IMG/VR virus record: IMGVR_UViG_3300027754_000044
Length of the DNA stretch: 64,000 nucleotides
Strand: one strand, 5' to 3'
Source: a virus
Shown: in pieces, positions 1-64,000 of the stretch
Position numbering within the stretch: position 1 is the first letter of the stretch
Layout: the number at the start of each line of letters is the position of its first letter
The notes under the pieces: model-generated
Seen by the model: only the letters and a program-made list of their open reading frames with translations
Database searches by the model: none
What the model was told of the DNA's origin: nothing
Translations under genes and position numbers: made by a program

Positions 1-136
1 CTTCAATTCTATTGGCCGCTTCTTCTAACAAATCTGCAATTCTATCTGGTGCATTTTCTTGCACAGACTTTCTTGTAGAAATCTGCCTACGAATTTCGGC
101 TCGTTTTCGTAACCGATAAATTAAATCTTCATCCAT
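1..136 (-). CDS. Phage hypothetical protein (runs off the window edge)
   Basis: Manual translation MDEDLIYRLRKRAEIRRQISTRKSVQENAPDRIADLLEEAANRIE..., preceded by a GGAG SD. Confidence 0.7.
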   Translation of the reverse strand, partial: MDEDLIYRLRKRAEIRRQISTRKSVQENAPDRIADLLEEAANRIE

Positions 137-168
137 AAAAACTCCATATCATCCATAAAAACTCCATA
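129..168. repeat. Perfect 20-bp tandem duplication TCATCCATAAAAACTCCATA covering an RBS and start codon
   Basis: Two adjacent identical copies at 129-148 and 149-168. Confidence 0.9.
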
Positions 169-170
169 TT

Positions 171-266
171 TGGTACTCCCCGAAGGTTTCGAACCTTCCC
201 GTTCCAGCCTATCTGACCAGTCTCCACGCTTTATAAGGGCATGCCGCACGCCGAGTGCTGGGGAGC
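171..266 (-). tRNA. Atypical tRNA-like RNA (Ile-UAU-like loop, very long variable region)
   Basis: GCTCCCC/GGGGAGT acceptor + ACCA; T arm GAAGG-TTCGAAA-CCTTC; loop CTTATAA; reduced D arm. Confidence 0.65.
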
Positions 267-280
267 AAAACTTTTAATTT

Positions 281-375
281 TGGCGGAGAATATTGGATTC
301 GAACCAATGGACCGAACTCATCGCCCGGTCGGCGGTTTAGCAAACCGCAGCCTTCGACCACTCAGCCAATTCTCC
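281..375 (-). tRNA. tRNA-Ser(GCT)
   Basis: GGAGAAT acceptor, GCGGT-TTGCTAA-ACCGC anticodon arm, long variable arm, TTCGAAT T loop, GCCA end. Confidence 0.95.
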
Positions 376-384
376 TGTAATTCT

Positions 385-460
385 TGGCGACTCGTAGGGG
401 TTTCGATCCCCTTACCTCATGCGTGACAGGCATGTGCTCTCCCGATTGAGCTAACGAGCC
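385..460 (-). tRNA. tRNA-Asp(GTC)
   Basis: CATGC-CTGTCAC-GCATG anticodon arm, GCCA end; T loop is ATCGAAA. Confidence 0.93.
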
Positions 461-634
461 GAAAATTGTAGAGTCGCAGTTTCTAGGCCCGACCCAATGG
501 ATAGTCTCTACTATCGCCATAGTGAACATTTTTCGCAAACTGTATTGATTAATTTGCAGGTTCGTTAAACCTTCAGTGGGCACAAATATCCCATTTCGGG
601 AATCCCCAATCGGAGCATTCTTTGGCGCCAACTC

Positions 635-724
635 TGGCGGAAGCGGTGAGATTCGAACTCACGGACCCTTGCGGGCCGCTAGTTTTCAAGACTAGTGCCT
701 TAACCCAGGCTCAGCCACACTTCC
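635..724 (-). tRNA. tRNA-Ser(TGA)
   Basis: CTAGT-CTTGAAA-ACTAG anticodon arm, long variable arm, GCCA end. Confidence 0.95.
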
Positions 725-733
725 TTATCCTAA

Positions 734-812
734 CATATGGAAACACACTGCCTCTCTTTGTAGTCGGAGCCCATGGAAAGAATTCGCCCCATCGGCAATG
801 TGTTTTCATATG
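734..812 (-). ncRNA. Long-stem structured RNA, copy 1 (unknown family)
   Basis: CATATGAAAACACATTGCC ... GGCAGTGTGTTTCCATATG terminal inverted repeat; starts within the CCA of tRNA-Lys. Confidence 0.55.
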
Positions 813-887
813 GTGGGAGTGGTAGGAATCGAACCTAACTCTTAGCGGATTAAAAGTCCGTTGTGCAAGCCTTTACACCACACTCCC
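811..887 (-). tRNA. tRNA-Lys(TTT)
   Basis: GGGAGTG/CACTCCC acceptor, CGGA-CTTTTAA-TCCG anticodon arm, ACCA end. Confidence 0.9.
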
Positions 888-919
888 TATGTCTTGCGTG
901 TTTTGGATTTTCGCTTCAT
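887..919 (-). CDS. Putative 10-aa Lys/Arg-rich peptide MKRKSKTRKT
   Basis: SD AGAAAGGA just upstream of ATG; the TAG stop shares its G with position 1 of tRNA-Lys. Confidence 0.45.
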   Translation of the reverse strand: MKRKSKTRKT

Positions 920-950
920 ACAATTTCCTTTCTGTTAAATTAAAATTTTT

Positions 951-1026
951 TGGTAGGGGATACAGGGATCGAACCTGTGTATGACGGAATCAAAATCCGT
1001 TGCCTTACCATCTTGGCTAATCCCCA
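951..1026 (-). tRNA. tRNA-Gln(TTG)
   Basis: ACGGA-TTTTGAT-TCCGT anticodon arm, TTCGATC T loop, ACCA end. Confidence 0.93.
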
Positions 1027-1033
1027 ACAATTC

Positions 1034-1107
1034 TGGGGCGGCTAGAGAGAATCGAACTCTCGTCCTGAGCTTGGAAGGCTCTCATTCTACCATTGAACTA
1101 CAGCCGC
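1034..1107 (-). tRNA. tRNA-Gly(TCC)
   Basis: GCGGCTG acceptor, GAGC-CTTCCAA-GCTC anticodon arm, CCA end. Confidence 0.92.
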
Positions 1108-1118
1108 ATTACTAATTC

Positions 1119-1205
1119 TGGTGAAGCATACTGGAATCGAACCAGTGTAGGAAAGTCACTTTATGTGTCTGGGCTACCAACAGCGCCTCTACTCCCAATG
1201 CTTCA
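1119..1205 (-). ncRNA. tRNA-like RNA: intact acceptor and T arms, no canonical D or anticodon arm
   Basis: GAAGCAT/ATGCTTC-A-CCA; ACTGG-TTCGATT-CCAGT; central part does not form a cloverleaf. Confidence 0.6.
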
Positions 1206-1327
1206 TATTAGATCATACTCAATAATTCCTTAATGCTGGCACACTAAGTTTTCGCACCCTGCCAGGGGCACCGAATTCAGCTACGCCGAGAGCTTTGCCA
1301 AACCCGTCGAATATGATTTAATATGAA
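1202..1327 (-). ncRNA. Long-stem structured RNA, copy 2
   Basis: TTCATATTAAATCATATTCGA ... TTGAGTATGATCTAATATGAA terminal stem. Confidence 0.55.
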
Positions 1328-1440
1328 CCATATTGAAGCACACTCTGCAGGAATCGAACTCTGCCAACTCAGCACCTAGACGCCAAGCTATCAACCATTA
1401 TATCTGCGTGGCCTACGCATTTGAATGTGCTTCAATATGG
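1328..1440 (-). ncRNA. Long-stem structured RNA, copy 3 (contains a T-loop-like hairpin)
   Basis: CCATATTGAAGCACATTC ... GAGTGTGCTTCAATATGG stem; internal GCAGAG-TTCGATT-CCTGC. Confidence 0.6.
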
Positions 1441-1513
1441 CGTCCTGTAGGGGATTCGAACCCACTCTTGCCACCTTGAAAGGGTGGTGACCTCACCAGA
1501 AGTCAAACAGGAC
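1438..1513 (-). tRNA. tRNA-Glu(TTC)
   Basis: GTCCTGT/ACAGGAC acceptor, CCACC-CTTTCAA-GGTGG anticodon arm, GCCA end. Confidence 0.93.
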
Positions 1514-1574
1514 ACTATTTTTCCAAATTTTTAAAGATCGTTTTACTGCTTGTGCTACCATTTAATATACAACC

Positions 1575-1603
1575 ATTATATACCATGTTTCGCTAAATGG
1601 CAA
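1575..1603 (-). promoter_or_regulatory. Sigma70-type early promoter for the tRNA array
   Basis: TTGCCA-N17-TATAAT. Confidence 0.75.
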
Positions 1604-1632
1604 GGCTTATTTTGGTCATTTAAAAACATCAA

Positions 1633-1672
1633 TGAAAACAAGGGGTTAGCAACAACCGACCCCTTGTTTTCA
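1633..1672. terminator. Long hairpin downstream of the porin gene, probable terminator
   Basis: TGAAAACAAGGGGTT ... GACCCCTTGTTTTCA inverted repeat. Confidence 0.55.
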
Positions 1673-1688
1673 AATAAGTCGTCGTAAA

Positions 1689-2396
1689 TTAGAACGCTTT
1701 AGAAACAGACACAACTACAGAATTTTTGTAGAGCTTTTCTGCAGAAATGGTATTTGCCAGTTGTGTGGCAGCTGTCATACCACGATTCGTGTAGTAATGA
1801 GCACCAACATCAAGACCAGCTAGAGCATACGTTGCGCCAACCTTAATGTCTGTGTAATTACTCGCTGAGTGATTAGCAACACTTGTTCGTCCTATATGAG
1901 CATTACCAGTCAATTTTGGCATGATTGGCATATTCAGATCAGCTTGCATATACTTCGTTCCTTTGCTATTCGCAACGGCAAAGTAATCACCAAGCGACTG
2001 ACTATACTTCAAGCTAATAGGACCAGTGGCCACTCCAGCATAAACTTCATGCGTATTGCTGACACTGTTGAAAGCATTACCTGAACGTGAGTAGTAATAG
2101 TTGTAAGAACCAACATCTACTGTTACGCCTTTAGCAACTTCTTTCTTAAATCCAGCATACACATCATTTTCCATACCAATACTGTCTGTGTATAGAAGGC
2201 TGCTGACGCTGCTATTCCAGTTACCAGCATAAAATCCACTCTTATCTGTATAATCAATTCCACCTTGGAGAGCTTGTGAATTTTGCGTTTGACTAATCCC
2301 ACGGAAACGATAGTCAGAAGTTACACCAACATTACCAGTAATTTGAGCTTGTGCAACGCCAGTTACGAACAACAGTGCAAAAATAATTTTTTTCAT
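1689..2396 (-). CDS. TorF family (TIGR02001-like) putative outer-membrane porin
   Basis: Signal peptide MKKIIFALLFVTGVAQA; TGNVGVTSDYRFRGISQT signature; amphipathic beta strands; C-terminal Phe. Confidence 0.85.
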   Translation of the reverse strand: MKKIIFALLFVTGVAQAQITGNVGVTSDYRFRGISQTQNSQALQGGIDYTDKSGFYAGNWNSSVSSLLYTDSIGMENDVYAGFKKEVAKGVTVDVGSYNYYYSRSGNAFNSVSNTHEVYAGVATGPISLKYSQSLGDYFAVANSKGTKYMQADLNMPIMPKLTGNAHIGRTSVANHSASNYTDIKVGATYALAGLDVGAHYYTNRGMTAATQLANTISAEKLYKNSVVVSVSKAF

Positions 2397-2463
2397 ATTT
2401 TTCTCCGATACATTAAGTTTAATTAAAACCATCATGGTACTCTATATATAATAAATTCTCAGT

Positions 2464-3453
2464 TTATTTTGGTAATTTAATAAAGTCCTCCCCCTTCGTT
2501 GAGTCATAACAAGATTTCCACCAATTATTGTAGAAATTACACACTTCATCGTATTTGAAAAGACTATGACTTGCTAATTTTATAGTTTTTCCAAGATCCG
2601 TGTCTTTATCCACTTTATATGTAACGCAGTCGTATTCTGATCTTCCAAATGTTACAACTGGAACCTGATGCAGAAGAGATTCGAATCCGACACCAGAATT
2701 TACAGTCACTGTGCAGCGAGCAGTTTGAATCAATTGATGGATGGATACATCATCATACCAAAAGACATGAAGATACTTTTTGGCAATTTCTTTCAATGAT
2801 TGCATGCTGCCAGGATTGACTGGATGGCCCTTTACCACCAAATTCATTCCCACTTCTTGAGTGGCTATACAAGTTCTTTCTAATGCTTCTTCCACAGTGA
2901 CGTTGGAATGAAATCTGATTGTCTCATCGTGAGGAATCTGGCAAGGAAAAAATGCATAGTAATCTGGCAGATTTATTTTTTCTCGACTCTGATAAACAGG
3001 CTGATCAAATTTACTCTGATTATCGTTCATGCGATTCTGAAGCATGCGGAAGATCTTAACTCCTTCTAGTGTATCGGATCCATCATTCTTGAATGGATAT
3101 TTAGATGATCCAGCTCCCCATCCTTTACTATCGACAGAGAACATCCACGGGAATGCAGTCTGCATGTAGTAATACACTTCGCAATTTTCTATAGGAAAGC
3201 TATGCGCTTCTTTATGCGGAACAAATAAAATGTCCGGCTTCAGTTCATTCACGAGTTCTGGAGTAAATTGCCAGAGCGGTAATTCTAGAACTTTGAATGA
3301 AATATCAGATCTGCTGGAGTATTCAGCTATGACACGTTCTACAAAATTTCTCCAGTGCTTTCTGATTGGAGGAATTGATCCAGTTTCAAACGGAACTGGG
3401 CCCTTCTTAAACATAACATCAAGTCTGGGTGACAGCAATAAAACTTTTTTCAT
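2464..3453 (-). CDS. Capsule polysaccharide biosynthesis (KpsS/KpsC-like) glycosyltransferase
   Basis: PCQIPHD, LVVKGHP and TVNSGVGFESLL..VVTFG motifs. Confidence 0.7.
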   Translation of the reverse strand: MKKVLLLSPRLDVMFKKGPVPFETGSIPPIRKHWRNFVERVIAEYSSRSDISFKVLELPLWQFTPELVNELKPDILFVPHKEAHSFPIENCEVYYYMQTAFPWMFSVDSKGWGAGSSKYPFKNDGSDTLEGVKIFRMLQNRMNDNQSKFDQPVYQSREKINLPDYYAFFPCQIPHDETIRFHSNVTVEEALERTCIATQEVGMNLVVKGHPVNPGSMQSLKEIAKKYLHVFWYDDVSIHQLIQTARCTVTVNSGVGFESLLHQVPVVTFGRSEYDCVTYKVDKDTDLGKTIKLASHSLFKYDEVCNFYNNWWKSCYDSTKGEDFIKLPK

Positions 3454-4217
3454 AACCAATATTCCTCAGAGAGTTTAGGAAATATATCATAATATCGTTT
3501 TTTCATAGCAAGATACTTCGGATTGCTGTATTTCCTATCTCCCTTTCCAGTCCAGATCGTGGTTCCATGAAGAAATTCCCAGTCCATAAAATCTGTTCCG
3601 AATGCAGTACATGAGTATTTAGTCTTGAAATGCTGATAGGAAACGCTCAATGCAGTCTGATCTAAGAACCATCTCAATTTGTTGTCTAAAATTATCTGAG
3701 CAGTAGATTCCAAAAAGTCTTTTGCAGTTTCTTTAACAAAGACTGCGCCTGCAGCGACTCTGGATCCTTCTCTTTCCCAATCATTCACGCCCGGAAGAGG
3801 CTCTCGAAGAAATATTCCAAGATCTGTATCAAGAGGATCTATGTGTGACATTATCAAACAATCAATGTCTGTGATTAACATCGGCGCAGTAATTATCGAA
3901 GAAGCAACAATGAATCTATTACAAGCGTAATATGTTCGTTTTTCTTCCTGAGAGATCGTTGGCAGTTCTGTATCCTCTGAAGATATAGTCATTTCACCAG
4001 ATGGGAACATACGTTTATATCCCATCTTCAACGTCTGCATATATGTCCAGTCATTTACGCTCGCATTGATCACATGAAGATGAACATTCATGTCTGCTTT
4101 AGCGCAAGAAGAAATATATGCTTGAGCATGATCTCTTAGATACTTAGGATCACATGATGTGAACAAACAAAATTTTCTAGGACGCTCACCAATAACATTC
4201 CAATTTATATTCATCAT
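3450..4217 (-). CDS. Putative GT-A fold glycosyltransferase
   Basis: YYACNRF, LITDID (DxD), VAAG, WFLDQ motifs. Confidence 0.55.
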   Translation of the reverse strand: MMNINWNVIGERPRKFCLFTSCDPKYLRDHAQAYISSCAKADMNVHLHVINASVNDWTYMQTLKMGYKRMFPSGEMTISSEDTELPTISQEEKRTYYACNRFIVASSIITAPMLITDIDCLIMSHIDPLDTDLGIFLREPLPGVNDWEREGSRVAAGAVFVKETAKDFLESTAQIILDNKLRWFLDQTALSVSYQHFKTKYSCTAFGTDFMDWEFLHGTTIWTGKGDRKYSNPKYLAMKKRYYDIFPKLSEEYWL

Positions 4218-4933
4218 CTGCCTATAAAATCATATATCACATCATTATTAACGACGTTTGGTTTGTGTCCTTCTTCTAAGATCTTATCGCGATAATCAAA
4301 CCAAAATTGGACTAACTCCGGACGAGGATGATTAGCAGTTTCTCCAGTATACCATTTCGGCATCCATGGCTGAGTGCTCATTCTAGAATAATGAAGTTGC
4401 CACATATCTTCTATTTTGAGATTATCTCCGTCTAGACAGTTCCATCTTGGATCAAGTTCCTTTACAACTTCACTTCCACTGAATGCGTGAATATATCTTG
4501 AATGAGATTCTGGGATGACTTTCATTCTTTCTATCGGAGCGACTTCTCCCTTCATGGCAGCACAGTCAATAACCATAACACAAAATTCATGTCCACCAAA
4601 TCTTGGACCAAGACGAGCGCCAACCCAGTTATCCTCAAGATCTGTATTCCATAGCTCATTGAGATCTCTGAAATTAATCATATCCACATCGGTGTAAATT
4701 GCACGACCCTCAAAATTACAAACTTCTGGTATTGCCCAACGATAGCCACTGAATGGAGTTGGCCAGCATGAAGTATTCCATCCGCCCCATACACTAGACG
4801 TATCATTCGTTTGACGCATCCATGTAATATCTATAGGAACTGAACAGTTTTTCTTTAAAGAATATTCATATACCATTTCTGCATCTGTGTCCTCACCATT
4901 AGCAGATGTCCCGATGAACAGTCTAATTGTCAT
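4214..4933 (-). CDS. Putative glycosyltransferase (GT8-like)
   Basis: TPFSGYRWAIP, AIYTDVDM (DxD), LDPRWNCLD, LHYS..TQPW. Confidence 0.7.
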   Translation of the reverse strand: MTIRLFIGTSANGEDTDAEMVYEYSLKKNCSVPIDITWMRQTNDTSSVWGGWNTSCWPTPFSGYRWAIPEVCNFEGRAIYTDVDMINFRDLNELWNTDLEDNWVGARLGPRFGGHEFCVMVIDCAAMKGEVAPIERMKVIPESHSRYIHAFSGSEVVKELDPRWNCLDGDNLKIEDMWQLHYSRMSTQPWMPKWYTGETANHPRPELVQFWFDYRDKILEEGHKPNVVNNDVIYDFIGR

Positions 4934-5519
4934 AATGAAATCTCCGATAGAACATTCCATTCATTTGCAAGAATGGTTTTTTCATAGATGATGTGTCTTT
5001 AATTTTAGATGTCATATCTGCATCGTAATAGAATCCACTAGCATTAAATGCACCTTCCCAATAATCTAGATTCCTACAGTTTACGTGATGATGTCCTGCG
5101 TAACCAGGAGGAGCAGCAGTAACCATCAAGAATTTGCATCGCTGAAAAGCATGCATGATTGCTGGAACATGTTTGGATTCTACGTGTTCTAGAAATTCTA
5201 CAGACCAGCCGAGATCAAATTCAATATCGTCGTTTTCCCAATTCAGAAACGGACCTGTCGTGAAGTCGTGGATATGAACATTTCGTCTGCGGGAAAGTGT
5301 ATAGTCTCCGTCTAAACCAACAGAATGTATTCCACGATCGCGAGCTAGATCTAACATTCCACCAGGCCCACATCCAATATCTAGCATTGTTGCGATGTCA
5401 AAATTTTCAATTAGAAAATCTAGAGCGCCTTCGTCTACATGGGTTTTATTTAGATGACCTCCAAGATGTTCTGGAAGTCCGTCATCCGATGGTGCAGAAT
5501 CAATTATATTAATTTTCAT
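4923..5519 (-). CDS. Class I SAM-dependent methyltransferase
   Basis: MLDIGCGPG motif I; FDLGWSVEFLEHV. Confidence 0.8.
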   Translation of the reverse strand: MKINIIDSAPSDDGLPEHLGGHLNKTHVDEGALDFLIENFDIATMLDIGCGPGGMLDLARDRGIHSVGLDGDYTLSRRRNVHIHDFTTGPFLNWENDDIEFDLGWSVEFLEHVESKHVPAIMHAFQRCKFLMVTAAPPGYAGHHHVNCRNLDYWEGAFNASGFYYDADMTSKIKDTSSMKKPFLQMNGMFYRRFHYDN

Positions 5520-5530
5520 TATAACTCCAT

Positions 5531-5538
5531 TATAAATA
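5531..5538 (+). promoter_or_regulatory. T4-type late promoter (plus strand)
   Basis: TATAAATA about 27 nt upstream of the ATG at 5565. Confidence 0.55.
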
Positions 5539-5564
5539 TCAAATTATCATACACTATTATATAT

Positions 5565-5927
5565 ATGAGAAAAAAGAAAGAAAAGAAATCCTTTAAGGTC
5601 TATGTGACGTATTGGCCTGATGGAAAATTCTATATTGGATTCTCTTCGAAAAGTGGAATACAATATGAGAAATATTTTGGATCGTCAAAACTGATCTTAG
5701 ACGAACTAAAAAGAAATCCTAAATCACACGGCTTTACAAAAGATACAATCGGTGAATTTGAAAAAAGATCCCACGCTAGAGCAACTGAACATATACTTCA
5801 ATGGAACAACCGACTTAATCCGCTGATGAAAAATGATATGTGGAATGTTCGATTGCGTCTGAGCTATTTGAAGGATCTTTCTATTCCTAACTGGGTCGCG
5901 CCCACACCGAAGACCAATCTCCCGTAA
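5565..5927 (+). CDS. GIY-YIG family nuclease-like protein
   Basis: VYVTYWPDGKFYIG (GIY-YIG variant), YFGSS, later Glu and Asn; the only credible plus-strand CDS. Confidence 0.6.
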   Translation: MRKKKEKKSFKVYVTYWPDGKFYIGFSSKSGIQYEKYFGSSKLILDELKRNPKSHGFTKDTIGEFEKRSHARATEHILQWNNRLNPLMKNDMWNVRLRLSYLKDLSIPNWVAPTPKTNLP

Positions 5928-6882
5928 GAGCTCCCTTGGCATAGTCTGTAGCGCGATTTTCAAAGAAATTCGTATGCGTCGGAGCATTGATCATTTCTTC
6001 TACCCAAGGTAGTGGATTTTTCTTTACCTTGTAAATCCCGCGCATACCCATAGAAATCAATCTACGATCTGCGATATATTTAATGTATTCCTTTACTTCA
6101 TCAGCGGTGAGTCCGATGATACCGCCCGTCGAAAATGAAAGATCAATAAATTTATTTTCTAGTTCTACCATCTTTTCAGCGATCGCATATATCTTGGACT
6201 TGAGTTCATCGTTCCAAATTTCTTTATTTTCTTCGATATATGTTCGGAACAACTTAATCATCGATTCGGCATGCATGGTTTCATCAACGATCGACCAAGT
6301 AATTATTTGACCCATACCTTTCATTTTGCCGTGGCGAGTAAAATTAAGAAGCATAATAAAAGAGCTAAAGAGTTGCATACCCTCAGTGAACGCCGAGAAC
6401 GCAGCAATATTAGTAGCGACGGACTCAATGGTTCCATTCTTTCCTGAGAGTTCGAGGAAGTATTCATGCTTTTCTCGCATTTCTTTATATTCGAGGAAGT
6501 CTGCATATGTAGAGTCAGGCATTCCTAATGTTTCGATTAGATGAGAATATGCAGCTACGTGTAATGCTTCCCTTGCTGCAAATCCAAGTAGCATCATACG
6601 AATTTCTGGCTGTTTGAAATATGGCAAATAGTTTTGAACATATCCACCAGCGACGTCTAGATCCCCTTGTGTGAAAAATCTAAAGATCTGAGTTAAGAAT
6701 TGTTTTTCTTCTTTGGTTAGATTTTTTTTCCAGTCTTTAACATCCTCTGCCATTGGAACTTCTGAATGCAACCAATGAGATTGCTCATGCTTAAGCCATA
6801 CATCATAGGCCCAACTGTATGAGAAGGGTTTGAAGTGATCTCGTGAATCTGTTAATTTAGTCTTTACTTTTCCTGCGCTCAT
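5887..6882 (-). CDS. nrdB: Ribonucleotide reductase class Ia beta subunit
   Basis: FFTQGD, EALH..AY, EGMQLFSSF, DETMH di-iron ligands; NFFENRATDY tail. Confidence 0.96.
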   Translation of the reverse strand: MSAGKVKTKLTDSRDHFKPFSYSWAYDVWLKHEQSHWLHSEVPMAEDVKDWKKNLTKEEKQFLTQIFRFFTQGDLDVAGGYVQNYLPYFKQPEIRMMLLGFAAREALHVAAYSHLIETLGMPDSTYADFLEYKEMREKHEYFLELSGKNGTIESVATNIAAFSAFTEGMQLFSSFIMLLNFTRHGKMKGMGQIITWSIVDETMHAESMIKLFRTYIEENKEIWNDELKSKIYAIAEKMVELENKFIDLSFSTGGIIGLTADEVKEYIKYIADRRLISMGMRGIYKVKKNPLPWVEEMINAPTHTNFFENRATDYAKGALTGDWSSVWARPS

Positions 6883-7111
6883 ACTTTGCTGCTCCCAATA
6901 TTGTTACATCGTTTTCTGTTTCAATCCAAACTCTTGCTCCGCAAGAGAGAGGACTGTCTTTGCTATACACAACTCGTGATGGCCCGTTGATAATAACTTC
7001 ATGACCATAAGTATTTTTTGATCCTTGCTTGACGGTTATTATCGGATCGTTAGCATCGTATTTTTTATTTGATCGTATCACATTCTGATTCACATGAATA
7101 TAGGTTTTCAT
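6857..7111 (-). CDS. Conserved phage hypothetical protein
   Basis: MKTYIHVNQ...PLSCGARVWIET ORF packed between its neighbours. Confidence 0.65.
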   Translation of the reverse strand: MKTYIHVNQNVIRSNKKYDANDPIITVKQGSKNTYGHEVIINGPSRVVYSKDSPLSCGARVWIETENDVTILGAAKYERRKSKD

Positions 7112-7112
7112 A

Positions 7113-8429
7113 TTAGTCAAAAACTTTTGGAGAATATTTATAAAGTAGTTCGTAGACGTCCGGTAAATTTTTCTTCCAATCATGATTTCGTAATTTGTCT
7201 AATTTATCCATATTAGTGACAAACTCACGAATTATGTTAGGATCATAACTATTCATAAAAGTTTGTAAGAAGTTAATTTGTGTTTGATAAATGTTTTTTG
7301 TTAGATCGTTAGAAGCAGAATTTTTCATAGAAGTTAATTCACGAATCATTTGCATTTTAGAACCAGGCGACATATACTTCAAACTAAGCCAATTTGGTCC
7401 CTCCATATATCTAAAAAAAGTTTTACAGTTTAATTCTTCAGCCAAAGGAATTATTCTAGAAGTCACATAAGGCGAAGCTACTCCAATACAACTCGTGATT
7501 GTCATATTGATATTAATATTGTGTTTTTTATCTTTCATGGATAAAATATTTTTGATATTGTCCAATACGACAGCATATTTTCCTGGATTTCTAATTAATT
7601 CGAATCGTTCTTCTGTATCGTCTACACTGGCTGCAATAGAAATACCTTTAAACTTTTCAAATTTCTGTATGATATTATCGTTAATCACTGACATGTTGCT
7701 ATCGTATTGTAGAGTTATATTTTTTGAAACTCCTGCGTCAATAAGTCGATCCAAACATTTACCCATCGCTGGAATTAAAAATGGTTCTCCACCAGTAAAA
7801 TACATAGAACTCAAAGTAGGTACAACTTCATCGAACTTTTTCCACCATTGATCAGTTTCCCACCACGGAAATGATTTTGCATCATACTTTCCATTACTAT
7901 TCAATAGTATTTCGTAAATGCTACTTCCTTTATCAAATTTCGTAGTTCCATACAATTCAACATGATCATCAGCCCACAAATGACTATGTTTTGGTCCACA
8001 CATAATACACTTAAAGTTACAAATATTTCCGAGACGGAGACTTAACATTTTAATTTTCGAAATATGTGTCAACGAACCATCGTTCTTTGTATATAGATGA
8101 GCTTCATTCGCTTTTACATAATACATTCTTGATAGATTCACAAGACGCTTTGTCGTAAGACTTTTTGCAGCCTCTTCCTGATAACAAGTCTTACATCTTT
8201 CAGGTTTTATATTATCTTTCAATAGAAGTCTGTGAGCGTTATGTGTAGGACTATTGATCGCTTCGTAAATAGAATGCGTCATGATATTCATCTTAACGCC
8301 ATCTTGAGTCATCGCTACACCAAAATTTGCATCAGAATTGGCTAGACAACATATTTTGAAATCGCCCTGCTCGTCGATTTCAATCGCGTTATATAATTCC
8401 GGACAAAAACTTTCTACATTAAATGCCAT
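7113..8429 (-). CDS. Radical SAM protein with an N-terminal twitch/SPASM-like Cys cluster
   Basis: CNFKCIMC (CxxxCxxC), FTGGEP; N-terminal C, CC and CxxC. Confidence 0.85.
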   Translation of the reverse strand: MAFNVESFCPELYNAIEIDEQGDFKICCLANSDANFGVAMTQDGVKMNIMTHSIYEAINSPTHNAHRLLLKDNIKPERCKTCYQEEAAKSLTTKRLVNLSRMYYVKANEAHLYTKNDGSLTHISKIKMLSLRLGNICNFKCIMCGPKHSHLWADDHVELYGTTKFDKGSSIYEILLNSNGKYDAKSFPWWETDQWWKKFDEVVPTLSSMYFTGGEPFLIPAMGKCLDRLIDAGVSKNITLQYDSNMSVINDNIIQKFEKFKGISIAASVDDTEERFELIRNPGKYAVVLDNIKNILSMKDKKHNININMTITSCIGVASPYVTSRIIPLAEELNCKTFFRYMEGPNWLSLKYMSPGSKMQMIRELTSMKNSASNDLTKNIYQTQINFLQTFMNSYDPNIIREFVTNMDKLDKLRNHDWKKNLPDVYELLYKYSPKVFD

Positions 8430-8430
8430 A

Positions 8431-10215
8431 TTAACCTTCGCAAGCTAAACAGGAATCCCCATCAACAAGTTGTTTCAGATCAATTTCGTCGATCACTTGT
8501 CGTTCAATCTTCTTTGCGACTTTGTCAGCTTTACCAATTTTCTCAGAACGGCAATAATACAGAGTCTTCAATTTTTGTTTCCATGCTTGGAAATGGACTG
8601 CGTGGATATACTTTATATTCGAATTTGGTCGAAAAAATAGGTTAAGGGATTGTGACTGATCAATATAACTCTGTCGGTCAGCTGCGTGCTCCACAATCCA
8701 TCTTTGGTCAATCTCCATACTCGTTTTGAAAACATCCCTCTGCCAGTCGTCGAGAATGTCAAGGTGCTGGACTGATCCATCGTTTGCAATGATAGATGAC
8801 CAAACTTCGTTGTAGTCCAAATCTTTATCGGCATCACATTTATCCTTTATAATTTTATCAAGATATTTGTTTTTATTCAGAGAAGCGCCAGACATCGTAT
8901 CTTGACGATACGCATTGGCTCTAAACGGCTCGATTGATGGAGATGTATTTCCCATGATAATTGAACTTGATGCATTTGGTGCAATTGACATCAGATGTGA
9001 AAGTCTTAGACCCGTTCCTTCTGCATCTGGGGCAGTTCCTCTTTCTGTTCCTAATTCTAAATTCGCTACATCTAATCCTTCTCTGATGTGTTTGAACATT
9101 TTTAAATTTTTACTTTTTGCTAATGCGCTTTCAAATGGAAGGTTATTTTTCTGAAGATACGCATGAAATCCGAGAGCTCCAATTCCTATGGAACGTTCCC
9201 TCTGTGCTGAATACTTTGCGCGTTTAATTTCTTTAGGTGCATTGTCGATGAAGCATTGAAGAACGTTGTCTAACATTTCAGCAACGTCTCTCAAAAATTG
9301 TTTATTCTTTTTCCATTCGTCAAAATACTCTAGATTCAATGACGATAAACAACAAATCGCTGTTCGCTTTTCGTTTGTTGGAAGGATGATTTCTGAGCAG
9401 AGATTCGATTGATGAACGCGAAGTCCTCTATCACTCAACCACTTTGGAAGCTTGCGATTAGATTCATCAATGAAATGAATGTATGGCTCTCCGGTTAGCA
9501 TTCTCATTTCTAATATACTTTGCCAAAGAGCTTTAGCTGATACTGTCTCACGAATTTCTTTTGAGTGAGGATCGACTAAATCCCACTTATCATCGAACTC
9601 TGGATCAATCATGCAGTTTTCGATAATCTGCATAAAGTCATCAGTGATATTAATTCCATGGTGCATGTTTTGGCAACGAACGTTCAGATCACCAGTAGGC
9701 TTGCGCATATCAAGAAAAGAAATAATATCGGGATGATTAATATTAAGATAAGCAGCATAAGACCCACGGCGAGTGCGACCTTGGCGATAGGCCAAAGAAC
9801 TAGCGTCGTAAATTTTAAGATGAGCCATAACACCAGTAGACTTATCGTCAGCACTGCGAATACCGAAACCGATTCCAACACCACCTCCCATCATAGAAAG
9901 CCAATTTGTTTCTGATAAATTTTCGACTAAACCTTCCGCAGTATCTTCAATATAATTAAGGTAACATGATACAGGAAGGCCACGGCCACTATCATCATAA
10001 GAAAGAACGGGAGTAGAATAAGATAACCAATGCTTACTAGAATAATCATAAAGACGTTGAGCATGATCCGAATTACTTCCAAAAATTTTGGATACATATG
10101 CAAACCTTTCTTGAGGCGATTTCTCATCTTTCTTCATGTATGACTCTTTTAACCGCTTGATACCCAGCTCGTCGAATAAATTGTCACGCGAATAATCTAT
10201 CTTAATTTCCGACAT
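8431..10215 (-). CDS. nrdA: Ribonucleotide reductase class Ia alpha subunit
   Basis: SNLCSEI, CCLSSLN, APNASSS, TLYYCR, C-terminal CLAC. Confidence 0.96.
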   Translation of the reverse strand: MSEIKIDYSRDNLFDELGIKRLKESYMKKDEKSPQERFAYVSKIFGSNSDHAQRLYDYSSKHWLSYSTPVLSYDDSGRGLPVSCYLNYIEDTAEGLVENLSETNWLSMMGGGVGIGFGIRSADDKSTGVMAHLKIYDASSLAYRQGRTRRGSYAAYLNINHPDIISFLDMRKPTGDLNVRCQNMHHGINITDDFMQIIENCMIDPEFDDKWDLVDPHSKEIRETVSAKALWQSILEMRMLTGEPYIHFIDESNRKLPKWLSDRGLRVHQSNLCSEIILPTNEKRTAICCLSSLNLEYFDEWKKNKQFLRDVAEMLDNVLQCFIDNAPKEIKRAKYSAQRERSIGIGALGFHAYLQKNNLPFESALAKSKNLKMFKHIREGLDVANLELGTERGTAPDAEGTGLRLSHLMSIAPNASSSIIMGNTSPSIEPFRANAYRQDTMSGASLNKNKYLDKIIKDKCDADKDLDYNEVWSSIIANDGSVQHLDILDDWQRDVFKTSMEIDQRWIVEHAADRQSYIDQSQSLNLFFRPNSNIKYIHAVHFQAWKQKLKTLYYCRSEKIGKADKVAKKIERQVIDEIDLKQLVDGDSCLACEG

Positions 10216-10238
10216 TCTTAACTCCAATATTGTTATTA

Positions 10239-10901
10239 TTAATTTACAAATTCTGTGATCATCGGAAATATAGATTCCAAGGCATATGCACATTCCAAAG
10301 CAATTAGTCTATGTTCTTTTTGAGTTTCAGGACCACTTCGTAGTTGTATATAGTGAATCCAAGAACGGATCGATCCAGTCATATACAATTTCGATTCGAT
10401 CAATCCTTCTGGTAAAACAGCACGAGCCTGTTCCTTGGCAATTCCTTTGCGTATAGCCCAACGATATGTTTTAATCGCTGCGTCCATAATATAACTCTGT
10501 TGAGTTTCCCAGTTCGAATTCAGAGCAATATCATCCGTCTCAATGCTATTCTGTCTGTTCTTAGAATCTTGCAGTCGTGCTTCACGTGTTACGAAATTCA
10601 AATCTTTCGTCGGATCAGCATAACGCTGACTAAATTCCTGAAAGCTAAAAGAACGATGACGAAGAATCTGACGCGCAATATCTCGAGTTGTCGTAATTTC
10701 TAAACACGCAGTGACCATTTCAAATGGAGACCAATGATTATTCTTAATGAGATAGCGAATAAGTTTTTCATTCGTTTCGGTGTTATTCTGATTACTTGGA
10801 TTTGAAACACGTGCACAAAACGCTATGATATCCAACAAGGAGTTTCCACTGCAGCGACATCCTTCTGGTTGTTGCGAATAAGATATAAGTGAAACTGTCA
10901 T
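10239..10901 (-). CDS. thyX: Flavin-dependent thymidylate synthase
   Basis: HWSPFE; RQILRHRSFSFQEFSQRY ThyX motif. Confidence 0.96.
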   Translation of the reverse strand: MTVSLISYSQQPEGCRCSGNSLLDIIAFCARVSNPSNQNNTETNEKLIRYLIKNNHWSPFEMVTACLEITTTRDIARQILRHRSFSFQEFSQRYADPTKDLNFVTREARLQDSKNRQNSIETDDIALNSNWETQQSYIMDAAIKTYRWAIRKGIAKEQARAVLPEGLIESKLYMTGSIRSWIHYIQLRSGPETQKEHRLIALECAYALESIFPMITEFVN

Positions 10902-11905
10902 ATTTTTTTCCAATTTCTTAAAGCTAGTTTTAGAGATAAGTCTTTGTGGGAGTTTCTATTTAGAACATCTTCTACGTCTTTTGAATTCAAGCCAGAAATA
11001 ATTGCTTCGTTGATGTCCTTAAAGTTCCACGTATTTGGCCAAATGACGATCTTATGCCCATAGGATATCATTTTTTCCATACGCTGTATAACTTCTTTAT
11101 TCCTTGGCTGATTGTCAAAAACTAAAATTGCATTTTCTTTTGGTATCATATTTGTTGCTTTGATGAAATCCGTTCCACCAGGCGCGATAGAGTTTTCAAT
11201 GAACATACTATCAAATGGGCCTTCAATCACATATATGGTCTTGTTTAGATCAACACGTTGAATTCCATAAACAAGAGGATCGTTTGTCTTTCTAACAGTC
11301 AGATACCGTAATGAAGAATTTCCCATCGCTCTGCAACTGAGACCGATGAGTTCATTTTCTTTGTTGTAATATGGTATAGCAATTCGTTCTTCTTTAGAAA
11401 GTTTGCCCTCATACATCGGACTGAATCTTTCTAACTCTTTCATCGAAGGAACATAATATAATTCCGGATAAAATTTTACTGGAATTTTTCTAGATTCTAG
11501 ATAAGAAAGAGCGCGATGCGAAGACAATTCTGAAATTGGAATAAGCCCATATTCACTCAAATCAACTTTAGGAATAACAATGTTCTTAATGACATCATTT
11601 CGAATTATAGTGAAATCTGTATTTTGCTTACTCTTAAACTTTTCTAATCGATAAGCACGCTGTAGACTAGGATCTAAATGTTCGATCAGTTTATCTAAAG
11701 AGATGGCTATATTACAATTATGGCATTTGTAAAGAAAACTTCCCTTATATTCTAAGACGTATCCTCGCGAACGAAGACGATTCTTTTTAGAATCACCACA
11801 AAAAACACAACGACAATTATAGAGTCGTTCTGTTTTTTTCTTAAATAGAGGGAGTTTGGCTGATACTAGCCCAATGTATTTTTGATCAATCTGAAGTGTC
11901 ATCAT
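10898..11905 (-). CDS. gp61: DNA primase (T4 gp61-like)
   Basis: Zn finger CVFCGDS...CHNC; TOPRIM EGPFDS, FDN, KDIN. Confidence 0.93.
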   Translation of the reverse strand: MMTLQIDQKYIGLVSAKLPLFKKKTERLYNCRCVFCGDSKKNRLRSRGYVLEYKGSFLYKCHNCNIAISLDKLIEHLDPSLQRAYRLEKFKSKQNTDFTIIRNDVIKNIVIPKVDLSEYGLIPISELSSHRALSYLESRKIPVKFYPELYYVPSMKELERFSPMYEGKLSKEERIAIPYYNKENELIGLSCRAMGNSSLRYLTVRKTNDPLVYGIQRVDLNKTIYVIEGPFDSMFIENSIAPGGTDFIKATNMIPKENAILVFDNQPRNKEVIQRMEKMISYGHKIVIWPNTWNFKDINEAIISGLNSKDVEDVLNRNSHKDLSLKLALRNWKKI

Positions 11906-11911
11906 ACCATC

Positions 11912-11940
11912 ATTATATAATACTACTCGACAAATTACAA
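11912..11940 (-). promoter_or_regulatory. Sigma70-type promoter upstream of primase
   Basis: TTGTAA-N17-TATAAT. Confidence 0.6.
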
Positions 11941-11943
11941 GGG

Positions 11944-12111
11944 TTATTTCTTAATACTTTTCCACAAAGCCATTAAAAGAAGTAAACCAATCACAGAACA
12001 TATTCCATACTCAACATAAGAAATTTCTCCGTCGAACGGATCGACTGTTGTATGTGAAATATTATTAACAGGATGTTCAGCTACATACTTTTCACGGGCT
12101 TTATTATCCAT
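11944..12111 (-). CDS. Small membrane protein (55 aa, not in the ORF track)
   Basis: Manual translation MDNKAREKY...GICSVIGLLLLMALWKSIKK; fills the intergenic gap. Confidence 0.55.
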   Translation of the reverse strand: MDNKAREKYVAEHPVNNISHTTVDPFDGEISYVEYGICSVIGLLLLMALWKSIKK

Positions 12112-12113
12112 GA

Positions 12114-12320
12114 TTATGCTAACAACGATGCGAAATCAATAACACCAACAATAATTTTTCTAGTTGTTAGATTTTCTTCAAGTTCTAATGCGTCATTATT
12201 TATCGTTTCTACTACGATCATATCGTTAACGAGTTCTTTAAATTCTTCTCGGCTCAAATTTCCAGATTCAAACATCTGCTTCAAGTCTTGCGCTTTTACT
12301 GCCAGCTCTTCTGGTGTCAT
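12114..12320 (-). CDS. Hypothetical protein
   Basis: 68-aa ORF with ATGA overlap to the upstream gene. Confidence 0.6.
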   Translation of the reverse strand: MTPEELAVKAQDLKQMFESGNLSREEFKELVNDMIVVETINNDALELEENLTTRKIIVGVIDFASLLA

Positions 12321-12736
12321 GGTCTTGGCCTTTTCACGATAACTTTTTGTATGGTATTTGCAGAGTCCGAAATTGATTGTAGTTTCAGCTCACAATAAGT
12401 TTTGTTGACTTCTTTTGCGGTATCATATCTTTTATATAGATCATCGACAAGGATGAATAGAGAATCTGTCATCTTTATTGTCGATGAATTATTCGGAAGA
12501 TTTCCACTGAAGCCCTTTAGCTGACTAGATAATGAAAAAAGTTTTACCGCTGAAGTTTTCGCAGCTTCGTGGTTTGCACAGTTTCTTTTTGAAAATTCAG
12601 AATAGACTTTAATCTTATTGACTAGTAAATGCTCATTAGTATCGTATGGTGCCATAAAATATGAATCATAAAAATTGGATATAGTCGCACATCCGCTCAA
12701 AGAAAAAATAAGTATGATTGATGTTAACAGTTTCAT
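12317..12736 (-). CDS. Putative lipoprotein
   Basis: MKLLTSIILIFSLSGC lipobox. Confidence 0.6.
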   Translation of the reverse strand: MKLLTSIILIFSLSGCATISNFYDSYFMAPYDTNEHLLVNKIKVYSEFSKRNCANHEAAKTSAVKLFSLSSQLKGFSGNLPNNSSTIKMTDSLFILVDDLYKRYDTAKEVNKTYCELKLQSISDSANTIQKVIVKRPRP

Positions 12737-13020
12737 TAGCAATTCCATTTTCTCAGGGCAAGAGCTTTACGACTTGGCTCGCCATTTGGCTTTGTCATCG
12801 GACCATCTACACCACCCATACGAGCGCAGAAAGACTTTCTCCGGTTAGCAGCTTTGCTTCCAGCTTTTAATTCTGAAGGAGGAGTTGTGACTGGTGCTTT
12901 TAGATTCCCACCAGATTTGTTGTTATAATAGTCACGACCCTTTTGGGTTAAACCACCAGTAGAGCTCTTATGCCCTTTGGCGTCGACTGCTGCTTCTGAA
13001 AATTCTTTGAAGGATTTCAT
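12736..13020 (-). CDS. Basic phage protein with a capsid-targeting-like N terminus
   Basis: MKSFKEFSE; GGLTQKGR...RRKSFCARM...ALRKWNC. Confidence 0.7.
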   Translation of the reverse strand: MKSFKEFSEAAVDAKGHKSSTGGLTQKGRDYYNNKSGGNLKAPVTTPPSELKAGSKAANRRKSFCARMGGVDGPMTKPNGEPSRKALALRKWNC

Positions 13021-13187
13021 TTGGCTGCAGCTTTTAAATTCGCAGCGGTAGGTGCACCTTTACTTCCAGGTTTGCGCATACGCTCACCAGAGCCACTCGC
13101 GATTCTTTTTCGTTTAGCATGGATATTATCCCACAATCCACGTTTGCCTTCTTCCATTTGTTCTAAGAATTTTTTAAATTTTTTCAT
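13017..13187 (-). CDS. Small basic protein with a capsid-targeting-like N terminus (56 aa, not in the ORF track)
   Basis: Manual translation MKKFKKFLEQMEEGKRGLWDNIHAKRKRIASGSGERMRKPGSKGAPTAANLKAAAK. Confidence 0.7.
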   Translation of the reverse strand: MKKFKKFLEQMEEGKRGLWDNIHAKRKRIASGSGERMRKPGSKGAPTAANLKAAAK

Positions 13188-13609
13188 TATTCTTCATCCT
13201 CTTTATGACTTCTTATGTGACGCCAAATTCTATTACCACCATCATCGGGATGGTGACGTTCATTATCTTTATTATGAAAGAGATGAGCATTATTTACAGA
13301 ACGCTTATAAAAATCAAACTGAACCATTCTTCTAATCTCGGTTCCGTCTTTTTTCTTTTGTGGATCAACTGGTGCTGCTAGAACATGCTCATGACCATTT
13401 GAATCACGATGATATTGATACCCAGCATGCGAAACATTGTTAAAATACTCCCGATGAAATGGATGTTTAGCCATAGATCTTATCTTCGAACGTCCGATGT
13501 GCTTTAGCAATTCATCTGAGGTGATCGTCTTGGTATGAACTGGTTTATCCATAACAAGTGTCCGCCGAGATTTAAATTCTTCATTTAAAAATTCTTTGAA
13601 ATTTTTCAT
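13187..13609 (-). CDS. Putative internal head protein
   Basis: MKNFKEFLNE N terminus; His/Lys-rich. Confidence 0.65.
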   Translation of the reverse strand: MKNFKEFLNEEFKSRRTLVMDKPVHTKTITSDELLKHIGRSKIRSMAKHPFHREYFNNVSHAGYQYHRDSNGHEHVLAAPVDPQKKKDGTEIRRMVQFDFYKRSVNNAHLFHNKDNERHHPDDGGNRIWRHIRSHKEDEE

Positions 13610-14193
13610 CTTATACCCTCGAATACTTTTTTCTGTTCAGAGTACCACATCTGCCAACCTAATACTTGCTCTCTTACTTGATAATAGAGTCCGTAGTTTT
13701 CTGCGACGGCTTTGACAAGTTCACTGGCTTTAACATCGGAGGTTCCTTCAACAGTTGCTCCGGAACTTGGGGCCACAACATTTTGACTGGCGCTGTTGTG
13801 GAGCACGATTGCAGCATTAGAAAGGGTGCACATATTGTCATACTTAGTAACAATTTTCTCAACCACTTGCACGTTAGCATTTGTTGTCTCCTTGACTACC
13901 TTAATCTTTTCTACAATTTTTGTTTGGACTACAGTATTTACCACTGCAGATTTTGTTTCTGCTTCAACAAGTTTTTCTTCTAATGCAGAAACTTTTAATC
14001 TCCATTCTTCCTCTACAAGATATCCACCCTCACAATAAACGCCAAAGATCAATAGAATAATTGACAAAATAGATATGATTTTTTGATACGGAGGGAAAAA
14101 GAAACTTGCGATGTATATAATGAATCCTGATAAAACGATTATATGAATCGCCCAACGTAATATGTCAGTAGGTATGAAACTTAATAGCCACAT
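13606..14193 (-). CDS. Putative inner-membrane spanin (Rz-like)
   Basis: N-terminal TM segments then a helical periplasmic region; contains an out-of-frame lipoprotein gene. Confidence 0.6.
   Translation of the reverse strand: MWLLSFIPTDILRWAIHIIVLSGFIIYIASFFFPPYQKIISILSIILLIFGVYCEGGYLVEEEWRLKVSALEEKLVEAETKSAVVNTVVQTKIVEKIKVVKETTNANVQVVEKIVTKYDNMCTLSNAAIVLHNSASQNVVAPSSGATVEGTSDVKASELVKAVAENYGLYYQVREQVLGWQMWYSEQKKVFEGIR
13674..13880 (-). CDS. Putative outer-membrane spanin (Rz1-like lipoprotein) embedded in the Rz-like gene
   Basis: RKLLLSMTICAPFLMLQSC signal and lipobox, then a Pro-rich mature peptide; exact start uncertain. Confidence 0.55.
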   Translation of the reverse strand: MLTCKWLRKLLLSMTICAPFLMLQSCSTTAPVKMLWPQVPEQLLKEPPMLKPVNLSKPSQKTTDSIIK

Positions 14194-14744
14194 GATTTAA
14201 TTCCATGCGTAGGACAATTTATTCCTGCACGTGTTTTATTACACGCACTTTCTTCAGTCTTAACTTTTTGTCTACGGAGAATTACACTAGAAATAGTTTT
14301 GCTTTTTCTAGTTTTAGTTCCTTTAAATGACGCGATATCGTCTCCCGTTCCGACGACCGCGGCTCCAGTTGCATTTGCAGCTGCACCCATGTCTTCGTTC
14401 AATTCTAAATATTTCATCTGCTCATATAATTTTTCGCGAAGCTGTAATGGATAGTCTCCGATTAGAGTTGCTTCGTTCTTTTCCCTCAATAGAAGTAAAG
14501 CAGCTGCGTATGATGCAATCTGACTTTTACCAAAGGGAACTTTTTCTAAAATTCTTTTTAGATTAAACACAAGACGATCGAAATAACCCATCGCATCTTT
14601 TTCTTGTGAAGTAATCGCATTCCTGATCTTCTTACCATCAGCGTCAATAAGACCAAGAGAAAATGCTTTGGTCTTATTAAATGGAGTAACAAGTCTTTTT
14701 AAGAACTCATAAACCAAATAAATGTCTATGACTGGAGAGGTCAT
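14181..14744 (-). CDS. Conserved T4-like phage protein
   Basis: DIYLVYEFLKRLVTPF..AFSLGLIDADGK N terminus; full ORF in late operon. Confidence 0.6.
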   Translation of the reverse strand: MTSPVIDIYLVYEFLKRLVTPFNKTKAFSLGLIDADGKKIRNAITSQEKDAMGYFDRLVFNLKRILEKVPFGKSQIASYAAALLLLREKNEATLIGDYPLQLREKLYEQMKYLELNEDMGAAANATGAAVVGTGDDIASFKGTKTRKSKTISSVILRRQKVKTEESACNKTRAGINCPTHGIKSCGY

Positions 14745-15133
14745 TATATTCTTCTTAGTGTATTTACTATATTGATATCCATAGGAATATCGCTACTTAT
14801 AATTGTCTCGTTGCTACTACCTATTCCGTCTATCCTGTCTGGCCAATATCCAAGAAGAATTAAAAATGGTTTCAAATAATAGAGATAGTTGTATAATTTA
14901 AAGACAAGAATTCGAGTAAGTGCAGGATGTTCGAACACATTATATAAAATCGTAAGGTGATTCAAAATCAATTTATCGTTCAACTCGCCACTTTTCATGT
15001 AGCGGTTGAACAATTTACTCAAACTCTTTATCTTTGACAAATCATCATAAAATTCCTTTTCATCAGTGCATGATATATTTTTATAATGTCTTGCTGCGTA
15101 TAATATATAATTAGTCTCAGTCAATTGCTGCAT
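14744..15133 (-). CDS. Conserved T4-like phage hypothetical protein
   Basis: LTETNYILYAARHY..EFYDDL..LILNHL..LYNVF. Confidence 0.65.
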   Translation of the reverse strand: MQQLTETNYILYAARHYKNISCTDEKEFYDDLSKIKSLSKLFNRYMKSGELNDKLILNHLTILYNVFEHPALTRILVFKLYNYLYYLKPFLILLGYWPDRIDGIGSSNETIISSDIPMDINIVNTLRRI

Positions 15134-15139
15134 ATTTTG

Positions 15140-15670
15140 TTAGTAACTTGGATACCATTTAACAGCAGTCGCATCATAAGTCATAATGAGAGCCTTACTA
15201 ACAACAGCTGTTGATGCCAGCGCGATATTTCCAGCAGTTGTAGTTGTAAAAGCTGCTGTAGGAATCAATGTTATCTGACCACCACCTATTGAAATCGGAG
15301 TTGGCGCAGTAATAGTAGCTATTGCAGCTGTGCCGGAAACATATGCAATTTGAGTCGTTGGAGCAATTGTTGTTGCGCTTGCGACAGTAGGTGCAGATGA
15401 TCGTTGTGAAGTCAATCCAAAATGAACTGCAACATTCATAGTCGTTGTTTTCGTGAACGTCGTATTACCAGCAGGAAAGACAGTGTTCGCACTTCGAATA
15501 ATGTTCTTTGCACCAGAAAATACTGTGTTGGAAGAAACAGCACCAAAGAAATTCTTTACAGTAATATTCTTCGAAGATGGAGTTCCATTCGGATCATCAA
15601 CAATCAATAATAGGTCGTCCGACGAAGTTGTCGAAAGAGCCGTCAGTTGGGATATTTTTTTATCAGCCAT
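15140..15670 (-). CDS. Virion structural/fibre-like protein
   Basis: MADKKISQLTAL..DDLLLIVD N terminus; Thr/Ala-rich beta C terminus. Confidence 0.6.
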   Translation of the reverse strand: MADKKISQLTALSTTSSDDLLLIVDDPNGTPSSKNITVKNFFGAVSSNTVFSGAKNIIRSANTVFPAGNTTFTKTTTMNVAVHFGLTSQRSSAPTVASATTIAPTTQIAYVSGTAAIATITAPTPISIGGGQITLIPTAAFTTTTAGNIALASTAVVSKALIMTYDATAVKWYPSY

Positions 15671-15672
15671 AA

Positions 15673-16419
15673 TTAAACACCTTTAGGTGATACTGTGAAG
15701 TTAGTGATACGAGTTCCAAAACCATTGTTCAATCCATTCGCAACTGCACCAGTAATTGTAGTATTTGCTGCAGCTGTAATTCCAATTTCTGGATTATAAA
15801 GCGGCATTCCTACTACTGCAACACCAGTCGTTGGACCAAAGAATTTAGCAGCGGCGTTGATATGATAAGTCGCTTTCAATGAACCAGCACGACCTTGAAG
15901 TTTAGGCATCACGAATACAAGAATGTTATTTGCTCCGTTTGCACGACGACCAGTTGCAAACACTGCGCGACCGTGATTTCCACCAGCAGTATTGCTTAAT
16001 TGAAGATGGAAGGAGTTACCTGAAGCCTTGAAATGAACAGGTTGATTGAAAACGACATAAAGATTTGCAGATACGTTTGCAGAAATAACATTATTCGCAT
16101 TCAGCTTAACATATATTTCTGAGATATCTGCAGGACCCAAATTCGTATTAGCTACATATGTGAATGCAACTGAACCACCGCCATATTCGCGGCCTGGACT
16201 TCCGGCAATAAGAATTTCATCGTGAGTTCTCTGTCCATTGACAGTTCCTCTATTTGTTCTACGAACCCATCCAGCTGTTGTAGCGACAACATTACGCTTC
16301 CATGGTTCATTTCCGTCGGTCATTCCAGCAAATGGTTGCTGACCAGCTTTCAGTGAAGCCTCAGTATTTGCGCCACTTTTTACCTGACTGTTTTCTCTAC
16401 TAAATCCAAATTGTGCCAT
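15673..16419 (-). CDS. Putative virion structural protein
   Basis: Gly/Ala/Asn/Thr-rich; GGAG SD; late promoter upstream. Confidence 0.55.
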   Translation of the reverse strand: MAQFGFSRENSQVKSGANTEASLKAGQQPFAGMTDGNEPWKRNVVATTAGWVRRTNRGTVNGQRTHDEILIAGSPGREYGGGSVAFTYVANTNLGPADISEIYVKLNANNVISANVSANLYVVFNQPVHFKASGNSFHLQLSNTAGGNHGRAVFATGRRANGANNILVFVMPKLQGRAGSLKATYHINAAAKFFGPTTGVAVVGMPLYNPEIGITAAANTTITGAVANGLNNGFGTRITNFTVSPKGV

Positions 16420-16483
16420 TTCTTTTCTCCTAGAATTTCACAGTTTCGTCGAAATTGACTACTCTGCATAATATAGTATCGTC

Positions 16484-16491
16484 TATTTATA
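16484..16491 (-). promoter_or_regulatory. T4-type late promoter
   Basis: TATAAATA. Confidence 0.7.
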
Positions 16492-16498
16492 AACTTTA

Positions 16499-17302
16499 TT
16501 AGTATTGTGCTTTGAGTTTACCTTTAATCTTCTCATAAGATTTCGTATTGAACCGTCTCGCCATGGTTCCTTGTGGACCACTTTTACGTTTTGGTTCTGG
16601 TTTTTTCATGTCGGCTGCAGTTTCATCTTCACCTTCTGGATCTTTATAGTCTGCGCCATAAGATTTACCAACAACTTTTCGTATGTTGCTTTTTGGAGCT
16701 TCTTTTTGTTTTGATCCAAATCCATATTTGTCCATAACCGAATCAACTTCACGACGGCTTTGAGCGCCGGATTTCATTGGCGCTTCATCCATCTGTTCGA
16801 CTTCTTCTTTCTTAAGATTAGAATGAAATTTAGTGTTTACTACACTTTTCAAAAAGTTATGAGCACCTTCGCCACCCTTACTTCTACCATAGGGAACTTT
16901 TTTACCATGAAGATCTGCATCGTAGAAATGACCACCATAATCATTATAATGATGAAGAATATTACCTACCTTTTTGTCGTTGTGATGAACTTCATAATGT
17001 TTTTCAATAGCCTTTACTGGTTCGTCTTGATCATCAGTAACATCTTTCGGATGAGTCGTCTTGGTCAATTTCAGTTTATAGCCATGTGCTGCTGCTTCAT
17101 CTATTTGTTCTTCTTCTTTCAACTTAGGCTTTGTATCGACGGTATCTTTCTTAGCGCGCAGAGAAGCAAAATCTGTCTTTTCTAGCTTACCATCTTTATC
17201 GACGTCCAATTTCTTCTGACCGCCTACAAGAGCTTCTTCGACAGCTTTTCTTACCGCATCGATAAGTGAATTGGATAATCCGTAATTTACTGTTGGTTTC
17301 AT
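16499..17302 (-). CDS. Putative internal head protein with repeated protease-site-like motifs
   Basis: LVGGQKKLDVDKDGKL, EEQIDE, EEVEQMDE; highly charged. Confidence 0.6.
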   Translation of the reverse strand: MKPTVNYGLSNSLIDAVRKAVEEALVGGQKKLDVDKDGKLEKTDFASLRAKKDTVDTKPKLKEEEQIDEAAAHGYKLKLTKTTHPKDVTDDQDEPVKAIEKHYEVHHNDKKVGNILHHYNDYGGHFYDADLHGKKVPYGRSKGGEGAHNFLKSVVNTKFHSNLKKEEVEQMDEAPMKSGAQSRREVDSVMDKYGFGSKQKEAPKSNIRKVVGKSYGADYKDPEGEDETAADMKKPEPKRKSGPQGTMARRFNTKSYEKIKGKLKAQY

Positions 17303-17303
17303 A

Positions 17304-17567
17304 TTATTCTCCTTTTGAAATTTCTTGAATGGATTCAAGAAGATCATCAGCTTCTTCGTCTGAGATATCCAAGTCGAAGGACTCTTTCATCTTCTTCTGC
17401 ATTGCTCTACGAGCTAGGGCTTTAGCAGCATCCATCCCTGTTCTATTTTTGTTATTCGCTTTCTTAAAAGAAGATTTTTCATCTGGTTCAAATGGAGGAT
17501 CGTCTTTTTTATGTGATTCTGTTACAACTGATCGTATAACTGAAGCGAGTGTCTTGTAAGTTTGCAT
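17304..17567 (-). CDS. Hypothetical (putative internal head) protein
   Basis: Charged 87-aa ORF in the same operon. Confidence 0.55.
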   Translation of the reverse strand: MQTYKTLASVIRSVVTESHKKDDPPFEPDEKSSFKKANNKNRTGMDAAKALARRAMQKKMKESFDLDISDEEADDLLESIQEISKGE

Positions 17568-17571
17568 TTTC

Positions 17572-20500
17572 TTATTCCTTATCTTGTGAACTTAATTTTG
17601 CAGCAATGGCCATTTGACGTCTTTTTTCGACACTCTTACCTTTAAACTGAGGCGCATCTGATTTTTTAAAATCTTTAATTACATCGCCCATATCAGCAGT
17701 ATTCATATTTAGTATCTCTTGGCATTGTCCAGGTGTTTCTCTTGCGTAATTTTTCGTAAGTTCTGGAGTTCCAAACTCACCAGCTCCACCCTCTTCAGAC
17801 ACAGCTTTTTCTTTCCTTAATTTATGATAACCTTCGCTGCTATTAACTGTACCGCCAGTCTTTTCGGCATGTGCTTTAGCACCTTCGCGCGTTTTGAATA
17901 TTTTTGGATCGGTAAATTCTTTATGTGATATCCAAGAACCAAGGGGATCAGCTTTTGCTTCCGTCACACCTTGTTTTTTTCTAGCACGAACGATCTTGAA
18001 CTCATCATCGCTATCACGCATATTTGCATCAAGAGCATCCTCCGCGTCTTGGCGACCGCGATGCGGGCTTACAATTTTTCCTGTAGTAGTGTTCTTGATG
18101 AAATGTGTTGTGTCGTTTGTGGCACCCAGGTCTGCATACTTGGACACGTTGGTTTCCGCCACACCTTGCTTCTTTTCTTTCTCAGCTTTTTCCTGCTCCG
18201 CGTTATGTCTTGCTAAAGCATCATCGGTCATCTTTTTACGAATAGCCATTTGTTGTATTTTTTTAGCTAAGATTTTATGTGCATTGGATTCTTTAAGATG
18301 ATTACCTACGCCACCCAGAGCTTCAATCTGATCTTTATGCTTATGATACATCTTAGCGTGATGATTTTTTGTCGCTTCTAGTTTAGATTTCTTAGCAACG
18401 TGATATCCTTTAAGGTGAAACTCCATAGCAGAAAGGTGGTCATCTACAGATGTGTCTTTATGCATGAACTTTCTTCCCTTGCCACGACCACCTTGAATCG
18501 TTAGAAGATGATCACCTCTAGCCTCGTGTATTTCTGGAACATACATTTCGATTTCGAATATAGAATCTGCATCTACATCTTCTTTCATACCTTGCTTATT
18601 TTCTTTTGATGCAAGAGCTTTATGCTTCTTGTGTCGTTGAAGGTAATGATTAGCCATAACGCCATTGCCTTGGCTAGTTGCAGCAATATATGCTTTGTGA
18701 GCTAAAGCAGCTAATTCAGAATGACTAGCAACTTCGTCGATCTGTTCTTCTTTTACATCTTGGAGCAGAGATGTTTTACTCACTTTAGGTGCAGGCGAAG
18801 TATTTTCAAAATCTTTTTCAACATATTGATGGTCATGAACTTTATAACCTTGTTTCTTATAATGATTAATTGCAGTATCTATAGCATGTTCACGATCTTT
18901 TGCTGTTACTGAAGCACGTCTTTGCATTGTTTCTTTACGCTTAGAAACCATAGTGTGATTTGGATCAGATATAGTTACATTAACTAAATGTTTTTCGTCA
19001 ATCTGATCGACTTCTTCTCTACGAACATCATAGTGCTGGTCTCCAGTGTATGCACGACGACCAAGTCCACTTCGATCTTTCCGTAATCCAGCAGCGGCTT
19101 TGTTTCTTTCATCTTCAGAACCTGGTGTTCCTTTTGTAGCGATCTTTCTATTCAGCTTTGGATATCCGACTAAAGCGGAAACAGCACGCAATGGTGCTTC
19201 GTCCATCTGTTCGACTTCTTCGTCTTGAACCCCAGTTTCTCTGCGATCATTTCTCCACACAATCCTACCATCTGGAAGACGAACCTTAACACGATTAACA
19301 TCAGCACTTCTCTGAACTTCATCCATCTGTTCGACTTGCTCTTTGATGTGTGCAATATAATCATAGTCGTCCATAGTCAATATACCTTTGTTGCGAATAT
19401 TGATTAATTTTTCTACAACTTTATGCAAATCCATATCACTCTTTAAATCTTCGCGAGCTAATTCCAGAACACGAATCAACAGAGGGATATCCATTACTAC
19501 TGAATCCTTCTCGTTGACAGCTTCCTGTTGATTTGCTAAAAATGAATTGACTGCATCAAAAGCGACGCTTTCATTTCCAGAATCTTTAAGAGCATCTTCA
19601 TAAACTTCAACGACGGCATCTATAGAAACATTATACTTTACTGATTTGTTGTATAGACTCTCTGCAATTTTATCTTCAGCCAAAGGATCATATTGATCCT
19701 TCATCTTTTCTCTAAGCGATGCAAAAGTTTTAGATTCGTGTTGACGAATCATTTTCTTACGCAAAGTCAAATGACCTTCTTCGGGAGTCGGATCCATTTT
19801 ATTAATTTTAAGTGGATCTACTTCAAGGGGGTCGTTTTCAAGAGGATCTTTTGAAATATTTTTTTCCTCATTCTGTGGATTCTTTTTAAGAACTACCATA
19901 GCACGTATCCTAGCGAATGTTTGTGGGTCATCTGTAGCCATCTTTAAAATCTTATCTAACATTGAAAGAATTTTACTGCGCAATTCTGGTGACGATAAAG
20001 CCTTTTCACCAATCTTAAGAGCGCGACGGTATTTTTCGATTTCATCTTGATCAACTAGACCAAGACGAAGAAGCATATTAACTTTTGGTGTCAGTAGATG
20101 ATCGTTGTTAGTTGAAATATAATCTGGATCTTCTTTAACATCATAAGACTGATATAAAGATTTTGACTGTGCTGGCATAGTTACATTTTGCCCCCGCGCT
20201 TTGGCAAGACGTGTCATTTCCTTCTTACGAATCATCGGAAGAGTTCTCTTGGATAATGTTCCGACTAGTTTATCTAGATTTTTTCCATATCTTGCCTGCA
20301 CAGCTTTATCTATAGCATATCTTTGCGATGGTGGAAGTTTGTGATATGACAAACCTTTTTGTCCAGCAATACGTTTACGCAGCATCATAAGCGCAGATGT
20401 TCTAGCGCGATAAGTTAATCTCTGAGGAGTAGCCATACGTTTGCGTTTCAGTTCGCGCATTCTTTTCATGCGTGGCTGACGCTGTTTGAATTTCATTTTT

Positions 20501-21342
20501 GCTCTTTGGCGCTGCAGGATCGAAAGAACGCGGCTCTCATCTAGATCTTCTTCGATAGATTCTCCGACCAACGTTTCTATGAAGTCAGAATCATTTTCAT
20601 TTGGATCTAAATCACTGAAACTTGTTTGATCAACAACATTCCAAAGCTCTGCATCTGAAAATGATTCACTATCTTCAATCATAAATTTTTCGAATAGATT
20701 GTCCAATGATTCCATTTCTAACCCCTCATTCTTTTTAGTCTTTTGTCCGTTTCTAACATCGTTCATTAAGTCTTTGGTATGCGAATCAGAAACATGAGAA
20801 GGAACGCCTTTACGGAATTCTTTGAAATTACCAGAAGCTGCATGTTCGCGTTGCTTGGTTGCGCTAACGCCGGATGTGCCCTCTGCATCTGGATCTCTTT
20901 CCCCAGCAGAATGAATTGTTATCTTTTTAAATTTGTAATATCCGTGACCTGCTTTTTTACCATTATAAGCATTCGTCAATTTACTCATCTCATCGTGGCG
21001 ATCAGACCCAGCAACGATATGAGCGTGCGTAACTCCAGCTTTGTGCAATGATGAAAGATGATGAAGAATCGTTGGATGTTCTTTAGACGAAGCAACGACA
21101 TTAGTTTCTGATGAAAATCTTTTAAGATGTTTCTTTTTCTGATCAGAAGATAACGGATTCTTTTTAGGATCCTGTGAATGCGACACAACAACTGAATGAT
21201 CTGCACTATGATCTTTTGCGACTGCATGAACCTTGTCAATCAACTGCATATGTCCTGTTGTTGGAGGATTCATACGCGTGAATGCAGTCACATGATGTTG
21301 ATCTGCTTTAGTTGATTCTGATAATTGAAAAAGTGTTTTCAT
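17572..21342 (-). CDS. Large modular protein with an N-terminal cytidylyltransferase-like (HIGH superfamily) domain
   Basis: AFTRMNPPTTGH, SHSQDPKKNPL, VAGSDR, SAGERDPDAEG..GVSATK; about 1000 aa of charged modules follow. Confidence 0.8.
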   Translation of the reverse strand: MKTLFQLSESTKADQHHVTAFTRMNPPTTGHMQLIDKVHAVAKDHSADHSVVVSHSQDPKKNPLSSDQKKKHLKRFSSETNVVASSKEHPTILHHLSSLHKAGVTHAHIVAGSDRHDEMSKLTNAYNGKKAGHGYYKFKKITIHSAGERDPDAEGTSGVSATKQREHAASGNFKEFRKGVPSHVSDSHTKDLMNDVRNGQKTKKNEGLEMESLDNLFEKFMIEDSESFSDAELWNVVDQTSFSDLDPNENDSDFIETLVGESIEEDLDESRVLSILQRQRAKMKFKQRQPRMKRMRELKRKRMATPQRLTYRARTSALMMLRKRIAGQKGLSYHKLPPSQRYAIDKAVQARYGKNLDKLVGTLSKRTLPMIRKKEMTRLAKARGQNVTMPAQSKSLYQSYDVKEDPDYISTNNDHLLTPKVNMLLRLGLVDQDEIEKYRRALKIGEKALSSPELRSKILSMLDKILKMATDDPQTFARIRAMVVLKKNPQNEEKNISKDPLENDPLEVDPLKINKMDPTPEEGHLTLRKKMIRQHESKTFASLREKMKDQYDPLAEDKIAESLYNKSVKYNVSIDAVVEVYEDALKDSGNESVAFDAVNSFLANQQEAVNEKDSVVMDIPLLIRVLELAREDLKSDMDLHKVVEKLINIRNKGILTMDDYDYIAHIKEQVEQMDEVQRSADVNRVKVRLPDGRIVWRNDRRETGVQDEEVEQMDEAPLRAVSALVGYPKLNRKIATKGTPGSEDERNKAAAGLRKDRSGLGRRAYTGDQHYDVRREEVDQIDEKHLVNVTISDPNHTMVSKRKETMQRRASVTAKDREHAIDTAINHYKKQGYKVHDHQYVEKDFENTSPAPKVSKTSLLQDVKEEQIDEVASHSELAALAHKAYIAATSQGNGVMANHYLQRHKKHKALASKENKQGMKEDVDADSIFEIEMYVPEIHEARGDHLLTIQGGRGKGRKFMHKDTSVDDHLSAMEFHLKGYHVAKKSKLEATKNHHAKMYHKHKDQIEALGGVGNHLKESNAHKILAKKIQQMAIRKKMTDDALARHNAEQEKAEKEKKQGVAETNVSKYADLGATNDTTHFIKNTTTGKIVSPHRGRQDAEDALDANMRDSDDEFKIVRARKKQGVTEAKADPLGSWISHKEFTDPKIFKTREGAKAHAEKTGGTVNSSEGYHKLRKEKAVSEEGGAGEFGTPELTKNYARETPGQCQEILNMNTADMGDVIKDFKKSDAPQFKGKSVEKRRQMAIAAKLSSQDKE

Positions 21343-22478
21343 TTCTTTTTAAACTTATCAGATGCTTTTAAATTGGCTGCTGAGAATCCTGCACGATCAA
21401 CAACCTTAAGTCCATTCGCTACATAGCCTTCACCACCGCTTTTGTTTCCTTCGATGGAAGTTTGGAATGGGTGTTTGGATGCAGCATCTAATCCTCTAGC
21501 TAAATGATTAGTAGCTTGTTGAACGTGATGGTGAATATTAAAGGAACGTTGAAACGCACCTTTATGCTTATCTACGTGTGATAGAGAATTATTTTTCTCA
21601 TCGGTTTTAATAGCCTTTGTTTTTTCCATCTTAACTGCAGCGATCTGCTTATCGTGATGAGCAGCCAGGTGAGCTTTATATGCTGGGACGCTAGGAGTTT
21701 CTCCGGAACGAACAGTTGAGTTTATGTATGTTCTTAGATGACCTTCATGACCAGCCAGATGACCATATGTGTGATCCTTCATTAACTTCTCAGCTTCTTT
21801 AACGTGATGGTCTACAGCTTTTTGATGTTCTGGTGATAACTTGCGCTCATCTTTTCCAACGATGTGATCTACCTGATGCACGTCTGGATGACTACCAAAA
21901 CCTTTGGCTTCAGTAATAGAAATCGACTCGGTAATAGGATGAGCACGACCTTCTGCATCTATTTTTGTATGAATGACTGTGCTTACTTTAGATTTCTTAA
22001 GTTTCTTACCTTCTTCAGATTTAGCATCAGTTTCGTATTTTAGAGTGTTTGGTGTATGTGAAATCTTTCCACCAGATGTAGCTCTTGTTTCTGGAGTGCT
22101 CATAAAGCCGCCCTGATATTCGCCATGACCTTTTGGAAGAACTTTTCCAACGTGGCTCAGAAGAGCATGAAGCGGATGAGCAAGATATGGCTTATGACCA
22201 TGTTGCTTATCAATATCTGAATGAGAGAAATTGTAATGTGATCCTGCGCCCTTGTATTTAACTCCAACGCGACCATTTTTATCTCGAATCGCTTGATAAG
22301 ACATCTTATCGTCGATCTTACGGGTGATTGGAGTTTTACCTGAAGCCACGCTCTTGATAGTATTGAGAGCGTGATGAGCAGCGTCCGGACCGTCGAATGT
22401 TCGATCGGATGGGTGCTCTATATGTGATATTCCTCGCTGTTGTGCTGCTTCAGCGAGGAAACTAGTAAATCTTAGCAT
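21339..22478 (-). CDS. Conserved T4-like protein (DUF6267-like) with ligase-like motifs
   Basis: MLRFTSFLAE; HIEHP; KIDD; YQG; TPNTLKY; EGYV; LKVVDRAGFSAAN. Confidence 0.65.
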   Translation of the reverse strand: MLRFTSFLAEAAQQRGISHIEHPSDRTFDGPDAAHHALNTIKSVASGKTPITRKIDDKMSYQAIRDKNGRVGVKYKGAGSHYNFSHSDIDKQHGHKPYLAHPLHALLSHVGKVLPKGHGEYQGGFMSTPETRATSGGKISHTPNTLKYETDAKSEEGKKLKKSKVSTVIHTKIDAEGRAHPITESISITEAKGFGSHPDVHQVDHIVGKDERKLSPEHQKAVDHHVKEAEKLMKDHTYGHLAGHEGHLRTYINSTVRSGETPSVPAYKAHLAAHHDKQIAAVKMEKTKAIKTDEKNNSLSHVDKHKGAFQRSFNIHHHVQQATNHLARGLDAASKHPFQTSIEGNKSGGEGYVANGLKVVDRAGFSAANLKASDKFKKK

Positions 22479-22531
22479 ATTATATCCTTGTTCGCAGGTT
22501 TACCTAAGCCTAACTGCGGTTAATCATGATC

Positions 22532-22539
22532 TATTTATA
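22532..22539 (-). promoter_or_regulatory. T4-type late promoter
   Basis: TATAAATA. Confidence 0.7.
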
Positions 22540-22550
22540 ATATCAAAAAT

Positions 22551-23465
22551 CTACCAAGGGTCTCCTGACAATTTTAAAGAAGAAGCCATTTTTTCTGACT
22601 CAAATTTAAATCTTATTTTCATAATTTTTTTACTACCAGCTTCAACTCCAATCGATTCATTTCCAACTTTTGATAATTTTATAGGATATTTACTTAATGC
22701 GGAAAGTTTTGGATTATTCACTGGGTCCATAACAATCGCTTGATATGGTGGTTTATTTCCTTGACCAGTAACTTTAATGTATGGTGGTGCAATTACTTCC
22801 GCGTCCATCCAATCTGATAGAAGATATTTTTTCAAATCAGATTGTTTCATTTTACTAAGTTTGAAAATTAATTCGTCGCGCATATCAGAAAGAAGTTTTA
22901 CACCGATTTTCTCCGTTTTTTCTTTAATACCCGGATTTGATCTAATATATTCTTTTCTCTTTTGAGCTGAATCGGGTAATGATAATTTCTTAATTGTTTC
23001 ACTTAGAAGTTTATCGTAAGCATCCGATAATTTCATTTTTAAATTTCTATCGACAGTACCTACTCCAGGATTCTTAAAACCGATATCCCCTTTACCTTGT
23101 GTAGCTTTGGCAGATAATCCAAGAAATGCTTTTGATGGACCACTAGTAAACTTCACTAGGATATCTGTCGGATTTTTTTTCTGATCAACAGATTCACCAT
23201 AGGCAGAAGACATTGATCCAGGTCTAGCAGTCCACCACACACCTTTTATTGAACCACCATATCCATTACTTTTTGCCCAACTGATAAATTCCTTTGCCAT
23301 TACTATGGCTTTATTTTGTGCATCATTAACTTCTTCTGGTTGCGCCTGAATAATTCTCTGCTGATATTGCATCTTTGCTTCATTGCTATACCATTTATTA
23401 TTATTTAAAACATAGCCAGTATAAATTTCATTAATATCAGATAATACAGTATTTGGAGTTGCCAT
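22551..23465 (-). CDS. Putative PD-(D/E)XK-type nuclease
   Basis: N-terminal DINE helix; PTDILVKF...FLGLSAK (D...SxK variant); Lys-rich. Confidence 0.5.
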   Translation of the reverse strand: MATPNTVLSDINEIYTGYVLNNNKWYSNEAKMQYQQRIIQAQPEEVNDAQNKAIVMAKEFISWAKSNGYGGSIKGVWWTARPGSMSSAYGESVDQKKNPTDILVKFTSGPSKAFLGLSAKATQGKGDIGFKNPGVGTVDRNLKMKLSDAYDKLLSETIKKLSLPDSAQKRKEYIRSNPGIKEKTEKIGVKLLSDMRDELIFKLSKMKQSDLKKYLLSDWMDAEVIAPPYIKVTGQGNKPPYQAIVMDPVNNPKLSALSKYPIKLSKVGNESIGVEAGSKKIMKIRFKFESEKMASSLKLSGDPW

Positions 23466-23469
23466 AGCA

Positions 23470-24081
23470 CTATCCTCCGTATCTAGTAATCGAACCATTC
23501 TCGTGTATCAAGAATGCTTCGAAATTAACTTTTGGAAATTCTCTTTTGAGCGCAAGGAATGATTGGAGATTTTTTACAGCGTCATCAAACATTCTTGCAA
23601 CTGTATAATTTCCTTTTTGTAGATACTCAGAAGTGATCTGTGCTTTTGCAGCAGGACCAGGAAGATCTCTATTACCCGCACGTTCAACATGAACACGATT
23701 AATATCGAATCCATATTTTTTAAATGTAGCTAGGAATAGTTTTTTATCATCTAGATCAGCTCTAGCTGTGATGATAATGATTTTTTTCTGAGGACTGTCT
23801 CTGAATTTACTCAGCATCTTCTTTGCTGTTTTAAATACAGTATCGACAGGACGCGCAGTGGCGTTGAATACTTCAGCCGAACGAAACTCGGAGAAGTCGA
23901 ATTCTTCTCCAGATTTTAATTTGTAGACATTAAATTCTGCTGGTGTTAATGTTCTAACACGTCTATCACCTTTTACAACGAACACTTTGGTTGTTGTATG
24001 GAAAAGTGTATCGTCTATGTCAAAAATAGAAAGCGAACTTGCTCTCATATCTTCTGCGATGAATTCTGTGAATTTTAACAT
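23470..24081 (-). CDS. HAD-superfamily phosphatase with a capsid-targeting-like N terminus
   Basis: MLKFTEFIAE; FDIDDTL motif I, ITAR motif II, K, FDD motif IV. Confidence 0.8.
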   Translation of the reverse strand: MLKFTEFIAEDMRASSLSIFDIDDTLFHTTTKVFVVKGDRRVRTLTPAEFNVYKLKSGEEFDFSEFRSAEVFNATARPVDTVFKTAKKMLSKFRDSPQKKIIIITARADLDDKKLFLATFKKYGFDINRVHVERAGNRDLPGPAAKAQITSEYLQKGNYTVARMFDDAVKNLQSFLALKREFPKVNFEAFLIHENGSITRYGG

Positions 24082-24086
24082 ACACT

Positions 24087-24094
24087 TATTTATA
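24087..24094 (-). promoter_or_regulatory. T4-type late promoter
   Basis: TATAAATA immediately upstream of the HAD gene. Confidence 0.65.
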
Positions 24095-24106
24095 ATACCA
24101 AAAGGG

Positions 24107-24607
24107 CTATTTTTTCTTATGTATGAATTTTGTGTTTCCTGTTTCTTCGGCCCATGAAATAATTAGACTTCTTTGTAGTTTGTATGCTTCTTTTTCCCAA
24201 GGCAGATCTTCGTAATCAGTTTTCTCTACATTAATCTTTCTTCGTTTCCATCTAGTAATTTCTGGGCGATAAGCATAATCATAAAGTTCACCTTTGGCGA
24301 ATTGTTTCATATGCACCAATTCGTGGCTTAATGTAGTGAATTGCTGGAATCTTGTCATGCTAGAATCTATGCGTATCGTAAACAATCTTGGCGGAGAGCT
24401 ATCATCTTCCCAGCCACAATCTCCATAAACGAACTCTTTTTTACAGAGATCCTTACAGAATATTAGATGTATAGATATTACTTCTGAAAGTCGACTACCC
24501 AGAAGATGAGTGGATATCCATCGTGTAGCTGATCTAAATTGCTTTAGAGTTCCTTTCGGAGCATTTCGCACAGATAATGATACAGAATTCCTCATCAGAC
24601 TCTCCAT
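24107..24607 (-). CDS. Putative zinc metallopeptidase
   Basis: TLSHELVHMKQ (HExxH); PWEKEAY. Confidence 0.7.
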   Translation of the reverse strand: MESLMRNSVSLSVRNAPKGTLKQFRSATRWISTHLLGSRLSEVISIHLIFCKDLCKKEFVYGDCGWEDDSSPPRLFTIRIDSSMTRFQQFTTLSHELVHMKQFAKGELYDYAYRPEITRWKRRKINVEKTDYEDLPWEKEAYKLQRSLIISWAEETGNTKFIHKKK

Positions 24608-24619
24608 GAAGATATATCA

Positions 24620-24799
24620 CTATTTATTATTCTCCGCATCTTCATCTTCGTATTCTGGGGGCTTATACCAAATTTCATCAATGATTTTCTGGATATAACC
24701 CTCATCTTCTTCAACCCAACACCTTTTTTGGCTTTTAGCAAAACTACGACTAGATCCTTCGTCTGATTCGTAGCGTTCTTTTCTCCAAGTTTTTCCCAT
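24620..24799 (-). CDS. Small acidic hypothetical protein (59 aa, not in the ORF track)
   Basis: Manual translation MGKTWRKERYESDEG...EYEDEDAENNK; fills the gap. Confidence 0.55.
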   Translation of the reverse strand: MGKTWRKERYESDEGSSRSFAKSQKRCWVEEDEGYIQKIIDEIWYKPPEYEDEDAENNK

Positions 24800-24807
24800 A
24801 TTACACC

Positions 24808-26223
24808 CTATTTAAATCCGCTGAAGTCTTTACGACCCATTTTTTTAGTAGCCCAACGCATAGAATCATCTTCATTCATACGCGCACCAAATTTACTTTT
24901 ATCAAACGCTGGCTTATCTACGATGAGATCTTCCTGCGCTGATTGCTCAACATCATATAATCTAAACTTAGATCTATCAATACCGACAACGAACTTAGAA
25001 TGAAGCGTGAGATCGTTGTATCGATTCTTTAATTGCTTAATCATCAATTGATTTAAATTTTGTAGTTCTTCCGATGATATAAGTGCTATCATGAAGTCTG
25101 CTGTGGCTGGAAGACCAAAGGATTCTGAGGTGTCAGTTAAATCCGGATCTGAGTTACTAAAACCAGATCGAGTTGTTTGTGTTGCGCTAACGATAGGAAC
25201 ATTGAATTCAACTGCTAATCCTCTCAATTCTTCTGCGATAGATTTAATATAAGTGTAACTATTTATATTTGCTCCGGGTTTAACTCTCGAAGACATAGAG
25301 ATATTCAGATAATCTAGGTAGATAATATCTGGCTTGAAGGTTCGCTTTAGATTTAGTTCATTGAGTAGATGGCGGAAATGCCCAACGTGAGCAGTTGCTG
25401 TTGGATATTCCTTTACGATGAGTTTTCCGGAAGTTTTAGAACGAACTTTAGAAACTTTCGTTTCATACATATCTTTCGAAAGATTGGCTAGATCTTCACA
25501 AGCTACGTTCAAAAGATTTGCATCAATACGTTCTGCGATCTTTTCTTCGGCCATTTCCATAGTCAGATAAAGAACATTTTTTCCGAGCATCATATTGGAC
25601 GCAGCCAAATGACACATCGCTAGAGTCTTACCTACTCCAGTTCCAGCCATAATGATATTCAACGACTTCTTAGAAAATCCGCCGCGAGTTATCTTATTCA
25701 TCATATCCAGATCGAAAGGAACTTTCTCTTCGACGCGATGATAAAAATCATATCGCTCAGCAAAGTCCTCTAGAAAATCATGGCCAATATGATTGTCGAA
25801 AGAGATAGCAAGAGCATCAGTCAATATCTGTGGTATATTTCCTTTATCCTGATGCTTTTCTTTTCCGTCAAGAATATGAATGCTATCCATAATAGCATTA
25901 TATACAGCTTTCTCCTGACAGAATTTCTCAGTTGTATTGAGCAACCAAGTTTCGTCTATCTTTTCTGGAGGAGTTAAGGCGTCGATGAGTTCTGAAGATT
26001 GCTTATGCTCAGACTCACCAACTCCGGTCAAATTATTTAACTCAATTGAAAGTGCTTCTTTTGTGGGTAGTGAATTATATTTTGAAACGAAAGACTCGAT
26101 CTGTTTAAAAACGAGCCTTTCGCTTGAATCTACAAAATACTTTTCTTTAAGAAAGGGAATAACTTTTCGTGCATAACTATCATCATGCAATAGATGATTC
26201 AGTATCGTCGATTCGATTCTCAT
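24808..26223 (-). CDS. gp41: Replicative DNA helicase (T4 gp41-like)
   Basis: AGTGVGKT Walker A; YLDYLN; SATQTTR; SESFGLPATAD; KQLKNRY. Confidence 0.96.
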   Translation of the reverse strand: MRIESTILNHLLHDDSYARKVIPFLKEKYFVDSSERLVFKQIESFVSKYNSLPTKEALSIELNNLTGVGESEHKQSSELIDALTPPEKIDETWLLNTTEKFCQEKAVYNAIMDSIHILDGKEKHQDKGNIPQILTDALAISFDNHIGHDFLEDFAERYDFYHRVEEKVPFDLDMMNKITRGGFSKKSLNIIMAGTGVGKTLAMCHLAASNMMLGKNVLYLTMEMAEEKIAERIDANLLNVACEDLANLSKDMYETKVSKVRSKTSGKLIVKEYPTATAHVGHFRHLLNELNLKRTFKPDIIYLDYLNISMSSRVKPGANINSYTYIKSIAEELRGLAVEFNVPIVSATQTTRSGFSNSDPDLTDTSESFGLPATADFMIALISSEELQNLNQLMIKQLKNRYNDLTLHSKFVVGIDRSKFRLYDVEQSAQEDLIVDKPAFDKSKFGARMNEDDSMRWATKKMGRKDFSGFK

Positions 26224-27292
26224 TTACTTTCTTCTGTGTAGTTTCAATTGATTCATCGTCGGACTTTGTTTCTTGTCCATATTTAAATTCGCGAGCAGCT
26301 GCAACTTCTAATTGATCTAGCAGATCTTTTGTAAAGTATTTTTCTGGTTCATCATTAATTGTTTTGCCAAAAACTTTAGTTCCATCAGGAAGTTCATAAC
26401 GGGTGCTAACCTTCTTAATGATACCATATTTTTCAGCAAGATCCAATAGACCGTAATAGCGATCCAGACCTTTAGAATAAGAAAGTTTAACATCAACCAT
26501 CTTATTTTCCTTCGTCATTCGACTCTTATGCATCTTACAGTGAATGATATTTCCTACAACTTCTGTTCCCTCTTTGTCTTTTTTCTTTGACAGCATTACA
26601 ATCTGTGATGCTGCGTATTTCAATCCTGATCCACCAGAGATTTCATTTGTTGGAAAGAAAGAACCGATAGCTGCATAGACGTGATTGGTGATGATCAGAG
26701 GAACATTAATTTTTGCCAGCTTCAATGAAAGCACTCGAAATGTTGCTTTAGCTAAAGCAGCTTTGGTCATATCTTTGGTTTCTGAACCTTCGGTAGAATC
26801 AGAAATTTCTTTCGTGCTCGACAACATACCAAATGAATCTAGAATCATGAGCATCGGAGGACGGTCATCCTTTTCCATTTTGGCATAATTGTCTAGAACT
26901 TTAATTGCATGAGTTCTAAAATTTTGAATGGTATCAGTTTCAACTATGATGACTCGCTTTGTATCAAGTCCACGATCAAGCATCATCTGTTTGGTAACAG
27001 CAGCTTCTGTATCGTAGTAGAAAATTGCGGCATCTTTGTTATCGTCCAGAAACTGTTTAGCAATCCCTAGAACGAAAAATGTTTTTCCTGTAGCACTTTC
27101 ACCTGCGAATGCGGTGATTTTATTATTCGGAACTCCACCAAAGATACTTCCAGTCAGAGCAGCATTAAGAATATAACTACCAGTGTCAATTGCTCCAGAA
27201 TATTCTGAGGAATGTAAACCATCGTCCGCAAGATGTGTATCAACATCACCTAGATCCTTAATCATGTTTTTAATAAAATCGTGTTTCGACAT
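26183..27292 (-). CDS. uvsX: RecA-like recombinase UvsX
   Basis: DTGSYILNA; AGESATGKT; YYDTE; SGGSGLKYAAS. Confidence 0.95.
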   Translation of the reverse strand: MSKHDFIKNMIKDLGDVDTHLADDGLHSSEYSGAIDTGSYILNAALTGSIFGGVPNNKITAFAGESATGKTFFVLGIAKQFLDDNKDAAIFYYDTEAAVTKQMMLDRGLDTKRVIIVETDTIQNFRTHAIKVLDNYAKMEKDDRPPMLMILDSFGMLSSTKEISDSTEGSETKDMTKAALAKATFRVLSLKLAKINVPLIITNHVYAAIGSFFPTNEISGGSGLKYAASQIVMLSKKKDKEGTEVVGNIIHCKMHKSRMTKENKMVDVKLSYSKGLDRYYGLLDLAEKYGIIKKVSTRYELPDGTKVFGKTINDEPEKYFTKDLLDQLEVAAAREFKYGQETKSDDESIETTQKKVNENRIDDTESSIA

Positions 27293-27314
27293 ATGTTGCT
27301 CCTTGTATGAGTGT

Positions 27315-27343
27315 ATTATATACTATATTTCGAGATATGTAAA
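27315..27343 (-). promoter_or_regulatory. Sigma70-type promoter upstream of uvsX
   Basis: TTTACA-N17-TATAAT. Confidence 0.7.
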
Positions 27344-27346
27344 GGT

Positions 27347-28234
27347 TTATTTTTTCGTTTTTGTTACAGTGACGTCTGGCATTTCCATCCAATTCTTACC
27401 ATCTGTCGCTACAGCGTTTGCGTTGCTCTTGAACCACTTCTTAGCTTCCATAGAATATTTATTAGAAATATCTGTCGGTTTGGATTTTTGAGAATAATTA
27501 ATATTGGCAGAAACTATGAGTAATAAAGCCAATGGGTCTAATACTAAAACCAAAGCAATGATCATAAATCTTACGGCCTTCTCCAATATTTCTTTATTAG
27601 ATTCTCCGTAGATCAATTCAGCTACATAACGAATTGGTCCGACTTCTTTTTCGGCCGCCCGTATCTCTTTGGCTAGTGGCATCTTTTCTGTCTGAAGTTC
27701 ATCAATAGATTTTTGTGCATCCTTGATTTCTTTGTTTATCAACAGCCGTTCTTTTTCTTGGCTCTTTCTGTAACGCAATCCTTGTTCTGCATCTTTATCA
27801 GAAATGATTTTATTGACTGCAGAATCTAATTGTTTAAGCGCAAGTGCACTAGTATCTATACGACTCTTTTCTCTTTCTATTTTAGAGTCTATCATTTCAA
27901 TCTTAGACTGAAAGTCGCCTGAAGACAGATTCTGGTCTATATGTGCTTTGGAAAGGAAACCAAAAACACCCATACTTGTAATGAACATTAATATAGTGAC
28001 AGCAATTGAAAAATATGTTTTCATCAGTAGCGGTAAGATACTCCAGTTTCTATACAGATACGAAGCTGTAATAATTTTACCTATTTCTAGAGTAGTTCCC
28101 ATTATGATGATGGGCCAAAACGATGCAGAAAATATAGCAGCCAATCCAGTTATAGCATACCACGCGGATACAAATGAAAGTGTAATCCCTGTAAAAATTG
28201 CTAATGATCTGTCTATATTAGGCTTCAGCTTCAT
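27347..28234 (-). CDS. Membrane protein with a coiled-coil domain
   Basis: 3 N-terminal TM helices, TSMGVFGFLSKAH, coiled coil, EVGPIRYVAE, C-terminal TM. Confidence 0.7.
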   Translation of the reverse strand: MKLKPNIDRSLAIFTGITLSFVSAWYAITGLAAIFSASFWPIIIMGTTLEIGKIITASYLYRNWSILPLLMKTYFSIAVTILMFITSMGVFGFLSKAHIDQNLSSGDFQSKIEMIDSKIEREKSRIDTSALALKQLDSAVNKIISDKDAEQGLRYRKSQEKERLLINKEIKDAQKSIDELQTEKMPLAKEIRAAEKEVGPIRYVAELIYGESNKEILEKAVRFMIIALVLVLDPLALLLIVSANINYSQKSKPTDISNKYSMEAKKWFKSNANAVATDGKNWMEMPDVTVTKTKK

Positions 28235-29033
28235 ATAAACTTCTTCCTAGTTTATTCCAATCGCGACATATATCCATAATTCGAATTCGTTTCTTAAAAT
28301 TAATTCTATCATTTTCTAAAAGACTTTCGAACAACTTATCTATATTGGAACCTAATTGCAAATTTATATGCTTCTTAAACTTACCAATCAGTTTAAATTC
28401 AGAGAATGCGGTTACTACGTGATGTTTCTGGAATGGTTTATTTAGTTCATACCAGTCATACTGTCGGAAAAAATCAATCACATTTTTTTCTAAGTAAGGC
28501 GCAATGATTTTTTTATCGTATTGTTTAGCTAGAATTTTTTGCTGAATCAGACCAGCTGGATTCTTTTGTGCAAAATAATCTACGCGAAATTCATCAAATT
28601 TAGATTTTGGTGTTTTGTAATGGATACATGCTTTCTTAGAAACGCCATAGTGACCATCAGCTGCAATTCCAGAAATTACTTCAAATTCCTTGATCTTCGG
28701 ATACACATATAGAAATGGGAATGTGCATTCGAAGTGAGTTTTCTTTTTGCATTCAATATCTGTAGCTAGATATATGAAATCGCTCTCTAGATTTTTGGCA
28801 GGAACTTCAATTAGAGTATACTCCCAATTCATAATCTTAGCGACTTCAATTGCTTTCATTGCGTCATAAGAAGGGTCGTTTTCTAAATGAAACGTATATA
28901 CGTGAACCTTCTTACCTAACCTATGCGCAGAGAAAGCACAAGAGATACTATCAACTCCACCAGACATTAAGACCGCTACAGAGTCTGATTTGGAATGTTT
29001 CTGTATCTCATTGCATAATAACTGATCAATCAT
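28218..29033 (-). CDS. Asparagine synthetase C-terminal-like (PP-loop) ATP-dependent enzyme without a glutaminase domain
   Basis: VAVLMSGGVDS; ISGIAADGHYG (cf. AsnB SGEGADELFG); APYL. Confidence 0.75.
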   Translation of the reverse strand: MIDQLLCNEIQKHSKSDSVAVLMSGGVDSISCAFSAHRLGKKVHVYTFHLENDPSYDAMKAIEVAKIMNWEYTLIEVPAKNLESDFIYLATDIECKKKTHFECTFPFLYVYPKIKEFEVISGIAADGHYGVSKKACIHYKTPKSKFDEFRVDYFAQKNPAGLIQQKILAKQYDKKIIAPYLEKNVIDFFRQYDWYELNKPFQKHHVVTAFSEFKLIGKFKKHINLQLGSNIDKLFESLLENDRINFKKRIRIMDICRDWNKLGRSLYEAEA

Positions 29034-29402
29034 TTAGCCTCTTGTGATAGCTAATACTGCATCCAATTGTTTTTGAACTACTGGACCGCGATTTGGCCAC
29101 AGGATATATTCTTTATCTGCAGTCTTCAGGAGATTATTTAGAAGCGGAACAATGATTGCTTCTAGTTTTCGAATTTTATCTTTCAACTGCGCTTCTGTTA
29201 TATTTTCATCTCCACGTTCTTCTAACTTAAATACCAACGACGTCAGAGCATCAATTTTTTCTTCAAGACGCTGAACATCTTGAGAAGGAACGATATCATT
29301 AGTTGTTGTAGGTTCGAGCGGTCTTATAGCACTTTCGTCGATAGCTGAAAATCCATAATCTAATGAAAGATATTCTGCGGGAACTACTGCGTGTGTGGTC
29401 AT
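29034..29402 (-). CDS. Conserved phage hypothetical protein
   Basis: DYGFSAIDE; LEAIIVPLLNNLLKTADKEYILWPNR. Confidence 0.65.
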   Translation of the reverse strand: MTTHAVVPAEYLSLDYGFSAIDESAIRPLEPTTTNDIVPSQDVQRLEEKIDALTSLVFKLEERGDENITEAQLKDKIRKLEAIIVPLLNNLLKTADKEYILWPNRGPVVQKQLDAVLAITRG

Positions 29403-29410
29403 ATTAATCC

Positions 29411-31912
29411 TTAAAAAAAGTTTTCTAGAGACGAAATCGGTTCTTCTTTCCAATGAATCACGTTCAATATAGATCTCAGTGGATCTAGAAATGCCTTCTC
29501 AAATTGTAAATCGTAGTCAATGTATGCGTTCATTTTAAATTCTTTTGGAAGAACAGATACGATCGATAAAATATTCTCCTGCAATGGATTTGGCATTTTC
29601 ATGTAGCAGTATTTTATTTTCTCGCCATCCTTGATCGACTCATATTTCTTTGTTAGCTTGTAATCTTTCAGAGCTTTATTGAAGGATATCGCACCACGAA
29701 CTGCAATTGGTATAGCTTTCGTTTCCTTAGAATAATATTGAACATTCTGAACGCTTCTCGGAAACGATATATCCTCAAATGGTAGAGTTTTAAACTTCTT
29801 CTTAAACTCTTTGATGTGTTCTTGAATACGTTCTTCGCTATGATTCATGATAATATTCAGCGATTCCGTTAAGGCTACTCTACAACTAGACGGAGTCGAC
29901 GATTTAACAGTTTCTACGCCCATCATTTTCAATTTTGGTTTTTCGTAACGAACGCCTTCACTATCATAAACATTCAGGATATATCTTTTCTTAGCTGTCC
30001 ATATTCCTCTATCGGCGATAACTTCTCGCTTCATGTTCATTTTCTGTTGGAACGCACCACACCTTTTAGCAAGTTTCTCATAAATATCATCAATGACAGG
30101 TTCAAACTTCTCACGTGCAACCCTATCCAAGAATTCGACAATTCTTTCTTTAGAAATATCGTCTCTATCCTTGAACACACTTCGCACAAGCCCACCAAAA
30201 GTAATATATAAGCTGTCTGTATCGGACGCAATAACATAATCAATATCATTTGTTTTTAATAATCTATTTATATAGATATTCAAATGATTTTCTGCCCAAC
30301 GAATAGCCAACTGACCACCCATGGTAATTGCAGTTGCGTGATCTATGTCGAAGAATCTAAAGTATTGATTACCAATCGCGCCATAAGCACTATTCAGTTG
30401 AACCTTTCTAGCCAACTGGATATTTTTGAAGCGTGATATTTCTTTAGAATACTTTTTCTTCTCTTCTGGAGTTTTTGCTACTTCGTATTTCTTTTGAGAA
30501 GCGATCATCTTCTCTTTATAGATCGTTCTATCTGCATAGAGCCTTTCCATAATCTCAGGAAGAAACCCCTGCTTATCATTCTTAAAATAACTACCATTTG
30601 GTGCAAGACAATATCCATTGATAAGAGGAAGCTGACTATCACTTAAGAATTCATCTATCGTGATGTTAGCTTTTTTACCCTTGAGCATAGTTTCTGGAGA
30701 AATATTATACTGCATGATCAAGTGTGGATACAATGAATTCAAGTCAAAAGACATTACCCAGTCACTCGATCCTACTTGTGGATCCTTAACATACGCACCA
30801 ATAAACTGCTCTGATTTGTGTCCTCCACCAGAAAGAGGAATGGCGATCTTCTTTTTATATAGATGATTGTGAATGATAACATCCCACATCTTAACCTGTG
30901 TAAAGGTATCTGCCATATTAACTTTAGCATCATACGCCAGAGTTAATACCATCTCAATAAGTTTCATCTTATCGTCTAGCTTATCTACAAGCTCAACGTC
31001 TCGAATATTATAATTGATGTAATTGACGAAATCGTTTTCATAGAAGTCGTGAATAGTTTCATAGCCTAGTTCGTGGAAATCTAATTTCTTTTCACCAAGT
31101 TCAACAAATGCTATATGATCTAGACGATATGATTCTTGTTGTGTGTATGTAAATTTCCTATACATCTCTAGATAATCAAGGACGGCAACACCTACGATGG
31201 TTATCAGTATGTGTTCCTTTCCCATAACTTTAGTGGTTTTCTCATTCACATGCTTCCATGGCGAAAGGCGTTTACATTCTTTTTCATCTAGAACATTACG
31301 AATACGATTTACCAGATACGGAATATCAAAGAAAGATACATTCCATCCAGTCAAAATATCTGGCACTCCATAGCGTTCCCATTCATCCAAGAATGCCATC
31401 AGCAGATGTCTTTCATTCTTACAATGGATATACTTTACATCGTCGCGTTCTGGTTCATAATTATTACAACCAAACACATAGAAAGTTTTGTCTTTTTTGA
31501 GCGTGATTGCAGTAATTTCTTCGCTCGCAGAATTTACGTTTGGAAATCCATTTCCGGCATAGACCTCAATATCGATATTAGCGATTCGAATTCTATCAAT
31601 ATCGTATACAACTTCATTTCGATATTCTTCATTCAGCCACGCATATTCGTATCTGGAAAATCCATAGATTGGAAATCCAGTAACGTCTTTATAATTGTCG
31701 ATGAAGTTTTTAGCTTCTGTAACAGAATCGAACTCTAATGGTTCTAGAGCTTGCCCTTCGATACTAGACCAAAACGCTTCTGATTTATTTTTGGCTGGAA
31801 TAAATAGTTTTGGTTTATAGTGTATCTTTTTAGAGAATGCCCCGCCGTCATCATATCCACGAACAAGAACATTATCGCCCCACAGAATAGCTGATGTGTA
31901 AAATTTGCTCAA
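29411..31912 (-). CDS. gp43: Family B DNA polymerase (T4 gp43-like)
   Basis: Exo DIEV and GWN..FFDIPY; SFDLNSLYP; KVQLNSAYG; SDTDS; TTG start. Confidence 0.97.
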   Translation of the reverse strand: MSKFYTSAILWGDNVLVRGYDDGGAFSKKIHYKPKLFIPAKNKSEAFWSSIEGQALEPLEFDSVTEAKNFIDNYKDVTGFPIYGFSRYEYAWLNEEYRNEVVYDIDRIRIANIDIEVYAGNGFPNVNSASEEITAITLKKDKTFYVFGCNNYEPERDDVKYIHCKNERHLLMAFLDEWERYGVPDILTGWNVSFFDIPYLVNRIRNVLDEKECKRLSPWKHVNEKTTKVMGKEHILITIVGVAVLDYLEMYRKFTYTQQESYRLDHIAFVELGEKKLDFHELGYETIHDFYENDFVNYINYNIRDVELVDKLDDKMKLIEMVLTLAYDAKVNMADTFTQVKMWDVIIHNHLYKKKIAIPLSGGGHKSEQFIGAYVKDPQVGSSDWVMSFDLNSLYPHLIMQYNISPETMLKGKKANITIDEFLSDSQLPLINGYCLAPNGSYFKNDKQGFLPEIMERLYADRTIYKEKMIASQKKYEVAKTPEEKKKYSKEISRFKNIQLARKVQLNSAYGAIGNQYFRFFDIDHATAITMGGQLAIRWAENHLNIYINRLLKTNDIDYVIASDTDSLYITFGGLVRSVFKDRDDISKERIVEFLDRVAREKFEPVIDDIYEKLAKRCGAFQQKMNMKREVIADRGIWTAKKRYILNVYDSEGVRYEKPKLKMMGVETVKSSTPSSCRVALTESLNIIMNHSEERIQEHIKEFKKKFKTLPFEDISFPRSVQNVQYYSKETKAIPIAVRGAISFNKALKDYKLTKKYESIKDGEKIKYCYMKMPNPLQENILSIVSVLPKEFKMNAYIDYDLQFEKAFLDPLRSILNVIHWKEEPISSLENFF

Positions 31913-31942
31913 AGTATTCCCAATAAGTCATTATCATATAGT

Positions 31943-31971
31943 ATTATACTTCATCTACATCAAAATGTAAA
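31943..31971 (-). promoter_or_regulatory. Sigma70-type promoter upstream of gp43
   Basis: TTTACA-N17-TATAAT. Confidence 0.7.
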
Positions 31972-31974
31972 GGC

Positions 31975-32301
31975 CTATTTTGTAAATGGTAGGATATTTC
32001 CTGAACCACTAAGAGATTTCGCTAGAACTATTCCACTACCGAACGATGTGCTGTATGCGTTTTTAATGTCGGTATTTGGTTCATACGAAAATAAGATATT
32101 TTCGTCAGAAATTGTTATCTCTTTTTTTTCTGAAAACATCAAATAATCAGCAAGCCCTACAGACGGACGACCATCTCGTCCTGCCTGAACAACTAGGGCT
32201 GCTGGATTTTTCAAAACTGCACCAGAAATTTCTGATGAACGCGATGCATCTGCTACAACTTCTTCACCATTCACGAGTCTAATAACAATAACATTATCCA
32301 T
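31975..32301 (-). CDS. Conserved T4-like hypothetical protein (Sm-like fold suspected)
   Basis: VIRLVNGEEVVA..LKNP..Y...FGSGIV pattern. Confidence 0.6.
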   Translation of the reverse strand: MDNVIVIRLVNGEEVVADASRSSEISGAVLKNPAALVVQAGRDGRPSVGLADYLMFSEKKEITISDENILFSYEPNTDIKNAYSTSFGSGIVLAKSLSGSGNILPFTK

Positions 32302-32317
32302 TATTTTTGCCTTTATA

Positions 32318-32560
32318 TTACCAAGTAATTTCGCCAGATGATACTTTACGAAGACCCATATTAATTGCGCTCATTGCTATCATTTGATATTCTACAGGAA
32401 TCAAAAACCCATAACTAGTCTGTGCAACTACCGCCACCCCTGCTACGATGTTTGCCCAAAACGTCTTACTATAATACCACTTCTTGCCAGTCATTTCACT
32501 TTCAATAACCTCAGTTACTGCCGATGTAATCTTTTCGTTCATTGCTGGTTTAGCTGCCAT
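32318..32560 (-). CDS. Putative holin
   Basis: KKWYYSKTFWANI then two short TM segments; downstream of the endolysin. Confidence 0.5.
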   Translation of the reverse strand: MAAKPAMNEKITSAVTEVIESEMTGKKWYYSKTFWANIVAGVAVVAQTSYGFLIPVEYQMIAMSAINMGLRKVSSGEITW

Positions 32561-32581
32561 ATTAATTTCCTTTATGGTGAG

Positions 32582-32767
32582 TTATTTCTTTTTATCCGGT
32601 ACTTTATTTCCATCTAATTTCTTATGAACTTTGATCTTCTTACAAACGTCTTTACCAGTCTTAGAATCTTTCACGCAAGCCTGTTTAACTTCGGCTGCAG
32701 CATAAACGATACTATTTGAAAATAATAAACTAAAACCTAAAATAGAAGAGATGATTAGTTTTTTCAT
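32582..32767 (-). CDS. Small secreted protein
   Basis: Signal peptide, one Cys pair, Lys-rich tail. Confidence 0.55.
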   Translation of the reverse strand: MKKLIISSILGFSLLFSNSIVYAAAEVKQACVKDSKTGKDVCKKIKVHKKLDGNKVPDKKK

Positions 32768-32776
32768 TTTTGTCCT

Positions 32777-33232
32777 TTATAATTCGTTCTGTGGGGGTTG
32801 CACTGGAGCAGGCTTACCACCAAATCCTGTAACAACTGGAGCTTGCGGAACTGGTGTAGTGGCAGCTGGCTCTGGAACTTTATATGGCATATTCGCGCCT
32901 GAAGATGACGTGATAGAAGGCGCAGACACAGGAGCAGGAGAAACAGTGGTAGGTCTCGTAGCCGCTTGTAACGCCATCTTCTGAGCGTCTTTATCATTAC
33001 CCGCTAACATAATTCCAGATAAGGTTCCAGTTAAGAATGTTGCGATAGGGATAATTAATTCAAAGAATTTTTGATCGATTGGAGACATAGCGTTCAATGG
33101 TTGTGTTACAAAAATCAAAGAATATAACACAACGAAAACGATTCCAAATAATGTCAAAGACAGGCAGATACCAATAAAAAATTTAAGACGAGCCATCAAT
33201 TCTTCTTCGGTGTATTTTATATTATTTTCCAC
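32777..33232 (-). CDS. Two-TM membrane protein with a Pro-rich tail (holin-like candidate)
   Basis: GTG start after AAGGAG; two hydrophobic helices. Confidence 0.55.
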   Translation of the reverse strand: MENNIKYTEEELMARLKFFIGICLSLTLFGIVFVVLYSLIFVTQPLNAMSPIDQKFFELIIPIATFLTGTLSGIMLAGNDKDAQKMALQAATRPTTVSPAPVSAPSITSSSGANMPYKVPEPAATTPVPQAPVVTGFGGKPAPVQPPQNEL

Positions 33233-33515
33233 AGTGTGCTCCTTGCGAAACAGTTGCATTACATGTTGAACTTTTTGTAATATCTGTTTTAGTTTGTTCA
33301 TCTTTAGGTGGTCCTAATCTTGGGTCGCGCTGGCCTTTAAAAATATGTTCAGGGCACGTGCGATTCACATCACATATTGGAAGTTTACAAATATCCTTTT
33401 CCCAATTACTAGGATCTTGACAAGGATAACGATATCTATCACCACTGAAAATTGCTAAGGTCAATGGTAATAATAACAATAAACCCAACCACTTTACTAA
33501 TTTTATATCATTCAT
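33222..33515 (-). CDS. Membrane-anchored Cys-rich protein
   Basis: N-terminal TM; RYRYPCQDPSNW...C.LPIC....TCPE. Confidence 0.6.
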   Translation of the reverse strand: MNDIKLVKWLGLLLLLPLTLAIFSGDRYRYPCQDPSNWEKDICKLPICDVNRTCPEHIFKGQRDPRLGPPKDEQTKTDITKSSTCNATVSQGAHCGK

Positions 33516-33517
33516 AA

Positions 33518-34147
33518 CTAAACACCTAATACATGTAGAGCATGATTATAGTGTTTGATTCTATCTTCTAATCCAATCGTTCCGCCGTTAATGCGTTTTG
33601 TTAGTGTTAGTATATCGCCTTTGTCGGCCCACTGATTCAAGTTATTGGTTTCCCAAAACCAGCATGCAGATTGAGCAGCACCTTCAAATGTTTGAAGATA
33701 CTCAGCTGCGTCTTCTACGGCGATATTAACAGACGCCGCAAACCATGAGTAATTATCTTTTCCAGTGAGTTGAATTAGACCACGACCACAGTAACGGAAA
33801 CCATCTCCTGATGCTTCATCACCATTGCCCATTCGATTGGCATAGACTTTATTTGCGATGGCTTCTTGTTTATTTGGTTTGTTTGCATATTCGTTCGCAA
33901 TTTCATCCGTTGGAAAATACTTCGGAAAAATCTTACGCAACGTAACAGCACGATAATTTAAATTTTCTTTCAGCGTAGTGAAACCACCAGATTCATGTGC
34001 GCATTGAGCCATAAAAGCAGCAACTCTTTGCGGTGTTGAAATTTCATAATCTGGAAGCAATACGCATAATGCTCCATACCATGCGTCCAAATACGGAGAC
34101 TTTGGAAGAATTTCTTGTAGGTGTTTCCTTGTGAATACGAATGTCAT
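33518..34147 (-). CDS. Glycoside hydrolase family 19 endolysin
   Basis: AAFMAQCAHESGGF, ENLNY, YCGRGLIQLTGKDNY, TKRINGGTIGLEDR. Confidence 0.92.
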   Translation of the reverse strand: MTFVFTRKHLQEILPKSPYLDAWYGALCVLLPDYEISTPQRVAAFMAQCAHESGGFTTLKENLNYRAVTLRKIFPKYFPTDEIANEYANKPNKQEAIANKVYANRMGNGDEASGDGFRYCGRGLIQLTGKDNYSWFAASVNIAVEDAAEYLQTFEGAAQSACWFWETNNLNQWADKGDILTLTKRINGGTIGLEDRIKHYNHALHVLGV

Positions 34148-34170
34148 AGAAAATATTCTCCTTAATTTTC

Positions 34171-34178
34171 TATTTATA
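34171..34178 (-). promoter_or_regulatory. T4-type late promoter for the lysis cassette
   Basis: TATAAATA. Confidence 0.7.
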
Positions 34179-34202
34179 AGAGGGGGAAGTAAATCCCCCT
34201 CT
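34179..34202 (-). terminator. GC-rich hairpin, probable terminator after hsp20
   Basis: AGAGGGGGA-N6-TCCCCCTCT. Confidence 0.5.
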
Positions 34203-34206
34203 AATT

Positions 34207-34308
34207 TCACATATTATAGATATTTTTTTTCCTAGCAGTCATTCGAAGTTTTCTAACTTCTTTCAGATAGAAAGATATAGAATTACAAAATTCGATAATT
34301 TTAGCCAT
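34207..34308 (-). CDS. Small hypothetical protein (33 aa, not in the ORF track)
   Basis: GGAGG SD; MAKIIEFCNSISFYLKEVRKLRMTARKKNIYNM. Confidence 0.4.
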   Translation of the reverse strand: MAKIIEFCNSISFYLKEVRKLRMTARKKNIYNM

Positions 34309-34771
34309 GATTAGCCTCCGTTAAAAATTCTTTAGTTGAATTTTGAGAGGCGTTAATCTCAATCTTTTTTGGCTTTTTGTTGTCGGGAACAACATACTCC
34401 AAAGAAATTTTGAGCATACCATTAACTAAATCTGCATTTCGAATTTCAACATTATCTGCCAATTCAAACTTTCGTTTGAAAGAACGATCTGCAATTCCTT
34501 TGTGTAGGAATTCAGCTTTAGAATCGTCAGGTTTTGTCGATGCTGAAACCATTAGGCATCCATTAGTCAGTTCGATATCAATATCTTCTTTCGAGAATCC
34601 AGCGACAGCTAATTCAAGAACGTAGGAATTCTTTTCTGTCTTTTTGATATTGTATGGAGGATAACCTGGAATGGCTTTACCAAGCGCGGTATTGAAAAGT
34701 TCTAGACGATCAAACATCTTATCATAACCAATTGAGAACGGATCAAATTTATGTAGGTCAAACATTGTCAT
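34301..34771 (-). CDS. hsp20: Small heat-shock protein (Hsp20/IbpA-like)
   Basis: YPPYNI, LELAVAGF, FLHKGIADRSFKRKF, ADLVNGML. Confidence 0.95.
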   Translation of the reverse strand: MTMFDLHKFDPFSIGYDKMFDRLELFNTALGKAIPGYPPYNIKKTEKNSYVLELAVAGFSKEDIDIELTNGCLMVSASTKPDDSKAEFLHKGIADRSFKRKFELADNVEIRNADLVNGMLKISLEYVVPDNKKPKKIEINASQNSTKEFLTEANHG

Positions 34772-34826
34772 ATACATCTCCTTATATTAAGCAAGATTAA
34801 AATTAAGCCCCCGAAGGCAGCTTATT
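34772..34826 (-). promoter_or_regulatory. ROSE-like RNA thermometer
   Basis: UCUUGCUU-AAUAU-AAGGAGA: the UUGCU motif pairs over the SD with a bulged G; upstream hairpin. Confidence 0.65.
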
Positions 34827-34856
34827 CAGAGACAACCAACCGATTGCCTCTAAATT

Positions 34857-34864
34857 TATTTATA
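34857..34864 (-). promoter_or_regulatory. T4-type late promoter upstream of hsp20
   Basis: TATAAATA. Confidence 0.6.
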
Positions 34865-34872
34865 ACAGATTT

Positions 34873-35277
34873 TTAAACGGATCGTTTTTTTCCTATGTTA
34901 TATTTCTGTTCCAGAATCCATTCGCCCTTTTCTTTATGGGAAAGGATCTTTATTTGAGAAATTGGCGCGACAAGTTCTTTGGTTTTTTCTGGGTAGATGA
35001 GTTTATATAGATTCCATTCAGCTAGAAGATTGGCTATGGTGTTTCTTCTTGCTATATCGTCTTCAGAAAAATTGGTAGGCTTTCCATCCAACGCAAAAAG
35101 TTCTTTGAAGTGAACAATGAAATATCTATTTTGTTTGTGTAGTATGTGACAAGACTGAAATAGTTTCTTATCTTTTTTTGAGGCCACACCTATGCGTGTT
35201 AAAGTTTCGCGAATCTTCAGAAAATCATCTGGAGTTTCTAAGAGAACTTCAATCATTTGGTCGATTATTATAGTCAT
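34873..35277 (-). CDS. regA: Translational repressor RegA
   Basis: PDDFLKIRETLTRIGVAS; QSCHILHKQ.RYFIVHFKELFALDG. Confidence 0.97.
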   Translation of the reverse strand: MTIIIDQMIEVLLETPDDFLKIRETLTRIGVASKKDKKLFQSCHILHKQNRYFIVHFKELFALDGKPTNFSEDDIARRNTIANLLAEWNLYKLIYPEKTKELVAPISQIKILSHKEKGEWILEQKYNIGKKRSV

Positions 35278-35304
35278 TATGCACCTTTAAACACATATAT
35301 CTAG

Positions 35305-35312
35305 TATTTATA
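35305..35312 (-). promoter_or_regulatory. T4-type late promoter upstream of regA
   Basis: TATAAATA. Confidence 0.55.
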
Positions 35313-35317
35313 ATAAT

Positions 35318-35713
35318 CTATTTTTTCGTGCCCCCTGTATAAAGCGATTCTTTAAGAGATTGAATGTGTTCTTTAGTTAATATCCTAGAAGCATCAATGG
35401 CTTTCTTTAGATTGCACTTATAAACTTCACGAATAATATCTACATTTTCGGATTCTTCTGGCTTCATCCATTTACTAAATCGTTTGCGGCTACGAAGACT
35501 GTTCATGTAGAAGTCGTATTGCAATAGATTGTCTAGATGACCAAGTCGATTCATTTCGTTAGAATACAAAATAGAATCCGCATGGAACGATAACGATCGA
35601 TTTGCTAAAAAAGGTTTGTATTCTTTTTCAGAAAGCTCGTCATTATCCGTTCCGCGCATCATATCCTTTTTGAGATGACTTACACTGTTAATGTAATCGA
35701 ATGGACTACTCAT
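35318..35713 (-). CDS. gp62: Clamp loader small subunit (gp62)
   Basis: PFDYINS, YKPFLANRSLS, RKRFSKW; synteny gp45-44-62-regA. Confidence 0.92.
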   Translation of the reverse strand: MSSPFDYINSVSHLKKDMMRGTDNDELSEKEYKPFLANRSLSFHADSILYSNEMNRLGHLDNLLQYDFYMNSLRSRKRFSKWMKPEESENVDIIREVYKCNLKKAIDASRILTKEHIQSLKESLYTGGTKK

Positions 35714-36657
35714 TATTTGAACTGACAGTCAGCCATGATGGAAGTCAAACAAGCAGCGATGTTTATTTCCTGATCCACAACGAATGCGCTCTTGTATTGA
35801 TAGTCGCCGAGAGTCAAAACTAATTGAGGAACTGATTCTGGCTTCAAGTAATCATACGCAGTTTCATACAATTTACGAAAGAGTGTATTCGTTTCCATTG
35901 CATTATTCTGAGCAACCCATTTGCGCATAGAAGTGAAATCACGATCCTTAAGATACTTGATAATGTCTTTCAAATCTACATCTGCGACTTGAGCTAAAAT
36001 TCCGGCATCGATTTTACCATTCGCTGCATGACGTTGTAGTTCATTTAGAACACGCCGCCAGTCTGGAAAGAATTTAGTAATGAGCTGTGCAACAACTTTC
36101 TTGTCATATTCGATTCCTTCTTTTTCAAGAATCATATAAGTCCTTTGAAGGAATTGAGTAGCCAATTCAGCTTTCTCTTTTCCTTCAATCTTGAAATCAA
36201 CAACTGAACATCGAGAATGTAAAGGCGCAATGATTCTATTCTTGAAGTTACAAGTTAGAATAAACCCACAGTTGTTTGAGAACTCTTCCATAAAATTACG
36301 GAGAGCTGGCTGAGTTGAATTAGCATTTAGATAATCCGCTTCATCCAATATGACATACTTCCGGTCAGAAGTAAAGGAAACAGTCGCAGCGTAATTTCGA
36401 ATATCATTACGAAGTGTATCAATATTACCATTCATCGATCCATTAATGATAATATAATCACCATTAATTTCATCCAGCATAGCCCTGGCGACTGTCGTCT
36501 TACCGACTCCAGGCCCACCATTCAATAGCAGATTCGGAATTGCCTTATCATCAACAAATTTTTGGAATATTGTCTTTAGACTATTGGGTAGAATGCAATC
36601 TGCGATTTTATGGGGGCGATATTTTTCAACGAATAAAAATTCTTCACGATCAAGCAT
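35713..36657 (-). CDS. gp44: Clamp loader AAA+ subunit (gp44)
   Basis: VEKYRP, GPGVGKT, ILDEAD, PLHSRC. Confidence 0.96.
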   Translation of the reverse strand: MLDREEFLFVEKYRPHKIADCILPNSLKTIFQKFVDDKAIPNLLLNGGPGVGKTTVARAMLDEINGDYIIINGSMNGNIDTLRNDIRNYAATVSFTSDRKYVILDEADYLNANSTQPALRNFMEEFSNNCGFILTCNFKNRIIAPLHSRCSVVDFKIEGKEKAELATQFLQRTYMILEKEGIEYDKKVVAQLITKFFPDWRRVLNELQRHAANGKIDAGILAQVADVDLKDIIKYLKDRDFTSMRKWVAQNNAMETNTLFRKLYETAYDYLKPESVPQLVLTLGDYQYKSAFVVDQEINIAACLTSIMADCQFK

Positions 36658-36699
36658 GTATACTCCATAATATAAATTTAATTCAGACTACATTTAAAA

Positions 36700-37362
36700 T
36701 CAATTTACGCGAGAACCTTGTTCGGTTGCAATCCAATACTCGACATCTCCTGTCTTAGATTTAAAGTTAGCGATGCCTTTAGCAGAAATCGTCACATCAT
36801 AATCTCGCGGTAGCAATTTCAAATTCTCTACTTTGAAAATCATATTATAATTCATAGAGCAAGTGCCAACGGGATAGTCAAAAGTATTTCCGTTGCTTGT
36901 TCTAGAATCAATAGCGGTCATGGATACTACTCCGTCTTGACCTAGGAGAGCGATTTCTGGCAATGACATAACACCTGCAGCTTTGAGCGCATAAGCCATA
37001 ACGTCTTTTTCGATCGTGAATGTTACGTCTACACTTGGAAGAACAATATCTTTTTCCGGCGGTGTTGTGATCGTAGCTGCACTTGCATACGCGTATGTCG
37101 CAGAAGCTTTTTTGTTCTTGATCTTTAGAAGATTTTCTTGAAAATCAAGTTCCGGATCTTCGAACATCGACGTCATGCTGAGTAATTCTGGAAGATTGTA
37201 AATTGCACATTCTTTCGGAAAGGTCTCTGCTACAGTCGCTTGAGCAAGAATAGTTTTCTGGGCAGAAACAGTTCGGATTTTATTACCCGGTTTCAACAAA
37301 ACAGACATGTTAATAGAAGAAAAGTTTTTTAGAATCTCAATTGTTTCATTAGAAAGTTTCAT
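36700..37362 (-). CDS. gp45: Sliding clamp (gp45)
   Basis: MKLSNETIEILKNFSSIN; FKVENLK; YWIA. Confidence 0.95.
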   Translation of the reverse strand: MKLSNETIEILKNFSSINMSVLLKPGNKIRTVSAQKTILAQATVAETFPKECAIYNLPELLSMTSMFEDPELDFQENLLKIKNKKASATYAYASAATITTPPEKDIVLPSVDVTFTIEKDVMAYALKAAGVMSLPEIALLGQDGVVSMTAIDSRTSNGNTFDYPVGTCSMNYNMIFKVENLKLLPRDYDVTISAKGIANFKSKTGDVEYWIATEQGSRVN

Positions 37363-37386
37363 TTGTTACTCCATTATTAAAATACA

Positions 37387-37415
37387 ATTATAACACACCT
37401 AAATCTAAATGTAAA
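37387..37415 (-). promoter_or_regulatory. Sigma70-type promoter upstream of gp45
   Basis: TTTACA-N17-TATAAT. Confidence 0.7.
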
Positions 37416-38273
37416 TCACTTTTTCTTTTTCTTCTTCAACATACTCACATCAGCCGTAGCAGTTACTCCAAGATTCGCTAAGTCGACCAAGGATCCACCG
37501 AAGACATAAGTGCCTTGATGTTCAAGTTTCATCCAAGGACACAGCCAAACTTTGATTCCGGCATCACGTGAATACTGACAGAACATATAATCTTCAGAAA
37601 GATATCGTTTTGTTTTCGGATCGATTACGCAATCGAAATACGCATGAATCTCTCGCGATCCATCAAAATGTTCAGTGCGAACATGATCTGGCTTATATGA
37701 AAGATGAGGATACGCCTTTTTGTATTTCTCAAACACACCGCGCTGAATCATCATGAATCCAGTTCCACCTTCTAGAACTTCTACTGGCTCATTCAATGCG
37801 ATCGACTCTTGACCGTCTGTGGGATTGAAAACATAATCACCAACATATTTCTCTAGATCTTGAGGATTTTTATCTGCGAATCCGCGATCAACAGCTTTCT
37901 TAATCTTTTCCCAAGAAATACATTTCTTTGGGTATGGACCACAAACAACTTCTTTATCGCTACCTGTTGCAGCAATTACAGAAAGAGCGATTACGTCGTC
38001 TGGATCAAATCCGATATCTGCATCGATAAACATCAAATGCGTGCAATCGCTCCGAAGGAATTCGTCAACGAGATAATTTCTGGCTCGCGTTATTAGCGAC
38101 TCGTTATATAGATAGAAAAATCTGACATCCATTCCGTATTTGGAAGAAAGTATTGCTAGGTCCGCAGACGATTTGCAATATTGTCCGGTGCACATTCCGC
38201 CATACATTGGCGTAGCAATAAAAATTTTTCTTTTGCGTAGTTCTTCAATAGACACTGAAATTTCTATAGACAT
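37416..38273 (-). CDS. GT-A fold glycosyltransferase-like protein
   Basis: IATPMYGG, ESLITRARN, FIDADI (DxD), GTGFMMI, YLSEDYMFC. Confidence 0.75.
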   Translation of the reverse strand: MSIEISVSIEELRKRKIFIATPMYGGMCTGQYCKSSADLAILSSKYGMDVRFFYLYNESLITRARNYLVDEFLRSDCTHLMFIDADIGFDPDDVIALSVIAATGSDKEVVCGPYPKKCISWEKIKKAVDRGFADKNPQDLEKYVGDYVFNPTDGQESIALNEPVEVLEGGTGFMMIQRGVFEKYKKAYPHLSYKPDHVRTEHFDGSREIHAYFDCVIDPKTKRYLSEDYMFCQYSRDAGIKVWLCPWMKLEHQGTYVFGGSLVDLANLGVTATADVSMLKKKKKK

Positions 38274-38305
38274 AATTTTTCACCTTTTGCTATCATTCAA
38301 ACATT

Positions 38306-38313
38306 TATTTATA
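38306..38313 (-). promoter_or_regulatory. T4-type late promoter
   Basis: TATAAATA. Confidence 0.55.
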
Positions 38314-38344
38314 TCAAAAATTCAGTATAATTTAAATCTATGAT

Positions 38345-38375
38345 AAAAAAACAGGGATGCCTATAGGCATCCCTG
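38345..38375 (-). terminator. Rho-independent terminator
   Basis: CAGGGATGCC-TATA-GGCATCCCTG followed by T7. Confidence 0.85.
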
Positions 38376-38387
38376 CCCAATTGCAGA

Positions 38388-38645
38388 TTACGCAGCGAGT
38401 GCGCGATAACCAGCAGCAATAACGCGACGTGTCGGAGCGCCATGCTTGTAGACTGACGCAACTTGACCATTCGAAAATGTCTTGCGATTGCAATAAATCG
38501 CATAACCTTTTTGGCGAAGGTACGAAGCTACAGCCGACATGTTGCTGATTCCGAATCGTGCCTTGGCTTGACCTTCGGTGAGATCATAACCTTTCTTCAG
38601 GAACGAAAGGACACGTGCTGTTTTGCTAGTTTTGGTTTTAACCAT
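38388..38645 (-). CDS. Small basic, probably winged-helix DNA-binding protein
   Basis: RVLSFLKKG.DLT..QA..RFGI.N.SA..SYLRQKGYAIY; GGAG SD. Confidence 0.6.
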   Translation of the reverse strand: MVKTKTSKTARVLSFLKKGYDLTEGQAKARFGISNMSAVASYLRQKGYAIYCNRKTFSNGQVASVYKHGAPTRRVIAAGYRALAA

Positions 38646-38675
38646 ATTTTGAAACTCCTATTTAAATTTAAAAAC

Positions 38676-39869
38676 CTACGCAACGATTTGCGGCGTAGTC
38701 TCCTGCACACCAGACTCAATACTACTATCTGATGCTACTGAAGGCGGTTGTGCTACGGTTTCATCTACCTTGGAATATAGATCCAGAAAGGCAGTTTTTG
38801 TTTCTTCATCGAAACGATTGATACACATACGGATAGAACGCATACGATCACCAAAGAGCTTGTATGTCTGAACAATGTGAACAAGACGACGCGTAGAGAT
38901 AACTTCATCAATCGCATTTTCTGCGAACGTCTTTCGAATCACTTCAGCCCACATGATGAGTTTATCTACAAACTTAGATTCATCTTCTATCATCTGACGA
39001 TTATCAGCGAAATACAGATTCAAAATTTTTCGTTCAACAGTAGCATTTGGAAACTGCTGCTCGATCGTGATCGGAAATCGTTCAAGCCATGCGTCATCCA
39101 ACATCGTTGCAGAAACATAACGACCATCTTCAGAACCTTTACCTTTAGTATTGGCTGTTACGATAATATTGAATCCAGTCTGGGCATAAACAACTTCACC
39201 AGTTTTCTTTACGAAATATGGCTTGCCTTCAAGGACTCCTTGCAGACACATGATCTTGCCTGGATCTGCGCGGTCCGCTTCGTCTAAGAGAAGCAATGCA
39301 CCAAGTTCCATTGCACGAAGGACAGGACCTTTAATGAATTTTGTTTCTCCGTTGATGAGTCGAAATCCACCCATCAAATCGTCTTCATCAGTTTCTTTAG
39401 ACAACTGAATACGAATCATTTTCGTATTAGAACGAGAAGCTGCTTGTTCAACCATAAACGTCTTACCGTTTCCAGACATTCCGGAAATAAATATTGGAAA
39501 AAATTGTTTTGATTTTATAATTTTTTCAATGTCTTTGAATTCTCCGAACGGAACATAATGCGAATCACGTTCTGGAACAATTGCATAATTGTGTGACGAT
39601 ACTGCGTTTGGATCAAAATGCATCTTTGCCTCAGTCTCGATCTTTGGGCTGCGAGTAATCGCAACAACTTGTGCAGCCATATTAATGGGTGTAGATTTCA
39701 GGTCTGAAGGCAATTGAAACTTACCCCAACCCACGTTGAATTTTTTCCGATAAAGAAATTTTGCATTATCGTAACCAAGAGACTGAACATACTCTTCGAT
39801 ATCTTTTTTACGAAGAACTGCACTCTTACCAAATTTCTTAATAAGCTCTTCAAGAATAACTTGTTTCAT
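38676..39869 (-). CDS. cobS: CobS/MoxR-like AAA+ ATPase
   Basis: GMSGNGKT; ETDEDDLMGG; LLLDEAD; TANTKGKG; ISTRRL. Confidence 0.88.
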   Translation of the reverse strand: MKQVILEELIKKFGKSAVLRKKDIEEYVQSLGYDNAKFLYRKKFNVGWGKFQLPSDLKSTPINMAAQVVAITRSPKIETEAKMHFDPNAVSSHNYAIVPERDSHYVPFGEFKDIEKIIKSKQFFPIFISGMSGNGKTFMVEQAASRSNTKMIRIQLSKETDEDDLMGGFRLINGETKFIKGPVLRAMELGALLLLDEADRADPGKIMCLQGVLEGKPYFVKKTGEVVYAQTGFNIIVTANTKGKGSEDGRYVSATMLDDAWLERFPITIEQQFPNATVERKILNLYFADNRQMIEDESKFVDKLIMWAEVIRKTFAENAIDEVISTRRLVHIVQTYKLFGDRMRSIRMCINRFDEETKTAFLDLYSKVDETVAQPPSVASDSSIESGVQETTPQIVA

Positions 39870-39904
39870 TTTATTTCCATTATATAATTGATACGGGAGT
39901 TACT

Positions 39905-39933
39905 ATTATACTTCACTCACAGCTAATTGTCAA
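39905..39933 (-). promoter_or_regulatory. Consensus sigma70 early promoter
   Basis: TTGACA-N17-TATAAT. Confidence 0.85.
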
Positions 39934-39940
39934 GGCAAAT

Positions 39941-42052
39941 TTATGCGGCAATTTTCTCAATAAATTTTGATAAGAGAACTCGACTAACACCACGGCGAAT
40001 ATTGACTTTTATAAATGCCTTCGCGAGAGAATTTTTGGTCTCATAAACTTCATCACCCAACAAAGAATCCTCAGTTTGAATTTCGTCACCACCATGAATC
40101 AAGAAATAATCATCAAATTTCAGATACCCTTTCATGTGAAAATATTTTTGTTTCCGCATTTTTCTGTAATTTATATCTGATGTTTCGCTTTGATTAGGAT
40201 ATGCTAAATTAATTGTTCTTTTGATTCGTGAATTTGAATTTTCAATACGATAGCAAATTACATTAACTGAGCATCGATTTTTGAGAAATTCAACAAAAAC
40301 ATTAGTGTTAGTCTCATAGTCATCAGTTGATTTTTTTTGTATTACAATTTCTTCTTTTGTCTGGATATCGCGAGCAACTAATTTATATTTGTAGTGATAT
40401 GTTAAATTATTATATCCAACGTCAGTCCTATAATGGCTAACAGTAGATTCACCATCAGTCATAACAACACAATTAACTATTTGTGCATTTGTCTGTTTTT
40501 TGAAATCTACGATCAATTTACGAGCATAAATCAATGCTGAATTTAACGGTGTGCCATTTAAATGAATACAATTAGAATACCATGAATCATTTCCTAGTTT
40601 ACGAAATTTCCAATTTTTCTGATTACATCCATCTGCAAAATTCAAAAGCCATTGACCCATTTCAGAAAACTGATTATTTCGCATTTTTTCCGTGAAGAGT
40701 TCTATTAATTTATCTGCACCCTTTACAGAAATATCACCTATCTTATCATCGAGAAACTCAGGACTCTGCATATATTTTTCAGATATCGTTTGATCAGTAA
40801 ATGCATAAACACGATGTGGAATATTAACCCTGCGGCAAAATAAAGTCAAGCACAATAATTGTTCAATTGTTCCTAGCATATTTTCTGTCATAGATCCAGA
40901 AAAATCAACAAAAAGAACTAATCCATGATTTTTAGATTCTGGCAATATTGTTGTTTTTTTGAAGATATCATCAATGATCTTATATGCATGTAGTTTATTA
41001 CAATTAATAACCCCTGTTTTTGATTCACGCTGTCTAATATAATGATCAGCAGCTTTTTTCATTTCAAATTCTTTAACGAGATAAGAAACGACTTTACTGT
41101 TTACATTCAAGAATTTATTCCAAGAAATCTTATTTTGTTTGGCGATTTTAGAATTTAAATCTTTAGATAAATCATCATTGTTTGAATGATTTCTGAATCT
41201 ATACATGTATTCAGATTTTATATATGCGTCTTTTTCATCTCTAAACATCTGAAGAAGAGATGAAAAAGGGAGAGTTATATTTTTATATTCTTTATCTTGA
41301 ACATTTACATAATAAATTGGTTTTGATTTATCATCAATCAATTGTTCTGCAATAGTATCATCCATTGATGTTTGTGTATCACAGGAGAATAGATCTTGAT
41401 CTTGATCTTCTTCGTCTTCTTCTGTGAAAAACTCATCACTTTCCATATGTTCTGATTGATCTTCATCCTCATCTTCATCAATCTGGATGAAGATATCACC
41501 ACCGCGTGTATCTCCTTCTTCTTCTTTTTTCTTCAAGAATTCAAATATCCGATGTGTGATATCCACAACTTCATCCCAAGTTTTGGCAGATTCAGTATCA
41601 TCGACAAAACATTTTTCATCTTCTTGAAACATAATATTCTGGAATGATCCTATCTTAAAATGCAGATTTAGGCGATCCAAGAAATTCATGGTTTCTATAT
41701 TTTTTTCTTTGATCTTGAAAAAATCTTTATCAAAGAGCTCTTTATATCCTTCATAAAAATCACGGCGAAGACCTGGATATTTGATCTTCATTTTACGCTC
41801 AATTCGAGCGTCTTCTACGATATTACATATAGTCTTTTCTTCGGTAACCAAACCACTCCAACCAGAATCGGGAGTATACAAAGCGTGACCAACTTCGTGA
41901 CCTACTAATAGAGTTTCTAATGTGGGGGTGATATCTTTCCACATTGGGAGAGTTAGAATTCGATTTTTGGTATCGAAAGAAGCTGTAGGCGCGTTACGAT
42001 GCTCAACAACAATATTTTCTGTTGCTAGGAGCTTTGCAAGTTTGTCGATCAT
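39941..42052 (-). CDS. CobT-like protein: N-terminal HExxH domain, acidic linker, C-terminal VWA domain
   Basis: HEVGHALYT, NIVEDARIE; DFSGSM MIDAS, GTPL, MTDGE. Confidence 0.85.
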   Translation of the reverse strand: MIDKLAKLLATENIVVEHRNAPTASFDTKNRILTLPMWKDITPTLETLLVGHEVGHALYTPDSGWSGLVTEEKTICNIVEDARIERKMKIKYPGLRRDFYEGYKELFDKDFFKIKEKNIETMNFLDRLNLHFKIGSFQNIMFQEDEKCFVDDTESAKTWDEVVDITHRIFEFLKKKEEEGDTRGGDIFIQIDEDEDEDQSEHMESDEFFTEEDEEDQDQDLFSCDTQTSMDDTIAEQLIDDKSKPIYYVNVQDKEYKNITLPFSSLLQMFRDEKDAYIKSEYMYRFRNHSNNDDLSKDLNSKIAKQNKISWNKFLNVNSKVVSYLVKEFEMKKAADHYIRQRESKTGVINCNKLHAYKIIDDIFKKTTILPESKNHGLVLFVDFSGSMTENMLGTIEQLLCLTLFCRRVNIPHRVYAFTDQTISEKYMQSPEFLDDKIGDISVKGADKLIELFTEKMRNNQFSEMGQWLLNFADGCNQKNWKFRKLGNDSWYSNCIHLNGTPLNSALIYARKLIVDFKKQTNAQIVNCVVMTDGESTVSHYRTDVGYNNLTYHYKYKLVARDIQTKEEIVIQKKSTDDYETNTNVFVEFLKNRCSVNVICYRIENSNSRIKRTINLAYPNQSETSDINYRKMRKQKYFHMKGYLKFDDYFLIHGGDEIQTEDSLLGDEVYETKNSLAKAFIKVNIRRGVSRVLLSKFIEKIAA

Positions 42053-42079
42053 GATTTTTTTCCGTAATTTAACAATACC

Positions 42080-42108
42080 ATTATACTATCATGAAGGTTA
42101 ATTGTCAA
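42080..42108 (-). promoter_or_regulatory. Consensus sigma70 early promoter
   Basis: TTGACA-N17-TATAAT. Confidence 0.85.
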
Positions 42109-42111
42109 GGC

Positions 42112-42816
42112 CTATTTTATTGCTAAAAATCCTACAAACGCATGGTTTTGCCAAAAAGATTCAATTTTGCTAAAACCTGCAGCTTTGCACATATTTAGTA
42201 ATTCTTTACGGGTGTTTGGTTTAGCCATCGACCGCAAAGTTTTTTCTTTATCCATAATATCGTCAGTTGTGAAACTTTTTCTTTTATAGTCGTAATATGT
42301 AAAAGTTCTAATATCTTGAATTTTTGCAGAGTCCGCCATGGTCTTCTCAGAAAAAACGAATGCACCACCGGAATTTAATCCATTATATACATTTTTGATA
42401 ACTTCCATTCGCTGATGCGGTGGCATAAACATCAGAGTGAAGATCGAAGAAACGAAGGAACAATTTTCAAAATCATAATCTCGAACATCAATATTGTAAA
42501 AATACAAATTTGGTATGAAATTTTCTTTCGTTGAAGACGTCCATTCATCTGACCGTTTCGGCCATTCTTCAGCGAATTTTTCTTCTAGTTCAATTCCAAT
42601 ATACGATGCTCTTTTAGAAAAAGAATTTTGATTGATCATAGTTTTCAACATTTTTCCAGTAGAGCAACCAATATCAACGACTTTTGTATCATCTTCCACA
42701 AAATATTCTGAAAGTTTCAATACATCGTCTATAAGATTAGAATACCCTCGTATAGACAAATCTATGTGTGTATCGAATCCTTCAGAACGTTGTGCGAATG
42801 TAAAAGGTTGTGTCAT
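42112..42816 (-). CDS. cmoA: CmoA-like carboxy-S-adenosylmethionine synthase
   Basis: FD.HI..SIRGY, DIGCSTG, SIFTLMF, LNSGGAFVFSEK, DYKR, AGF..IESFWQ...F..FLAIK, colinear with CmoA. Confidence 0.8.
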   Translation of the reverse strand: MTQPFTFAQRSEGFDTHIDLSIRGYSNLIDDVLKLSEYFVEDDTKVVDIGCSTGKMLKTMINQNSFSKRASYIGIELEEKFAEEWPKRSDEWTSSTKENFIPNLYFYNIDVRDYDFENCSFVSSIFTLMFMPPHQRMEVIKNVYNGLNSGGAFVFSEKTMADSAKIQDIRTFTYYDYKRKSFTTDDIMDKEKTLRSMAKPNTRKELLNMCKAAGFSKIESFWQNHAFVGFLAIK

Positions 42817-44024
42817 GATATATCCTTGTATGGTTTCAATATATTTTTATAAACGTGGCTTGCTAAAGCGAACATCATCTTCGGAGCAACCATTCTTCCG
42901 ATGCGCTCTGCTTGTTGATCGAAAGTTCCTGTCAATTCATAATCATCAGGAAGGCTCATTATACGCTTCAATTCTTTAATTGTCAACTTGCGATCTTCAT
43001 TATAATGTATAACGCCCGATGCACCTTTTTGTTGACCTGTCTGTGTTAAAGTCGGACACGGAAGATGTCGAGCTGGTCGTTTCAAATTGAAACAAGTTTC
43101 TTTTGGCTGAAGAACTTTAGGTGGATTTTTTGGTAACAAACCCACAAACTTTTTCAGGAACCCATTTTCAACAACATCTAATAGTTCTTTCACTTCTTGT
43201 GGGTCATTAACTATATCTCCAATCGCTTTTTCTATAGCAACTTCTTTAGAATATTTTCCATGTTCTTTCGGAGTAGATGGGTTTGGAAATACCACGCTAT
43301 TGACATTTAAAATGTTCAATCCGATTGAATTAGCAACATCATCCCTCACACAAACAAAGAACGTTCTTTGTCTACTCTGTGCAACTCCATACTCTGCAGC
43401 ATTCAATACTTTATATGTGGTAAGATATCCGATCTTTTCGAATCCATTAATGAACTCAGCTAATTTAGCTCTAGCTGTATCCATTGTTAATCCCTTCACA
43501 TTTTCAGCAATGATCACTTTAGGTTTTATATCTTTCGCGATCCTAATAAACTCATTGAAAAGATCCTCAATAGCTTCTACTGTCTTCCCGTCAGAATACG
43601 ACTTTATGCCAGAATGAACTTCAATCGAACCTTCGTGGATCATCTCTCCGTCATCATCAAAATATGATTTTCGAGTATCTAAAATTGCGCCCTTCCAATT
43701 CTTTCCTTTAGACGAAGAAGAAACAGAAAATGCAGAACACGGAGGCGAGCCATCAAATATATCTAATTCGCCTTCTTTTAACCCAGATACATCAAGAAAA
43801 TCTTTTCCAGAAAGTTTTTTTATATCACCTGGAATAATTTTAGTGTCTGGGAAATTTAATGAATATGTCTTAATAGCTTCCTCAACAAATTCATTTATCG
43901 CAAGAACATTTCCACCAGCCAAACGATATCCAGTAGATGATCCACCTCCACCAGCAAATGTAGAAATTACAGTGAATAATTTTTTCGATGATTCTGAAGT
44001 AACATCACTTTTAAAGTATGGCAT
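42813..44024 (-). CDS. C5-cytosine DNA methyltransferase homologue (predicted carboxymethyltransferase)
   Basis: Motif I FAGGGG, IV GSPPC, VI ENV, VIII QSRQR, IX RKLT..E..R; motif X is GRMV rather than GNxV. Confidence 0.9.
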   Translation of the reverse strand: MPYFKSDVTSESSKKLFTVISTFAGGGGSSTGYRLAGGNVLAINEFVEEAIKTYSLNFPDTKIIPGDIKKLSGKDFLDVSGLKEGELDIFDGSPPCSAFSVSSSSKGKNWKGAILDTRKSYFDDDGEMIHEGSIEVHSGIKSYSDGKTVEAIEDLFNEFIRIAKDIKPKVIIAENVKGLTMDTARAKLAEFINGFEKIGYLTTYKVLNAAEYGVAQSRQRTFFVCVRDDVANSIGLNILNVNSVVFPNPSTPKEHGKYSKEVAIEKAIGDIVNDPQEVKELLDVVENGFLKKFVGLLPKNPPKVLQPKETCFNLKRPARHLPCPTLTQTGQQKGASGVIHYNEDRKLTIKELKRIMSLPDDYELTGTFDQQAERIGRMVAPKMMFALASHVYKNILKPYKDIS

Positions 44025-44541
44025 TTTGTCTCTGTTTTTGTTTCATGTAAATTTTTTGTTTGCGTTTTGCTTTTTCTACATGATATGGTTTAGCCGTATT
44101 CGTATAGAGTATTCCTTGCAGATGATCATATTCGTGCAGGAATACTCTAGCGGTCATACCATCAAATTTTATTGTATCTGTAAAATTTTCACAAGTTGTA
44201 TATCGAACACGAACTGCGCTATTACGTTTCATCCGAATAAATAGCCCAGGGAATGTCAGACATCCTTCGTCATAGTAAACATCTTTTCCTATCTCTTCGA
44301 TAAGTTTTGGATTAAATACTGGTATGATGGAAGATCGATCTGATGGATTTCCCATAATAAAAACATTCAAAGGAATACCACATTGCGGAGCAGCTAATCC
44401 TATGCCTCGCTCTTTACACATAAGATCACACATACTTTCGAATAATTCTTTTGGATCATAGATTCCAACCACATCAAAATCAAAATCTTCAGCTTTTTGA
44501 CGGAGGATAGGATGATCTGCACTCACTAAAGATAATTTCAT
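44011..44541 (-). CDS. def: Peptide deformylase
   Basis: GIGLAAPQ, EGCLTFPG, HEYDHLQG. Confidence 0.95.
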   Translation of the reverse strand: MKLSLVSADHPILRQKAEDFDFDVVGIYDPKELFESMCDLMCKERGIGLAAPQCGIPLNVFIMGNPSDRSSIIPVFNPKLIEEIGKDVYYDEGCLTFPGLFIRMKRNSAVRVRYTTCENFTDTIKFDGMTARVFLHEYDHLQGILYTNTAKPYHVEKAKRKQKIYMKQKQRQNAIL

Positions 44542-44753
44542 AATTCCATCCTTGTCCACTCTTTACCACAAACTAAACATTCCATTATTCCTATTCTAGA
44601 ACAAGTTTCACTAACAACATTTCCGTGTTTATCATAAACTTCAGTTTGATGCATCGGAGTAAATTTCTCACCCTTAACTATTCTGCAATCAACGCGATCA
44701 CAATCCACAATAGGTGAATTAGATCCATATTCAGATAAAAATTCTTTTGTCAT
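44538..44753 (-). CDS. Small Cys-containing (Zn-ribbon-like) protein
   Basis: CDRVDC ... CLVCGKEW; ATGA overlaps on both sides. Confidence 0.55.
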   Translation of the reverse strand: MTKEFLSEYGSNSPIVDCDRVDCRIVKGEKFTPMHQTEVYDKHGNVVSETCSRIGIMECLVCGKEWTRMEL

Positions 44754-45421
44754 ATAATCTCCAAATTTCCAGAAATAGATATTCTGTATTCATCACTCGT
44801 ATAAAACGGATATACAGCATGTTGCATTTTTGCATCAAAAATAATCATAGTATCCTGACGCGATTTATCTACAATTATCGAATGCTGATTAACACCAGAC
44901 CTTGCAAGATGATCGGGATAATTAAAAATGAAATTTCCTGCAACAATTGTGTTTCCGACATCAGCAAGCTCTTTTTCTTTTTCTATATCGTATGGTATCT
45001 TATGCCATATTACGAAAGAAAGATCTCCACCATGATGATGGAGTGGATTAATTTCATACTTCTTTTGAAAATTAATCCATAAATCTTTAATGGGATAACC
45101 ATATTCTTCGCTTATTTTTTTACTAATCGCCAGTCTATGTTCTTTCTGTGCGTTCGGATGATCCCAATAATCCCAATATCTAGGAGCCACGACTTTTAAA
45201 AATTGATCCAAATAATCCACGCTTTCCGTCAAAATATATTCATGACGAATGGATCCTGCCAAATGCGGATTATAACTAATGCAATCTCTAAAATCAGTTG
45301 CCAACATTCTCTGAACTTCAACTTCTATACATTGCGTAACACTAGGAGGAACTGGACACGAAGCATATCCAAGTTTGTATATTTCGTTAAAAGATACAGA
45401 TATATTTTCTGATTCACTCAT
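44750..45421 (-). CDS. Putative 2OG-Fe(II) oxygenase
   Basis: WINFQ..EINPLHHH..LSFV, MQHAVYPF, RISISGN. Confidence 0.8.
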   Translation of the reverse strand: MSESENISVSFNEIYKLGYASCPVPPSVTQCIEVEVQRMLATDFRDCISYNPHLAGSIRHEYILTESVDYLDQFLKVVAPRYWDYWDHPNAQKEHRLAISKKISEEYGYPIKDLWINFQKKYEINPLHHHGGDLSFVIWHKIPYDIEKEKELADVGNTIVAGNFIFNYPDHLARSGVNQHSIIVDKSRQDTMIIFDAKMQHAVYPFYTSDEYRISISGNLEII

Positions 45422-47127
45422 AATGATATCCTAGAAAAGTTTTTATGTTTTTCAAATTTGATCGTGCTTCTAAATTTATCCTGCATGATATCGCCTTTAT
45501 GTGATATCACGAATACATTTGCATCTTCTAAACTGTGGATTAGTTTCAAAAACTCTTCACATCCATTCGCGTCCAACGATGCGTCGAAAACTTCATCCAA
45601 TATAAGGAGATTTGTATTTGCACTATTTTTCATCCTAGCGATTGTTCTCCACGTGAAAAGTAAAGCCAAATCTATTCTCATCTTTTCACCCTCACTGAAT
45701 GAATCGTAAGTGAAGTCGTCTCTATGTCTAGAAAGAATCGTTTCCTCAAAAGATTCGTCTAATTGAAACTTAACAAAGAAATCCATTGCAGCTAGATATT
45801 TGTTAATCAGAGAATTCATAATCGGAATATATTGCTTGATGATTCGTGACTTAATTCCACCATCCCTCAGTATGATGCCAGCTAATTCATACAATTCTTT
45901 TTTATGCAGAAGTAAATCTTTTGTTAATTTTAACTCATCCAATCGCTTTTGGATTTCGTCGATCTCAACATCAGTTTCTGTTTCTTTATCCGCTGTGGTA
46001 TCCGAGATTTGCTTTTGCAAAATAGCAATTTCACGTTGATCCGCGAGAACAGAAGCTGACAAATCATTTGTAATCCTTCGCTCCTTACCTTTGATGTTTC
46101 TATTAATCTCAGATATTTCCTGCTGCCTATTTTGAGTCTCACTGAGTTCTTTTCCAAGAACAATAAGCGCGTCGCTAATCTTATCCAATGTCGATTGCTT
46201 TTCAGAAATTTTAGTGGACTTGATACTCGTGTCGATCGTCTGAGTGCAGGTAGGACAATTATCGTGTTCTTCATAAAATTTTATAGTCTTTTTGGCTTTA
46301 GTTTTGGTAGATTCTAAATCGCTCTCTAATAATTCGATCTTAGATATTCTCTTAATCACTTTGGATTCATCTTGAATACTGATCAATAGCTCATCAATCT
46401 CATTTTGAACTATAGTGATTTCTCCATTCACCCTGTCAACATTTGACTGTAGTTCAGATATTCTATCGATGGCGAGAGCGACAATCTCATTTTTCTTTTC
46501 ACTATTTTTTTTCTTTTGTTTCTCGTGTAGCTCTAATATGTCTGTGGAGTTTTGAATGTCGTTTTTATTCGTTAAGATGTTATCTTTATTACCGGATATC
46601 CTATCCTTCAATAAAACAGACATCGTAGAAAAGATTCGAATGTCTAAAAGATCTTCAATCACTTCTCTGCGAACTCCTGCGGGGAGTTGCATGAATGGAA
46701 CAAAAGATGATGATCCTAAAATTACGATCTGAGTGAACGACTTCATGTTCATTCTCAGAATATTCTTCTCTAGATACTCCTGATAGTCTCTACTAGCAGC
46801 GTCCTGATCTAATAAAGCACCATTCTGATATATTTCAAAAATCGTAGGTTTTATTCCGCGAATAATTTTATATTTCTTGTTGTATATTTCGAATTCAATT
46901 TCAACAACAACATCGCGACCATTTATGGAATTGATGAGCTGATCTTTTTTGATCTTACGAAAAGGCTTACCATAAAGAACGAAACAAAGAGCATCTAGAA
47001 CTGAAGATTTTCCAGCACCATTTTCTCCAACAACTAGAGTATTTGTATTTCTATCTAATAGAATCTCTGTAAAGGCGCTTCCTGTAGACAGTAAATTTTT
47101 CCATCTAACAGATTTAAATTTTAGCAT
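45418..47127 (-). CDS. gp46: Recombination endonuclease ATPase subunit (gp46, SbcC/Rad50-like)
   Basis: GENGAGKS; CPTC zinc hook; FSEGEK; LILDEVFD. Confidence 0.96.
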   Translation of the reverse strand: MLKFKSVRWKNLLSTGSAFTEILLDRNTNTLVVGENGAGKSSVLDALCFVLYGKPFRKIKKDQLINSINGRDVVVEIEFEIYNKKYKIIRGIKPTIFEIYQNGALLDQDAASRDYQEYLEKNILRMNMKSFTQIVILGSSSFVPFMQLPAGVRREVIEDLLDIRIFSTMSVLLKDRISGNKDNILTNKNDIQNSTDILELHEKQKKKNSEKKNEIVALAIDRISELQSNVDRVNGEITIVQNEIDELLISIQDESKVIKRISKIELLESDLESTKTKAKKTIKFYEEHDNCPTCTQTIDTSIKSTKISEKQSTLDKISDALIVLGKELSETQNRQQEISEINRNIKGKERRITNDLSASVLADQREIAILQKQISDTTADKETETDVEIDEIQKRLDELKLTKDLLLHKKELYELAGIILRDGGIKSRIIKQYIPIMNSLINKYLAAMDFFVKFQLDESFEETILSRHRDDFTYDSFSEGEKMRIDLALLFTWRTIARMKNSANTNLLILDEVFDASLDANGCEEFLKLIHSLEDANVFVISHKGDIMQDKFRSTIKFEKHKNFSRISL

Positions 47128-48191
47128 TCATCCAGTTCCATAGATAAAGACTCAGTATATAACGAATGCATTAATTTGTCAAGGTCTTTTTTATCAACAT
47201 TGGTTTCTAAGTTTCCAACATATTTGGACAAAATTGTTAAAGTGTCTTCAGCTTCGTTGGCTAAGTCATTTGTGTCGATGTCGTTCATATTTCTGTGATC
47301 GTCAACAATCGTAACATCTGACGGAGATGCTTCGTAAATTTTATTTACAAACAAGTCAAACCAATAAGGATTGGTTTTATTCTGAACAATGACTTTCACG
47401 TATGAAGATTTCAAATGATCAAAATTTTGGCTTAGAAGTTTATCTAGCGTCTGTTCAGCGTCGTCATACCAAACTTTATAAAACATCTTATTCGTGTTTT
47501 CAATAAATTCTAGTTCTCTAGTTTCAGTATCCCATATATGAAACCCGCGAGGATCTCCATGATCTGACCAAGTTATTTCATAAGGAGTTCCTACATATTT
47601 GATGTTTCCACTTTCTGATTTTCTATGAAAGTGTCCAGAAAACACAGTATCAAATTTATCAAATTTAGAAACATCAAATCCGTCATGAGAAGGCATTCCC
47701 CTATACATCTCAAAGCCCTTTATTTCTAAATGACCAAATAAAATTTGAGCCTTAGTTGTCTTCATTATATCCATGCATTCTTCATAGTTAGAACTATTAA
47801 TCCATGGCATCATTAATACTTTACAACCATCAATTTCTATTTCTTTAGGATCAGCATAAGAATTAAGAGAGGTGTGTTCAGAAAATAATTCATTCATCGA
47901 ATTTATAGAATTCGTGTTCCTAAACGGAACGTCATGGTTTCCAATAAGAACGTGTAGGGTAATATTGTTGTCTCTGTGTTTATCAATAAACGATTTGAGT
48001 TTATTCAGAGTCAAATAATTGATGAACTTTCTACGATCAACGATATCTCCAAGCTGAATAACTTCACTAATCCCGCGTTTCTCTAATTCTGGAAAATAAA
48101 TTTCCTCAAAAAATTTGTCGAAATAAGAAAGAAATTCTTGACTATCGTTCCTTGCGCCAAAGTGTAAATCTCCAAGTATGGCTATTTTCAT
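47121..48191 (-). CDS. gp47: Recombination endonuclease nuclease subunit (gp47, SbcD/Mre11-like)
   Basis: GDLHFG, LGDIVD, GNHD, SGHFH. Confidence 0.95.
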   Translation of the reverse strand: MKIAILGDLHFGARNDSQEFLSYFDKFFEEIYFPELEKRGISEVIQLGDIVDRRKFINYLTLNKLKSFIDKHRDNNITLHVLIGNHDVPFRNTNSINSMNELFSEHTSLNSYADPKEIEIDGCKVLMMPWINSSNYEECMDIMKTTKAQILFGHLEIKGFEMYRGMPSHDGFDVSKFDKFDTVFSGHFHRKSESGNIKYVGTPYEITWSDHGDPRGFHIWDTETRELEFIENTNKMFYKVWYDDAEQTLDKLLSQNFDHLKSSYVKVIVQNKTNPYWFDLFVNKIYEASPSDVTIVDDHRNMNDIDTNDLANEAEDTLTILSKYVGNLETNVDKKDLDKLMHSLYTESLSMELDEC

Positions 48192-48769
48192 GTAGCGGCT
48201 TTCTGTTTATTTTTCTTTTTCTTAATCAGAGCCTTTTTCTCGAAGTCGTCCATGAACGTATCCATCTGTTCTTGAGACCATTCGCCATATTGTATCTTAT
48301 CATTATAGTCATGTCCACGGTCATGATCCTGAAGTTGTGAAGTTTCATGGACCATATTTGCCCGTCCTATAGCTGCATATTTTGTATACAGATATTTTTT
48401 CTCTTTCATGATCCTACGAATGAATGCGAAGTAAATTATCTGAGTAAAATATGCAAATGGATTTTTGGATTTGGCTGGATCAAAATTACTAATGTATTGT
48501 AGACAATTTTCTACACCATCAGAAATCATTTCTTCTCTAAATGTGTAATTAGAAAAGTTAGGCTTGTATGCTAAGTGAGTGGAAATTTTCATAATACACT
48601 CTCCAATGTAATTGGATATTCTTGCAGGAGGAGCATTCGCAGAAACACTTTCGTTATATTTCGCTTTATATTCTATCATCGCTTGATACAACTTAGCATT
48701 GTCGACGTAATGGGGTCTCATTTTAGCAGAGATCGCTTTAGTAGTGACCTCTTTGGCGGTGATCGTCAT
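48188..48769 (-). CDS. gp55: Late transcription sigma factor (gp55)
   Basis: HYVDN, PNFSNYTFREEMISDG, NPFAYFTQI.YFAFIRRI. Confidence 0.96.
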   Translation of the reverse strand: MTITAKEVTTKAISAKMRPHYVDNAKLYQAMIEYKAKYNESVSANAPPARISNYIGECIMKISTHLAYKPNFSNYTFREEMISDGVENCLQYISNFDPAKSKNPFAYFTQIIYFAFIRRIMKEKKYLYTKYAAIGRANMVHETSQLQDHDRGHDYNDKIQYGEWSQEQMDTFMDDFEKKALIKKKKNKQKAAT

Positions 48770-48780
48770 AATATATTTCC

Positions 48781-49164
48781 TTAGTGAATGAGATCGTTTA
48801 TTGTATTAGCGTTAAGAAGATTATTTAAATCAGGATTTTTTTCGATGGCTTCATACAAATCCTGTATATTTTTTAGCACATCTATCTTGGAAGATTTTAT
48901 ACGATTTTCATATGTCGTTTTCATCTTTTCTGGCGCTTGAGAAAAAGTTATTATGTTAAATTTGTAAATTTGAAATATAGATTCCATAAGCTCTTCGAGT
49001 GGAACCCACGGGATCATTGCTGTACCAATAATATTCGTTGCTGGATCTCGTGTATACATAAACCTAAATGGGCAAGTTATAAAATAACATTCATCATCTT
49101 CGTCCAAAACTGTAGCAATAATATCTTCGCCATTGCTAACTTTAACATATACAATATCACTCAT
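48781..49164 (-). CDS. Conserved hypothetical protein between uvsW and gp55
   Basis: VKVSNGEDII..PW pattern; synteny. Confidence 0.65.
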   Translation of the reverse strand: MSDIVYVKVSNGEDIIATVLDEDDECYFITCPFRFMYTRDPATNIIGTAMIPWVPLEELMESIFQIYKFNIITFSQAPEKMKTTYENRIKSSKIDVLKNIQDLYEAIEKNPDLNNLLNANTINDLIH

Positions 49165-50608
49165 TGGAATCCTTTAGTTTAATAGTGTAAATTTGATACG
49201 GGAAGGATTCTTCATTATACATCCTAACGCGTTCTATAAGATGACTTAATGTGAAGTTCTTATTCTTTTTCAAAGATAGATCATCTGCGATGTCGAATAG
49301 TTTGCAAGAAACTTTCGTATCACTAACTCTAAGCCCACGACCAATTGACTGCAAAGTTCTAATCCTACTCTTGGTGGGACTTGCAAATATAATATTATGA
49401 AGATTTTTAATATTTATACCTGTTGAAAATGTTCCAAACGAAGCTACGATTATGCTATCGCTCGAACGTTCTACCAAACCACGAATATTTTCTCTTTCAT
49501 CTCCATCAACATCTCCACTAACAAAATAGCAAGAATGTGTAGGATCATTTTTCTCACGTATCATGTCATATAGTATTTGACCGTGTTTTTCAACAAACGT
49601 ATAGAGTAATAATGTATTTCCTTTTAACGACAGAGCAAGATTCGTTATAAACTTATTCCTAGCAGAATTAGAAATAATGTATTCGATCTCTTCCGGATAT
49701 GTTCTATCTGCTGCATTTTGTTTTGGATGTTTCAGTATGATAATTTTAATATCGATAGAAGCGAGTTTACCAGAATCAATGAGCTCACTTGTCTGGATTA
49801 TTCTTTCTATTTTTCCAAATAAACCAAGCAACACTAATTCGTGAACCTGAGCGCCATCTAGAGTTCCAGTCATGCCAAATCTATACTGGGTATTGATCAT
49901 CTTACCCATAATACCAGTCAAGCTCTTTGCTTTAAAATTATGCGCTTCATCACCAATGACAACTTGAAAGTCCGAAAAGAATTCCTGTGGCATATTATAC
50001 ATCGACTGCCAAGTGGAGATCGTAATCTTTCCAGTTGTTTCTTTTTCAATGCCGGAAACAACTTGATGTATAGGTTCTTTATAACCATACGAAATAAAAT
50101 CTTTTGCTAATTGAGCGACAAGAGATATCGTCGGGACTACGATTAGCGTCTTTACATTATACCATCTAACTATCAAGTATGCTATTAATGATTTTCCACT
50201 AGCTGTCGGAGAAATTAAAACTGATCTTTTATTTCTTACTGCTAAGGTAAATGCTCTGATTTGATGTTCGTGAGGAACGACTGGCAATTTCAATGAGCTT
50301 ATAAATTCATTCGCTTCTGTTAAAGATATCTCATCATTGCATTGTAAATCTTCGTGCGCTTCATAACTATATGATCGCTCATTTGCAAATTCTTCAATCG
50401 CAGAATGAAGTCCAGCAAATGTGGTATTATTTCTAGAGTCAATCAAACGCATTTTTCCATCCCAATGACGACTCTTATAGGATGGCATGAATTTTGCACC
50501 AGGAACATCGAATGTGAATCTTTCTGAGATCTCCCTCAGTATTCCTTGATTTGTTTCTATTTTGATCCTAGATTCATTGATCTTGTGGATTATTATATCA
50601 GATGACAA
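49157..50608 (-). CDS. uvsW: SF2 DNA helicase UvsW
   Basis: SPTASGKS, GDEAH, GMTGT, QSIGRGLR. Confidence 0.95.
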   Translation of the reverse strand: MSSDIIIHKINESRIKIETNQGILREISERFTFDVPGAKFMPSYKSRHWDGKMRLIDSRNNTTFAGLHSAIEEFANERSYSYEAHEDLQCNDEISLTEANEFISSLKLPVVPHEHQIRAFTLAVRNKRSVLISPTASGKSLIAYLIVRWYNVKTLIVVPTISLVAQLAKDFISYGYKEPIHQVVSGIEKETTGKITISTWQSMYNMPQEFFSDFQVVIGDEAHNFKAKSLTGIMGKMINTQYRFGMTGTLDGAQVHELVLLGLFGKIERIIQTSELIDSGKLASIDIKIIILKHPKQNAADRTYPEEIEYIISNSARNKFITNLALSLKGNTLLLYTFVEKHGQILYDMIREKNDPTHSCYFVSGDVDGDERENIRGLVERSSDSIIVASFGTFSTGINIKNLHNIIFASPTKSRIRTLQSIGRGLRVSDTKVSCKLFDIADDLSLKKNKNFTLSHLIERVRMYNEESFPYQIYTIKLKDSNE

Positions 50609-50610
50609 AT

Positions 50611-51045
50611 TTATGCACCAAGGGTTAACCGACGCCAGTCGATTGCATTTTTAATTTGATAACCTCTAGAATTAATAGATTTCATAATTTCCTCTAGCGC
50701 CAAAACTTTTACTTCGAGAAGGGATATCTTAGCGTCAATAGAAATTATCGACTCATCTAATTCTACATTAATCATAATCTCATTCTTAAGAGTTTTTCCT
50801 AAGAATTGTTCTCGACCAAGATCAGCTAATTCTTGCTGAGTTGCAGATCCAGAATAGTAATTTCGCAATCTTGAAATGATTTGTTTTTTCTGACTCTGAT
50901 ATCCACGAAGGAGTCTTCGATCATTAGACAGTAATGTTATATACTTCGCATGCAAATTTGGTATGCGAACGGACTCCTTGTCTAGATTCAAGTCATCTAG
51001 CTCGGTATCGTTTTTCCACTCAGTTAGAATTTCATCAATTTTCAT
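50611..51045 (-). CDS. uvsY: Recombination mediator UvsY
   Basis: IPNLHAKY ... RGYQIKNAIDW; synteny with uvsW. Confidence 0.88.
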   Translation of the reverse strand: MKIDEILTEWKNDTELDDLNLDKESVRIPNLHAKYITLLSNDRRLLRGYQSQKKQIISRLRNYYSGSATQQELADLGREQFLGKTLKNEIMINVELDESIISIDAKISLLEVKVLALEEIMKSINSRGYQIKNAIDWRRLTLGA

Positions 51046-51052
51046 AAGCACC

Positions 51053-51081
51053 ATTATATAATAAATTACGAAGAAAGTAAA
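51053..51081 (-). promoter_or_regulatory. Sigma70-type promoter for uvsY-uvsW
   Basis: TTTACT-N17-TATAAT. Confidence 0.55.
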
Positions 51082-51107
51082 GACTTATTTTTGGCTAGAG
51101 ACAACCC

Positions 51108-51136
51108 TTGACAATTAGGTCGATTTATAACATAAT
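51108..51136 (+). promoter_or_regulatory. Divergent plus-strand sigma70-type promoter facing the late genes
   Basis: TTGACA-N17-CATAAT. Confidence 0.5.
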
Positions 51137-51161
51137 ACAGGTGTTCCGAAGGGTCATCATA

Positions 51162-51704
51162 TTAGGCGATCCTCTCTATGGCGTAACGTCTGTATCTAAA
51201 AGTAGCAGTGGCTTCAAGATAATCAATATCAGACGAAGTCGTATCAAAAGCCAACTCTGTTAAGTCCGTAGGAAACATATCATAGAAAAATATATTAATC
51301 GATGGATTTCTATTACTCGTCTGAATATTTAGTGTGCCGTCTGAAACGAAAGATGCCGCACTTCCTAAACGACGAATAGGCCCAGGCATATTTTCAGACA
51401 GCTGTCTTGTTTGATCTAATGAGTTTGGGTGACCTAAGCCTATCATCCAATCATGAATTTCGATGTAGTTTTTAAAATCTTCATCTACTCTAAATGAAAT
51501 TGGAATCGTAGCATAAGTCAATTTATCGCCAGCCCTAGGAAGAACACCAAAGGGAGTTTGTGTTTCCACTACGCTGAGTGAAATACTAGGTAGAGAAACT
51601 TTCTGACAAAAATAATTTACGTTAGGTAGTTTCTTTAATGAAAAGCGAAATCCTAACTGCGATAAATAATTTAAATTCGTTGGCTGATTATCAGAAATAC
51701 TCAT
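51162..51704 (-). CDS. gp3: Tail completion / tube terminator protein (gp3-like)
   Basis: NYLS..GFRF..KKLP.VNYFCQ.V.LP; F.VDEDFKNY.EI.DW; FPTDL; synteny gp23-gp3-uvsY. Confidence 0.85.
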   Translation of the reverse strand: MSISDNQPTNLNYLSQLGFRFSLKKLPNVNYFCQKVSLPSISLSVVETQTPFGVLPRAGDKLTYATIPISFRVDEDFKNYIEIHDWMIGLGHPNSLDQTRQLSENMPGPIRRLGSAASFVSDGTLNIQTSNRNPSINIFFYDMFPTDLTELAFDTTSSDIDYLEATATFRYRRYAIERIA

Positions 51705-51731
51705 AGTTTATTTTTCCGTTCAAAACTATAT

Positions 51732-52118
51732 TTAGTATTTTTTAACAACCCTTTTTCTACGAACTTTAGGTGCTGCAGGTTTCATTGCTTCGTCTAGATT
51801 ATTTATTGCAGTCGCAACTTGAATTACGTCTAGCTTATTTTGTTCAACTTTGATAAAAACTCTAGCAAACATACCCAATACGCTCCAAGCACAAAATCCA
51901 ATTATTGCGCCTGATATAGCATGATACTCAACTGCGTCTGACCAATTCATAGTGTCGATCATGAGAGTTGATCCTATGATTGCAGCTCCTGTGGATATTC
52001 CACCTCTAATGGTAGCATCTAATAATGTTGAAGGTTTCATGAACGCCATGACTGATAATCCTCCGAAAAGCCCGCCAGCTGCTGCGGCTAGTTTAGCACC
52101 AATAAAAGTCATGGACAT
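51732..52118 (-). CDS. Three-TM membrane protein (holin-like candidate)
   Basis: Three hydrophobic Gly/Ala-rich helices and a basic C terminus. Confidence 0.5.
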   Translation of the reverse strand: MSMTFIGAKLAAAAGGLFGGLSVMAFMKPSTLLDATIRGGISTGAAIIGSTLMIDTMNWSDAVEYHAISGAIIGFCAWSVLGMFARVFIKVEQNKLDVIQVATAINNLDEAMKPAAPKVRRKRVVKKY

Positions 52119-52186
52119 AGGATTCCTTAAAAAAATGGGAGCTTTTACACCCCCATTAAGTATACCACAATTATAGTTATAAATTC

Positions 52187-52222
52187 AAAAAAAACCCCAG
52201 AATCTCTTCCAGGGCCTTTTTT
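52187..52222 (-). terminator. Rho-independent terminator after the major capsid gene
   Basis: GGCCCTGGAA-GAGA-TTCTGGGG followed by a T run. Confidence 0.7.
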
Positions 52223-52246
52223 ATCTTGCAGTAAGACTTTTCAGAA

Positions 52247-53632
52247 TTACATCAAGTTTGTTACAGCGACAAAGCGATAGTATTTATTGCCATCGCCGCT
52301 GCCTAGACGGGCAGGAATACCATTCGCATCATTTGTTGCGAACGGATTAGCAACCATACCATAACGTGTTTTGAAGCCAATCTTTGGTTGGAATGTATCT
52401 TGACCAACCGCACGAACCATTTGGAGGGGAACGTATGGGCAGTAGAACAGACCAGCATCGAACGCTGAACTTCCTTTGTAACCGAGCGTGAAGTATTGCT
52501 TGCCGGTTGACGAAGAGAAATATGGATCGATGTAAACTTTGATACGACCGTTCAATGTTCCAGCAAAAGTGCTTCCAGTGTCATCAACTTGAAGATTTAC
52601 AGCCATCGCTGGAGTGTAATCAAGAACACCAGCCATTTGAAGAGCAGAAGCAACATCAGATGAACAAATCATGATGTTAGCTTTGCCACGACGTGTAGCT
52701 TTTGCAATCTGGTTCGCATCACGTTCGATTTGGAACAGAAGACCCTTGAACTTCTCAACCATCCAACGACCGTTTGAATCGGTATCAAGATTGAACGTTC
52801 CAGCAGTTGTTACGTTTTCTTGTGCACCAGCAGTGGCTGAGTAATTGATTGTGCGGATAACTTCACGGTTAATTTCAGCAAGAACTTCAGCCGAAAGAAT
52901 ATTTGAAAGTTCTGTTTCTGCATCAAGACCATGAACAGCTTTTAGATCCTGTGCAAGTTCCATTGTGTATTCAGCTTTTAGAGCACGGCTAACTGCAGTG
53001 ACGGCAATCTTTTCGATCGAGAATGCCATTTCTTGGAATTGATGATTAGCACCATATCCGAGAGATTCAGCAGAAGTCGTTGTCATACCTGTCTCAACGG
53101 TGTATCCTGATCCTGAAGCGCGGGCTGTAGGATCATTACCTGTTTGACCAGTTCCACCAGATGCGTTAGCAGCTTGGATAGAAGCAGTGTTACCAGCAGC
53201 TGAACCAGAGAACGTAGTATTGGCTTCGTTGAACAGAGCTTCTGTGCCAGTCTGATTGGTAAAGCGTGAACGCATTGCAAAAATCAAACCAGTAGGACCA
53301 GTCATTGGCTGAACGCCGCAGATGTCATAAGCGATTAGATTAGGCATTGAACGACGAACCAGCGAGATCAGAACTGGATCGAAAGTATCGATCGCGCCTG
53401 CTGAAGCTGTTGAGCTTGAAGCGCCCATTGCGTTAGTTGGTGAAGCAATTGCCTCGCCTAGTAGTGATGTACCACGATAGCCGCCTGAACCATAACCGTC
53501 TTCGCGTGACGACTTTTCTTGATTTTCAAGAAGAGTGGCCATTACGTTTCTGCGATGTGAATCGCGAATTGCTGGAAGGTCTGGGTGCTCTAGAACTGGC
53601 AGCCATTTTTGAATAAGATGTTCTGAACTCAT
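52247..53632 (-). CDS. gp23: Major capsid protein (gp23)
   Basis: DPVLISLVRRSMPNLIAYDICGVQPMTGPTGLIFAMR; SRALKAEYT.ELAQDLKAVHGLDAE; FQPKIGFKTRYG. Confidence 0.99.
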   Translation of the reverse strand: MSSEHLIQKWLPVLEHPDLPAIRDSHRRNVMATLLENQEKSSREDGYGSGGYRGTSLLGEAIASPTNAMGASSSTASAGAIDTFDPVLISLVRRSMPNLIAYDICGVQPMTGPTGLIFAMRSRFTNQTGTEALFNEANTTFSGSAAGNTASIQAANASGGTGQTGNDPTARASGSGYTVETGMTTTSAESLGYGANHQFQEMAFSIEKIAVTAVSRALKAEYTMELAQDLKAVHGLDAETELSNILSAEVLAEINREVIRTINYSATAGAQENVTTAGTFNLDTDSNGRWMVEKFKGLLFQIERDANQIAKATRRGKANIMICSSDVASALQMAGVLDYTPAMAVNLQVDDTGSTFAGTLNGRIKVYIDPYFSSSTGKQYFTLGYKGSSAFDAGLFYCPYVPLQMVRAVGQDTFQPKIGFKTRYGMVANPFATNDANGIPARLGSGDGNKYYRFVAVTNLM

Positions 53633-53671
53633 AATTTCTCCTTTTTTTCTTGGGAAAGTTTCTTCATTAAT

Positions 53672-53679
53672 TATTTATA
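53672..53679 (-). promoter_or_regulatory. T4-type late promoter for gp23
   Basis: TATAAATA. Confidence 0.8.
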
Positions 53680-53684
53680 AAAAG

Positions 53685-55070
53685 TTATTTCTTAACTGAG
53701 CGGCTAATTGCTGCAGAGTATACTTGCATGCTTGGATCTAGTTTCTTTTCCGATGTCTCATTTGTTTCGATAAATTCTTCATCAAGTGTAGTTCTGCTTT
53801 CTGTTACTTCTTCGCTACGGCTCTCGAAAAAACTAGTGCGAATCGTTTCGAGTTTTTGTTTGTAGCTTTCTGCATCTTCATAATCAACTGCTTCAGCAAG
53901 AGATTCAAATTTTGCAATTTGCATCTCGGTGAGACCTTCGGAAACATCTACGAAAGCAATTTCACGCTCAAACTTTTCTACTTGTTTCTTGAGTTCAATA
54001 TTTTTTTGCATTTGTTCGTCAAGAGTAGCTGTGAGCTGCTCAACTTCACTAGCAAGCTCTTCAACAACTTCAACTTTTTCTTCTGGGATATCAATCCAGT
54101 TTTCTGCGAATAGATTGCGAAGACCGCTGAGGAAATTCTCTGTAACTTCTGAACGAAGACCAGATTCAACAGCTAGTTTATTTTCTTGCATCCACTGCTC
54201 AACAACATAATCAAGATACTCGTCGATCTTTGTTGTTAGACCTTCTTCAATTCTTTGCATTTCTTCAGCATGTTCTTCTTCAGCTTGCTCAGCGATTTCT
54301 GCGAGCTTCATATTAACTGCTGATACAACAGCTGTTTCGAAGATTTCAGTGGCTTGCGCTTTGAATTCTTCTGAAAGATCTGAACCAGAAAAAGCTGCGG
54401 CGATATCTTCACTAACATCGATATCATCGCGAGAAATTTTTGTAACTGATTCTTCTTTCTTGAGAGATCTCATTTTTAATTTCTTTCTCATGATTTTATG
54501 ATCAGATGCAGCCATCGCGTTGAGGGCGGATTGATGTTTTTCTAGAGCAGCCTTATGAAATTTTCCTTCGGGTGTATTCAACTTCCCCTGTGTACCTAAA
54601 GTTCGCAGAGTTTTCCGATGATGATCTGCTTCTTTATAGTGGTGCATATCAATAGCGGCGAGGCGCCCCTCAAATTCCGGATTATCTGAATTATAATTTG
54701 CTTCATCCATCATTTCGTATTCTTCTTTCTTCATTTTCTTTTTCATCATTTTAGCGATGAGAGCTTTGTCTTCTTTTTCGTCCTCATGACCTTCATCATA
54801 TTTTTCATCCAATTCAGCTTCATCCATCGAAGCTAATTGCTGCTCTACATCTTCTTTCTTCATCTTAGAAAGTTTCGACATAACAGCATTGATCATGCTA
54901 ATTTTGGTTTTTGAACCAGATGATCCTTGCGGAATTGACTCCGGAGATTCATCACCATTGCTTTGAACTTTACCTGGTGCTGCAGCATTTTTACTGACAG
55001 CATCAGCAACCTCTGCGTTAACTCCAAAAGAGGACTTAACTTCTTTAATTTCTTGATTTTGAATCGTCAT
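53685..55070 (-). CDS. gp22: Prohead scaffold protein (gp22), with an extra internal module
   Basis: LSEEFK..A..IFE.AV; IDEYLDYVVEQWM.ENKLAVESGLR.E; synteny. Confidence 0.9.
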   Translation of the reverse strand: MTIQNQEIKEVKSSFGVNAEVADAVSKNAAAPGKVQSNGDESPESIPQGSSGSKTKISMINAVMSKLSKMKKEDVEQQLASMDEAELDEKYDEGHEDEKEDKALIAKMMKKKMKKEEYEMMDEANYNSDNPEFEGRLAAIDMHHYKEADHHRKTLRTLGTQGKLNTPEGKFHKAALEKHQSALNAMAASDHKIMRKKLKMRSLKKEESVTKISRDDIDVSEDIAAAFSGSDLSEEFKAQATEIFETAVVSAVNMKLAEIAEQAEEEHAEEMQRIEEGLTTKIDEYLDYVVEQWMQENKLAVESGLRSEVTENFLSGLRNLFAENWIDIPEEKVEVVEELASEVEQLTATLDEQMQKNIELKKQVEKFEREIAFVDVSEGLTEMQIAKFESLAEAVDYEDAESYKQKLETIRTSFFESRSEEVTESRTTLDEEFIETNETSEKKLDPSMQVYSAAISRSVKK

Positions 55071-55104
55071 AGATTTCTCCTCACTTATTTTTGGATTCTA
55101 TCTT

Positions 55105-55112
55105 TATTTATA
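55105..55112 (-). promoter_or_regulatory. T4-type late promoter for gp22
   Basis: TATAAATA. Confidence 0.75.
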
Positions 55113-55124
55113 AAAACTCTAAGG

Positions 55125-55793
55125 CTAACGTCCTGAAAGTTTTTTCATAAAGTTAGAAAATACTTGAATAGAAGCAGCTTCTGTTTGTCTACGTGCAGCA
55201 GCTTCATTTACAGTTCTTTTCATTCTATCAATTTCATTCTCTTTAATGATACCATTCTCCCAAATCCATTCTTTCCCTTCCATAATACCATGGACGAAAG
55301 CGTCATGAGCTGAAGGATCAGCAACTATATCTGCTGGAGTAGCCAAATGGAAATCGCTTTGAACTTCCTTAACGCCTCTCAGTGTAGCATGTTCTTTCAA
55401 CGATCCTAAACCCCGAGTAGAAACGCCCAATCTTGCACCATCAGCCATCAAATTAGCTGCAATATTTCCATATGGAGTATTTGAAATTTTGGCGCGACCG
55501 ATGAAATTATCGCCCTCGCGCTTCAAACTCTTAATCATGTGCGATACACGCTCTAGGTTGATATTTGGTCCAGAAGGATGTCCTAGTTCTCCATAGGCAC
55601 GATTCTGATCTATGTAATCTTTAGTATATCTATCAGCTTCGCGCTGCAGAGTTTCTGTTGAATAGATTCTTTTGTTTTTATTTTCTTTATTACCTTGCAT
55701 GAAAACGCCTTCAATGAACCAACTCTTACCACCTTGATCGTTGGCTTCAGAAATAATTCTTACGTCTTCATTTATTTCAGTCATTAGTAACAT
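55125..55793 (-). CDS. gp21: Prohead maturation protease (gp21)
   Basis: IEGVFMQ, RAYGELGHP, LGVSTRGLGSL, ADIVADPSA.DAFV. Confidence 0.96.
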   Translation of the reverse strand: MLLMTEINEDVRIISEANDQGGKSWFIEGVFMQGNKENKNKRIYSTETLQREADRYTKDYIDQNRAYGELGHPSGPNINLERVSHMIKSLKREGDNFIGRAKISNTPYGNIAANLMADGARLGVSTRGLGSLKEHATLRGVKEVQSDFHLATPADIVADPSAHDAFVHGIMEGKEWIWENGIIKENEIDRMKRTVNEAAARRQTEAASIQVFSNFMKKLSGR

Positions 55794-56176
55794 TAGTAGA
55801 TACTCCCGCCAGTTACTGCGCTGCGTTTGTGTAATTTGATAATCATCGTTGAAGGACCCGCGCCAGTTTTTGTAACAACCACGTTTGCGCTTGGTTCACC
55901 ACCTTGAGTGTCGATAAGCATTCCATCGTTGAGGGCCCAGTTATCCCCGCCGGATAGAACTGCAACAGTGTTTGCGCCACGTTTGATTGTGTAGAATGCA
56001 CCATTGGATATAGAGAATTTTATATCAACAATATTCATTGTTTGAACAGTTTCGCCAGGTCCGTTTGCACCTAAACCTGCGCCTGAATTATTTAGATAAA
56101 ATGCTCCACCAGATCCTACATTGATGGTAACATAACCATTCTTGATGCTCTTATTTGTAATTGTATTCTGTGCCAT
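55793..56176 (-). CDS. Putative virion structural protein
   Basis: Beta-rich Gly/Asn/Thr ORF inside the head operon. Confidence 0.6.
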   Translation of the reverse strand: MAQNTITNKSIKNGYVTINVGSGGAFYLNNSGAGLGANGPGETVQTMNIVDIKFSISNGAFYTIKRGANTVAVLSGGDNWALNDGMLIDTQGGEPSANVVVTKTGAGPSTMIIKLHKRSAVTGGSIY

Positions 56177-56177
56177 A

Positions 56178-57191
56178 TTATACCGCCTTCGCTGACTTGT
56201 CTACGAAATGCAGGACTTTCATGAATCCAACAACGTCTGAATTCATTTTTATTTTCATTTGTTTTGCATTTTCTGGACTGAGTTTATTATAAGCAGCAAC
56301 AATTTTTCCAGCAGACTGTGAATTTACTAAACCAGTTTCGCCGTTTTTGAATTTTAGATTTCCTGATTTATTCGATGAAGCAAGAGCTTTTAAACTTGAA
56401 AAAACATCTTCATTCATTTCGATCTGATCAACTTCTTCTGCCACACCTTGCTTTTTGTTTGCTAACTTATCTAACTTGTCACTTTGTTTTTTAAACTTTT
56501 CTGATTTGATCACACGATCCCGAGCAATCTTTGTCTGATCAAGAGATCCTTTTTCATCGCCGTCTATGTCACGGAGCGAGCGGGCTTTAGAACGTGAACG
56601 ACCAGCAAGACGACGATAGTTAGCACTACGAATTTTTAAAATCTCTGCTGGCGAAAAAAAGCCTTCCGCCACATCTTCTTCTTTAAGTGTCGAAAGGTGT
56701 TTATCCAAACTAGAAAAATTATCTTCACTATCACCTGTTTTATTAGTTCCTTTATGATGCCATTCGCCATAACGATTAATAGAGATTTTACCTTTAGTAG
56801 GATGTTCCATTCCAGCACCATAGGCTGTAGTCGTATATTTCATGCCGTGTTTTTTAGCAATAGAATCTAGACTCTCATCAATCTGTTCTTCTTCTTTAAC
56901 TTGAAAAAGTTTTGTAGGACCAGGTTGACTAGAGTTACCTTGACGGACTGGTTGCTTTTCACCATCCGCGCGATGAGTTGCTGGCTTCATATTTGGAGAA
57001 AAATGATCATTGTCTTTTAATTTATTGGCTTTGATCTGGACATCCAATCCATGAGCGTCTCTGAAATCCTGCTCGCCTTTAATTCTGGACGTGCCAAAAA
57101 GATCAGACTCTTTATCTTTTGTAGTGGTTTGTGCTTTGGCTGCTTTGTCTTTCGCAGCTTCACGAAGCTCACTAAATTTTCTAATTTTCAT
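56178..57191 (-). CDS. Prohead core protein (gp68-like position) with inserted modules
   Basis: MKIRKFSELRE; EEQIDE, EEDVAE and KKQGVAE linkers; between gp67 and gp21. Confidence 0.6.
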   Translation of the reverse strand: MKIRKFSELREAAKDKAAKAQTTTKDKESDLFGTSRIKGEQDFRDAHGLDVQIKANKLKDNDHFSPNMKPATHRADGEKQPVRQGNSSQPGPTKLFQVKEEEQIDESLDSIAKKHGMKYTTTAYGAGMEHPTKGKISINRYGEWHHKGTNKTGDSEDNFSSLDKHLSTLKEEDVAEGFFSPAEILKIRSANYRRLAGRSRSKARSLRDIDGDEKGSLDQTKIARDRVIKSEKFKKQSDKLDKLANKKQGVAEEVDQIEMNEDVFSSLKALASSNKSGNLKFKNGETGLVNSQSAGKIVAAYNKLSPENAKQMKIKMNSDVVGFMKVLHFVDKSAKAV

Positions 57192-57363
57192 CAGACGGCT
57201 CTTCCTCTGTTGATGTTCCGAATAACTTTGAAGCGACCTGTGATCTTTCCATATCAATCCTGTCGCTCAATCTAGCCAATAATTCGCTAGAGATCGCGTC
57301 TTTAAATTCATTTGGATGCTCATTCGAAAGAGCATCGATTGCAGTTGCGATATTATCACTCAT
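57181..57363 (-). CDS. gp67: Prohead core protein (gp67-like)
   Basis: Small acidic protein in the gp67 position; GGAG SD. Confidence 0.6.
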   Translation of the reverse strand: MSDNIATAIDALSNEHPNEFKDAISSELLARLSDRIDMERSQVASKLFGTSTEEEPSDEN

Positions 57364-57389
57364 ATGAATATTCTCCAGTTATGTTTATC

Positions 57390-57397
57390 TATTTATA
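57390..57397 (-). promoter_or_regulatory. T4-type late promoter for the prohead operon
   Basis: TATAAATA. Confidence 0.75.
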
Positions 57398-57407
57398 AAA
57401 AATGATT

Positions 57408-57707
57408 CTATAAGGCGATCGAATCTTTTGGAAGATATCCATTTTCTACTAGATGTGGAACAATTGTTCCACACGCTTCGCTTTGTTTGGCTCTCATGAA
57501 ATTTATAAAATCTATAACACACTTTTCTGAACTGTCAATTTTTTTAAAATATTCTTCTCCATATTTTTGAATTATTTTTTGAGACCATATTGGTTTAAAG
57601 TAGAATAGTATTTCATCTTCGGACCAAGTCATATATGTTTCAGAAACACAATTTTTAGCTGGTCCGGTATTAAATTCTTTTTTATCAAGAAATGTATAGT
57701 ATCTCAA
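57408..57707 (-). CDS. Hypothetical protein
   Basis: GGAGG SD, TTG start, 99 aa. Confidence 0.55.
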   Translation of the reverse strand: MRYYTFLDKKEFNTGPAKNCVSETYMTWSEDEILFYFKPIWSQKIIQKYGEEYFKKIDSSEKCVIDFINFMRAKQSEACGTIVPHLVENGYLPKDSIAL

Positions 57708-57718
57708 AATTCCTCCAA

Positions 57719-59248
57719 TTATGGCGAAAAGAAATGTAGAAAATTTAAGGTGGCGGCAGTTACAGTAACCTGATAGATCAATATGATAGCACCAACACCA
57801 CCTTTTCCTCCAGCCTTGATGTGTCCAGTACTGGCGCCGATAATTGGTCCTATTGGATGCGGATTGGGGGCCACGCGGGACGCGCCGCGCGAGGCCGCGC
57901 CGGCACCGCCACCACCTCCGCCAAAATCACCACCAGCACCACCATTACCGTTCATTAAAACGTATGGATAATAAATATCAGAATATCCTGCAGGTACTGC
58001 AGGACTATTTTGCCCAGTGCCTGTATATAACGTTGACACCGCTGAACCACCACCACCACCACCACCGCCAGCACCACCACCTAAAGAATTTGGTGGATTA
58101 TAAGGTGAAGTATATATTCCAAGTCTAGTTTGATCTGTCCCAACCATACTAGTTAATGCAAAAGAACCTCTAAACTCATCATAACCTGATCCACCTGGTG
58201 CTCCATTTCTTGCTGGATATGGGCTGGAAGTGTAATTACTTAGAGCTGATGGCCATCCTGGCGCGCCAAACCCTGGACTATAATTTTGAAGCGAAAAATT
58301 ATTTACATATCCACCACCATCACCTCCAAAGCCGCCTCCTTGAGTAGATTGAGTTGGACTTAAATTGGTTGAATTATACCCATAACCATCATATGGTGTT
58401 GCAGTTCCATCTGCTCCAGCGCCGCCTTGGGTAAGCGCCGGAGCAGCAAACTGTTTTAAAATTCCAGCACTTTTTACACCGCCACCTGGAGTTCCACACC
58501 AGCGGTAATACATTGCGGCATTTGGAAAAGTTGCTGATACTACTTGATTAGCTCCGGCGTAGCCTACACCATATTGACTTCCGCATGCACCTCCACCCGA
58601 TCCACCGGTGTTTTTGCCATCCTGATGTAAATAGGATTTGTATGTTAGACCACCAGCGCCTCCAGCAGAACTTAAATAATTGGTACCACTTGCTCCGTAT
58701 GCTGCAGAGAGAGCTCCTCCAGTACCACCTGGGTTGAGTGTGTTGGTCCCAGATGATGTAGTAGTGCTTTGGCCACCACCGCCACCCGTGATAGAGATAC
58801 CATATCCTCCCCCGACGGTAGGTAAATAATTTTGCGAATTTACAGTATTGATCCACGTTGTTCCGCCAGCAGTTCCGTGTGCAGTTTGTCCAGCGCTCGG
58901 CGAGGTACTAGTATATGTGCCTGGGCTGCCTGGTCCGCCAGCACCAATACCATAATAAACTGTCGAGCTAGCTGTGTATCCTGACGGATATGTGCTTGGT
59001 AAAATAGTAGCCCATGCGCCGCCGCCGCCACCAGCACCACCACCACTGCCAGGTTGAAATGATGAAGAATAGTTCGTTCCTCCCCCACCACCACCACCGC
59101 TATATAAAAATACTTGAGCTTTATCTCTAAAAGGGACCGTTAGGGCATATGGTGCGCCTGGAAGATTTACACCTAATGGACCATTCGCCCAATCTGAAGG
59201 CCAAGTTGTTGAAGTTCCACTTTGAATCAAAACACATTTAATAGCCAT
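57719..59248 (-). CDS. Glycine-rich fibre-tip adhesin (polyglycine, gp38-like architecture)
   Basis: Many GGGG runs separated by variable loops; GGKGGVGAIILIY near the C terminus; downstream of fibre genes. Confidence 0.7.
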   Translation of the reverse strand: MAIKCVLIQSGTSTTWPSDWANGPLGVNLPGAPYALTVPFRDKAQVFLYSGGGGGGGTNYSSSFQPGSGGGAGGGGGAWATILPSTYPSGYTASSTVYYGIGAGGPGSPGTYTSTSPSAGQTAHGTAGGTTWINTVNSQNYLPTVGGGYGISITGGGGGQSTTTSSGTNTLNPGGTGGALSAAYGASGTNYLSSAGGAGGLTYKSYLHQDGKNTGGSGGGACGSQYGVGYAGANQVVSATFPNAAMYYRWCGTPGGGVKSAGILKQFAAPALTQGGAGADGTATPYDGYGYNSTNLSPTQSTQGGGFGGDGGGYVNNFSLQNYSPGFGAPGWPSALSNYTSSPYPARNGAPGGSGYDEFRGSFALTSMVGTDQTRLGIYTSPYNPPNSLGGGAGGGGGGGGSAVSTLYTGTGQNSPAVPAGYSDIYYPYVLMNGNGGAGGDFGGGGGGAGAASRGASRVAPNPHPIGPIIGASTGHIKAGGKGGVGAIILIYQVTVTAATLNFLHFFSP

Positions 59249-59511
59249 TATGATCCTTCATTTGGATCATCATCAGGAATTATCTGTGGATTTGGATCAG
59301 TCCATGATTGCGAAATTGGATCATATATCCAACCAAGATCAAAATATCCAACAGAACGTCTTACTTCATCATCATTAAAATACGATGTCAAATCGATAAG
59401 ATATTTTCCAATAGAAGTTTCTGCCGTATCAATATCAGCGAGAATAAAATTCTCAATAATATTAGTTTGGATGTCAATCACTCCACATGTTTTTCTATTA
59501 TCTATATTCAT
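59248..59511 (-). CDS. Small fibre-associated protein (assembly chaperone-like)
   Basis: IIENFILAD ... GWIYDP..WTDP; between fibre and adhesin. Confidence 0.5.
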   Translation of the reverse strand: MNIDNRKTCGVIDIQTNIIENFILADIDTAETSIGKYLIDLTSYFNDDEVRRSVGYFDLGWIYDPISQSWTDPNPQIIPDDDPNEGS

Positions 59512-59529
59512 AATTAATTTTTTCTAAAT

Positions 59530-60927
59530 TTATGCCTGCGTTCCAGCAGCAATAACATCCCATCGGGTGTTGTTTGAATTATATACACACCCTATATAGC
59601 TTGTTTTGCTTGCAGTTGTTGTTGTTGGTAATGTTACTCCCATAACAGTATATGTAGCGTTCCATGTTAAAGCTCTTGCAGTTCCATTGTCTAATAATCT
59701 AAACATCAATCTTTGTCCGTCTACAGGAGTTCCGGTTGGCGCGGCAATTGTGGTTGCTTGAGTAAGACCAGTTGCTGCATACATATCATACGAATCTGAA
59801 TTTGGAGTAAGCGTGCCACTATAATCCGCTGCAGAATTAACCCTAGAATTAAACCGCGTATTGATGATTGTTCCGAGGGATGAGTTTCCAGAAACGGTCA
59901 AGTTGGTAGATATTGTAGCACGACCAGTATGAGCTAGAAGACCTGAAGTTGTAGGATTAGATTTAGTTACATATATAGAAACAGCATTTGCAACAGACAA
60001 TTTAGCAGTATCTAACGCTCGAATAGCAGTGTTGGTAGATGTTAGACCAGTTTTAACATTAATGATTGCAAGATTAGTATTAGCAAGTGCTGCTCGTTCA
60101 ACAGCTTTCGTTTGAAATGTAGAAACAGCATTGGCGACTTGTAATCTATCGGATACAAGAGTTCTAATAGATGTGTTGGTTGTTGTTAAACCAGTTTTAA
60201 CATTAGTGATTGCTAAATTTGTATTGGCTAGTGCTGCTCGTTCAACAGCTTTCGTTTGAAATGTAGAAACAGCATTAGCGACTTGTAATCTATCAGAAAC
60301 TAATAATCTGATGGCAGTATTTGTAGTTGTTAAACCAGTTTTAACATTAGTGATTGCTAAATTTGTATTGGCTAGTGCTGCTCGTTCAACAGCTTTCGTT
60401 TGATAAATTGCAACAGCGTTCGCCACCTGCAAATATTGGGTAGTAGAACCACCACCACCTCCAACAGCATCCCAATAAACTGTTGTTCCATTAGTTTTTA
60501 ATGCATAGCCAGCGGTTCCAAGCGAACCATTAGCTACGAGTTTTCCGATAACATTATTACCAGAAACGGTCAAGTTGGTAGATATTGTAGCACGACCAGT
60601 GTGTGCTAAAACTCCAGAAGTAGTTGGCGATATTTGAGTTGCGTATATTGAAGCTGCATTCGCAACTTGTAATCTATCGGAAACTAATAATCTGATAGCT
60701 GTGTTTGTAGAAGTAAGTGCAGCCCACGTGGCACCGCCTGCGCTAATAAGAGCAGTTGCGTTTGCGACTTGAAGATAATCTGATGTAAAACTGAAAACAG
60801 AGGTACCATTCGAGGAATATATTTTCCTGTCTTTGGTATTAATTGCGAGTTCGCCTGTGGCGATGTCAGATGTAGTCGGAACTTTACTAGGTACAGAGCT
60901 GCGCTTAATCTTTATGGTTGAAGCCAT
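59530..60927 (-). CDS. Tail fibre protein with an Mtd_N-like N terminus and 48-aa repeats
   Basis: IKIKRSS..KVP...GELAIN..D.KIY; ANTN-rich repeats. Confidence 0.75.
   Translation of the reverse strand: MASTIKIKRSSVPSKVPTTSDIATGELAINTKDRKIYSSNGTSVFSFTSDYLQVANATALISAGGATWAALTSTNTAIRLLVSDRLQVANAASIYATQISPTTSGVLAHTGRATISTNLTVSGNNVIGKLVANGSLGTAGYALKTNGTTVYWDAVGGGGGSTTQYLQVANAVAIYQTKAVERAALANTNLAITNVKTGLTTTNTAIRLLVSDRLQVANAVSTFQTKAVERAALANTNLAITNVKTGLTTTNTSIRTLVSDRLQVANAVSTFQTKAVERAALANTNLAIINVKTGLTSTNTAIRALDTAKLSVANAVSIYVTKSNPTTSGLLAHTGRATISTNLTVSGNSSLGTIINTRFNSRVNSAADYSGTLTPNSDSYDMYAATGLTQATTIAAPTGTPVDGQRLMFRLLDNGTARALTWNATYTVMGVTLPTTTTASKTSYIGCVYNSNNTRWDVIAAGTQA
60000..60435. repeat. About three tandem 144-bp repeats in the fibre gene
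   Basis: AGTGCTGCTCGTTCAACAGCTTTCGTTTGA at 60086, 60230 and 60374. Confidence 0.9.
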
Positions 60928-60939
60928 AATATCATTTTT

Positions 60940-61014
60940 TCCTATGTAGGAGTTTAGAGAAAAGTCTTTCGACCTCTCCAAATGTTCTGGGAGAAGCCTT
61001 TCGGTCTCCCAGAA
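60940..61014 (-). promoter_or_regulatory. Structured 5' leader: two GAAA-tetraloop hairpins plus an SD-covering hairpin
   Basis: TTCTGGGAGACC-GAAA-GGCTTCTCCCAGAA; TTTGGAGAGGTC-GAAA-GACTTTTCTCTAAA; TCCTACATAGGA. Confidence 0.55.
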
Positions 61015-61037
61015 TTATTCAGATACTAACTTATTTA

Positions 61038-62405
61038 TTAATAAGATCCACCATCTATTACTGCATCAAGTTGCGCCATTGTGTATGATGAAAAGTCGAT
61101 CGTTTGATTTGGCTCGGTAGTTAAACCCGTGAACAATTTATAAACACCATCAGTAGCGTCACGAATCAAACCAGTATACTTCGCACCACTGCTTACATAT
61201 TTTTGATAGATACCCAGATCAATCGTGTCGGCAACGTTGTTATTGGCAACCTTGATCATATTATCGCCAAGCGATATGGTTGTGGAATCAATATACGTTA
61301 ATGTTCCAGCAACTGTAAGGTTTCCGTTGATGCTTGTGTTTCCAGATACCGACAGATTGGTTCCAACAGTAAGACGACCAGCCGCAGCTACAAGACCAGA
61401 TGCGCTAATGGTTCCAGCTGCTAGTGTTGCAATCGTACCTAACGATGTTAGAGAAGAAGAAGTTACGCCAGAAGCAAGAGAAGAACCACTAAGAGTTCCT
61501 GCGGGAGCAACGACGGCAGATGTAGTAACCGCTGTTACTAATCCTTTTGCATTTACAGTAATAACTGGTATTGCAGTTGTTCCACCAAATGCTCCGACAT
61601 TAGAATTAACAGTAGCAAGAGTTGTAGCTGCGCCTACACTGGTAATATCACCTGTAAGGTTCTGTTGTGTTCCAGTTCCCCAATATACTGTTGAACCATT
61701 TGATTTTAACACCTCGCCAGAATTTCCAATGGTGCCATTGGCTACGAGTTTTCCAATTACAGTATTACCAGAAATTGTTAAGTTTGTAGAAATTGTAGCA
61801 CGACCAGTGTGTGCTAAAACTCCAGTCGTTGATATTGTCTTACCTGCAGCGCCTAAAGTTGTATTTCCAGATACATCTAAATTGGTCGAAATCGTAGCAC
61901 GACCAGTATGAGCTAGAAGACCTGAAGTTGTAGGGTCTGCTGACGATGCTTTTGTAGCAATATAGGTATTTGTATTCGCAAGCGCACTATTGAACGTAGT
62001 CGTGTTGACTTTTGTTGCGATAAAAGAATTAGTATTCGCTAATTGTGCTTTGATAAATGCGTTAGTATTCGCTAAAGCTAACCGTTCTATTGCTATGGTC
62101 TGATACGTCGTTGCAGCTGTGGTTGTCGCTAACTTCGTAGCAATATATGTGTTAGTATTCGCAAGAGCACTATTGAACGTAGTCGTGTTGACTTTCGTCG
62201 CAATATACGAATTAGTGTTGGCTAATTGCGCTTTGATAAATGCATTAGTATTCGCTAGAGAGTGTTCGCCCAATGCAAAAACTGTAGAACCTGTAGAGGA
62301 ATAAAGTTTTTTATCTACTAAGTTAATTGCCAACTCACCCGCTTGCAGCGACGCAGGTACTGAAGAACCAGTGCTACTGCGTTTAATTAGAATCGACGAT
62401 GCCAT
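61038..62405 (-). CDS. Tail fibre protein with an Mtd_N-like N terminus and ANTN repeats
   Basis: ILIKRSS...VP.SLQAGELAINLVDKKLY; ends IDGGSY. Confidence 0.75.
   Translation of the reverse strand: MASSILIKRSSTGSSVPASLQAGELAINLVDKKLYSSTGSTVFALGEHSLANTNAFIKAQLANTNSYIATKVNTTTFNSALANTNTYIATKLATTTAATTYQTIAIERLALANTNAFIKAQLANTNSFIATKVNTTTFNSALANTNTYIATKASSADPTTSGLLAHTGRATISTNLDVSGNTTLGAAGKTISTTGVLAHTGRATISTNLTISGNTVIGKLVANGTIGNSGEVLKSNGSTVYWGTGTQQNLTGDITSVGAATTLATVNSNVGAFGGTTAIPVITVNAKGLVTAVTTSAVVAPAGTLSGSSLASGVTSSSLTSLGTIATLAAGTISASGLVAAAGRLTVGTNLSVSGNTSINGNLTVAGTLTYIDSTTISLGDNMIKVANNNVADTIDLGIYQKYVSSGAKYTGLIRDATDGVYKLFTGLTTEPNQTIDFSSYTMAQLDAVIDGGSY
61954..62258. repeat. Two direct repeats of about 120 bp (183-bp period) in the fibre gene
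   Basis: LANTNAFIKAQLANTNS.IATKVNTTTFNSALANTNTYIATK occurs twice. Confidence 0.85.
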
Positions 62406-62438
62406 AATTTACCCCCTATTGGTTTGATTTCTAAATAC

Positions 62439-62446
62439 TATTTATA
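62439..62446 (-). promoter_or_regulatory. T4-type late promoter
   Basis: TATAAATA. Confidence 0.7.
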
Positions 62447-62792
62447 ACTGATCAGTTTTTGGTTTTAAAATAATACGCTCTTTATTAACTATTTTTCCTT
62501 CAGAACCACTAAATCCTTGTCGCACAACAGGTATGGGTGTTTCTAAAGTAGTGAAATTTTCAATCTTTTTAATTTCTACAACTCTTGTATTAGAAACATT
62601 AGTTAAATTTATAACTGATGGTCTTAATACTTTAGTATCGTTCTCTGCTAAAATATATCCTCTAGAATTCAATAATTCTTTCTCTAACAAAGTATTTCTT
62701 GTTTGTAAAAGAAGAACTGCTTGTGTTAGATCATTTATTTTTCGCTGTTGTTGAGACATATACTCTTCCAGCGCTTCTGTTTCTTTACTCAT
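62442..62792 (-). CDS. Hypothetical protein with an N-terminal coiled coil
   Basis: 116-aa ORF whose start overlaps the upstream stop. Confidence 0.55.
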   Translation of the reverse strand: MSKETEALEEYMSQQQRKINDLTQAVLLLQTRNTLLEKELLNSRGYILAENDTKVLRPSVINLTNVSNTRVVEIKKIENFTTLETPIPVVRQGFSGSEGKIVNKERIILKPKTDQL

Positions 62793-64000
62793 TAAAATGA
62801 TCCGCCATCTAATTTATCAAATTTAGGAACACCACCTGCACCAATTTGTAATATCTCGCCACCACTTCCTGTTAGATATCCAAGAATAGAACTATTAGCT
62901 CCAAATAAAATACCATTAGTTGTTACTGAACTTAATCCAGTTCCACCATATGCTGTTGATAATACGTTGCTAAGAATAAGTCTAGATAATGATGTATTAC
63001 CATATACTGTTAAATTATTAGTTATTGTTACATTGCCAAAGTTTCCAGTTCCGGATGGACCTAAAGTCACAAATACCACATTAGCTACATTTGCACCTGG
63101 TGCTGGTGCTGGTGCAGTCGCAATACCACCAGTGGCAGTTGATTTTATTAATGTCTCGCCAAGCTGAATGGTATTTCCAGATAACCAAAGATCTTTAAAT
63201 CTTCTCCCATAACTTCCTATACTATAGACATTATTAGCTTCGGGTATTATGTCTCTAGTTGTTATAGTCTGTATAAACGCATTTGCGGTGCTGTTTCCGC
63301 CGCTTGAAGTATTCGCTTGCCATTTTTTAAGAGTAGAATTGTATACTAAAACCTGACCATTCGTTGCAGAATTAACACTGTTAATATCTATATCATCTAG
63401 ATATTTTAAATTTACTTCGCCAGAACCTGGAGAACGGCCAGTCGCTGCGCCATATGCAATTCTAGATATTTTTGTTTCAACAGTATTTGTTAATTGCTCG
63501 AATTTTTTTTCTAAAGGAGCTATGTTCGCGTCAGAGCCTGGATCGCCTTTATCGCCTTTTTTTCCACGAGCACCATCAGTGCCATCTTTTCCATCAACGC
63601 CATCTCTGCCGTCTTTTCCATCAAGTCCAGGATTGCCATCTTTTCCATCAATTCCATCTCTGCCATCAGCACCGTCTTTTCCATCAATACCGTCAATTCC
63701 GTCGACACCGTCAATTCCATTCTTTCCATCGGCGCCGACTGTTCCATCAACACCGTCAATTCCATCAACGCCATCAACACCGTCTTTTCCAGAAACACCT
63801 TTTTCACCGCGGGGTCCTATTTTTCCCTGCAGACCTGGATCGCCCTTTTCGCCTTGTAGGCCTACATCTCCTCGTTCACCTTGAATTCCTTGTTTGCCTT
63901 CATTGCCTGTAATTCCCTGTAAACCTTGATCGCCTTTTTGTCCAATAAAGCCGCGCTCTCCGCGAAGACCTATAGGTCCGCGGTCACCTTCTACTAATTC
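62792..64000 (-). CDS. Collagen-like (Gly-X-Y) fibre protein; 5' end lies outside the window
   Basis: Frame is open from 64000 to the stop at 62792; long GXY run (GERGDVG, GKDGRDG), then GSGEVNLKYLDDID, ending LDGGSF. The track ORF 62792-63079 is only its tail. Confidence 0.85.
   Translation of the reverse strand, partial: ELVEGDRGPIGLRGERGFIGQKGDQGLQGITGNEGKQGIQGERGDVGLQGEKGDPGLQGKIGPRGEKGVSGKDGVDGVDGIDGVDGTVGADGKNGIDGVDGIDGIDGKDGADGRDGIDGKDGNPGLDGKDGRDGVDGKDGTDGARGKKGDKGDPGSDANIAPLEKKFEQLTNTVETKISRIAYGAATGRSPGSGEVNLKYLDDIDINSVNSATNGQVLVYNSTLKKWQANTSSGGNSTANAFIQTITTRDIIPEANNVYSIGSYGRRFKDLWLSGNTIQLGETLIKSTATGGIATAPAPAPGANVANVVFVTLGPSGTGNFGNVTITNNLTVYGNTSLSRLILSNVLSTAYGGTGLSSVTTNGILFGANSSILGYLTGSGGEILQIGAGGVPKFDKLDGGSF

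Follow-up and report, generated by a model that had tools for sequence, protein, structure and literature searches.

Three elements in the tRNA array of an uncultivated phage, designated A (1440–1328), B (1327–1202) and C (812–734), are each closed by a helix of 17–21 bp that has one common sequence, and they are members of a large, strand-specific RNA family that is apparently undescribed. Judged from their sequences, the three elements are probably cassettes for host RNase III, whose cuts would separate off the flanking tRNAs and yield small RNAs closed by a stem.

The window, i.e. the whole 64 000 nt stretch analysed, is part of the genome of a T4-like phage without a near cultured relative. 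Genes in it code for class I ribonucleotide reductase subunits and for a primase of the gp61 type, ~40 % identical to cyanomyovirus primases, and a megablast search of the window against 50 697 phage records returned matches of tRNA size only. The RNA genes at the left end of the window are all on the minus strand. They lie downstream of a sigma-70-like promoter (TTGCCA-17-TATAAT, 11/12, minus strand, 1575–1603), recognised by consensus match only, in the order tRNA-Glu(UUC), A, B, a tRNA-like RNA termed RNA X, tRNA-Gly, tRNA-Gln, a 63 nt spacer, tRNA-Lys(UUU), C, tRNA-Ser(UGA), a 174 nt stretch, tRNA-Asp, tRNA-Ser(GCU) and RNA Y. None of the ten genes inspected near the array, including those adjoining it, is RNA-related.

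Several of these RNAs depart from the canonical form or contact the elements directly. tRNA-Glu(UUC) (1441–1513, minus strand; Rfam tRNA score 45.4 bits, anticodon read from the sequence) is missed by ARAGORN at default settings and found at 1513–1441 with a relaxed threshold; its CCA forms the base of the element A stem. The CA-3′ of tRNA-Lys(UUU) (811–887, minus strand) provides stem positions 1 and 2 of element C, and tRNA-Ser(UGA) (635–724, minus strand) lies 9 nt downstream of that element. RNA X (1118–1206, minus strand) ends in ACCA and has a canonical T-arm and a 7 bp stem of acceptor type, but its anticodon arm is not canonical. The element B stem ends within the first bases of RNA X, which gives a weak Rfam match to the tmRNA tRNA-like domain (15 bits) and is conserved in two related loci, L050 and L145. 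RNA Y (approximately 266–171, minus strand) is a second odd tRNA-like RNA. The fold of the 174 nt spacer at 461–634 is not significant. A permuted tmRNA called by ARAGORN at 281–607 with a relaxed threshold was taken as spurious because it overlaps two good tRNAs.

Stem positions are numbered with C75 of the upstream tRNA as position 1. Element A (1328–1440, minus strand) has an 18 bp closing stem with its 5′ arm at 1440–1423 and its 3′ arm at 1345–1328, and starts on the CCA of tRNA-Glu(UUC). Its interior consists of a D-arm-like hairpin (1419–1405), a short hairpin, a variable-arm-like hairpin and a T-arm-like hairpin (1364–1347) that carries a UUCGAUU loop and one bulged A. Element B (1202–1327, minus strand) follows 2 nt after A and lacks a CCA upstream; below C1 its stem has two further pairs, both U-A. 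Its closing stem of ~20 bp (5′ arm 1326–1307, 3′ arm 1222–1203) contains one mismatch, A.C at position 8, and encloses three hairpins. Element C (734–812, minus strand) has a closing stem of 19 positions (5′ arm 812–794, 3′ arm 752–734) with A.C at position 7, and starts on the CA of tRNA-Lys(UUU).

The ends are paired in the folds of all three elements. The minimum free energy z-scores are −4.7 for A, −5.4 for B and −3.9 for C, and 0 of 200 shuffles reached the fold of any of them. Within the 64 kb the common arm motif occurs only at these three sites, with 5 and 6 matches against 0.58 and 0.35 expected, numbers reached by no shuffle. Common to all three are C1-A2-U3-A4-U5, A8-A9, C11-A12 and A14-U15-U16 together with the complementary 3′ arm, in which the U15.G wobble is present each time. 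Changes on both sides of the helix, read by hand, are found at positions 6 (G-C/U-A/U-A across the three elements), 7 (A.C in C, A-U in B, G-C in A), 10 (A-U in C, U-A in B, G-C in A), 13 (C-G/U-A/C-G) and 17 (G-C/C-G/C-G). The interiors are unrelated to one another. The RNA strand is the minus strand, as for all tRNAs of the array: a covariance model built from relatives scores A, C and B on this strand at 62.6, 54.8 and 39.2 bits, and the plus-strand scores are 21–26 bits lower. Neither Rfam nor ARAGORN calls A, B or C as a tRNA, relaxed thresholds included, and a search of 1–2500 with the covariance model for a fourth cassette gave no further copy. The terminal helices, the shared arm consensus with its compensatory changes, the dissimilar interiors, the two starts inside an upstream CCA (A and C) and the T-loop hairpin of A had all been described by a first-pass annotation, and each of these descriptions is borne out.

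A loose two-arm pattern scan of IMG/VR gave at least 120 loci, and an arm-complementarity filter then kept at least 131 distinct elements from phage tRNA arrays. All are on the tRNA strand of arrays with 5–30 tRNAs and are 67–127 nt long. In 78 of 131 the start lies exactly 2 nt into the CCA of a tRNA called by ARAGORN, and most others follow another NCCA end. The register with the CCA is strict in 78 of 80 adjacent cases; in 22 cases the next tRNA begins 0–1 nt beyond the stem. In an alignment of 70 family sequences 95.6 % of the cells are paired (0 of 500 shuffles as good), eight stem pairs change on both sides (116 cells), and sliding the registers by 1–3 columns drops the paired fraction to 28–53 %. 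The helix extends downwards to C74-G (65/70) and N73-U (57/70), ending against the tRNA acceptor stem, and N73-C74-C75-A76 are paired with the stem in 81–93 % of members. At the top it stops at the freely covarying position 17, and only about half of the members pair position 18. Conservation at positions 1–5, 11, 12, 14 and 15 was imposed by the search pattern, and looser searches show variants, whereas positions 8, 9, 16 and 17 were left free.

The covariance model, built on this alignment, detects 2–4 copies per genome in three near-complete relatives; copies with confident scores lie only inside the tRNA array, and one weak match (E 0.003) is far outside. Arrays with up to 9 copies exist (L123). 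Most tRNAs in the carrier arrays have no such cassette; one stands behind tRNA-Lys(UUU) in 30 of 52 cases, behind tRNA-Glu(UUC) in 16 of 62 and behind tRNA-Gln(UUG) in 8 of 54, every other tRNA being at or below 11 %. The RNase III model gives no account of this upstream preference.

No Rfam family was found on A, B or C in 1–1700, either at the gathering threshold or at E≤10, and a similar search of twelve related loci gave tRNAs and one GOLLD only among the 150 of 265 matches listed. Comparison by blastn with 50 697 cultured-phage records gave chance-level matches only; absence from cultured phages is unproven because blastn is insensitive for 17 nt arms. The arm motif strings were found in no paper of the searchable literature. 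In 185 579 prokaryote genomes (species) the pattern occurs only in three short MAG contigs, one with nine copies, which look like phage DNA binned by mistake. Phage-encoded RNase III, Ro60/TROVE and CCA-adding enzyme were each sought in five related records, of which three to five are near-complete depending on the search, and none was found; for TROVE/Ro60 two of the five records are complete. The carrier phages seem to rely on host enzymes for processing. The stem built on the tRNA CCA end and the large set of exchangeable cargoes appear to be the undescribed features.

The RNAs enclosed by the stem, here termed cargoes, vary widely in length and sequence and belong to many classes whose movement is independent of the adjoining tRNAs: one cargo is found after different tRNAs, and one pair of tRNAs can flank different cargoes. 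About 14 contigs have cargo A, with compensatory changes at 11 pairs. The consensus structure, a four-way junction, is made up of a D-arm-like hairpin with GG in the loop, a 4 bp hairpin, a long and covarying variable-arm-like hairpin and a canonical T-arm. The 4 bp hairpin is a stub in place of the anticodon arm, and there is no anticodon loop and no CCA. On this model cargo A is a tRNA-shaped RNA, and as a guess it may act as a mimic of the tRNA elbow. It stands behind at least three different closing stems; therefore stem and cargo are separable modules. Cargo C, seen again in ~10 contigs, consists of a hairpin that covaries and, after it, a conserved single-stranded tail rich in purines. 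For cargo B there are only two relatives, both near-identical (L050 and L145) and both likewise followed by RNA X. The suggestion in the first-pass annotation that the elements mimic tRNA is upheld for cargo A by its covarying tRNA-like junction and fails for B and C, which have no tRNA-like module. Its broader proposal, a common helix for double-stranded RNA processing or protein binding with variable cargo, agrees well with the more than 130 relatives, their covariation, the swappable cargoes and the likeness to RNase III sites; the covariance search and the Rfam comparison that it had put forward, the latter including YrlA, yielded the relatives and covariation in phage tRNA arrays in the one case and no existing family for A, B or C in the other. 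Its Y-RNA/Ro alternative found no support, there being no match to YrlA or another Rfam family at E≤10 and no TROVE/Ro60 in the five related phage records.

A more speculative and rather unlikely extension is that the stem is a universal 'socket' through which freshwater phages exchange and express a library of small RNAs, many of the cargoes being decoys or inhibitors directed at tRNA-recognising host enzymes, among them defence nucleases that cleave tRNA. Such a role would explain the linkage to tRNA-Lys, tRNA-Glu and tRNA-Gln, and the arrangement would resemble an integron at the RNA level.

The case for RNase III rests on the upper part of the stem. The minimal helix of the Escherichia coli enzyme comprises 11 bp above the cut, with a distal box of U-A and U.G and a proximal box in the order G-C, AU or UA (GC forbidden), A-U, then AU/UA beside the scissile bond; distal-box requirements may differ among RNase III orthologues (PMC1540722). 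In the natural T7 R1.1 site, counted from the cut, pair 1 is C.U and thus non-canonical, U.G and U-A stand at pairs 9 and 10, and the loop is closed by pair 11. With stem position 7 as pair 1, the upper 11 bp of the family correspond to positions 7–17, which are paired in A, B and C and thus place at least 11 bp between the cut and the top of the stem. The distal box is present in all three as U16-A and U15.G, and its frequencies in the family are 98 % for U16-A (pair 10) and 86 % for U15.G (pair 9), position 15 having been imposed by the search pattern. A9-U (pair 3) is found in 131 of 131 elements and A8-U (pair 2) in 109 of 131 (83 %), in agreement with the proximal-box rule; element B departs at pair 2 with A.C at position 8. 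Pair 11 is position 17, the covarying site where the helix stops.

Pair 4 (position 10) is G-C by rule. The family has G-C there in 8 %, G.U in 21 % and A-U in 68 %, and of the three elements in the window only A has G-C. Pair 1 (position 7) is A.C in 35 %, G-C in 34 % (element A included) and A-U in 16 %; G-C at the pair beside the cut lowers catalysis in E. coli (PMC1540722). Four of the six sequence rules, which are those of the E. coli enzyme, are followed. Compared directly with T7 R1.1, element A agrees at 8 of 11 bases on each strand. As the members of one homologous family, the elements contribute effectively a single observation to the rule match, and the probability that such a match arises by chance is roughly estimated at a few per cent.

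A cut immediately after A76, with a 2 nt stagger onto the last G of the stem, was dropped in favour of the register between positions 6 and 7 because only in the latter do the published rules agree with the U-A/U.G pairs and with the end of the helix. A transcriptome-wide study confirms a 2 nt stagger, a substrate of ~22 bp and an A-U preference at the position contacted by Q157 (PMC6212723); CCAU at an A76 cut does not fit the WSSW preference given there. The stem sequence is more conserved than is usual for RNase III sites, and more than a signal based on structure alone would require, which may hint at a dedicated partner.

In the proposed mechanism, a single tRNA operon would be transcribed right to left from ~1600, with the cassettes acting at the RNA level, each a small structured cargo RNA closed by the conserved stem of ~19 bp. 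The upstream tRNA contributes its discriminator N73, its CCA and the first 4 bases of its trailer to the lower 8 stem pairs (U-U in B), and the upper 11 pairs carry the bacterial RNase III recognition pattern. Host RNase III would bind a quasi-continuous helix composed of the tRNA acceptor stem, the 8 bp lower stem and the 11 bp upper stem, cutting the 5′ strand between positions 6 and 7 and the 3′ strand two bases beyond the partner of position 7. From the register of U16-A and U15.G, the predicted minus-strand cuts are 1434/1433 (5′ strand) and 1333/1332 (3′ strand) in element A, 1320/1319 and 1208/1207 in element B, and 807/806 and 738/737 in element C; the predicted 5′ cut in B is weaker because pair 2 is an A.C mismatch. 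The cargo would be released with an 11 bp stem and a 2 nt 3′ overhang, a form that should resist exonucleases. The upstream tRNA would be left with a 4 nt trailer, to be trimmed to the CCA by 3′ exonucleases, and the next RNA with a short leader, to be removed by RNase P. The enzyme, the cleavage, the trimming steps and the stability of the products are all predictions from sequence.

The same features have been weighed under other explanations. The stem could be a handle for a dedicated RNA-binding protein of phage or host, the cassettes being ribonucleoprotein RNAs comparable to Y RNAs with Ro60 and the likeness to RNase III sites secondary. Its sequence is nearly invariant across diverged phages in which cargoes and tRNAs vary, the conserved U.G wobble and recurrent A.C are typical protein-recognition features, and the closing stem and tRNA-like module of cargo A are laid out much as in a Y RNA. 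However, there is no candidate partner (TROVE/Ro60 and phage RNase III are absent from five related records each, and nothing RNA-related adjoins the array in the window), there is no YrlA match, a mere handle needs neither a fixed CCA register nor an 11 bp upper helix, and cargo A is also found behind other stems; this explanation is considered unlikely. The strict CCA register, the 22 cases in which the next tRNA follows at 0–1 nt and the wide differences between interiors would all suit elements that serve only as tRNA-maturation or insulation spacers, the stem protecting or defining the CCA end and keeping the folding of the tRNAs independent, with functionless filler inside. Filler is difficult to reconcile with cargo types that are conserved between contigs with compensatory changes and keep their identity behind other tRNAs or other stems; moreover, B has no upstream tRNA and most tRNAs of the same arrays manage without such spacers, making this a distinctly improbable account.

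An origin of the pattern at the DNA level would make the arms inverted repeats, used as recombination or mobility sites that shuffle cassettes between phage tRNA arrays. Repeated intergenic motifs drive module shuffling in T4-type genomes, and here the cargoes and tRNA neighbours are reshuffled around constant arms, in arrays with up to 9 copies. The tRNA strand nevertheless scores 21–26 bits better than its complement because of the G.U pairs, the arms keep a fixed register with the tRNA 3′ end, confident copies occur only inside arrays (bar the one weak match at E 0.003), and no target-site duplications were seen, so that this origin is regarded as very unlikely. Recombination at the conserved arms may still occur as a by-product. 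A MITE-like mobile element does not agree with the unrelated interiors, the restriction of confident copies to arrays and the strand bias of 21–26 bits. Finally, the stem might act as a regulatory mask, hiding the CCA of tRNA-Lys, tRNA-Glu or tRNA-Gln from charging or from attack on the tRNA end until a switch or cleavage exposes it. The pairing of N73-C74-C75-A76 in 81–93 % of members and the enrichment behind Lys-UUU (30/52), Glu-UUC (16/62) and Gln-UUG (8/54), with others at ≤11 %, are in line with masking, yet the window holds no sign of a switch and the enrichment may reflect common descent of array positions; masking as the main role is most improbable. It would be compatible with RNase III processing. 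These three tRNAs have anticodons with a modified U34 and are targets of several anticodon nucleases. Their linkage to the cassettes may be functional, or may reflect inherited array positions at which cargo was swapped by recombination between arms.

Stable small RNAs from phage tRNA clusters, for example species 1 and 2 of T4 and the T5 RNAs, have been on record for fifty years. In the 1970s–80s RNase III reportedly had a part in processing the T4 tRNA cluster and cut species 1 RNA in vitro. The cassettes resemble T4 rnaC/rnaD (species 1 and 2) and T5 RNAIII, RNAIV, RNA1 and RNA2 in their tRNA-cluster setting, their strand and the tRNAs that abut them; T5 RNAIII and RNAIV are likewise closed by terminal stems, and T4 rnaC and T5 RNA1 and RNA2 contain T-arms, as does cargo A. 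In contrast, the closing stems of the T4 and T5 RNAs are shorter (9–12 bp) and unrelated in sequence, and no common handle with exchangeable cargo has been described for them. Homology was rejected, as cmsearch gave no match in the T4 and T5 tRNA regions. The role of T4 RNAC and RNAD is unknown (PMC3014915).

The RNase III side of the proposal has its closest counterpart in T7 R1.1 and its minimal form uR1.1 (PMC1540722), which share the 11 bp upper helix, A-U at pairs 2 and 3, U.G at pair 9, U-A at pair 10 and, with many family members, a non-canonical pair beside the cut. As in the T7 early RNA signals, several copies of one conserved hairpin occur per phage transcript. Unlike the T7 stem, which is capped by a tetraloop, the family stem encloses a structured RNA of 35–95 nt, its lower part is built on a tRNA CCA end, and pair 4 is rarely G-C; the T7 site lies in mRNA and is cleaved, whereas the family lies in a tRNA operon and its cleavage is predicted. 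Processing stalks such as those of 16S/23S rRNA and of the Bacillus subtilis scRNA, which RNase III releases from a stem (PMC1935012), similarly bracket a stable RNA with a long-range stem and release it by a two-strand cut, predicted in the present family. The known stalks are single and gene-specific, whereas the family stalk serves many swappable RNAs and doubles as a tRNA 3′ trailer. YrlA, which partners Ro60/Rsr (PMC4201824), is comparable to element A only, in its closing stem and tRNA-like module with D- and T-arm mimics, and it also occurs near tRNAs in phages. Its stem sequence is different, B and C lack a tRNA-like module, and Rfam returned no YrlA match (RF02553) at E≤10 in 1–1700. 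As far as sequence can tell, the family is a combination of two known kinds of element, an RNase III signal and the small RNAs of phage tRNA clusters, with cleavage as a prediction; the reading as RNase III cassettes is held with moderate confidence.

The small RNAs in the tRNA arrays of uncultivated freshwater T4-like phages are numerous and modular, and a single conserved stem frames them, with features that suggest one particular processing enzyme. The cargoes form a pool of structured, conserved RNAs without assigned function, some of them clear tRNA mimics. If RNase III cuts as predicted, the ends of well over 100 unannotated phage RNAs would become predictable, a route of tRNA 3′-end formation by a double-strand-specific nuclease acting in register with the CCA would be added, and the stem would represent a natural design for releasing small RNAs from tRNA operons.

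Within the IMG/VR loci L001–L120, the cassettes, each a conserved closing stem around a variable interior, keep selective company among the tRNAs. A cassette stands behind 58 % of the tRNA-Lys(UUU) genes, 26 % of those for tRNA-Glu(UUC) and 15 % of those for tRNA-Gln(UUG), and all other tRNAs carry one behind them in 11 % of cases or fewer. On the 3′ side, tRNA-His and tRNA-Met are the commonest neighbours in the same loci. Nine cassettes are packed into 3.2 kb (2758–5897, plus strand) of the 7.5-kb contig L123, which binning assigned to a Crocinitomicaceae MAG. This contig is probably phage DNA, and its binning is at most a weak hint as to the host. Another array, in L074, holds a GOLLD RNA (311–775, minus strand; 189 bits) together with three cassettes of the family.

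The tRNA-like interior of element A (cargo A) is also found within a different closing stem, at L126:6983–7127 (minus strand) and in L127, L128, L130, L132 and L138. This alternative stem consists of ~10 bp, a 2×2 internal loop and a further ~7 bp, and has only the top five pairs in common with the cassette stem of the window. In these six contigs the alternative stem is not anchored on a CCA, and the copies of cargo A that it encloses are arranged in tandem. A second promoter-like match, TTCAAA-17-TATAAT (10/12), is located inside cargo A at 1397–1425 (minus strand) of the window; as the −10 hexamer is not found in the relatives of cargo A, this match is probably due to chance.

Two further tRNA-like RNAs are present in the window's array, both on the minus strand. 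RNA X (1118–1206) combines an acceptor-like stem of 7 bp with a perfect T-arm and ends in ACCA; canonical D and anticodon arms are missing, and the match to the tRNA-like domain of tmRNA is weak (15 bits). It is conserved in L050 and L145, each time directly 3′ of a B-type cassette, with a 6-nt indel in its central hairpin. RNA Y (171–266) resembles a class II tRNA: its variable arm is long, and its anticodon loop has 9 nt. ARAGORN reports it at a relaxed threshold only, naming it ‘Tyr(ata)’ and placing a 2-nt intron in it, and Rfam makes no call on it. The 174 nt that separate tRNA-Ser(UGA) from tRNA-Asp (461–634, minus strand) returned neither a gene call nor an Rfam match, and their fold is not significant (z −1.1).

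A tandem duplication of a 21-bp sequence (127–170, plus strand) lies a short way downstream of the array, where the next minus-strand reading frame begins. The array also adjoins a host-like gene block (1689–8429, minus strand), with ThyX and ribonucleotide reductase on its flanks. The block includes a Gcw_chp protein of outer-membrane type that carries a signal peptide, together with a capsule-synthesis protein, a glycosyltransferase of family 8, a methyltransferase and a radical SAM/SPASM protein.

The tRNA-Glu(UUC) of the window (1441–1513, minus strand) is detected by Rfam (45 bits) and overlooked by default ARAGORN; phage tRNA counts based on ARAGORN alone will be too low in such arrays.

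Follow-up and report, generated by a model that had tools for sequence, protein, structure and literature searches.

The open reading frame analysed here, which lies on the minus strand of a 64,000-nucleotide stretch of viral DNA (IMG/VR record IMGVR_UViG_3300027754_000044; "the window" means this whole stretch), is, with a probability of roughly 0.8, a CmoY orthologue acting by the mechanism and having reached its present place by the translocation that we propose below from sequence comparisons. CmoY comes third, after CmoA and CmoX, among the enzymes of a phage pathway for DNA hypermodification. The pathway itself has already been published (PMC12783734, Nat Commun, December 2025), so the finding opens no new biological question as far as the chemistry is concerned; what is new here is only the move of cmoY to a place about 13 kb from its two partner genes.

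A synthetase domain of the CmoY family

An earlier note, made from the letters of this DNA, had proposed a stand-alone asparagine-synthetase-like ATPase of 271 amino acids as a candidate amide ligase acting on 5cxmC (5-carboxymethylcytosine). The reading frame exists as described and begins with ATG, and we add its strand, which had not been given. The SGGVDS PP-loop and the motifs SGIAADGHYG and APYL all occur in the translation, the latter two within ISGIAADGHYG (residues 120-130) and IIAPYL (residues 176-181). The absence of an N-terminal glutaminase domain also holds, given that only 23 residues precede the PP-loop and that family profile searches found no glutaminase (GATase) match either in CmoY or in the ORF upstream, for which there is no Pfam, PHROG or NCBIfam match of any kind. 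No paralogue of cmoY was found in the window.

The Pfam Asn_synthase profile matches residues 4-129 (1.7e-7), covering profile positions 4-132 of 354. Among 44 unique homologues, including those of S-B05 and Dickeya phage AD1, 30 alignment columns are invariant, and the window protein retains all 30. For instance, these include S24, G26 and D28 of the PP-loop, K97, K98, E102, G122 and D126, as well as R150, Q202, K203, H222, R249, R251, D254 and D258; K203 may be the counterpart of AsnB K449, the mapping past residue 126 being tentative. Where AsnB has its catalytic Glu348 and beta-lactam synthetase its Tyr348, the alignment shows Ile123 in the window protein and Trp in most homologues, and thus the catalytic base would differ from that of the classical enzymes, which counts against our reading.

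Over 267 of its 271 residues, the window protein shares 52% identity with the CmoY of Synechococcus phage S-B05 (E 4e-98), a similarity much too strong to be due to chance. A tblastn search gave the same score at positions 147774-148574 of Synechococcus phage S-B43 (E 7e-83, 98% coverage), which correspond to the cmoY locus according to the source data of PMC12783734. In that study, the S-B43 protein (UniProt A0A514ABJ0) proved to be a ligase that uses ATP to couple glycine to 5cxmC in double-stranded DNA; the product, 5gcxmC, was obtained in vitro and was also present in virion DNA. The proposal of a 5cxmC amide ligase therefore gains support, since the same reaction has been shown for a protein to which that of the window is 52% identical over 98% of its length. 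Both proteins have 271 residues, share the PP-loop, G-x-x-x-D and Q-K motifs, and lack a glutaminase domain; furthermore, S-B43 is a T4-like marine myovirus that carries CmoA and an Arg-containing CmoX, as the window does. The two differ in predicted pI if S-B05 CmoY is taken for comparison (8.8 for the window protein vs 5.8), and they differ in gene arrangement, with cmoA-cmoY-cmoX forming a single overlapping cassette downstream of gp41 in S-B43 and S-B05, whereas the cmoY of the window stands alone between gp43 and uvsX.

An AF2 model of the window protein (pLDDT 91.1, pTM 0.88) found its best PDB matches by Foldseek in the synthetase domains of AsnB (1ct9), beta-lactam synthetase (1mc1) and carbapenam synthetase (1q19), with TMq values of 0.70-0.75, and the best sequence-profile match in the PDB was 1jgt (E 1.8e-4). 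The beta-lactam and carbapenam synthetases (1jgt/1mc1 and 1q19) derive from AsnB and resemble CmoY in adenylating a carboxylate and forming an amide without glutamine. Their N-terminal domain is still present in degenerate form, the amide that they make is intramolecular, within a small molecule, and they have a Tyr348-Glu382 dyad, whose Tyr348 does not correspond to a conserved position of CmoY. AsnB of E. coli (TIGR01536 / PF00733) shares the synthetase-domain fold (Foldseek E 1.8e-9, TMq 0.73), the PP-loop and the reaction logic of carboxylate adenylation followed by amidation, but it carries an N-terminal Ntn glutaminase domain that CmoY lacks, and the place of its Glu348 is taken in CmoY by Ile or Trp. 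Moreover, AsnB acts on free aspartate with ammonia derived from glutamine, whereas CmoY works on a modified base of duplex DNA and has an amino acid as its nitrogen donor (PMC12783734).

Other identities were considered and rejected. For the AsnB profile TIGR01536, the score was 35 bits, where the curated cut-off is 267.1, and the match covered profile positions 237-366 of 517 only, without a GATase match. QueC (TIGR00364 / PF06508) matched residues 20-83 only, at 24 bits against a cut-off of 150, and its TMq was 0.36, compared with 0.73-0.75 for the AsnB class. ThiI, LarE, NadE and MnmA scored far under their curated cut-offs, with matches confined to the N-terminal nucleotide-binding part, and these four, like QueC, were poor structural matches, unlike the AsnB class; in the Foldseek comparison, QueC, NadE, LarE and TtuA reached TMq values of only 0.3-0.4.

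Table 1. Features of the window that bear on cmoY, its neighbours and its predicted partners
Feature	Position	Strand	Remarks
uvsX recombinase	26183..27292	-	Downstream flank; phrog_97, 8e-74
Sigma-70-like site	27315..27343		Next such site after 31943..31971; precedes uvsX
orf295	27347..28234	-	295-aa membrane and coiled-coil protein, DUF4407-like; overlaps the end of cmoY by 17 nt; not in pathway
cmoY	28218..29033	-	Synthetase domain of AsnB type (271 aa), no glutaminase domain; predicted from homology, fold and family-invariant residues to ligate 5cxmC to an amine, probably glycine, with ATP
G122-I-A-A-D126 motif	28656..28670	-	Profile alignment onto beta-lactam synthetase residues 347-351 (G-Y-G-A-D); G122 and D126 invariant
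PP-loop codons S24-G-G-V-D-S29	28947..28964	-	ATP pyrophosphatase signature; aligned to SGGIDS of beta-lactam synthetase 1jgt
Small ORF (orf139)	29034..29453	-	139 aa from TTG, probably 122 aa from ATG at 29402; stop codon abuts the cmoY ATG
gp43 family-B DNA polymerase	29411..31912	-	phrog_262, 1053 bits; 51% identity to cyanomyovirus gp43; heads the inferred transcription unit of cmoY
Sigma-70-like promoter	31943..31971	-	11/12 matches; upstream of gp43; candidate promoter of a gp43-orf-cmoY-orf295 unit
cmoA, carboxy-SAM synthase homologue	42112..42816	-	234 aa; 51% identity to S-B05 CmoA, E 3e-85; TIGR00740 CmoA 8.9e-33, full length
cmoX, C5 DNA cytosine carboxymethyltransferase homologue	42813..44024	-	403 aa; predicted maker of 5cxmC; PF00145 4.7e-53; 51% identity to S-B05 CmoX
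Arg377 codon of cmoX	42894..42896		Within G-R-M-V
Peptide deformylase (PDF)	44011..44559	-	PF01327 1.4e-34; in collinear relatives cmoY sits between PDF and cmoX

Partner genes and the displaced position of cmoY

The earlier note had also imagined a three-gene pathway split across the genome, with the ligase some 13 kb from the methyltransferase. The genes cmoA, cmoX and cmoY are all present in the window, and the start of the C5-methyltransferase gene is 13.8 kb away, so that cmoY adjoins neither cmoX nor cmoA, which overlap each other by 4 nt. The window CmoX contains GSPPCSAFS, and its diagnostic motif-X Arg377 aligns to the R350 position described in PMC12783734.

A survey of co-occurrence with cmoA and the methyltransferase gene, which had been suggested as a check, showed that cmoY is directly followed by cmoX in 50 of 52 informative related IMG/VR loci, where cmoX starts -18 to +243 nt after cmoY, and that cmoA is also present in 43 of these 50. 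The two exceptions are kin of the window, 93-99% identical to it, on contigs that contain cmoY and from which cmoX is absent. Contigs with the three genes side by side were found as well: two of them, G001 and G002, run collinear with the window over about 25 kb, between gp41 and gp47, and carry cmoA-cmoX-cmoY-PDF with no cmoY beside gp43. The same order, read as PDF-cmoY-cmoX-cmoA, occurs in these two contigs and in loci L006-8 and L041. Furthermore, in separate trees, the window CmoY, CmoX and CmoA each group with the same PDF-linked set (SH-aLRT 94, 99 and 99, respectively). Taken together, the adjacency in 50 of 52 loci and the G001 and G002 cassette without cmoY at gp43 indicate that the split in the window is a derived translocation of cmoY. 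Thus, as judged from gene order, the cmoX/PDF junction is the ancestral position of cmoY, and the separation of cmoY from cmoX and cmoA reflects the translocation of one gene of the cassette and not an independent recruitment. Adjacency with cmoX and cmoA is typical of the CmoY family, but it does not define it.

The location between gp43 and uvsX given in the earlier note is correct, and the direct flanks, which it had left out, are two small ORFs. In G001 and G002, from which cmoY is absent at this place, a homologue of orf295 lies directly between uvsX and gp43, which makes orf295 the original neighbour of gp43. The ORF on the other flank has a homologue, 30-32% identical, located elsewhere in the same two contigs. 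We considered whether these flanking ORFs could be additional enzymes of the pathway and rejected this, since orf295 adjoins gp43 even without cmoY and since orf139 has no family match and only a weak homologue elsewhere in the relatives.

In regard to expression, no terminator-like sites were found between the two sigma-70-like sites listed in Table 1, although the promoter scan as a whole was not enriched (25 sites vs 24.2 expected from shuffles). The positions of these two best promoter sites hint that gp43, the small ORF, cmoY and orf295 may form a single operon. A megablast search of positions 26000-32000 against a collection of isolate phages gave no match, and the phage of the window has no close cultured relative there.

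Predicted chemistry and alternative readings

In the pathway that we propose, CmoA would convert SAM and prephenate to carboxy-SAM, and CmoX, which is homologous to C5-cytosine methyltransferases but has Arg377 in place of the motif-X Asn, would move the carboxymethyl group to cytosine of the phage DNA. In S-B43, the target of CmoX is GpC sites (PMC12783734); in the window, we found no avoidance of GpC (observed/expected 1.16). CmoY would then bind ATP at the PP-loop and adenylate the carboxylate of 5cxmC, and attack of an amine on the acyl-adenylate would give an amide with release of AMP and PPi. We infer 5cxmC as the substrate, together with the adenylate mechanism, by analogy with S-B43 CmoY, for which the mechanism was itself proposed by analogy (PMC12783734). 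The amine is most probably glycine, again by analogy, in which case the product would be 5-glycylcarboxymethylcytosine. In this phage lineage, cmoY would have moved about 13 kb from the cmoX/PDF junction to a site between gp43 and uvsX, where it probably shares a transcript with the DNA polymerase gene, and the modification presumably shields the phage DNA from host nucleases.

The identity of the amine is where another reading has most to say for itself. It is conceivable, albeit unlikely, that 5cxmC is amidated not with glycine but with ammonia, a polyamine or some other amino acid, so that the resulting base would not be 5gcxmC. The ligase clusters differ in their pocket residues, and other amines are yet to be identified (PMC12783734). 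At 52% identity, 48% of the residues of the window protein differ from SpCmoY (the S-B43 enzyme), the window and S-B05 fall on separate branches of the CmoY tree, and there are differences close to the motifs, such as DGHYG vs the DGYYG of S-B05, or H204 and H205 vs Q and I. Nevertheless, the similarity-network cluster of SpCmoY was drawn at E 1e-56, with the modelled glycine-carboxylate-binding residues said to be conserved among its members (PMC12783734), and the match to S-B05 CmoY at E 4e-98 is far stronger than this threshold and places the window protein well inside the cluster. In addition, the invariant basic residues that would be able to hold an alpha-carboxylate (K97, K98, K133, R150, R249 and R251) are common to S-B05 CmoY, and a source of ammonia is missing, with neither a glutaminase domain nor a partner gene to provide it. 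About as unlikely is the specific proposal that cmoY, in its new place and co-expressed with the DNA polymerase gene, attaches a non-glycine amine and so produces a cytosine hypermodification not yet described.

A change of substrate after departure from the cassette seems very improbable. Such a change would have the enzyme act not on 5cxmC in DNA but on a free metabolite, a nucleotide, tRNA, a protein carboxylate or another modified base, and one could point to the 13.8 kb between cmoY and cmoX-cmoA and to the many substrates of PP-loop enzymes, with weak matches to QueC, ThiI, LarE and NadE. These matches, however, are limited to the N-terminal nucleotide-binding part, while the fold of the whole protein is that of the AsnB class. 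Moreover, 50 of 52 loci show linkage between the family and cmoX, cmoX and cmoA are intact in the same genome, the near-identical kin (93-99%) keep every family invariant, and the CmoY branch of the window clade is not unusually long.

Finally, that the gene is a decaying or inactive remnant of a rearrangement can be practically dismissed: although this is the sole known arrangement among the 52 informative loci in which cmoY does not adjoin cmoX, the full-length frame is intact with all invariant residues, four independent metagenomic contigs keep the protein at 93-99% identity, the AF2 model has high confidence, and the gene is tightly packed between its neighbours.

Implications for phage hypermodification pathways

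Returning to the reading that we favour, in which the gene encodes a CmoY orthologue, cmoY completes the CmoA-CmoX-CmoY set of an uncultured T4-like marine phage, which in gp43 is only 51% identical to its closest isolates. The prediction is that the DNA of this phage carries an amide-linked cytosine hypermodification; provided that all GpC sites are targets, as they are in S-B43, up to about 22% of cytosines would bear it.

A comparable split is seen in the Alexandravirus jumbo phages. In Dickeya phage AD1 (AD1_018) and Erwinia phages, a CmoY-like gene that is 33-35% identical over its full length retains the 30 family-invariant residues and is accompanied by a CmoA-like gene and a C5-methyltransferase-like ORF with the motif-X Arg, the latter about 15 kb off. 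These phages differ from the window in that a DUF1611 gene lies between the CmoA-like and CmoY-like genes and in that the methyltransferase-like ORF has 723 amino acids, and the functions of their genes are predicted. Given that the ligase gene can leave its cassette, searches that rely on gene neighbourhood alone, or on single short contigs, would miss cmoY.

Homology to a characterised glycine ligase

A tblastn search of isolate phages with the window CmoY returned 58 records, the best being Synechococcus phages S-B05, S-B43 and RB11-B (52% identity, 98% coverage, E 7e-83), and BLASTP against the S-B05 protein also gave 52% identity (E 4e-98). In S-B05 the homologue belongs to a cassette of three overlapping genes, annotated as a methyltransferase-domain protein, a putative asparagine synthase and a DNA-cytosine methyltransferase, and the same three-gene cassette has been characterised in S-B43 (PMC12783734, Nat Commun, 7 Dec 2025). 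There, CmoA makes carboxy-SAM; CmoX, a C5-MTase homologue with SPPC and with Arg350 replacing the motif-X Asn, carboxymethylates cytosine at GC sites; and CmoY, an asparagine-synthetase homologue, converts 5-carboxymethylcytosine (5cxmC) in dsDNA to 5-glycylcarboxymethylcytosine, requiring ATP and glycine. In S-B43 virion DNA, 5-glycylcarboxymethylcytosine was detected and 5cxmC was absent (PMC12783734). Our S-B43 match is the published cmoY locus (147774-148589 in the source data of PMC12783734). Judged by its sequence, the window CmoY is a new member of this already published pathway. The proposal of an earlier note, that the gene encodes a candidate amide ligase for 5cxmC, is thereby supported and coincides with that pathway. 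The note's ORF, motifs and position also held, but it left the strand unstated and did not mention the two flanking ORFs.

All three pathway genes are in the window, as homologues of CmoA and CmoX with their signatures were found in addition to cmoY. The window CmoX carries GSPPCSAFS and a motif X reading G-R-M-V, whose Arg377 aligns with the residue named R350 in PMC12783734. The cmoX and cmoA genes overlap by 4 nt and lie 13.8 kb from cmoY.

Coordinates of the genes discussed, with the Alexandravirus loci
Feature	Position	Strand	Remarks
cmoY	28218-29033	-	ATG-started ORF, 271 aa
gp43 DNA polymerase	29411-31912	-	phrog_262, 1053 bits
Small ORF	29034-29453	-	ATG at 29402 is the probable start; stop codon abuts cmoY start
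orf295	27347-28234	-	295 aa; 17-nt overlap with cmoY
uvsX	26183-27292	-	downstream of orf295
gp41 helicase	24808-26223	-	after uvsX in minus-strand order
cmoA	42112-42816	-	234 aa; 51% identity to S-B05 CmoA, E 3e-85; CmoA equivalog TIGR00740 full length, 8.9e-33
cmoX	42813-44024	-	403 aa; PF00145 C5 DNA methylase 4.7e-53; 51% identity to S-B05 CmoX
PDF (peptide deformylase)	44011-44559	-	14-nt overlap with cmoX
L002, Dickeya phage AD1	12233-14932 of MH460463.1
L058-L060, Alexandravirus	30037-32076 of record

By the proposed mechanism, CmoY would bind ATP as a PP-loop enzyme, adenylate the 5cxmC carboxylate and pass the acyl group on to an amine. The ATP, enzyme and glycine requirements have been demonstrated for SpCmoY, the S-B43 enzyme, while the adenylate intermediate was proposed by its authors by analogy (PMC12783734). 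What the window CmoY does beyond this homology we can only infer, but glycine is most likely its amine, since the match falls deep within the network cluster (E 1e-56) in which the glycine-carboxylate-binding residues are reportedly retained (PMC12783734), and since every invariant basic residue of the window CmoY also occurs in S-B05 CmoY. The window has a G+C content of 37.5% and 2600 GpC dinucleotides; modification could reach ~22% of cytosines if the CmoX encoded here targets GC sites as SpCmoX does. GpC is slightly enriched (observed/expected 1.16) and TpA depleted (0.75), and the plus strand is strongly asymmetric (T 33.9% vs A 28.5%; C 20.4% vs G 17.1%), which fits the location of nearly all genes on the minus strand.

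Family and fold of CmoY

The cmoY protein begins 23 residues ahead of its PP-loop (SGGVDS, residues 24-29) and also carries ISGIAADGHYG (120-130) and IIAPYL (176-181). It is matched along its whole length by phrog_26038, of unknown function (4.6e-31). In family scans, its PP-loop family matches were all partial and sub-threshold, including Pfam Asn_synthase (1.7e-7, residues 4-129) and QueC (1.3e-5), and NCBIfam asparagine synthase scored 35 bits where the curated cut-off is 267; no glutaminase domain was matched in the protein or in the upstream ORF. With 25 homologues as input, AlphaFold2 gave a confident model (pLDDT 91.1, pTM 0.88), and the model's top PDB matches (TMq 0.66-0.75) were the synthetase domains of E. 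coli AsnB (1ct9), beta-lactam synthetase (1mc1, 1jgt), carbapenam synthetase (1q19) and human ASNS. The QueC, NAD synthetase, LarE and TtuA folds reached only 0.3-0.4 TMq.

Beta-lactam synthetase (beta-LS) was also the best PDB match of the CmoY-family profile (E 1.8e-4), with the PP-loop aligned on SGGIDS and G122-x-x-x-D126 on beta-LS residues 347-351. However, the position of beta-LS Tyr348, equivalent to AsnB Glu348, is Ile in the window CmoY and Trp in most homologues. Thus, the window protein retains the nucleotide-binding scaffold but lacks the classical catalytic base. All 30 family-invariant residues are present in the window CmoY.

Linkage of cmoY to its partners

We scanned IMG/VR for relatives of the window CmoY, obtaining 55 loci, and searched these with the window proteins (tblastn). 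The ligase does co-occur with cmoA and the methyltransferase, as the earlier note's proposal would predict: of the 52 loci with sufficient flanks, 50 have a cmoX that begins -18 to +243 nt beyond cmoY, and 43 of these 50 also have cmoA. The count overstates the independent observations because the sample is biased to close relatives and includes near-duplicates (44 unique CmoY sequences), but the linkage is uniform over several deep clades. The sole informative exceptions (L003 and L004) are kin of the window, 93-99% identical, that share its gp43-orf-cmoY-orf295-uvsX order. Many loci have the order gp43-cmoY-cmoX-cmoA-uvsX-gp41, and a smaller set (L006-8, L041) PDF-cmoY-cmoX-cmoA. Five loci (L009, L010, L015-L017) show cmoA-cmoY-cmoX, with a shorter (327-332 aa) and much more divergent CmoX (35-38% identity) and a similarly divergent CmoA (29-30%), so that in these the ligase (55-59%) is more conserved than its partners.

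The linkage persists at 33% identity in Dickeya phage AD1. The Alexandravirus jumbo phages of Dickeya and Erwinia have three consecutive genes, CmoA-like (24% identity), DUF1611 and CmoY-like (33-35%), and, ~15 kb off, a 723-aa ORF in which C5-MTase motifs are present and motif X (G-R-I) contains the Arg typical of CmoX. This resembles a pathway variant, uncharacterised and likewise split, that includes an additional DUF1611 enzyme.

Probable relocation of cmoY into the replication module

In maximum-likelihood trees, the window CmoY, CmoX and CmoA each cluster with the PDF-linked set (SH-aLRT 94, 99 and 99). We compared all minus-strand ORFs of the window with two long contigs carrying this set, G001 and G002, which are collinear with it over ~25 kb at 30-65% protein identity (gp41, uvsX, orf295, gp43, a dozen shared genes, cmoA, cmoX, cmoY, PDF and two genes read as gp46 and gp47). 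In both, uvsX and gp43 are separated by the orf295 homologue alone, without cmoY, which is found between cmoX and PDF; in the window, cmoX adjoins PDF and cmoY is instead at the gp43/orf295 junction. Given that all other lineages keep cmoA, cmoX and cmoY contiguous and that G001 and G002 lack cmoY beside gp43, the window arrangement is most simply explained by one intragenomic translocation of cmoY in the window lineage. The gene is probably functional at its new site, since four independent contigs hold CmoY at 93-100% identity and all 30 invariant residues are retained.

The minus-strand order is now gp43, small ORF, cmoY, orf295, uvsX and gp41 helicase. The collinear contigs also have orf295 beside gp43, and this gene is thus a stable part of the replication module. 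Its product combines a long coiled coil with transmembrane helices at the N-terminus and one at the C-terminus, and in language-model comparisons it resembles viral clusters auto-named "putative DUF4407 domain-containing protein". The small ORF, wedged between gp43 and cmoY, encodes an acidic, coiled-coil product with zero family matches. Its TTG start as listed runs into gp43, and translation more probably begins at the ATG just past the end of gp43 (122 aa). It may itself have moved, since a homologue (30-32% identical) sits downstream of gp41, away from gp43, in G001 and G002.

Although a sigma-70-like promoter scan showed no overall enrichment over shuffled sequence, its two best minus-strand matches (11/12) lie just upstream of gp43 (31943-31971) and uvsX (27315-27343). 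Both are near-consensus (TTTACA, 17 nt, TATAAT), fall exactly within the intergenic gaps and look like early promoters read by host RNA polymerase. As no terminator-like site was found between them, this weakly suggests that cmoY is transcribed with gp43.

In T4-like marine phages, cmo cassettes occupy at least three sites: the gp43-uvsX interval, in the order Y-X-A (L012, L018, L021, L024, L027, L037-L039 and others); between PDF and the w39941 homologue, also Y-X-A (L006-L008, L041); and downstream of gp41, in the order A-Y-X (S-B05, L001). In T4, too, the gp43-uvsX interval holds DNA-modification genes, 42 and beta-gt, which suggests a hot spot where such genes insert repeatedly. What is new here is modest: the pathway in a different, uncultured T4-like lineage, whose gp43 is 51% identical to those of cyanomyoviruses, and a derived gene order with the ligase outside the cassette.

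Follow-up and report, generated by a model that had tools for sequence, protein, structure and literature searches.

The locus described here raises the question of what a phage does to its own cytosines. Within a stretch of 64,000 nucleotides of viral DNA (IMG/VR record IMGVR_UViG_3300027754_000044; the whole of this stretch is called the window), a gene for a DNA cytosine C5-methyltransferase (MTase) with arginine in place of the asparagine of motif X overlaps a homologue of cmoA, the gene for the synthase of carboxy-SAM (Cx-SAM). A sequence-only reading of the window had proposed that Cx-SAM is made by the phage itself and serves to place 5-carboxymethylcytosine (5cxmC) on the phage genome as a mark against restriction and CRISPR. 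The core of that proposal stands, having been shown for homologues of 51% identity, while its view of 5cxmC as the final mark probably does not, a third gene, cmoY, having been missed. For an action against CRISPR, evidence was found neither for nor against. On comparison of the encoded proteins, we consider that the locus very probably represents the phage pathway in which CmoA, CmoX and CmoY hypermodify cytosine, with a probability of about 0.88.

The same reading had cautioned that related phage systems might already be in print, and Yang et al. have indeed described such a system in Synechococcus phage S-B43 (Nat Commun, 7 Dec 2025; PMC12783734). In that phage SpCmoA converts SAM and prephenate into Cx-SAM with a kcat of 2.33 per s, about ten times the 0.23 of E. 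coli CmoA, and SpCmoX, which accepts Cx-SAM but not SAM, carboxymethylates C5 of the cytosine in GC sites to give 5cxmdC. In the structure 8YF3, at 1.9 Å, Arg350 of SpCmoX, which replaces Asn304 of HhaI, touches the carboxymethyl group, and carboxymethylation of DNA blocks digestion by HhaI. SpCmoY, an ATP-dependent ligase resembling asparagine synthase, then adds glycine to give 5gcxmdC. Virion DNA of S-B43 contains this glycine amide, 5gcxmC, and 5cxmC was undetected. A survey in the same study (PMC12783734) found 5,615 candidate CmoX proteins, having SPPC and the arginine, with 4,257 CmoA and 2,251 ligase genes on the same contigs. The ligases form clusters with distinct pocket residues, the largest of which, of glycine type, holds at a threshold of 1e-56, and the residues that bind the glycine carboxylate are shown as an image in Supplementary Fig. 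8. Natural 5cxmC, the switch from Asn to Arg, the supply of Cx-SAM by the phage and the glycine amide are all already published, and the window adds no new principle.

The cmoX-cmoA gene pair

The window is 64 kb of an uncultured T4-like myovirus. It is called as such from its gene content, because it carries homologues of gp43, gp44, gp45, gp62, RegA, UvsX, UvsW, gp41, gp46 and gp47, as well as genes for ribonucleotide reductase and a capsid gene whose matches are annotated as major capsid proteins. No close relative at the level of DNA was found among sequenced phages, where megablast of 24 kb gave only short matches, within the capsid gene and at about 70% identity, and a cultured close relative is absent. 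The gene pair lies in a co-directional and mostly overlapping run with the order gp46, 2OG-Fe(II) oxygenase, an ORF of 71 aa, peptide deformylase, cmoX, cmoA, CobT-like and CobS-like. The features that concern us are:

42813..44024, minus strand: cmoX, homologue of DNA cytosine C5-carboxymethyltransferase, 403 aa (matches to PF00145, 4.7e-53, and to 8yf3_A)
43737..43739, minus strand: codon of Cys96, the catalytic nucleophile within SPPC (aligned with SpCmoX Cys98)
42894..42896, minus strand: AGA codon of Arg377, the motif-X residue predicted to bind the carboxyl group of Cx-SAM (aligned with Arg350 of 8YF3)
42813..42816, minus strand: ATGA overlap of the cmoX stop and cmoA start, pointing to translational coupling (junction sequence)
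42112..42816, minus strand: cmoA, homologue of carboxy-SAM synthase, 234 aa (matches to TIGR00740, 4GEK, SpCmoA and phrog_4752)
28218..29033, minus strand: cmoY, homologue of ATP-dependent amide ligase of the asparagine synthase C-terminal or PP-loop type, 271 aa (tblastn with SpCmoY)

The window CmoX aligns over its full length with chain 8yf3_A, that is SpCmoX with bound Cx-SAM (E 3.2e-113, 51% identity). Motifs I, IV, VI, VIII and X can all be located, with FAGGGG at aa 23, SPPC at aa 93-96, ENV at aa 174, QSRQR at aa 216 and GRMV at aa 376. The motifs of the C5-MTase and its ATGA overlap with the CmoA homologue are present as the earlier reading had described them, and its assignment of Arg377 within GRMV to codon 42894-42896 was exact. 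An AAGGA element resembling a Shine-Dalgarno sequence lies upstream of the ATGA overlap (4 nt). Residues Phe23, Glu45, Phe46 and Asp67 are identical to Phe25, Glu47, Phe48 and Asp69 of SpCmoX, which make the contacts with the adenine and ribose of Cx-SAM (PMC12783734). The glutamate of ENV and the arginine of QxRxR, which contact cytosine N4 and O2, are conserved in the window enzyme, and it has both features used in the published survey, the SPPC cysteine and an arginine at the position of SpCmoX Arg350. The motif-X arginine is, on the evidence of conservation, not a chance occurrence, because both it and SPPC are present in 120 of the 120 closest listed homologues (58-100% identity), these being the best 120 of 5,717 database matches with E up to 1e-10.

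The predicted role of Arg377 has an engineered parallel. Replacement of the motif-X Asn by Lys in M.MpeI (N374K) permits carboxymethyl transfer to cytosine C5, with CG as the target, and the parallel with natural CmoX was pointed out by Yang et al. themselves (PMC12783734). In both M.MpeI N374K and the window enzyme a basic residue replaces the motif-X Asn, but the one is an engineered Lys and the other a natural Arg, the target is CG in place of the GC of natural CmoX, and beyond the PF00145 fold the kinship is distant.

By analogy with SpCmoX the window enzyme would use Cx-SAM and reject SAM. It would flip out the cytosine, Cys96 would attack C6, and the carboxymethyl group of Cx-SAM would be transferred to C5 with Arg377 holding the carboxylate of the cofactor, giving 5-carboxymethylcytosine. 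The target is probably the GC dinucleotide, as it is for SpCmoX and as suggested by the related phage MTases linked to TET (5mC dioxygenase), which favor GpC (PMC8256090). This specificity is not assured, because in the alignment the target-recognition region differs from that of SpCmoX and is only moderately conserved, and the loop that follows PPC exceeds that of SpCmoX by about 20 residues. If GC targeting holds, the GpC sites, with 21.6% of the cytosines of the window, would be the potential targets.

The window CmoA matches the NCBIfam family TIGR00740 over its full length (E 8.9e-33), with a score of 113.9 bits that lies below the equivalog cut-off of 193.3 bits. It also matches the structures of E. 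coli CmoA (4GEK at E 2.1e-24 over the full length, 4IWN at about 1e-24) and phrog_4752 (7e-60). Its identity is about 31% to E. coli CmoA and 51% to the assayed SpCmoA, and because of the latter SpCmoA is expected to diverge from TIGR00740 in the same way. Five residues of E. coli CmoA that bind the SAM moiety (Tyr39, Asp62, Gly64, Ser66 and Phe137) are all identical in the window CmoA and in SpCmoA. A sixth position is changed. Arg199 of E. coli CmoA has been described as the key residue binding the carboxyl group, forming a salt bridge to the carboxylate of the cofactor (Byrne et al. 2013, PMC3663124). The aligned residue in the window is Glu191, with Arg195 four residues further on, in agreement with the earlier remark that the position is changed and an Arg follows one helical turn later. 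That remark had been offered as a worry for the function of CmoA, and here the comparison with S-B43 removes its force. Judged from the aligned sequences, Arg199 is dispensable for activity in the phage CmoA clade and the glutamate is a trait of the clade and not a defect, because the biochemically active SpCmoA also has Glu at this position (Glu188) and also has Arg four residues later. By analogy with SpCmoA, the window CmoA would then make Cx-SAM from SAM and prephenate, the latter supplied by the host.

Comparison with the E. coli CmoA/CmoB pathway to cmo5U in tRNA (4GEK, 4IWN; PMC3663124) shows a homologous Cx-SAM synthase in which those five cofactor-binding residues are conserved. It differs in the presence of CmoB, of which tblastn with the E. 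coli protein found no homologue within the 64-kb window, in having tRNA as acceptor where the window system is predicted to use DNA, and in the residue at position 199, at an overall identity of about 31%.

The distant candidate ligase gene cmoY

A search with SpCmoY revealed a candidate third gene of the pathway 13 kb from cmoX-cmoA on the same strand, located between the gp43 polymerase gene and uvsX. Over 267 aa its product has 52% identity with SpCmoY (tblastn, E 8.6e-79, with a range of about 1e-79 to 1e-87) and has exactly the same length, 271 aa. The SGGVDS PP-loop is at aa 24-29, PF00733 is matched at 1.7e-7, and there is no glutaminase domain in the window CmoY. A PDB sequence search with this protein gave no match. 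The two ORFs that flank cmoY, at 29034-29453 and 27347-28234, were considered as additional pathway genes and rejected, as neither belongs to a Pfam or PHROG family and nothing in them is enzyme-like. The ORF at 27347-28234 is predicted to encode a membrane protein with coiled coil.

The separation of cmoY from cmoX is a stable feature of the window lineage, because a close relative, the 80-kb IMG/VR contig G001, keeps a 90%-identical cmoY in the same distant context, 16.6 kb from cmoX in the order gp43-orf139-cmoY-orf295-uvsX. The close relatives of the window, with a CmoX that is 92-100% identical, have peptide deformylase and cmoA as the neighbors of cmoX and no cmoY beside it. Other arrangements are found further away. 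The 191-kb contig L008, with a CmoX that is 63% identical, has gp46, an ORF of 57 aa, peptide deformylase, cmoY, cmoX, cmoA and a CobT-like gene in succession. S-B43 has the three genes side by side as cmoX-cmoY-cmoA, whereas in the window the pair cmoX-cmoA, joined by its ATGA overlap, is flanked by peptide deformylase and the cobT-like gene, with cmoY at a distance. The putative role of the window cmoY in the pathway is assigned from its homology, unlike that of the adjacent ligases of S-B43 and L008. It follows from these layouts that the genes of the pathway need not be contiguous, and therefore surveys of immediate neighbors undercount ligases and mispredict the final base.

In other respects the window system and that of S-B43 are closely alike. 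All three proteins are homologous over their full length at 51-52% identity, they share the SPPC cysteine, the carboxyl-binding Arg, the Cx-SAM contacts and the Glu at the Arg199 position of CmoA, the PP-loop of CmoY is kept without a glutaminase domain, and both phages are T4-like myoviruses. The activities of S-B43 were assayed, whereas the window copy is known from the genes of an uncultured phage. Its activities, GC specificity, amine and protective role are those we would expect from chemistries shown on homologues that are 51-52% identical.

The final base here is probably the glycine amide and not bare 5cxmC, which would be an intermediate, because a CmoY homologue is present and the virion DNA of S-B43 contains 5gcxmC only. 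In the last steps of the proposed pathway CmoY would thus probably convert 5cxmC into its glycine amide, and phage DNA modified in this way would resist the restriction endonucleases of the host. Against the pathway reading we count the identity of only about 51% to the characterized enzymes, the score of CmoA below the equivalog cut-off together with its lack of Arg199, and the position of cmoY away from the other two genes.

Linkage of cmoA to the motif-X residue

The best representatives of clusters at 50% identity provided a set of 150 MTases, in which residues were mapped by pairwise BLAST. The residue aligned with Arg377 is Arg in 104 of these, Asn in 32, Leu in four and Lys in two, with Tyr, Met and Asp in one each and five unmapped. 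The sequence-only reading had suggested that co-occurrence of the GR motif with a neighboring cmoA be examined, and the result favors its proposal. Counting independent lineages, cmoA lies beside the MTase gene or one gene away in five of six Arg-type lineages (L003-L007, which is the window lineage, L008/L009, S-B43, L016 and L017). By comparison, the flanks could be read in four non-Arg relatives, two of Asn type (L011 and L013) and two of Leu type (L019 and L020), and cmoA was beside the MTase gene in none of them. With lineages as units, 5/6 against 0/4 corresponds to a Fisher exact p of about 0.02, calculated by hand on a small sample. Thus cmoA tracks the Arg-type MTases, and this small sample agrees with the large published survey. 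No cmoA was found within 8 kb of the MTase gene in the sixth Arg-type lineage, L018. The absence of cmoA from a phage with an Arg-type enzyme does not refute the model, because host CmoA can supply Cx-SAM for CmoX (PMC12783734).

In a tree calculated with the motif-X column removed, the window enzyme and SpCmoX are grouped in a clade in which all members have Arg, with a support of 98. The motif-X label is strongly clustered on the tree, and Arg and Asn have been exchanged at least about ten times. These values come from a quick tree made with FastTree only, on a sample biased toward relatives of the Arg-type query.

The gene contexts of the non-Arg enzymes are of other kinds. The Asn-type genes of L011 and L013 lie with an integrase or a second MTase, and behind the Leu-type genes of L019 and L020 come genes for Tet_JBP and glycosyltransferase. 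Phage clusters of C5-MTase, TET and glycosyltransferase genes for hypermodification have been described by Burke et al. (PNAS 2021, PMC8256090). Like the window system they carry out a post-replicative modification of cytosine that starts from a phage C5-MTase, and their MTases are 37-41% identical to the window CmoX. Unlike it, those MTases use SAM, have Leu at the motif-X position and are followed by the Tet_JBP and glycosyltransferase genes. They offer a hydroxyl group as chemical handle, where that of the window system would be a carboxyl group.

The cluster of L020 occupies the same slot, after gp46 and peptide deformylase, as the window genes. This position appears to receive interchangeable cassettes for cytosine hypermodification, either Arg-type MTase with CmoA or Leu-type MTase with TET and glycosyltransferase. 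Comparison of these sister phages thus suggests a hot-spot at which different cytosine-modification cassettes are exchanged, and if this reading of the slot is true the motif-X residue could predict the chemistry of a phage.

Alternative readings

The alternative that most deserves attention leaves CmoA and CmoX as proposed but alters the end of the pathway. The final base might be 5cxmC itself, or an amide made with an amine other than glycine, with CmoY acting on another substrate or in another pathway. The location of cmoY outside the cassette, in the replication module of the window lineage, would fit this, as would the division of known ligases into clusters with distinct pockets and the excess of 5,615 CmoX contigs over 2,251 ligases in the survey (PMC12783734). 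However, the similarity of the window CmoY to SpCmoY lies far beyond the 1e-56 threshold of the glycine cluster, the two proteins agree in length and in having no glutaminase domain, and the relative that keeps cmoY at 90% identity also keeps cmoX-cmoA. We regard this alternative as possible but unlikely, and as a more serious rival than one in which CmoA is directed at tRNA. In the latter the MTase would be an ordinary SAM-dependent enzyme making 5mC, and CmoA would serve cmo5U formation, for example in a tRNA-Ser(UGA) of the phage. The window has six tRNA genes with Ser(UGA) among them, and in E. coli tRNA-Ser(UGA) carries cmo5U34. Modification of tRNA is moreover the established role of CmoA (PMC3663124). 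Yet CmoB is missing from the window, Arg377 is at the carboxyl-binding position of an enzyme family in which wild-type SpCmoX takes only Cx-SAM and not SAM (PMC12783734), and cmoA is translationally coupled to the gene for the DNA enzyme and tracks Arg-type MTases across lineages. With these observations against it, this explanation is hardly credible.

A further possibility is that CmoA serves chiefly to drain the SAM of the host, blunting BREX or SAM-AMP signaling, with carboxymethylation of DNA as a secondary matter. This was raised as an open question by Yang et al., who cited the kcat of the phage enzyme, ten times that of E. coli CmoA (PMC12783734). It is compatible with the pathway reading, but cmoA is tightly coupled to an Arg-type transferase gene and the downstream ligase has been kept, both of which speak for a need of Cx-SAM as cofactor, and as the main function of CmoA we consider it very improbable. 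A bolder reading combines the interchangeable slot after gp46 and peptide deformylase with a base that has yet to be described, either a 5cxmC amide in which another amine takes the place of glycine, or carboxymethylation at sites other than GC. Such a base is conceivable because the ligase has left the cassette, the loop of CmoX is longer and the recognition region has diverged, although we judge the two together to be improbable.

The window lineage is very common in the environment, in that the best 120 of 5,717 matches to its CmoX are all at least 58% identical, and several of them are on contigs of 150-190 kb.

The gene slot after gp46 and the motif-X residue

Two metagenome contigs related to the window, L019 and L020, carry a different set of genes with their C5-methyltransferase:
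L019:455-3896, Leu-type methyltransferase, Tet_JBP and glycosyltransferase cluster
L020:242-6446, Leu-type methyltransferase, Tet_JBP and glycosyltransferase cluster

In both of these methyltransferases the motif-X position is leucine (IGLMVAP), whereas it is arginine in their relative in the window, and the genes lying downstream encode Tet_JBP and a glycosyltransferase (AGT or TAGT). The L020 cluster occupies the same position as cmoX in the window, following gp46 and peptide deformylase. Different cassettes for cytosine hypermodification seem to be carried in this slot, with the residue at motif X tracking the type of cassette.

Arg-type methyltransferases on other contigs

Arginine at motif X is also found at two further loci:
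L017:8001-11232, Arg-type cassette with a ligase gene between cmoX and cmoA
L018:8001-9047, Arg-type C5-methyltransferase (WERLGRAVPP) on a phage-like contig of 35.7 kb

The L017 ligase is a protein of 477 amino acids with GATase and Asn_synthase domains, and ligases of this type are glutamine-hydrolysing and predicted to make a simple amide (PMC12783734). No CmoA homologue lies within 8 kb on either side of the L018 methyltransferase, for which the carboxy-SAM may be supplied by the host CmoA or by a distant phage copy.

The CmoX loop and the carboxylate site of CmoA

Compared with SpCmoX, its characterised homologue from Synechococcus phage S-B43, the window CmoX has about 20 additional residues between the PPC motif and the conserved block that follows it (35 versus 15 in the phmmer alignment):
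43620-43715, longer post-PPC stretch, CmoX residues about 104-135

The key carboxylate contact of E. coli CmoA is said to be Arg199 (PMC3663124). Phage CmoA proteins of this clade, among them SpCmoA, whose activity was assayed, have glutamate at the corresponding position, and close to it Lys192 and Arg195 (window CmoA numbering) are conserved. In the window CmoA (42112-42816) these positions fall within residues 190-195. A text search of the 2025 paper (PMC12783734) found no mention of Arg199.

The nearest CmoA from a cultured phage (54.7% identity) is that of S-CRM01, a freshwater cyanophage of Synechococcus, which a text search did not find in the main text of PMC12783734:
HQ615693.1:115915-116917, S-CRM01 CmoA, adjoining an annotated DNA-cytosine methyltransferase

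Other genes in the window

Three further features were noted:
281-1107, minus strand, cluster of six tRNA genes
1689-5519, surface-polysaccharide-type gene block within the phage genome
7113-8429, radical SAM protein of 438 amino acids, with an N-terminal match to SPASM-domain

The tRNAs are Ser(GCU), Asp(GUC), Ser(UGA), Lys(UUU), Gln(UUG) and Gly(UCC). Besides Gcw_chp (PF09694, 5.7e-50) and Capsule_synth, the polysaccharide-type block encodes a GT8-like glycosyltransferase along with a small methyltransferase of class I. The radical SAM gene is flanked by those for the small (5887-6882) and large (8431-10293) subunits of ribonucleotide reductase.
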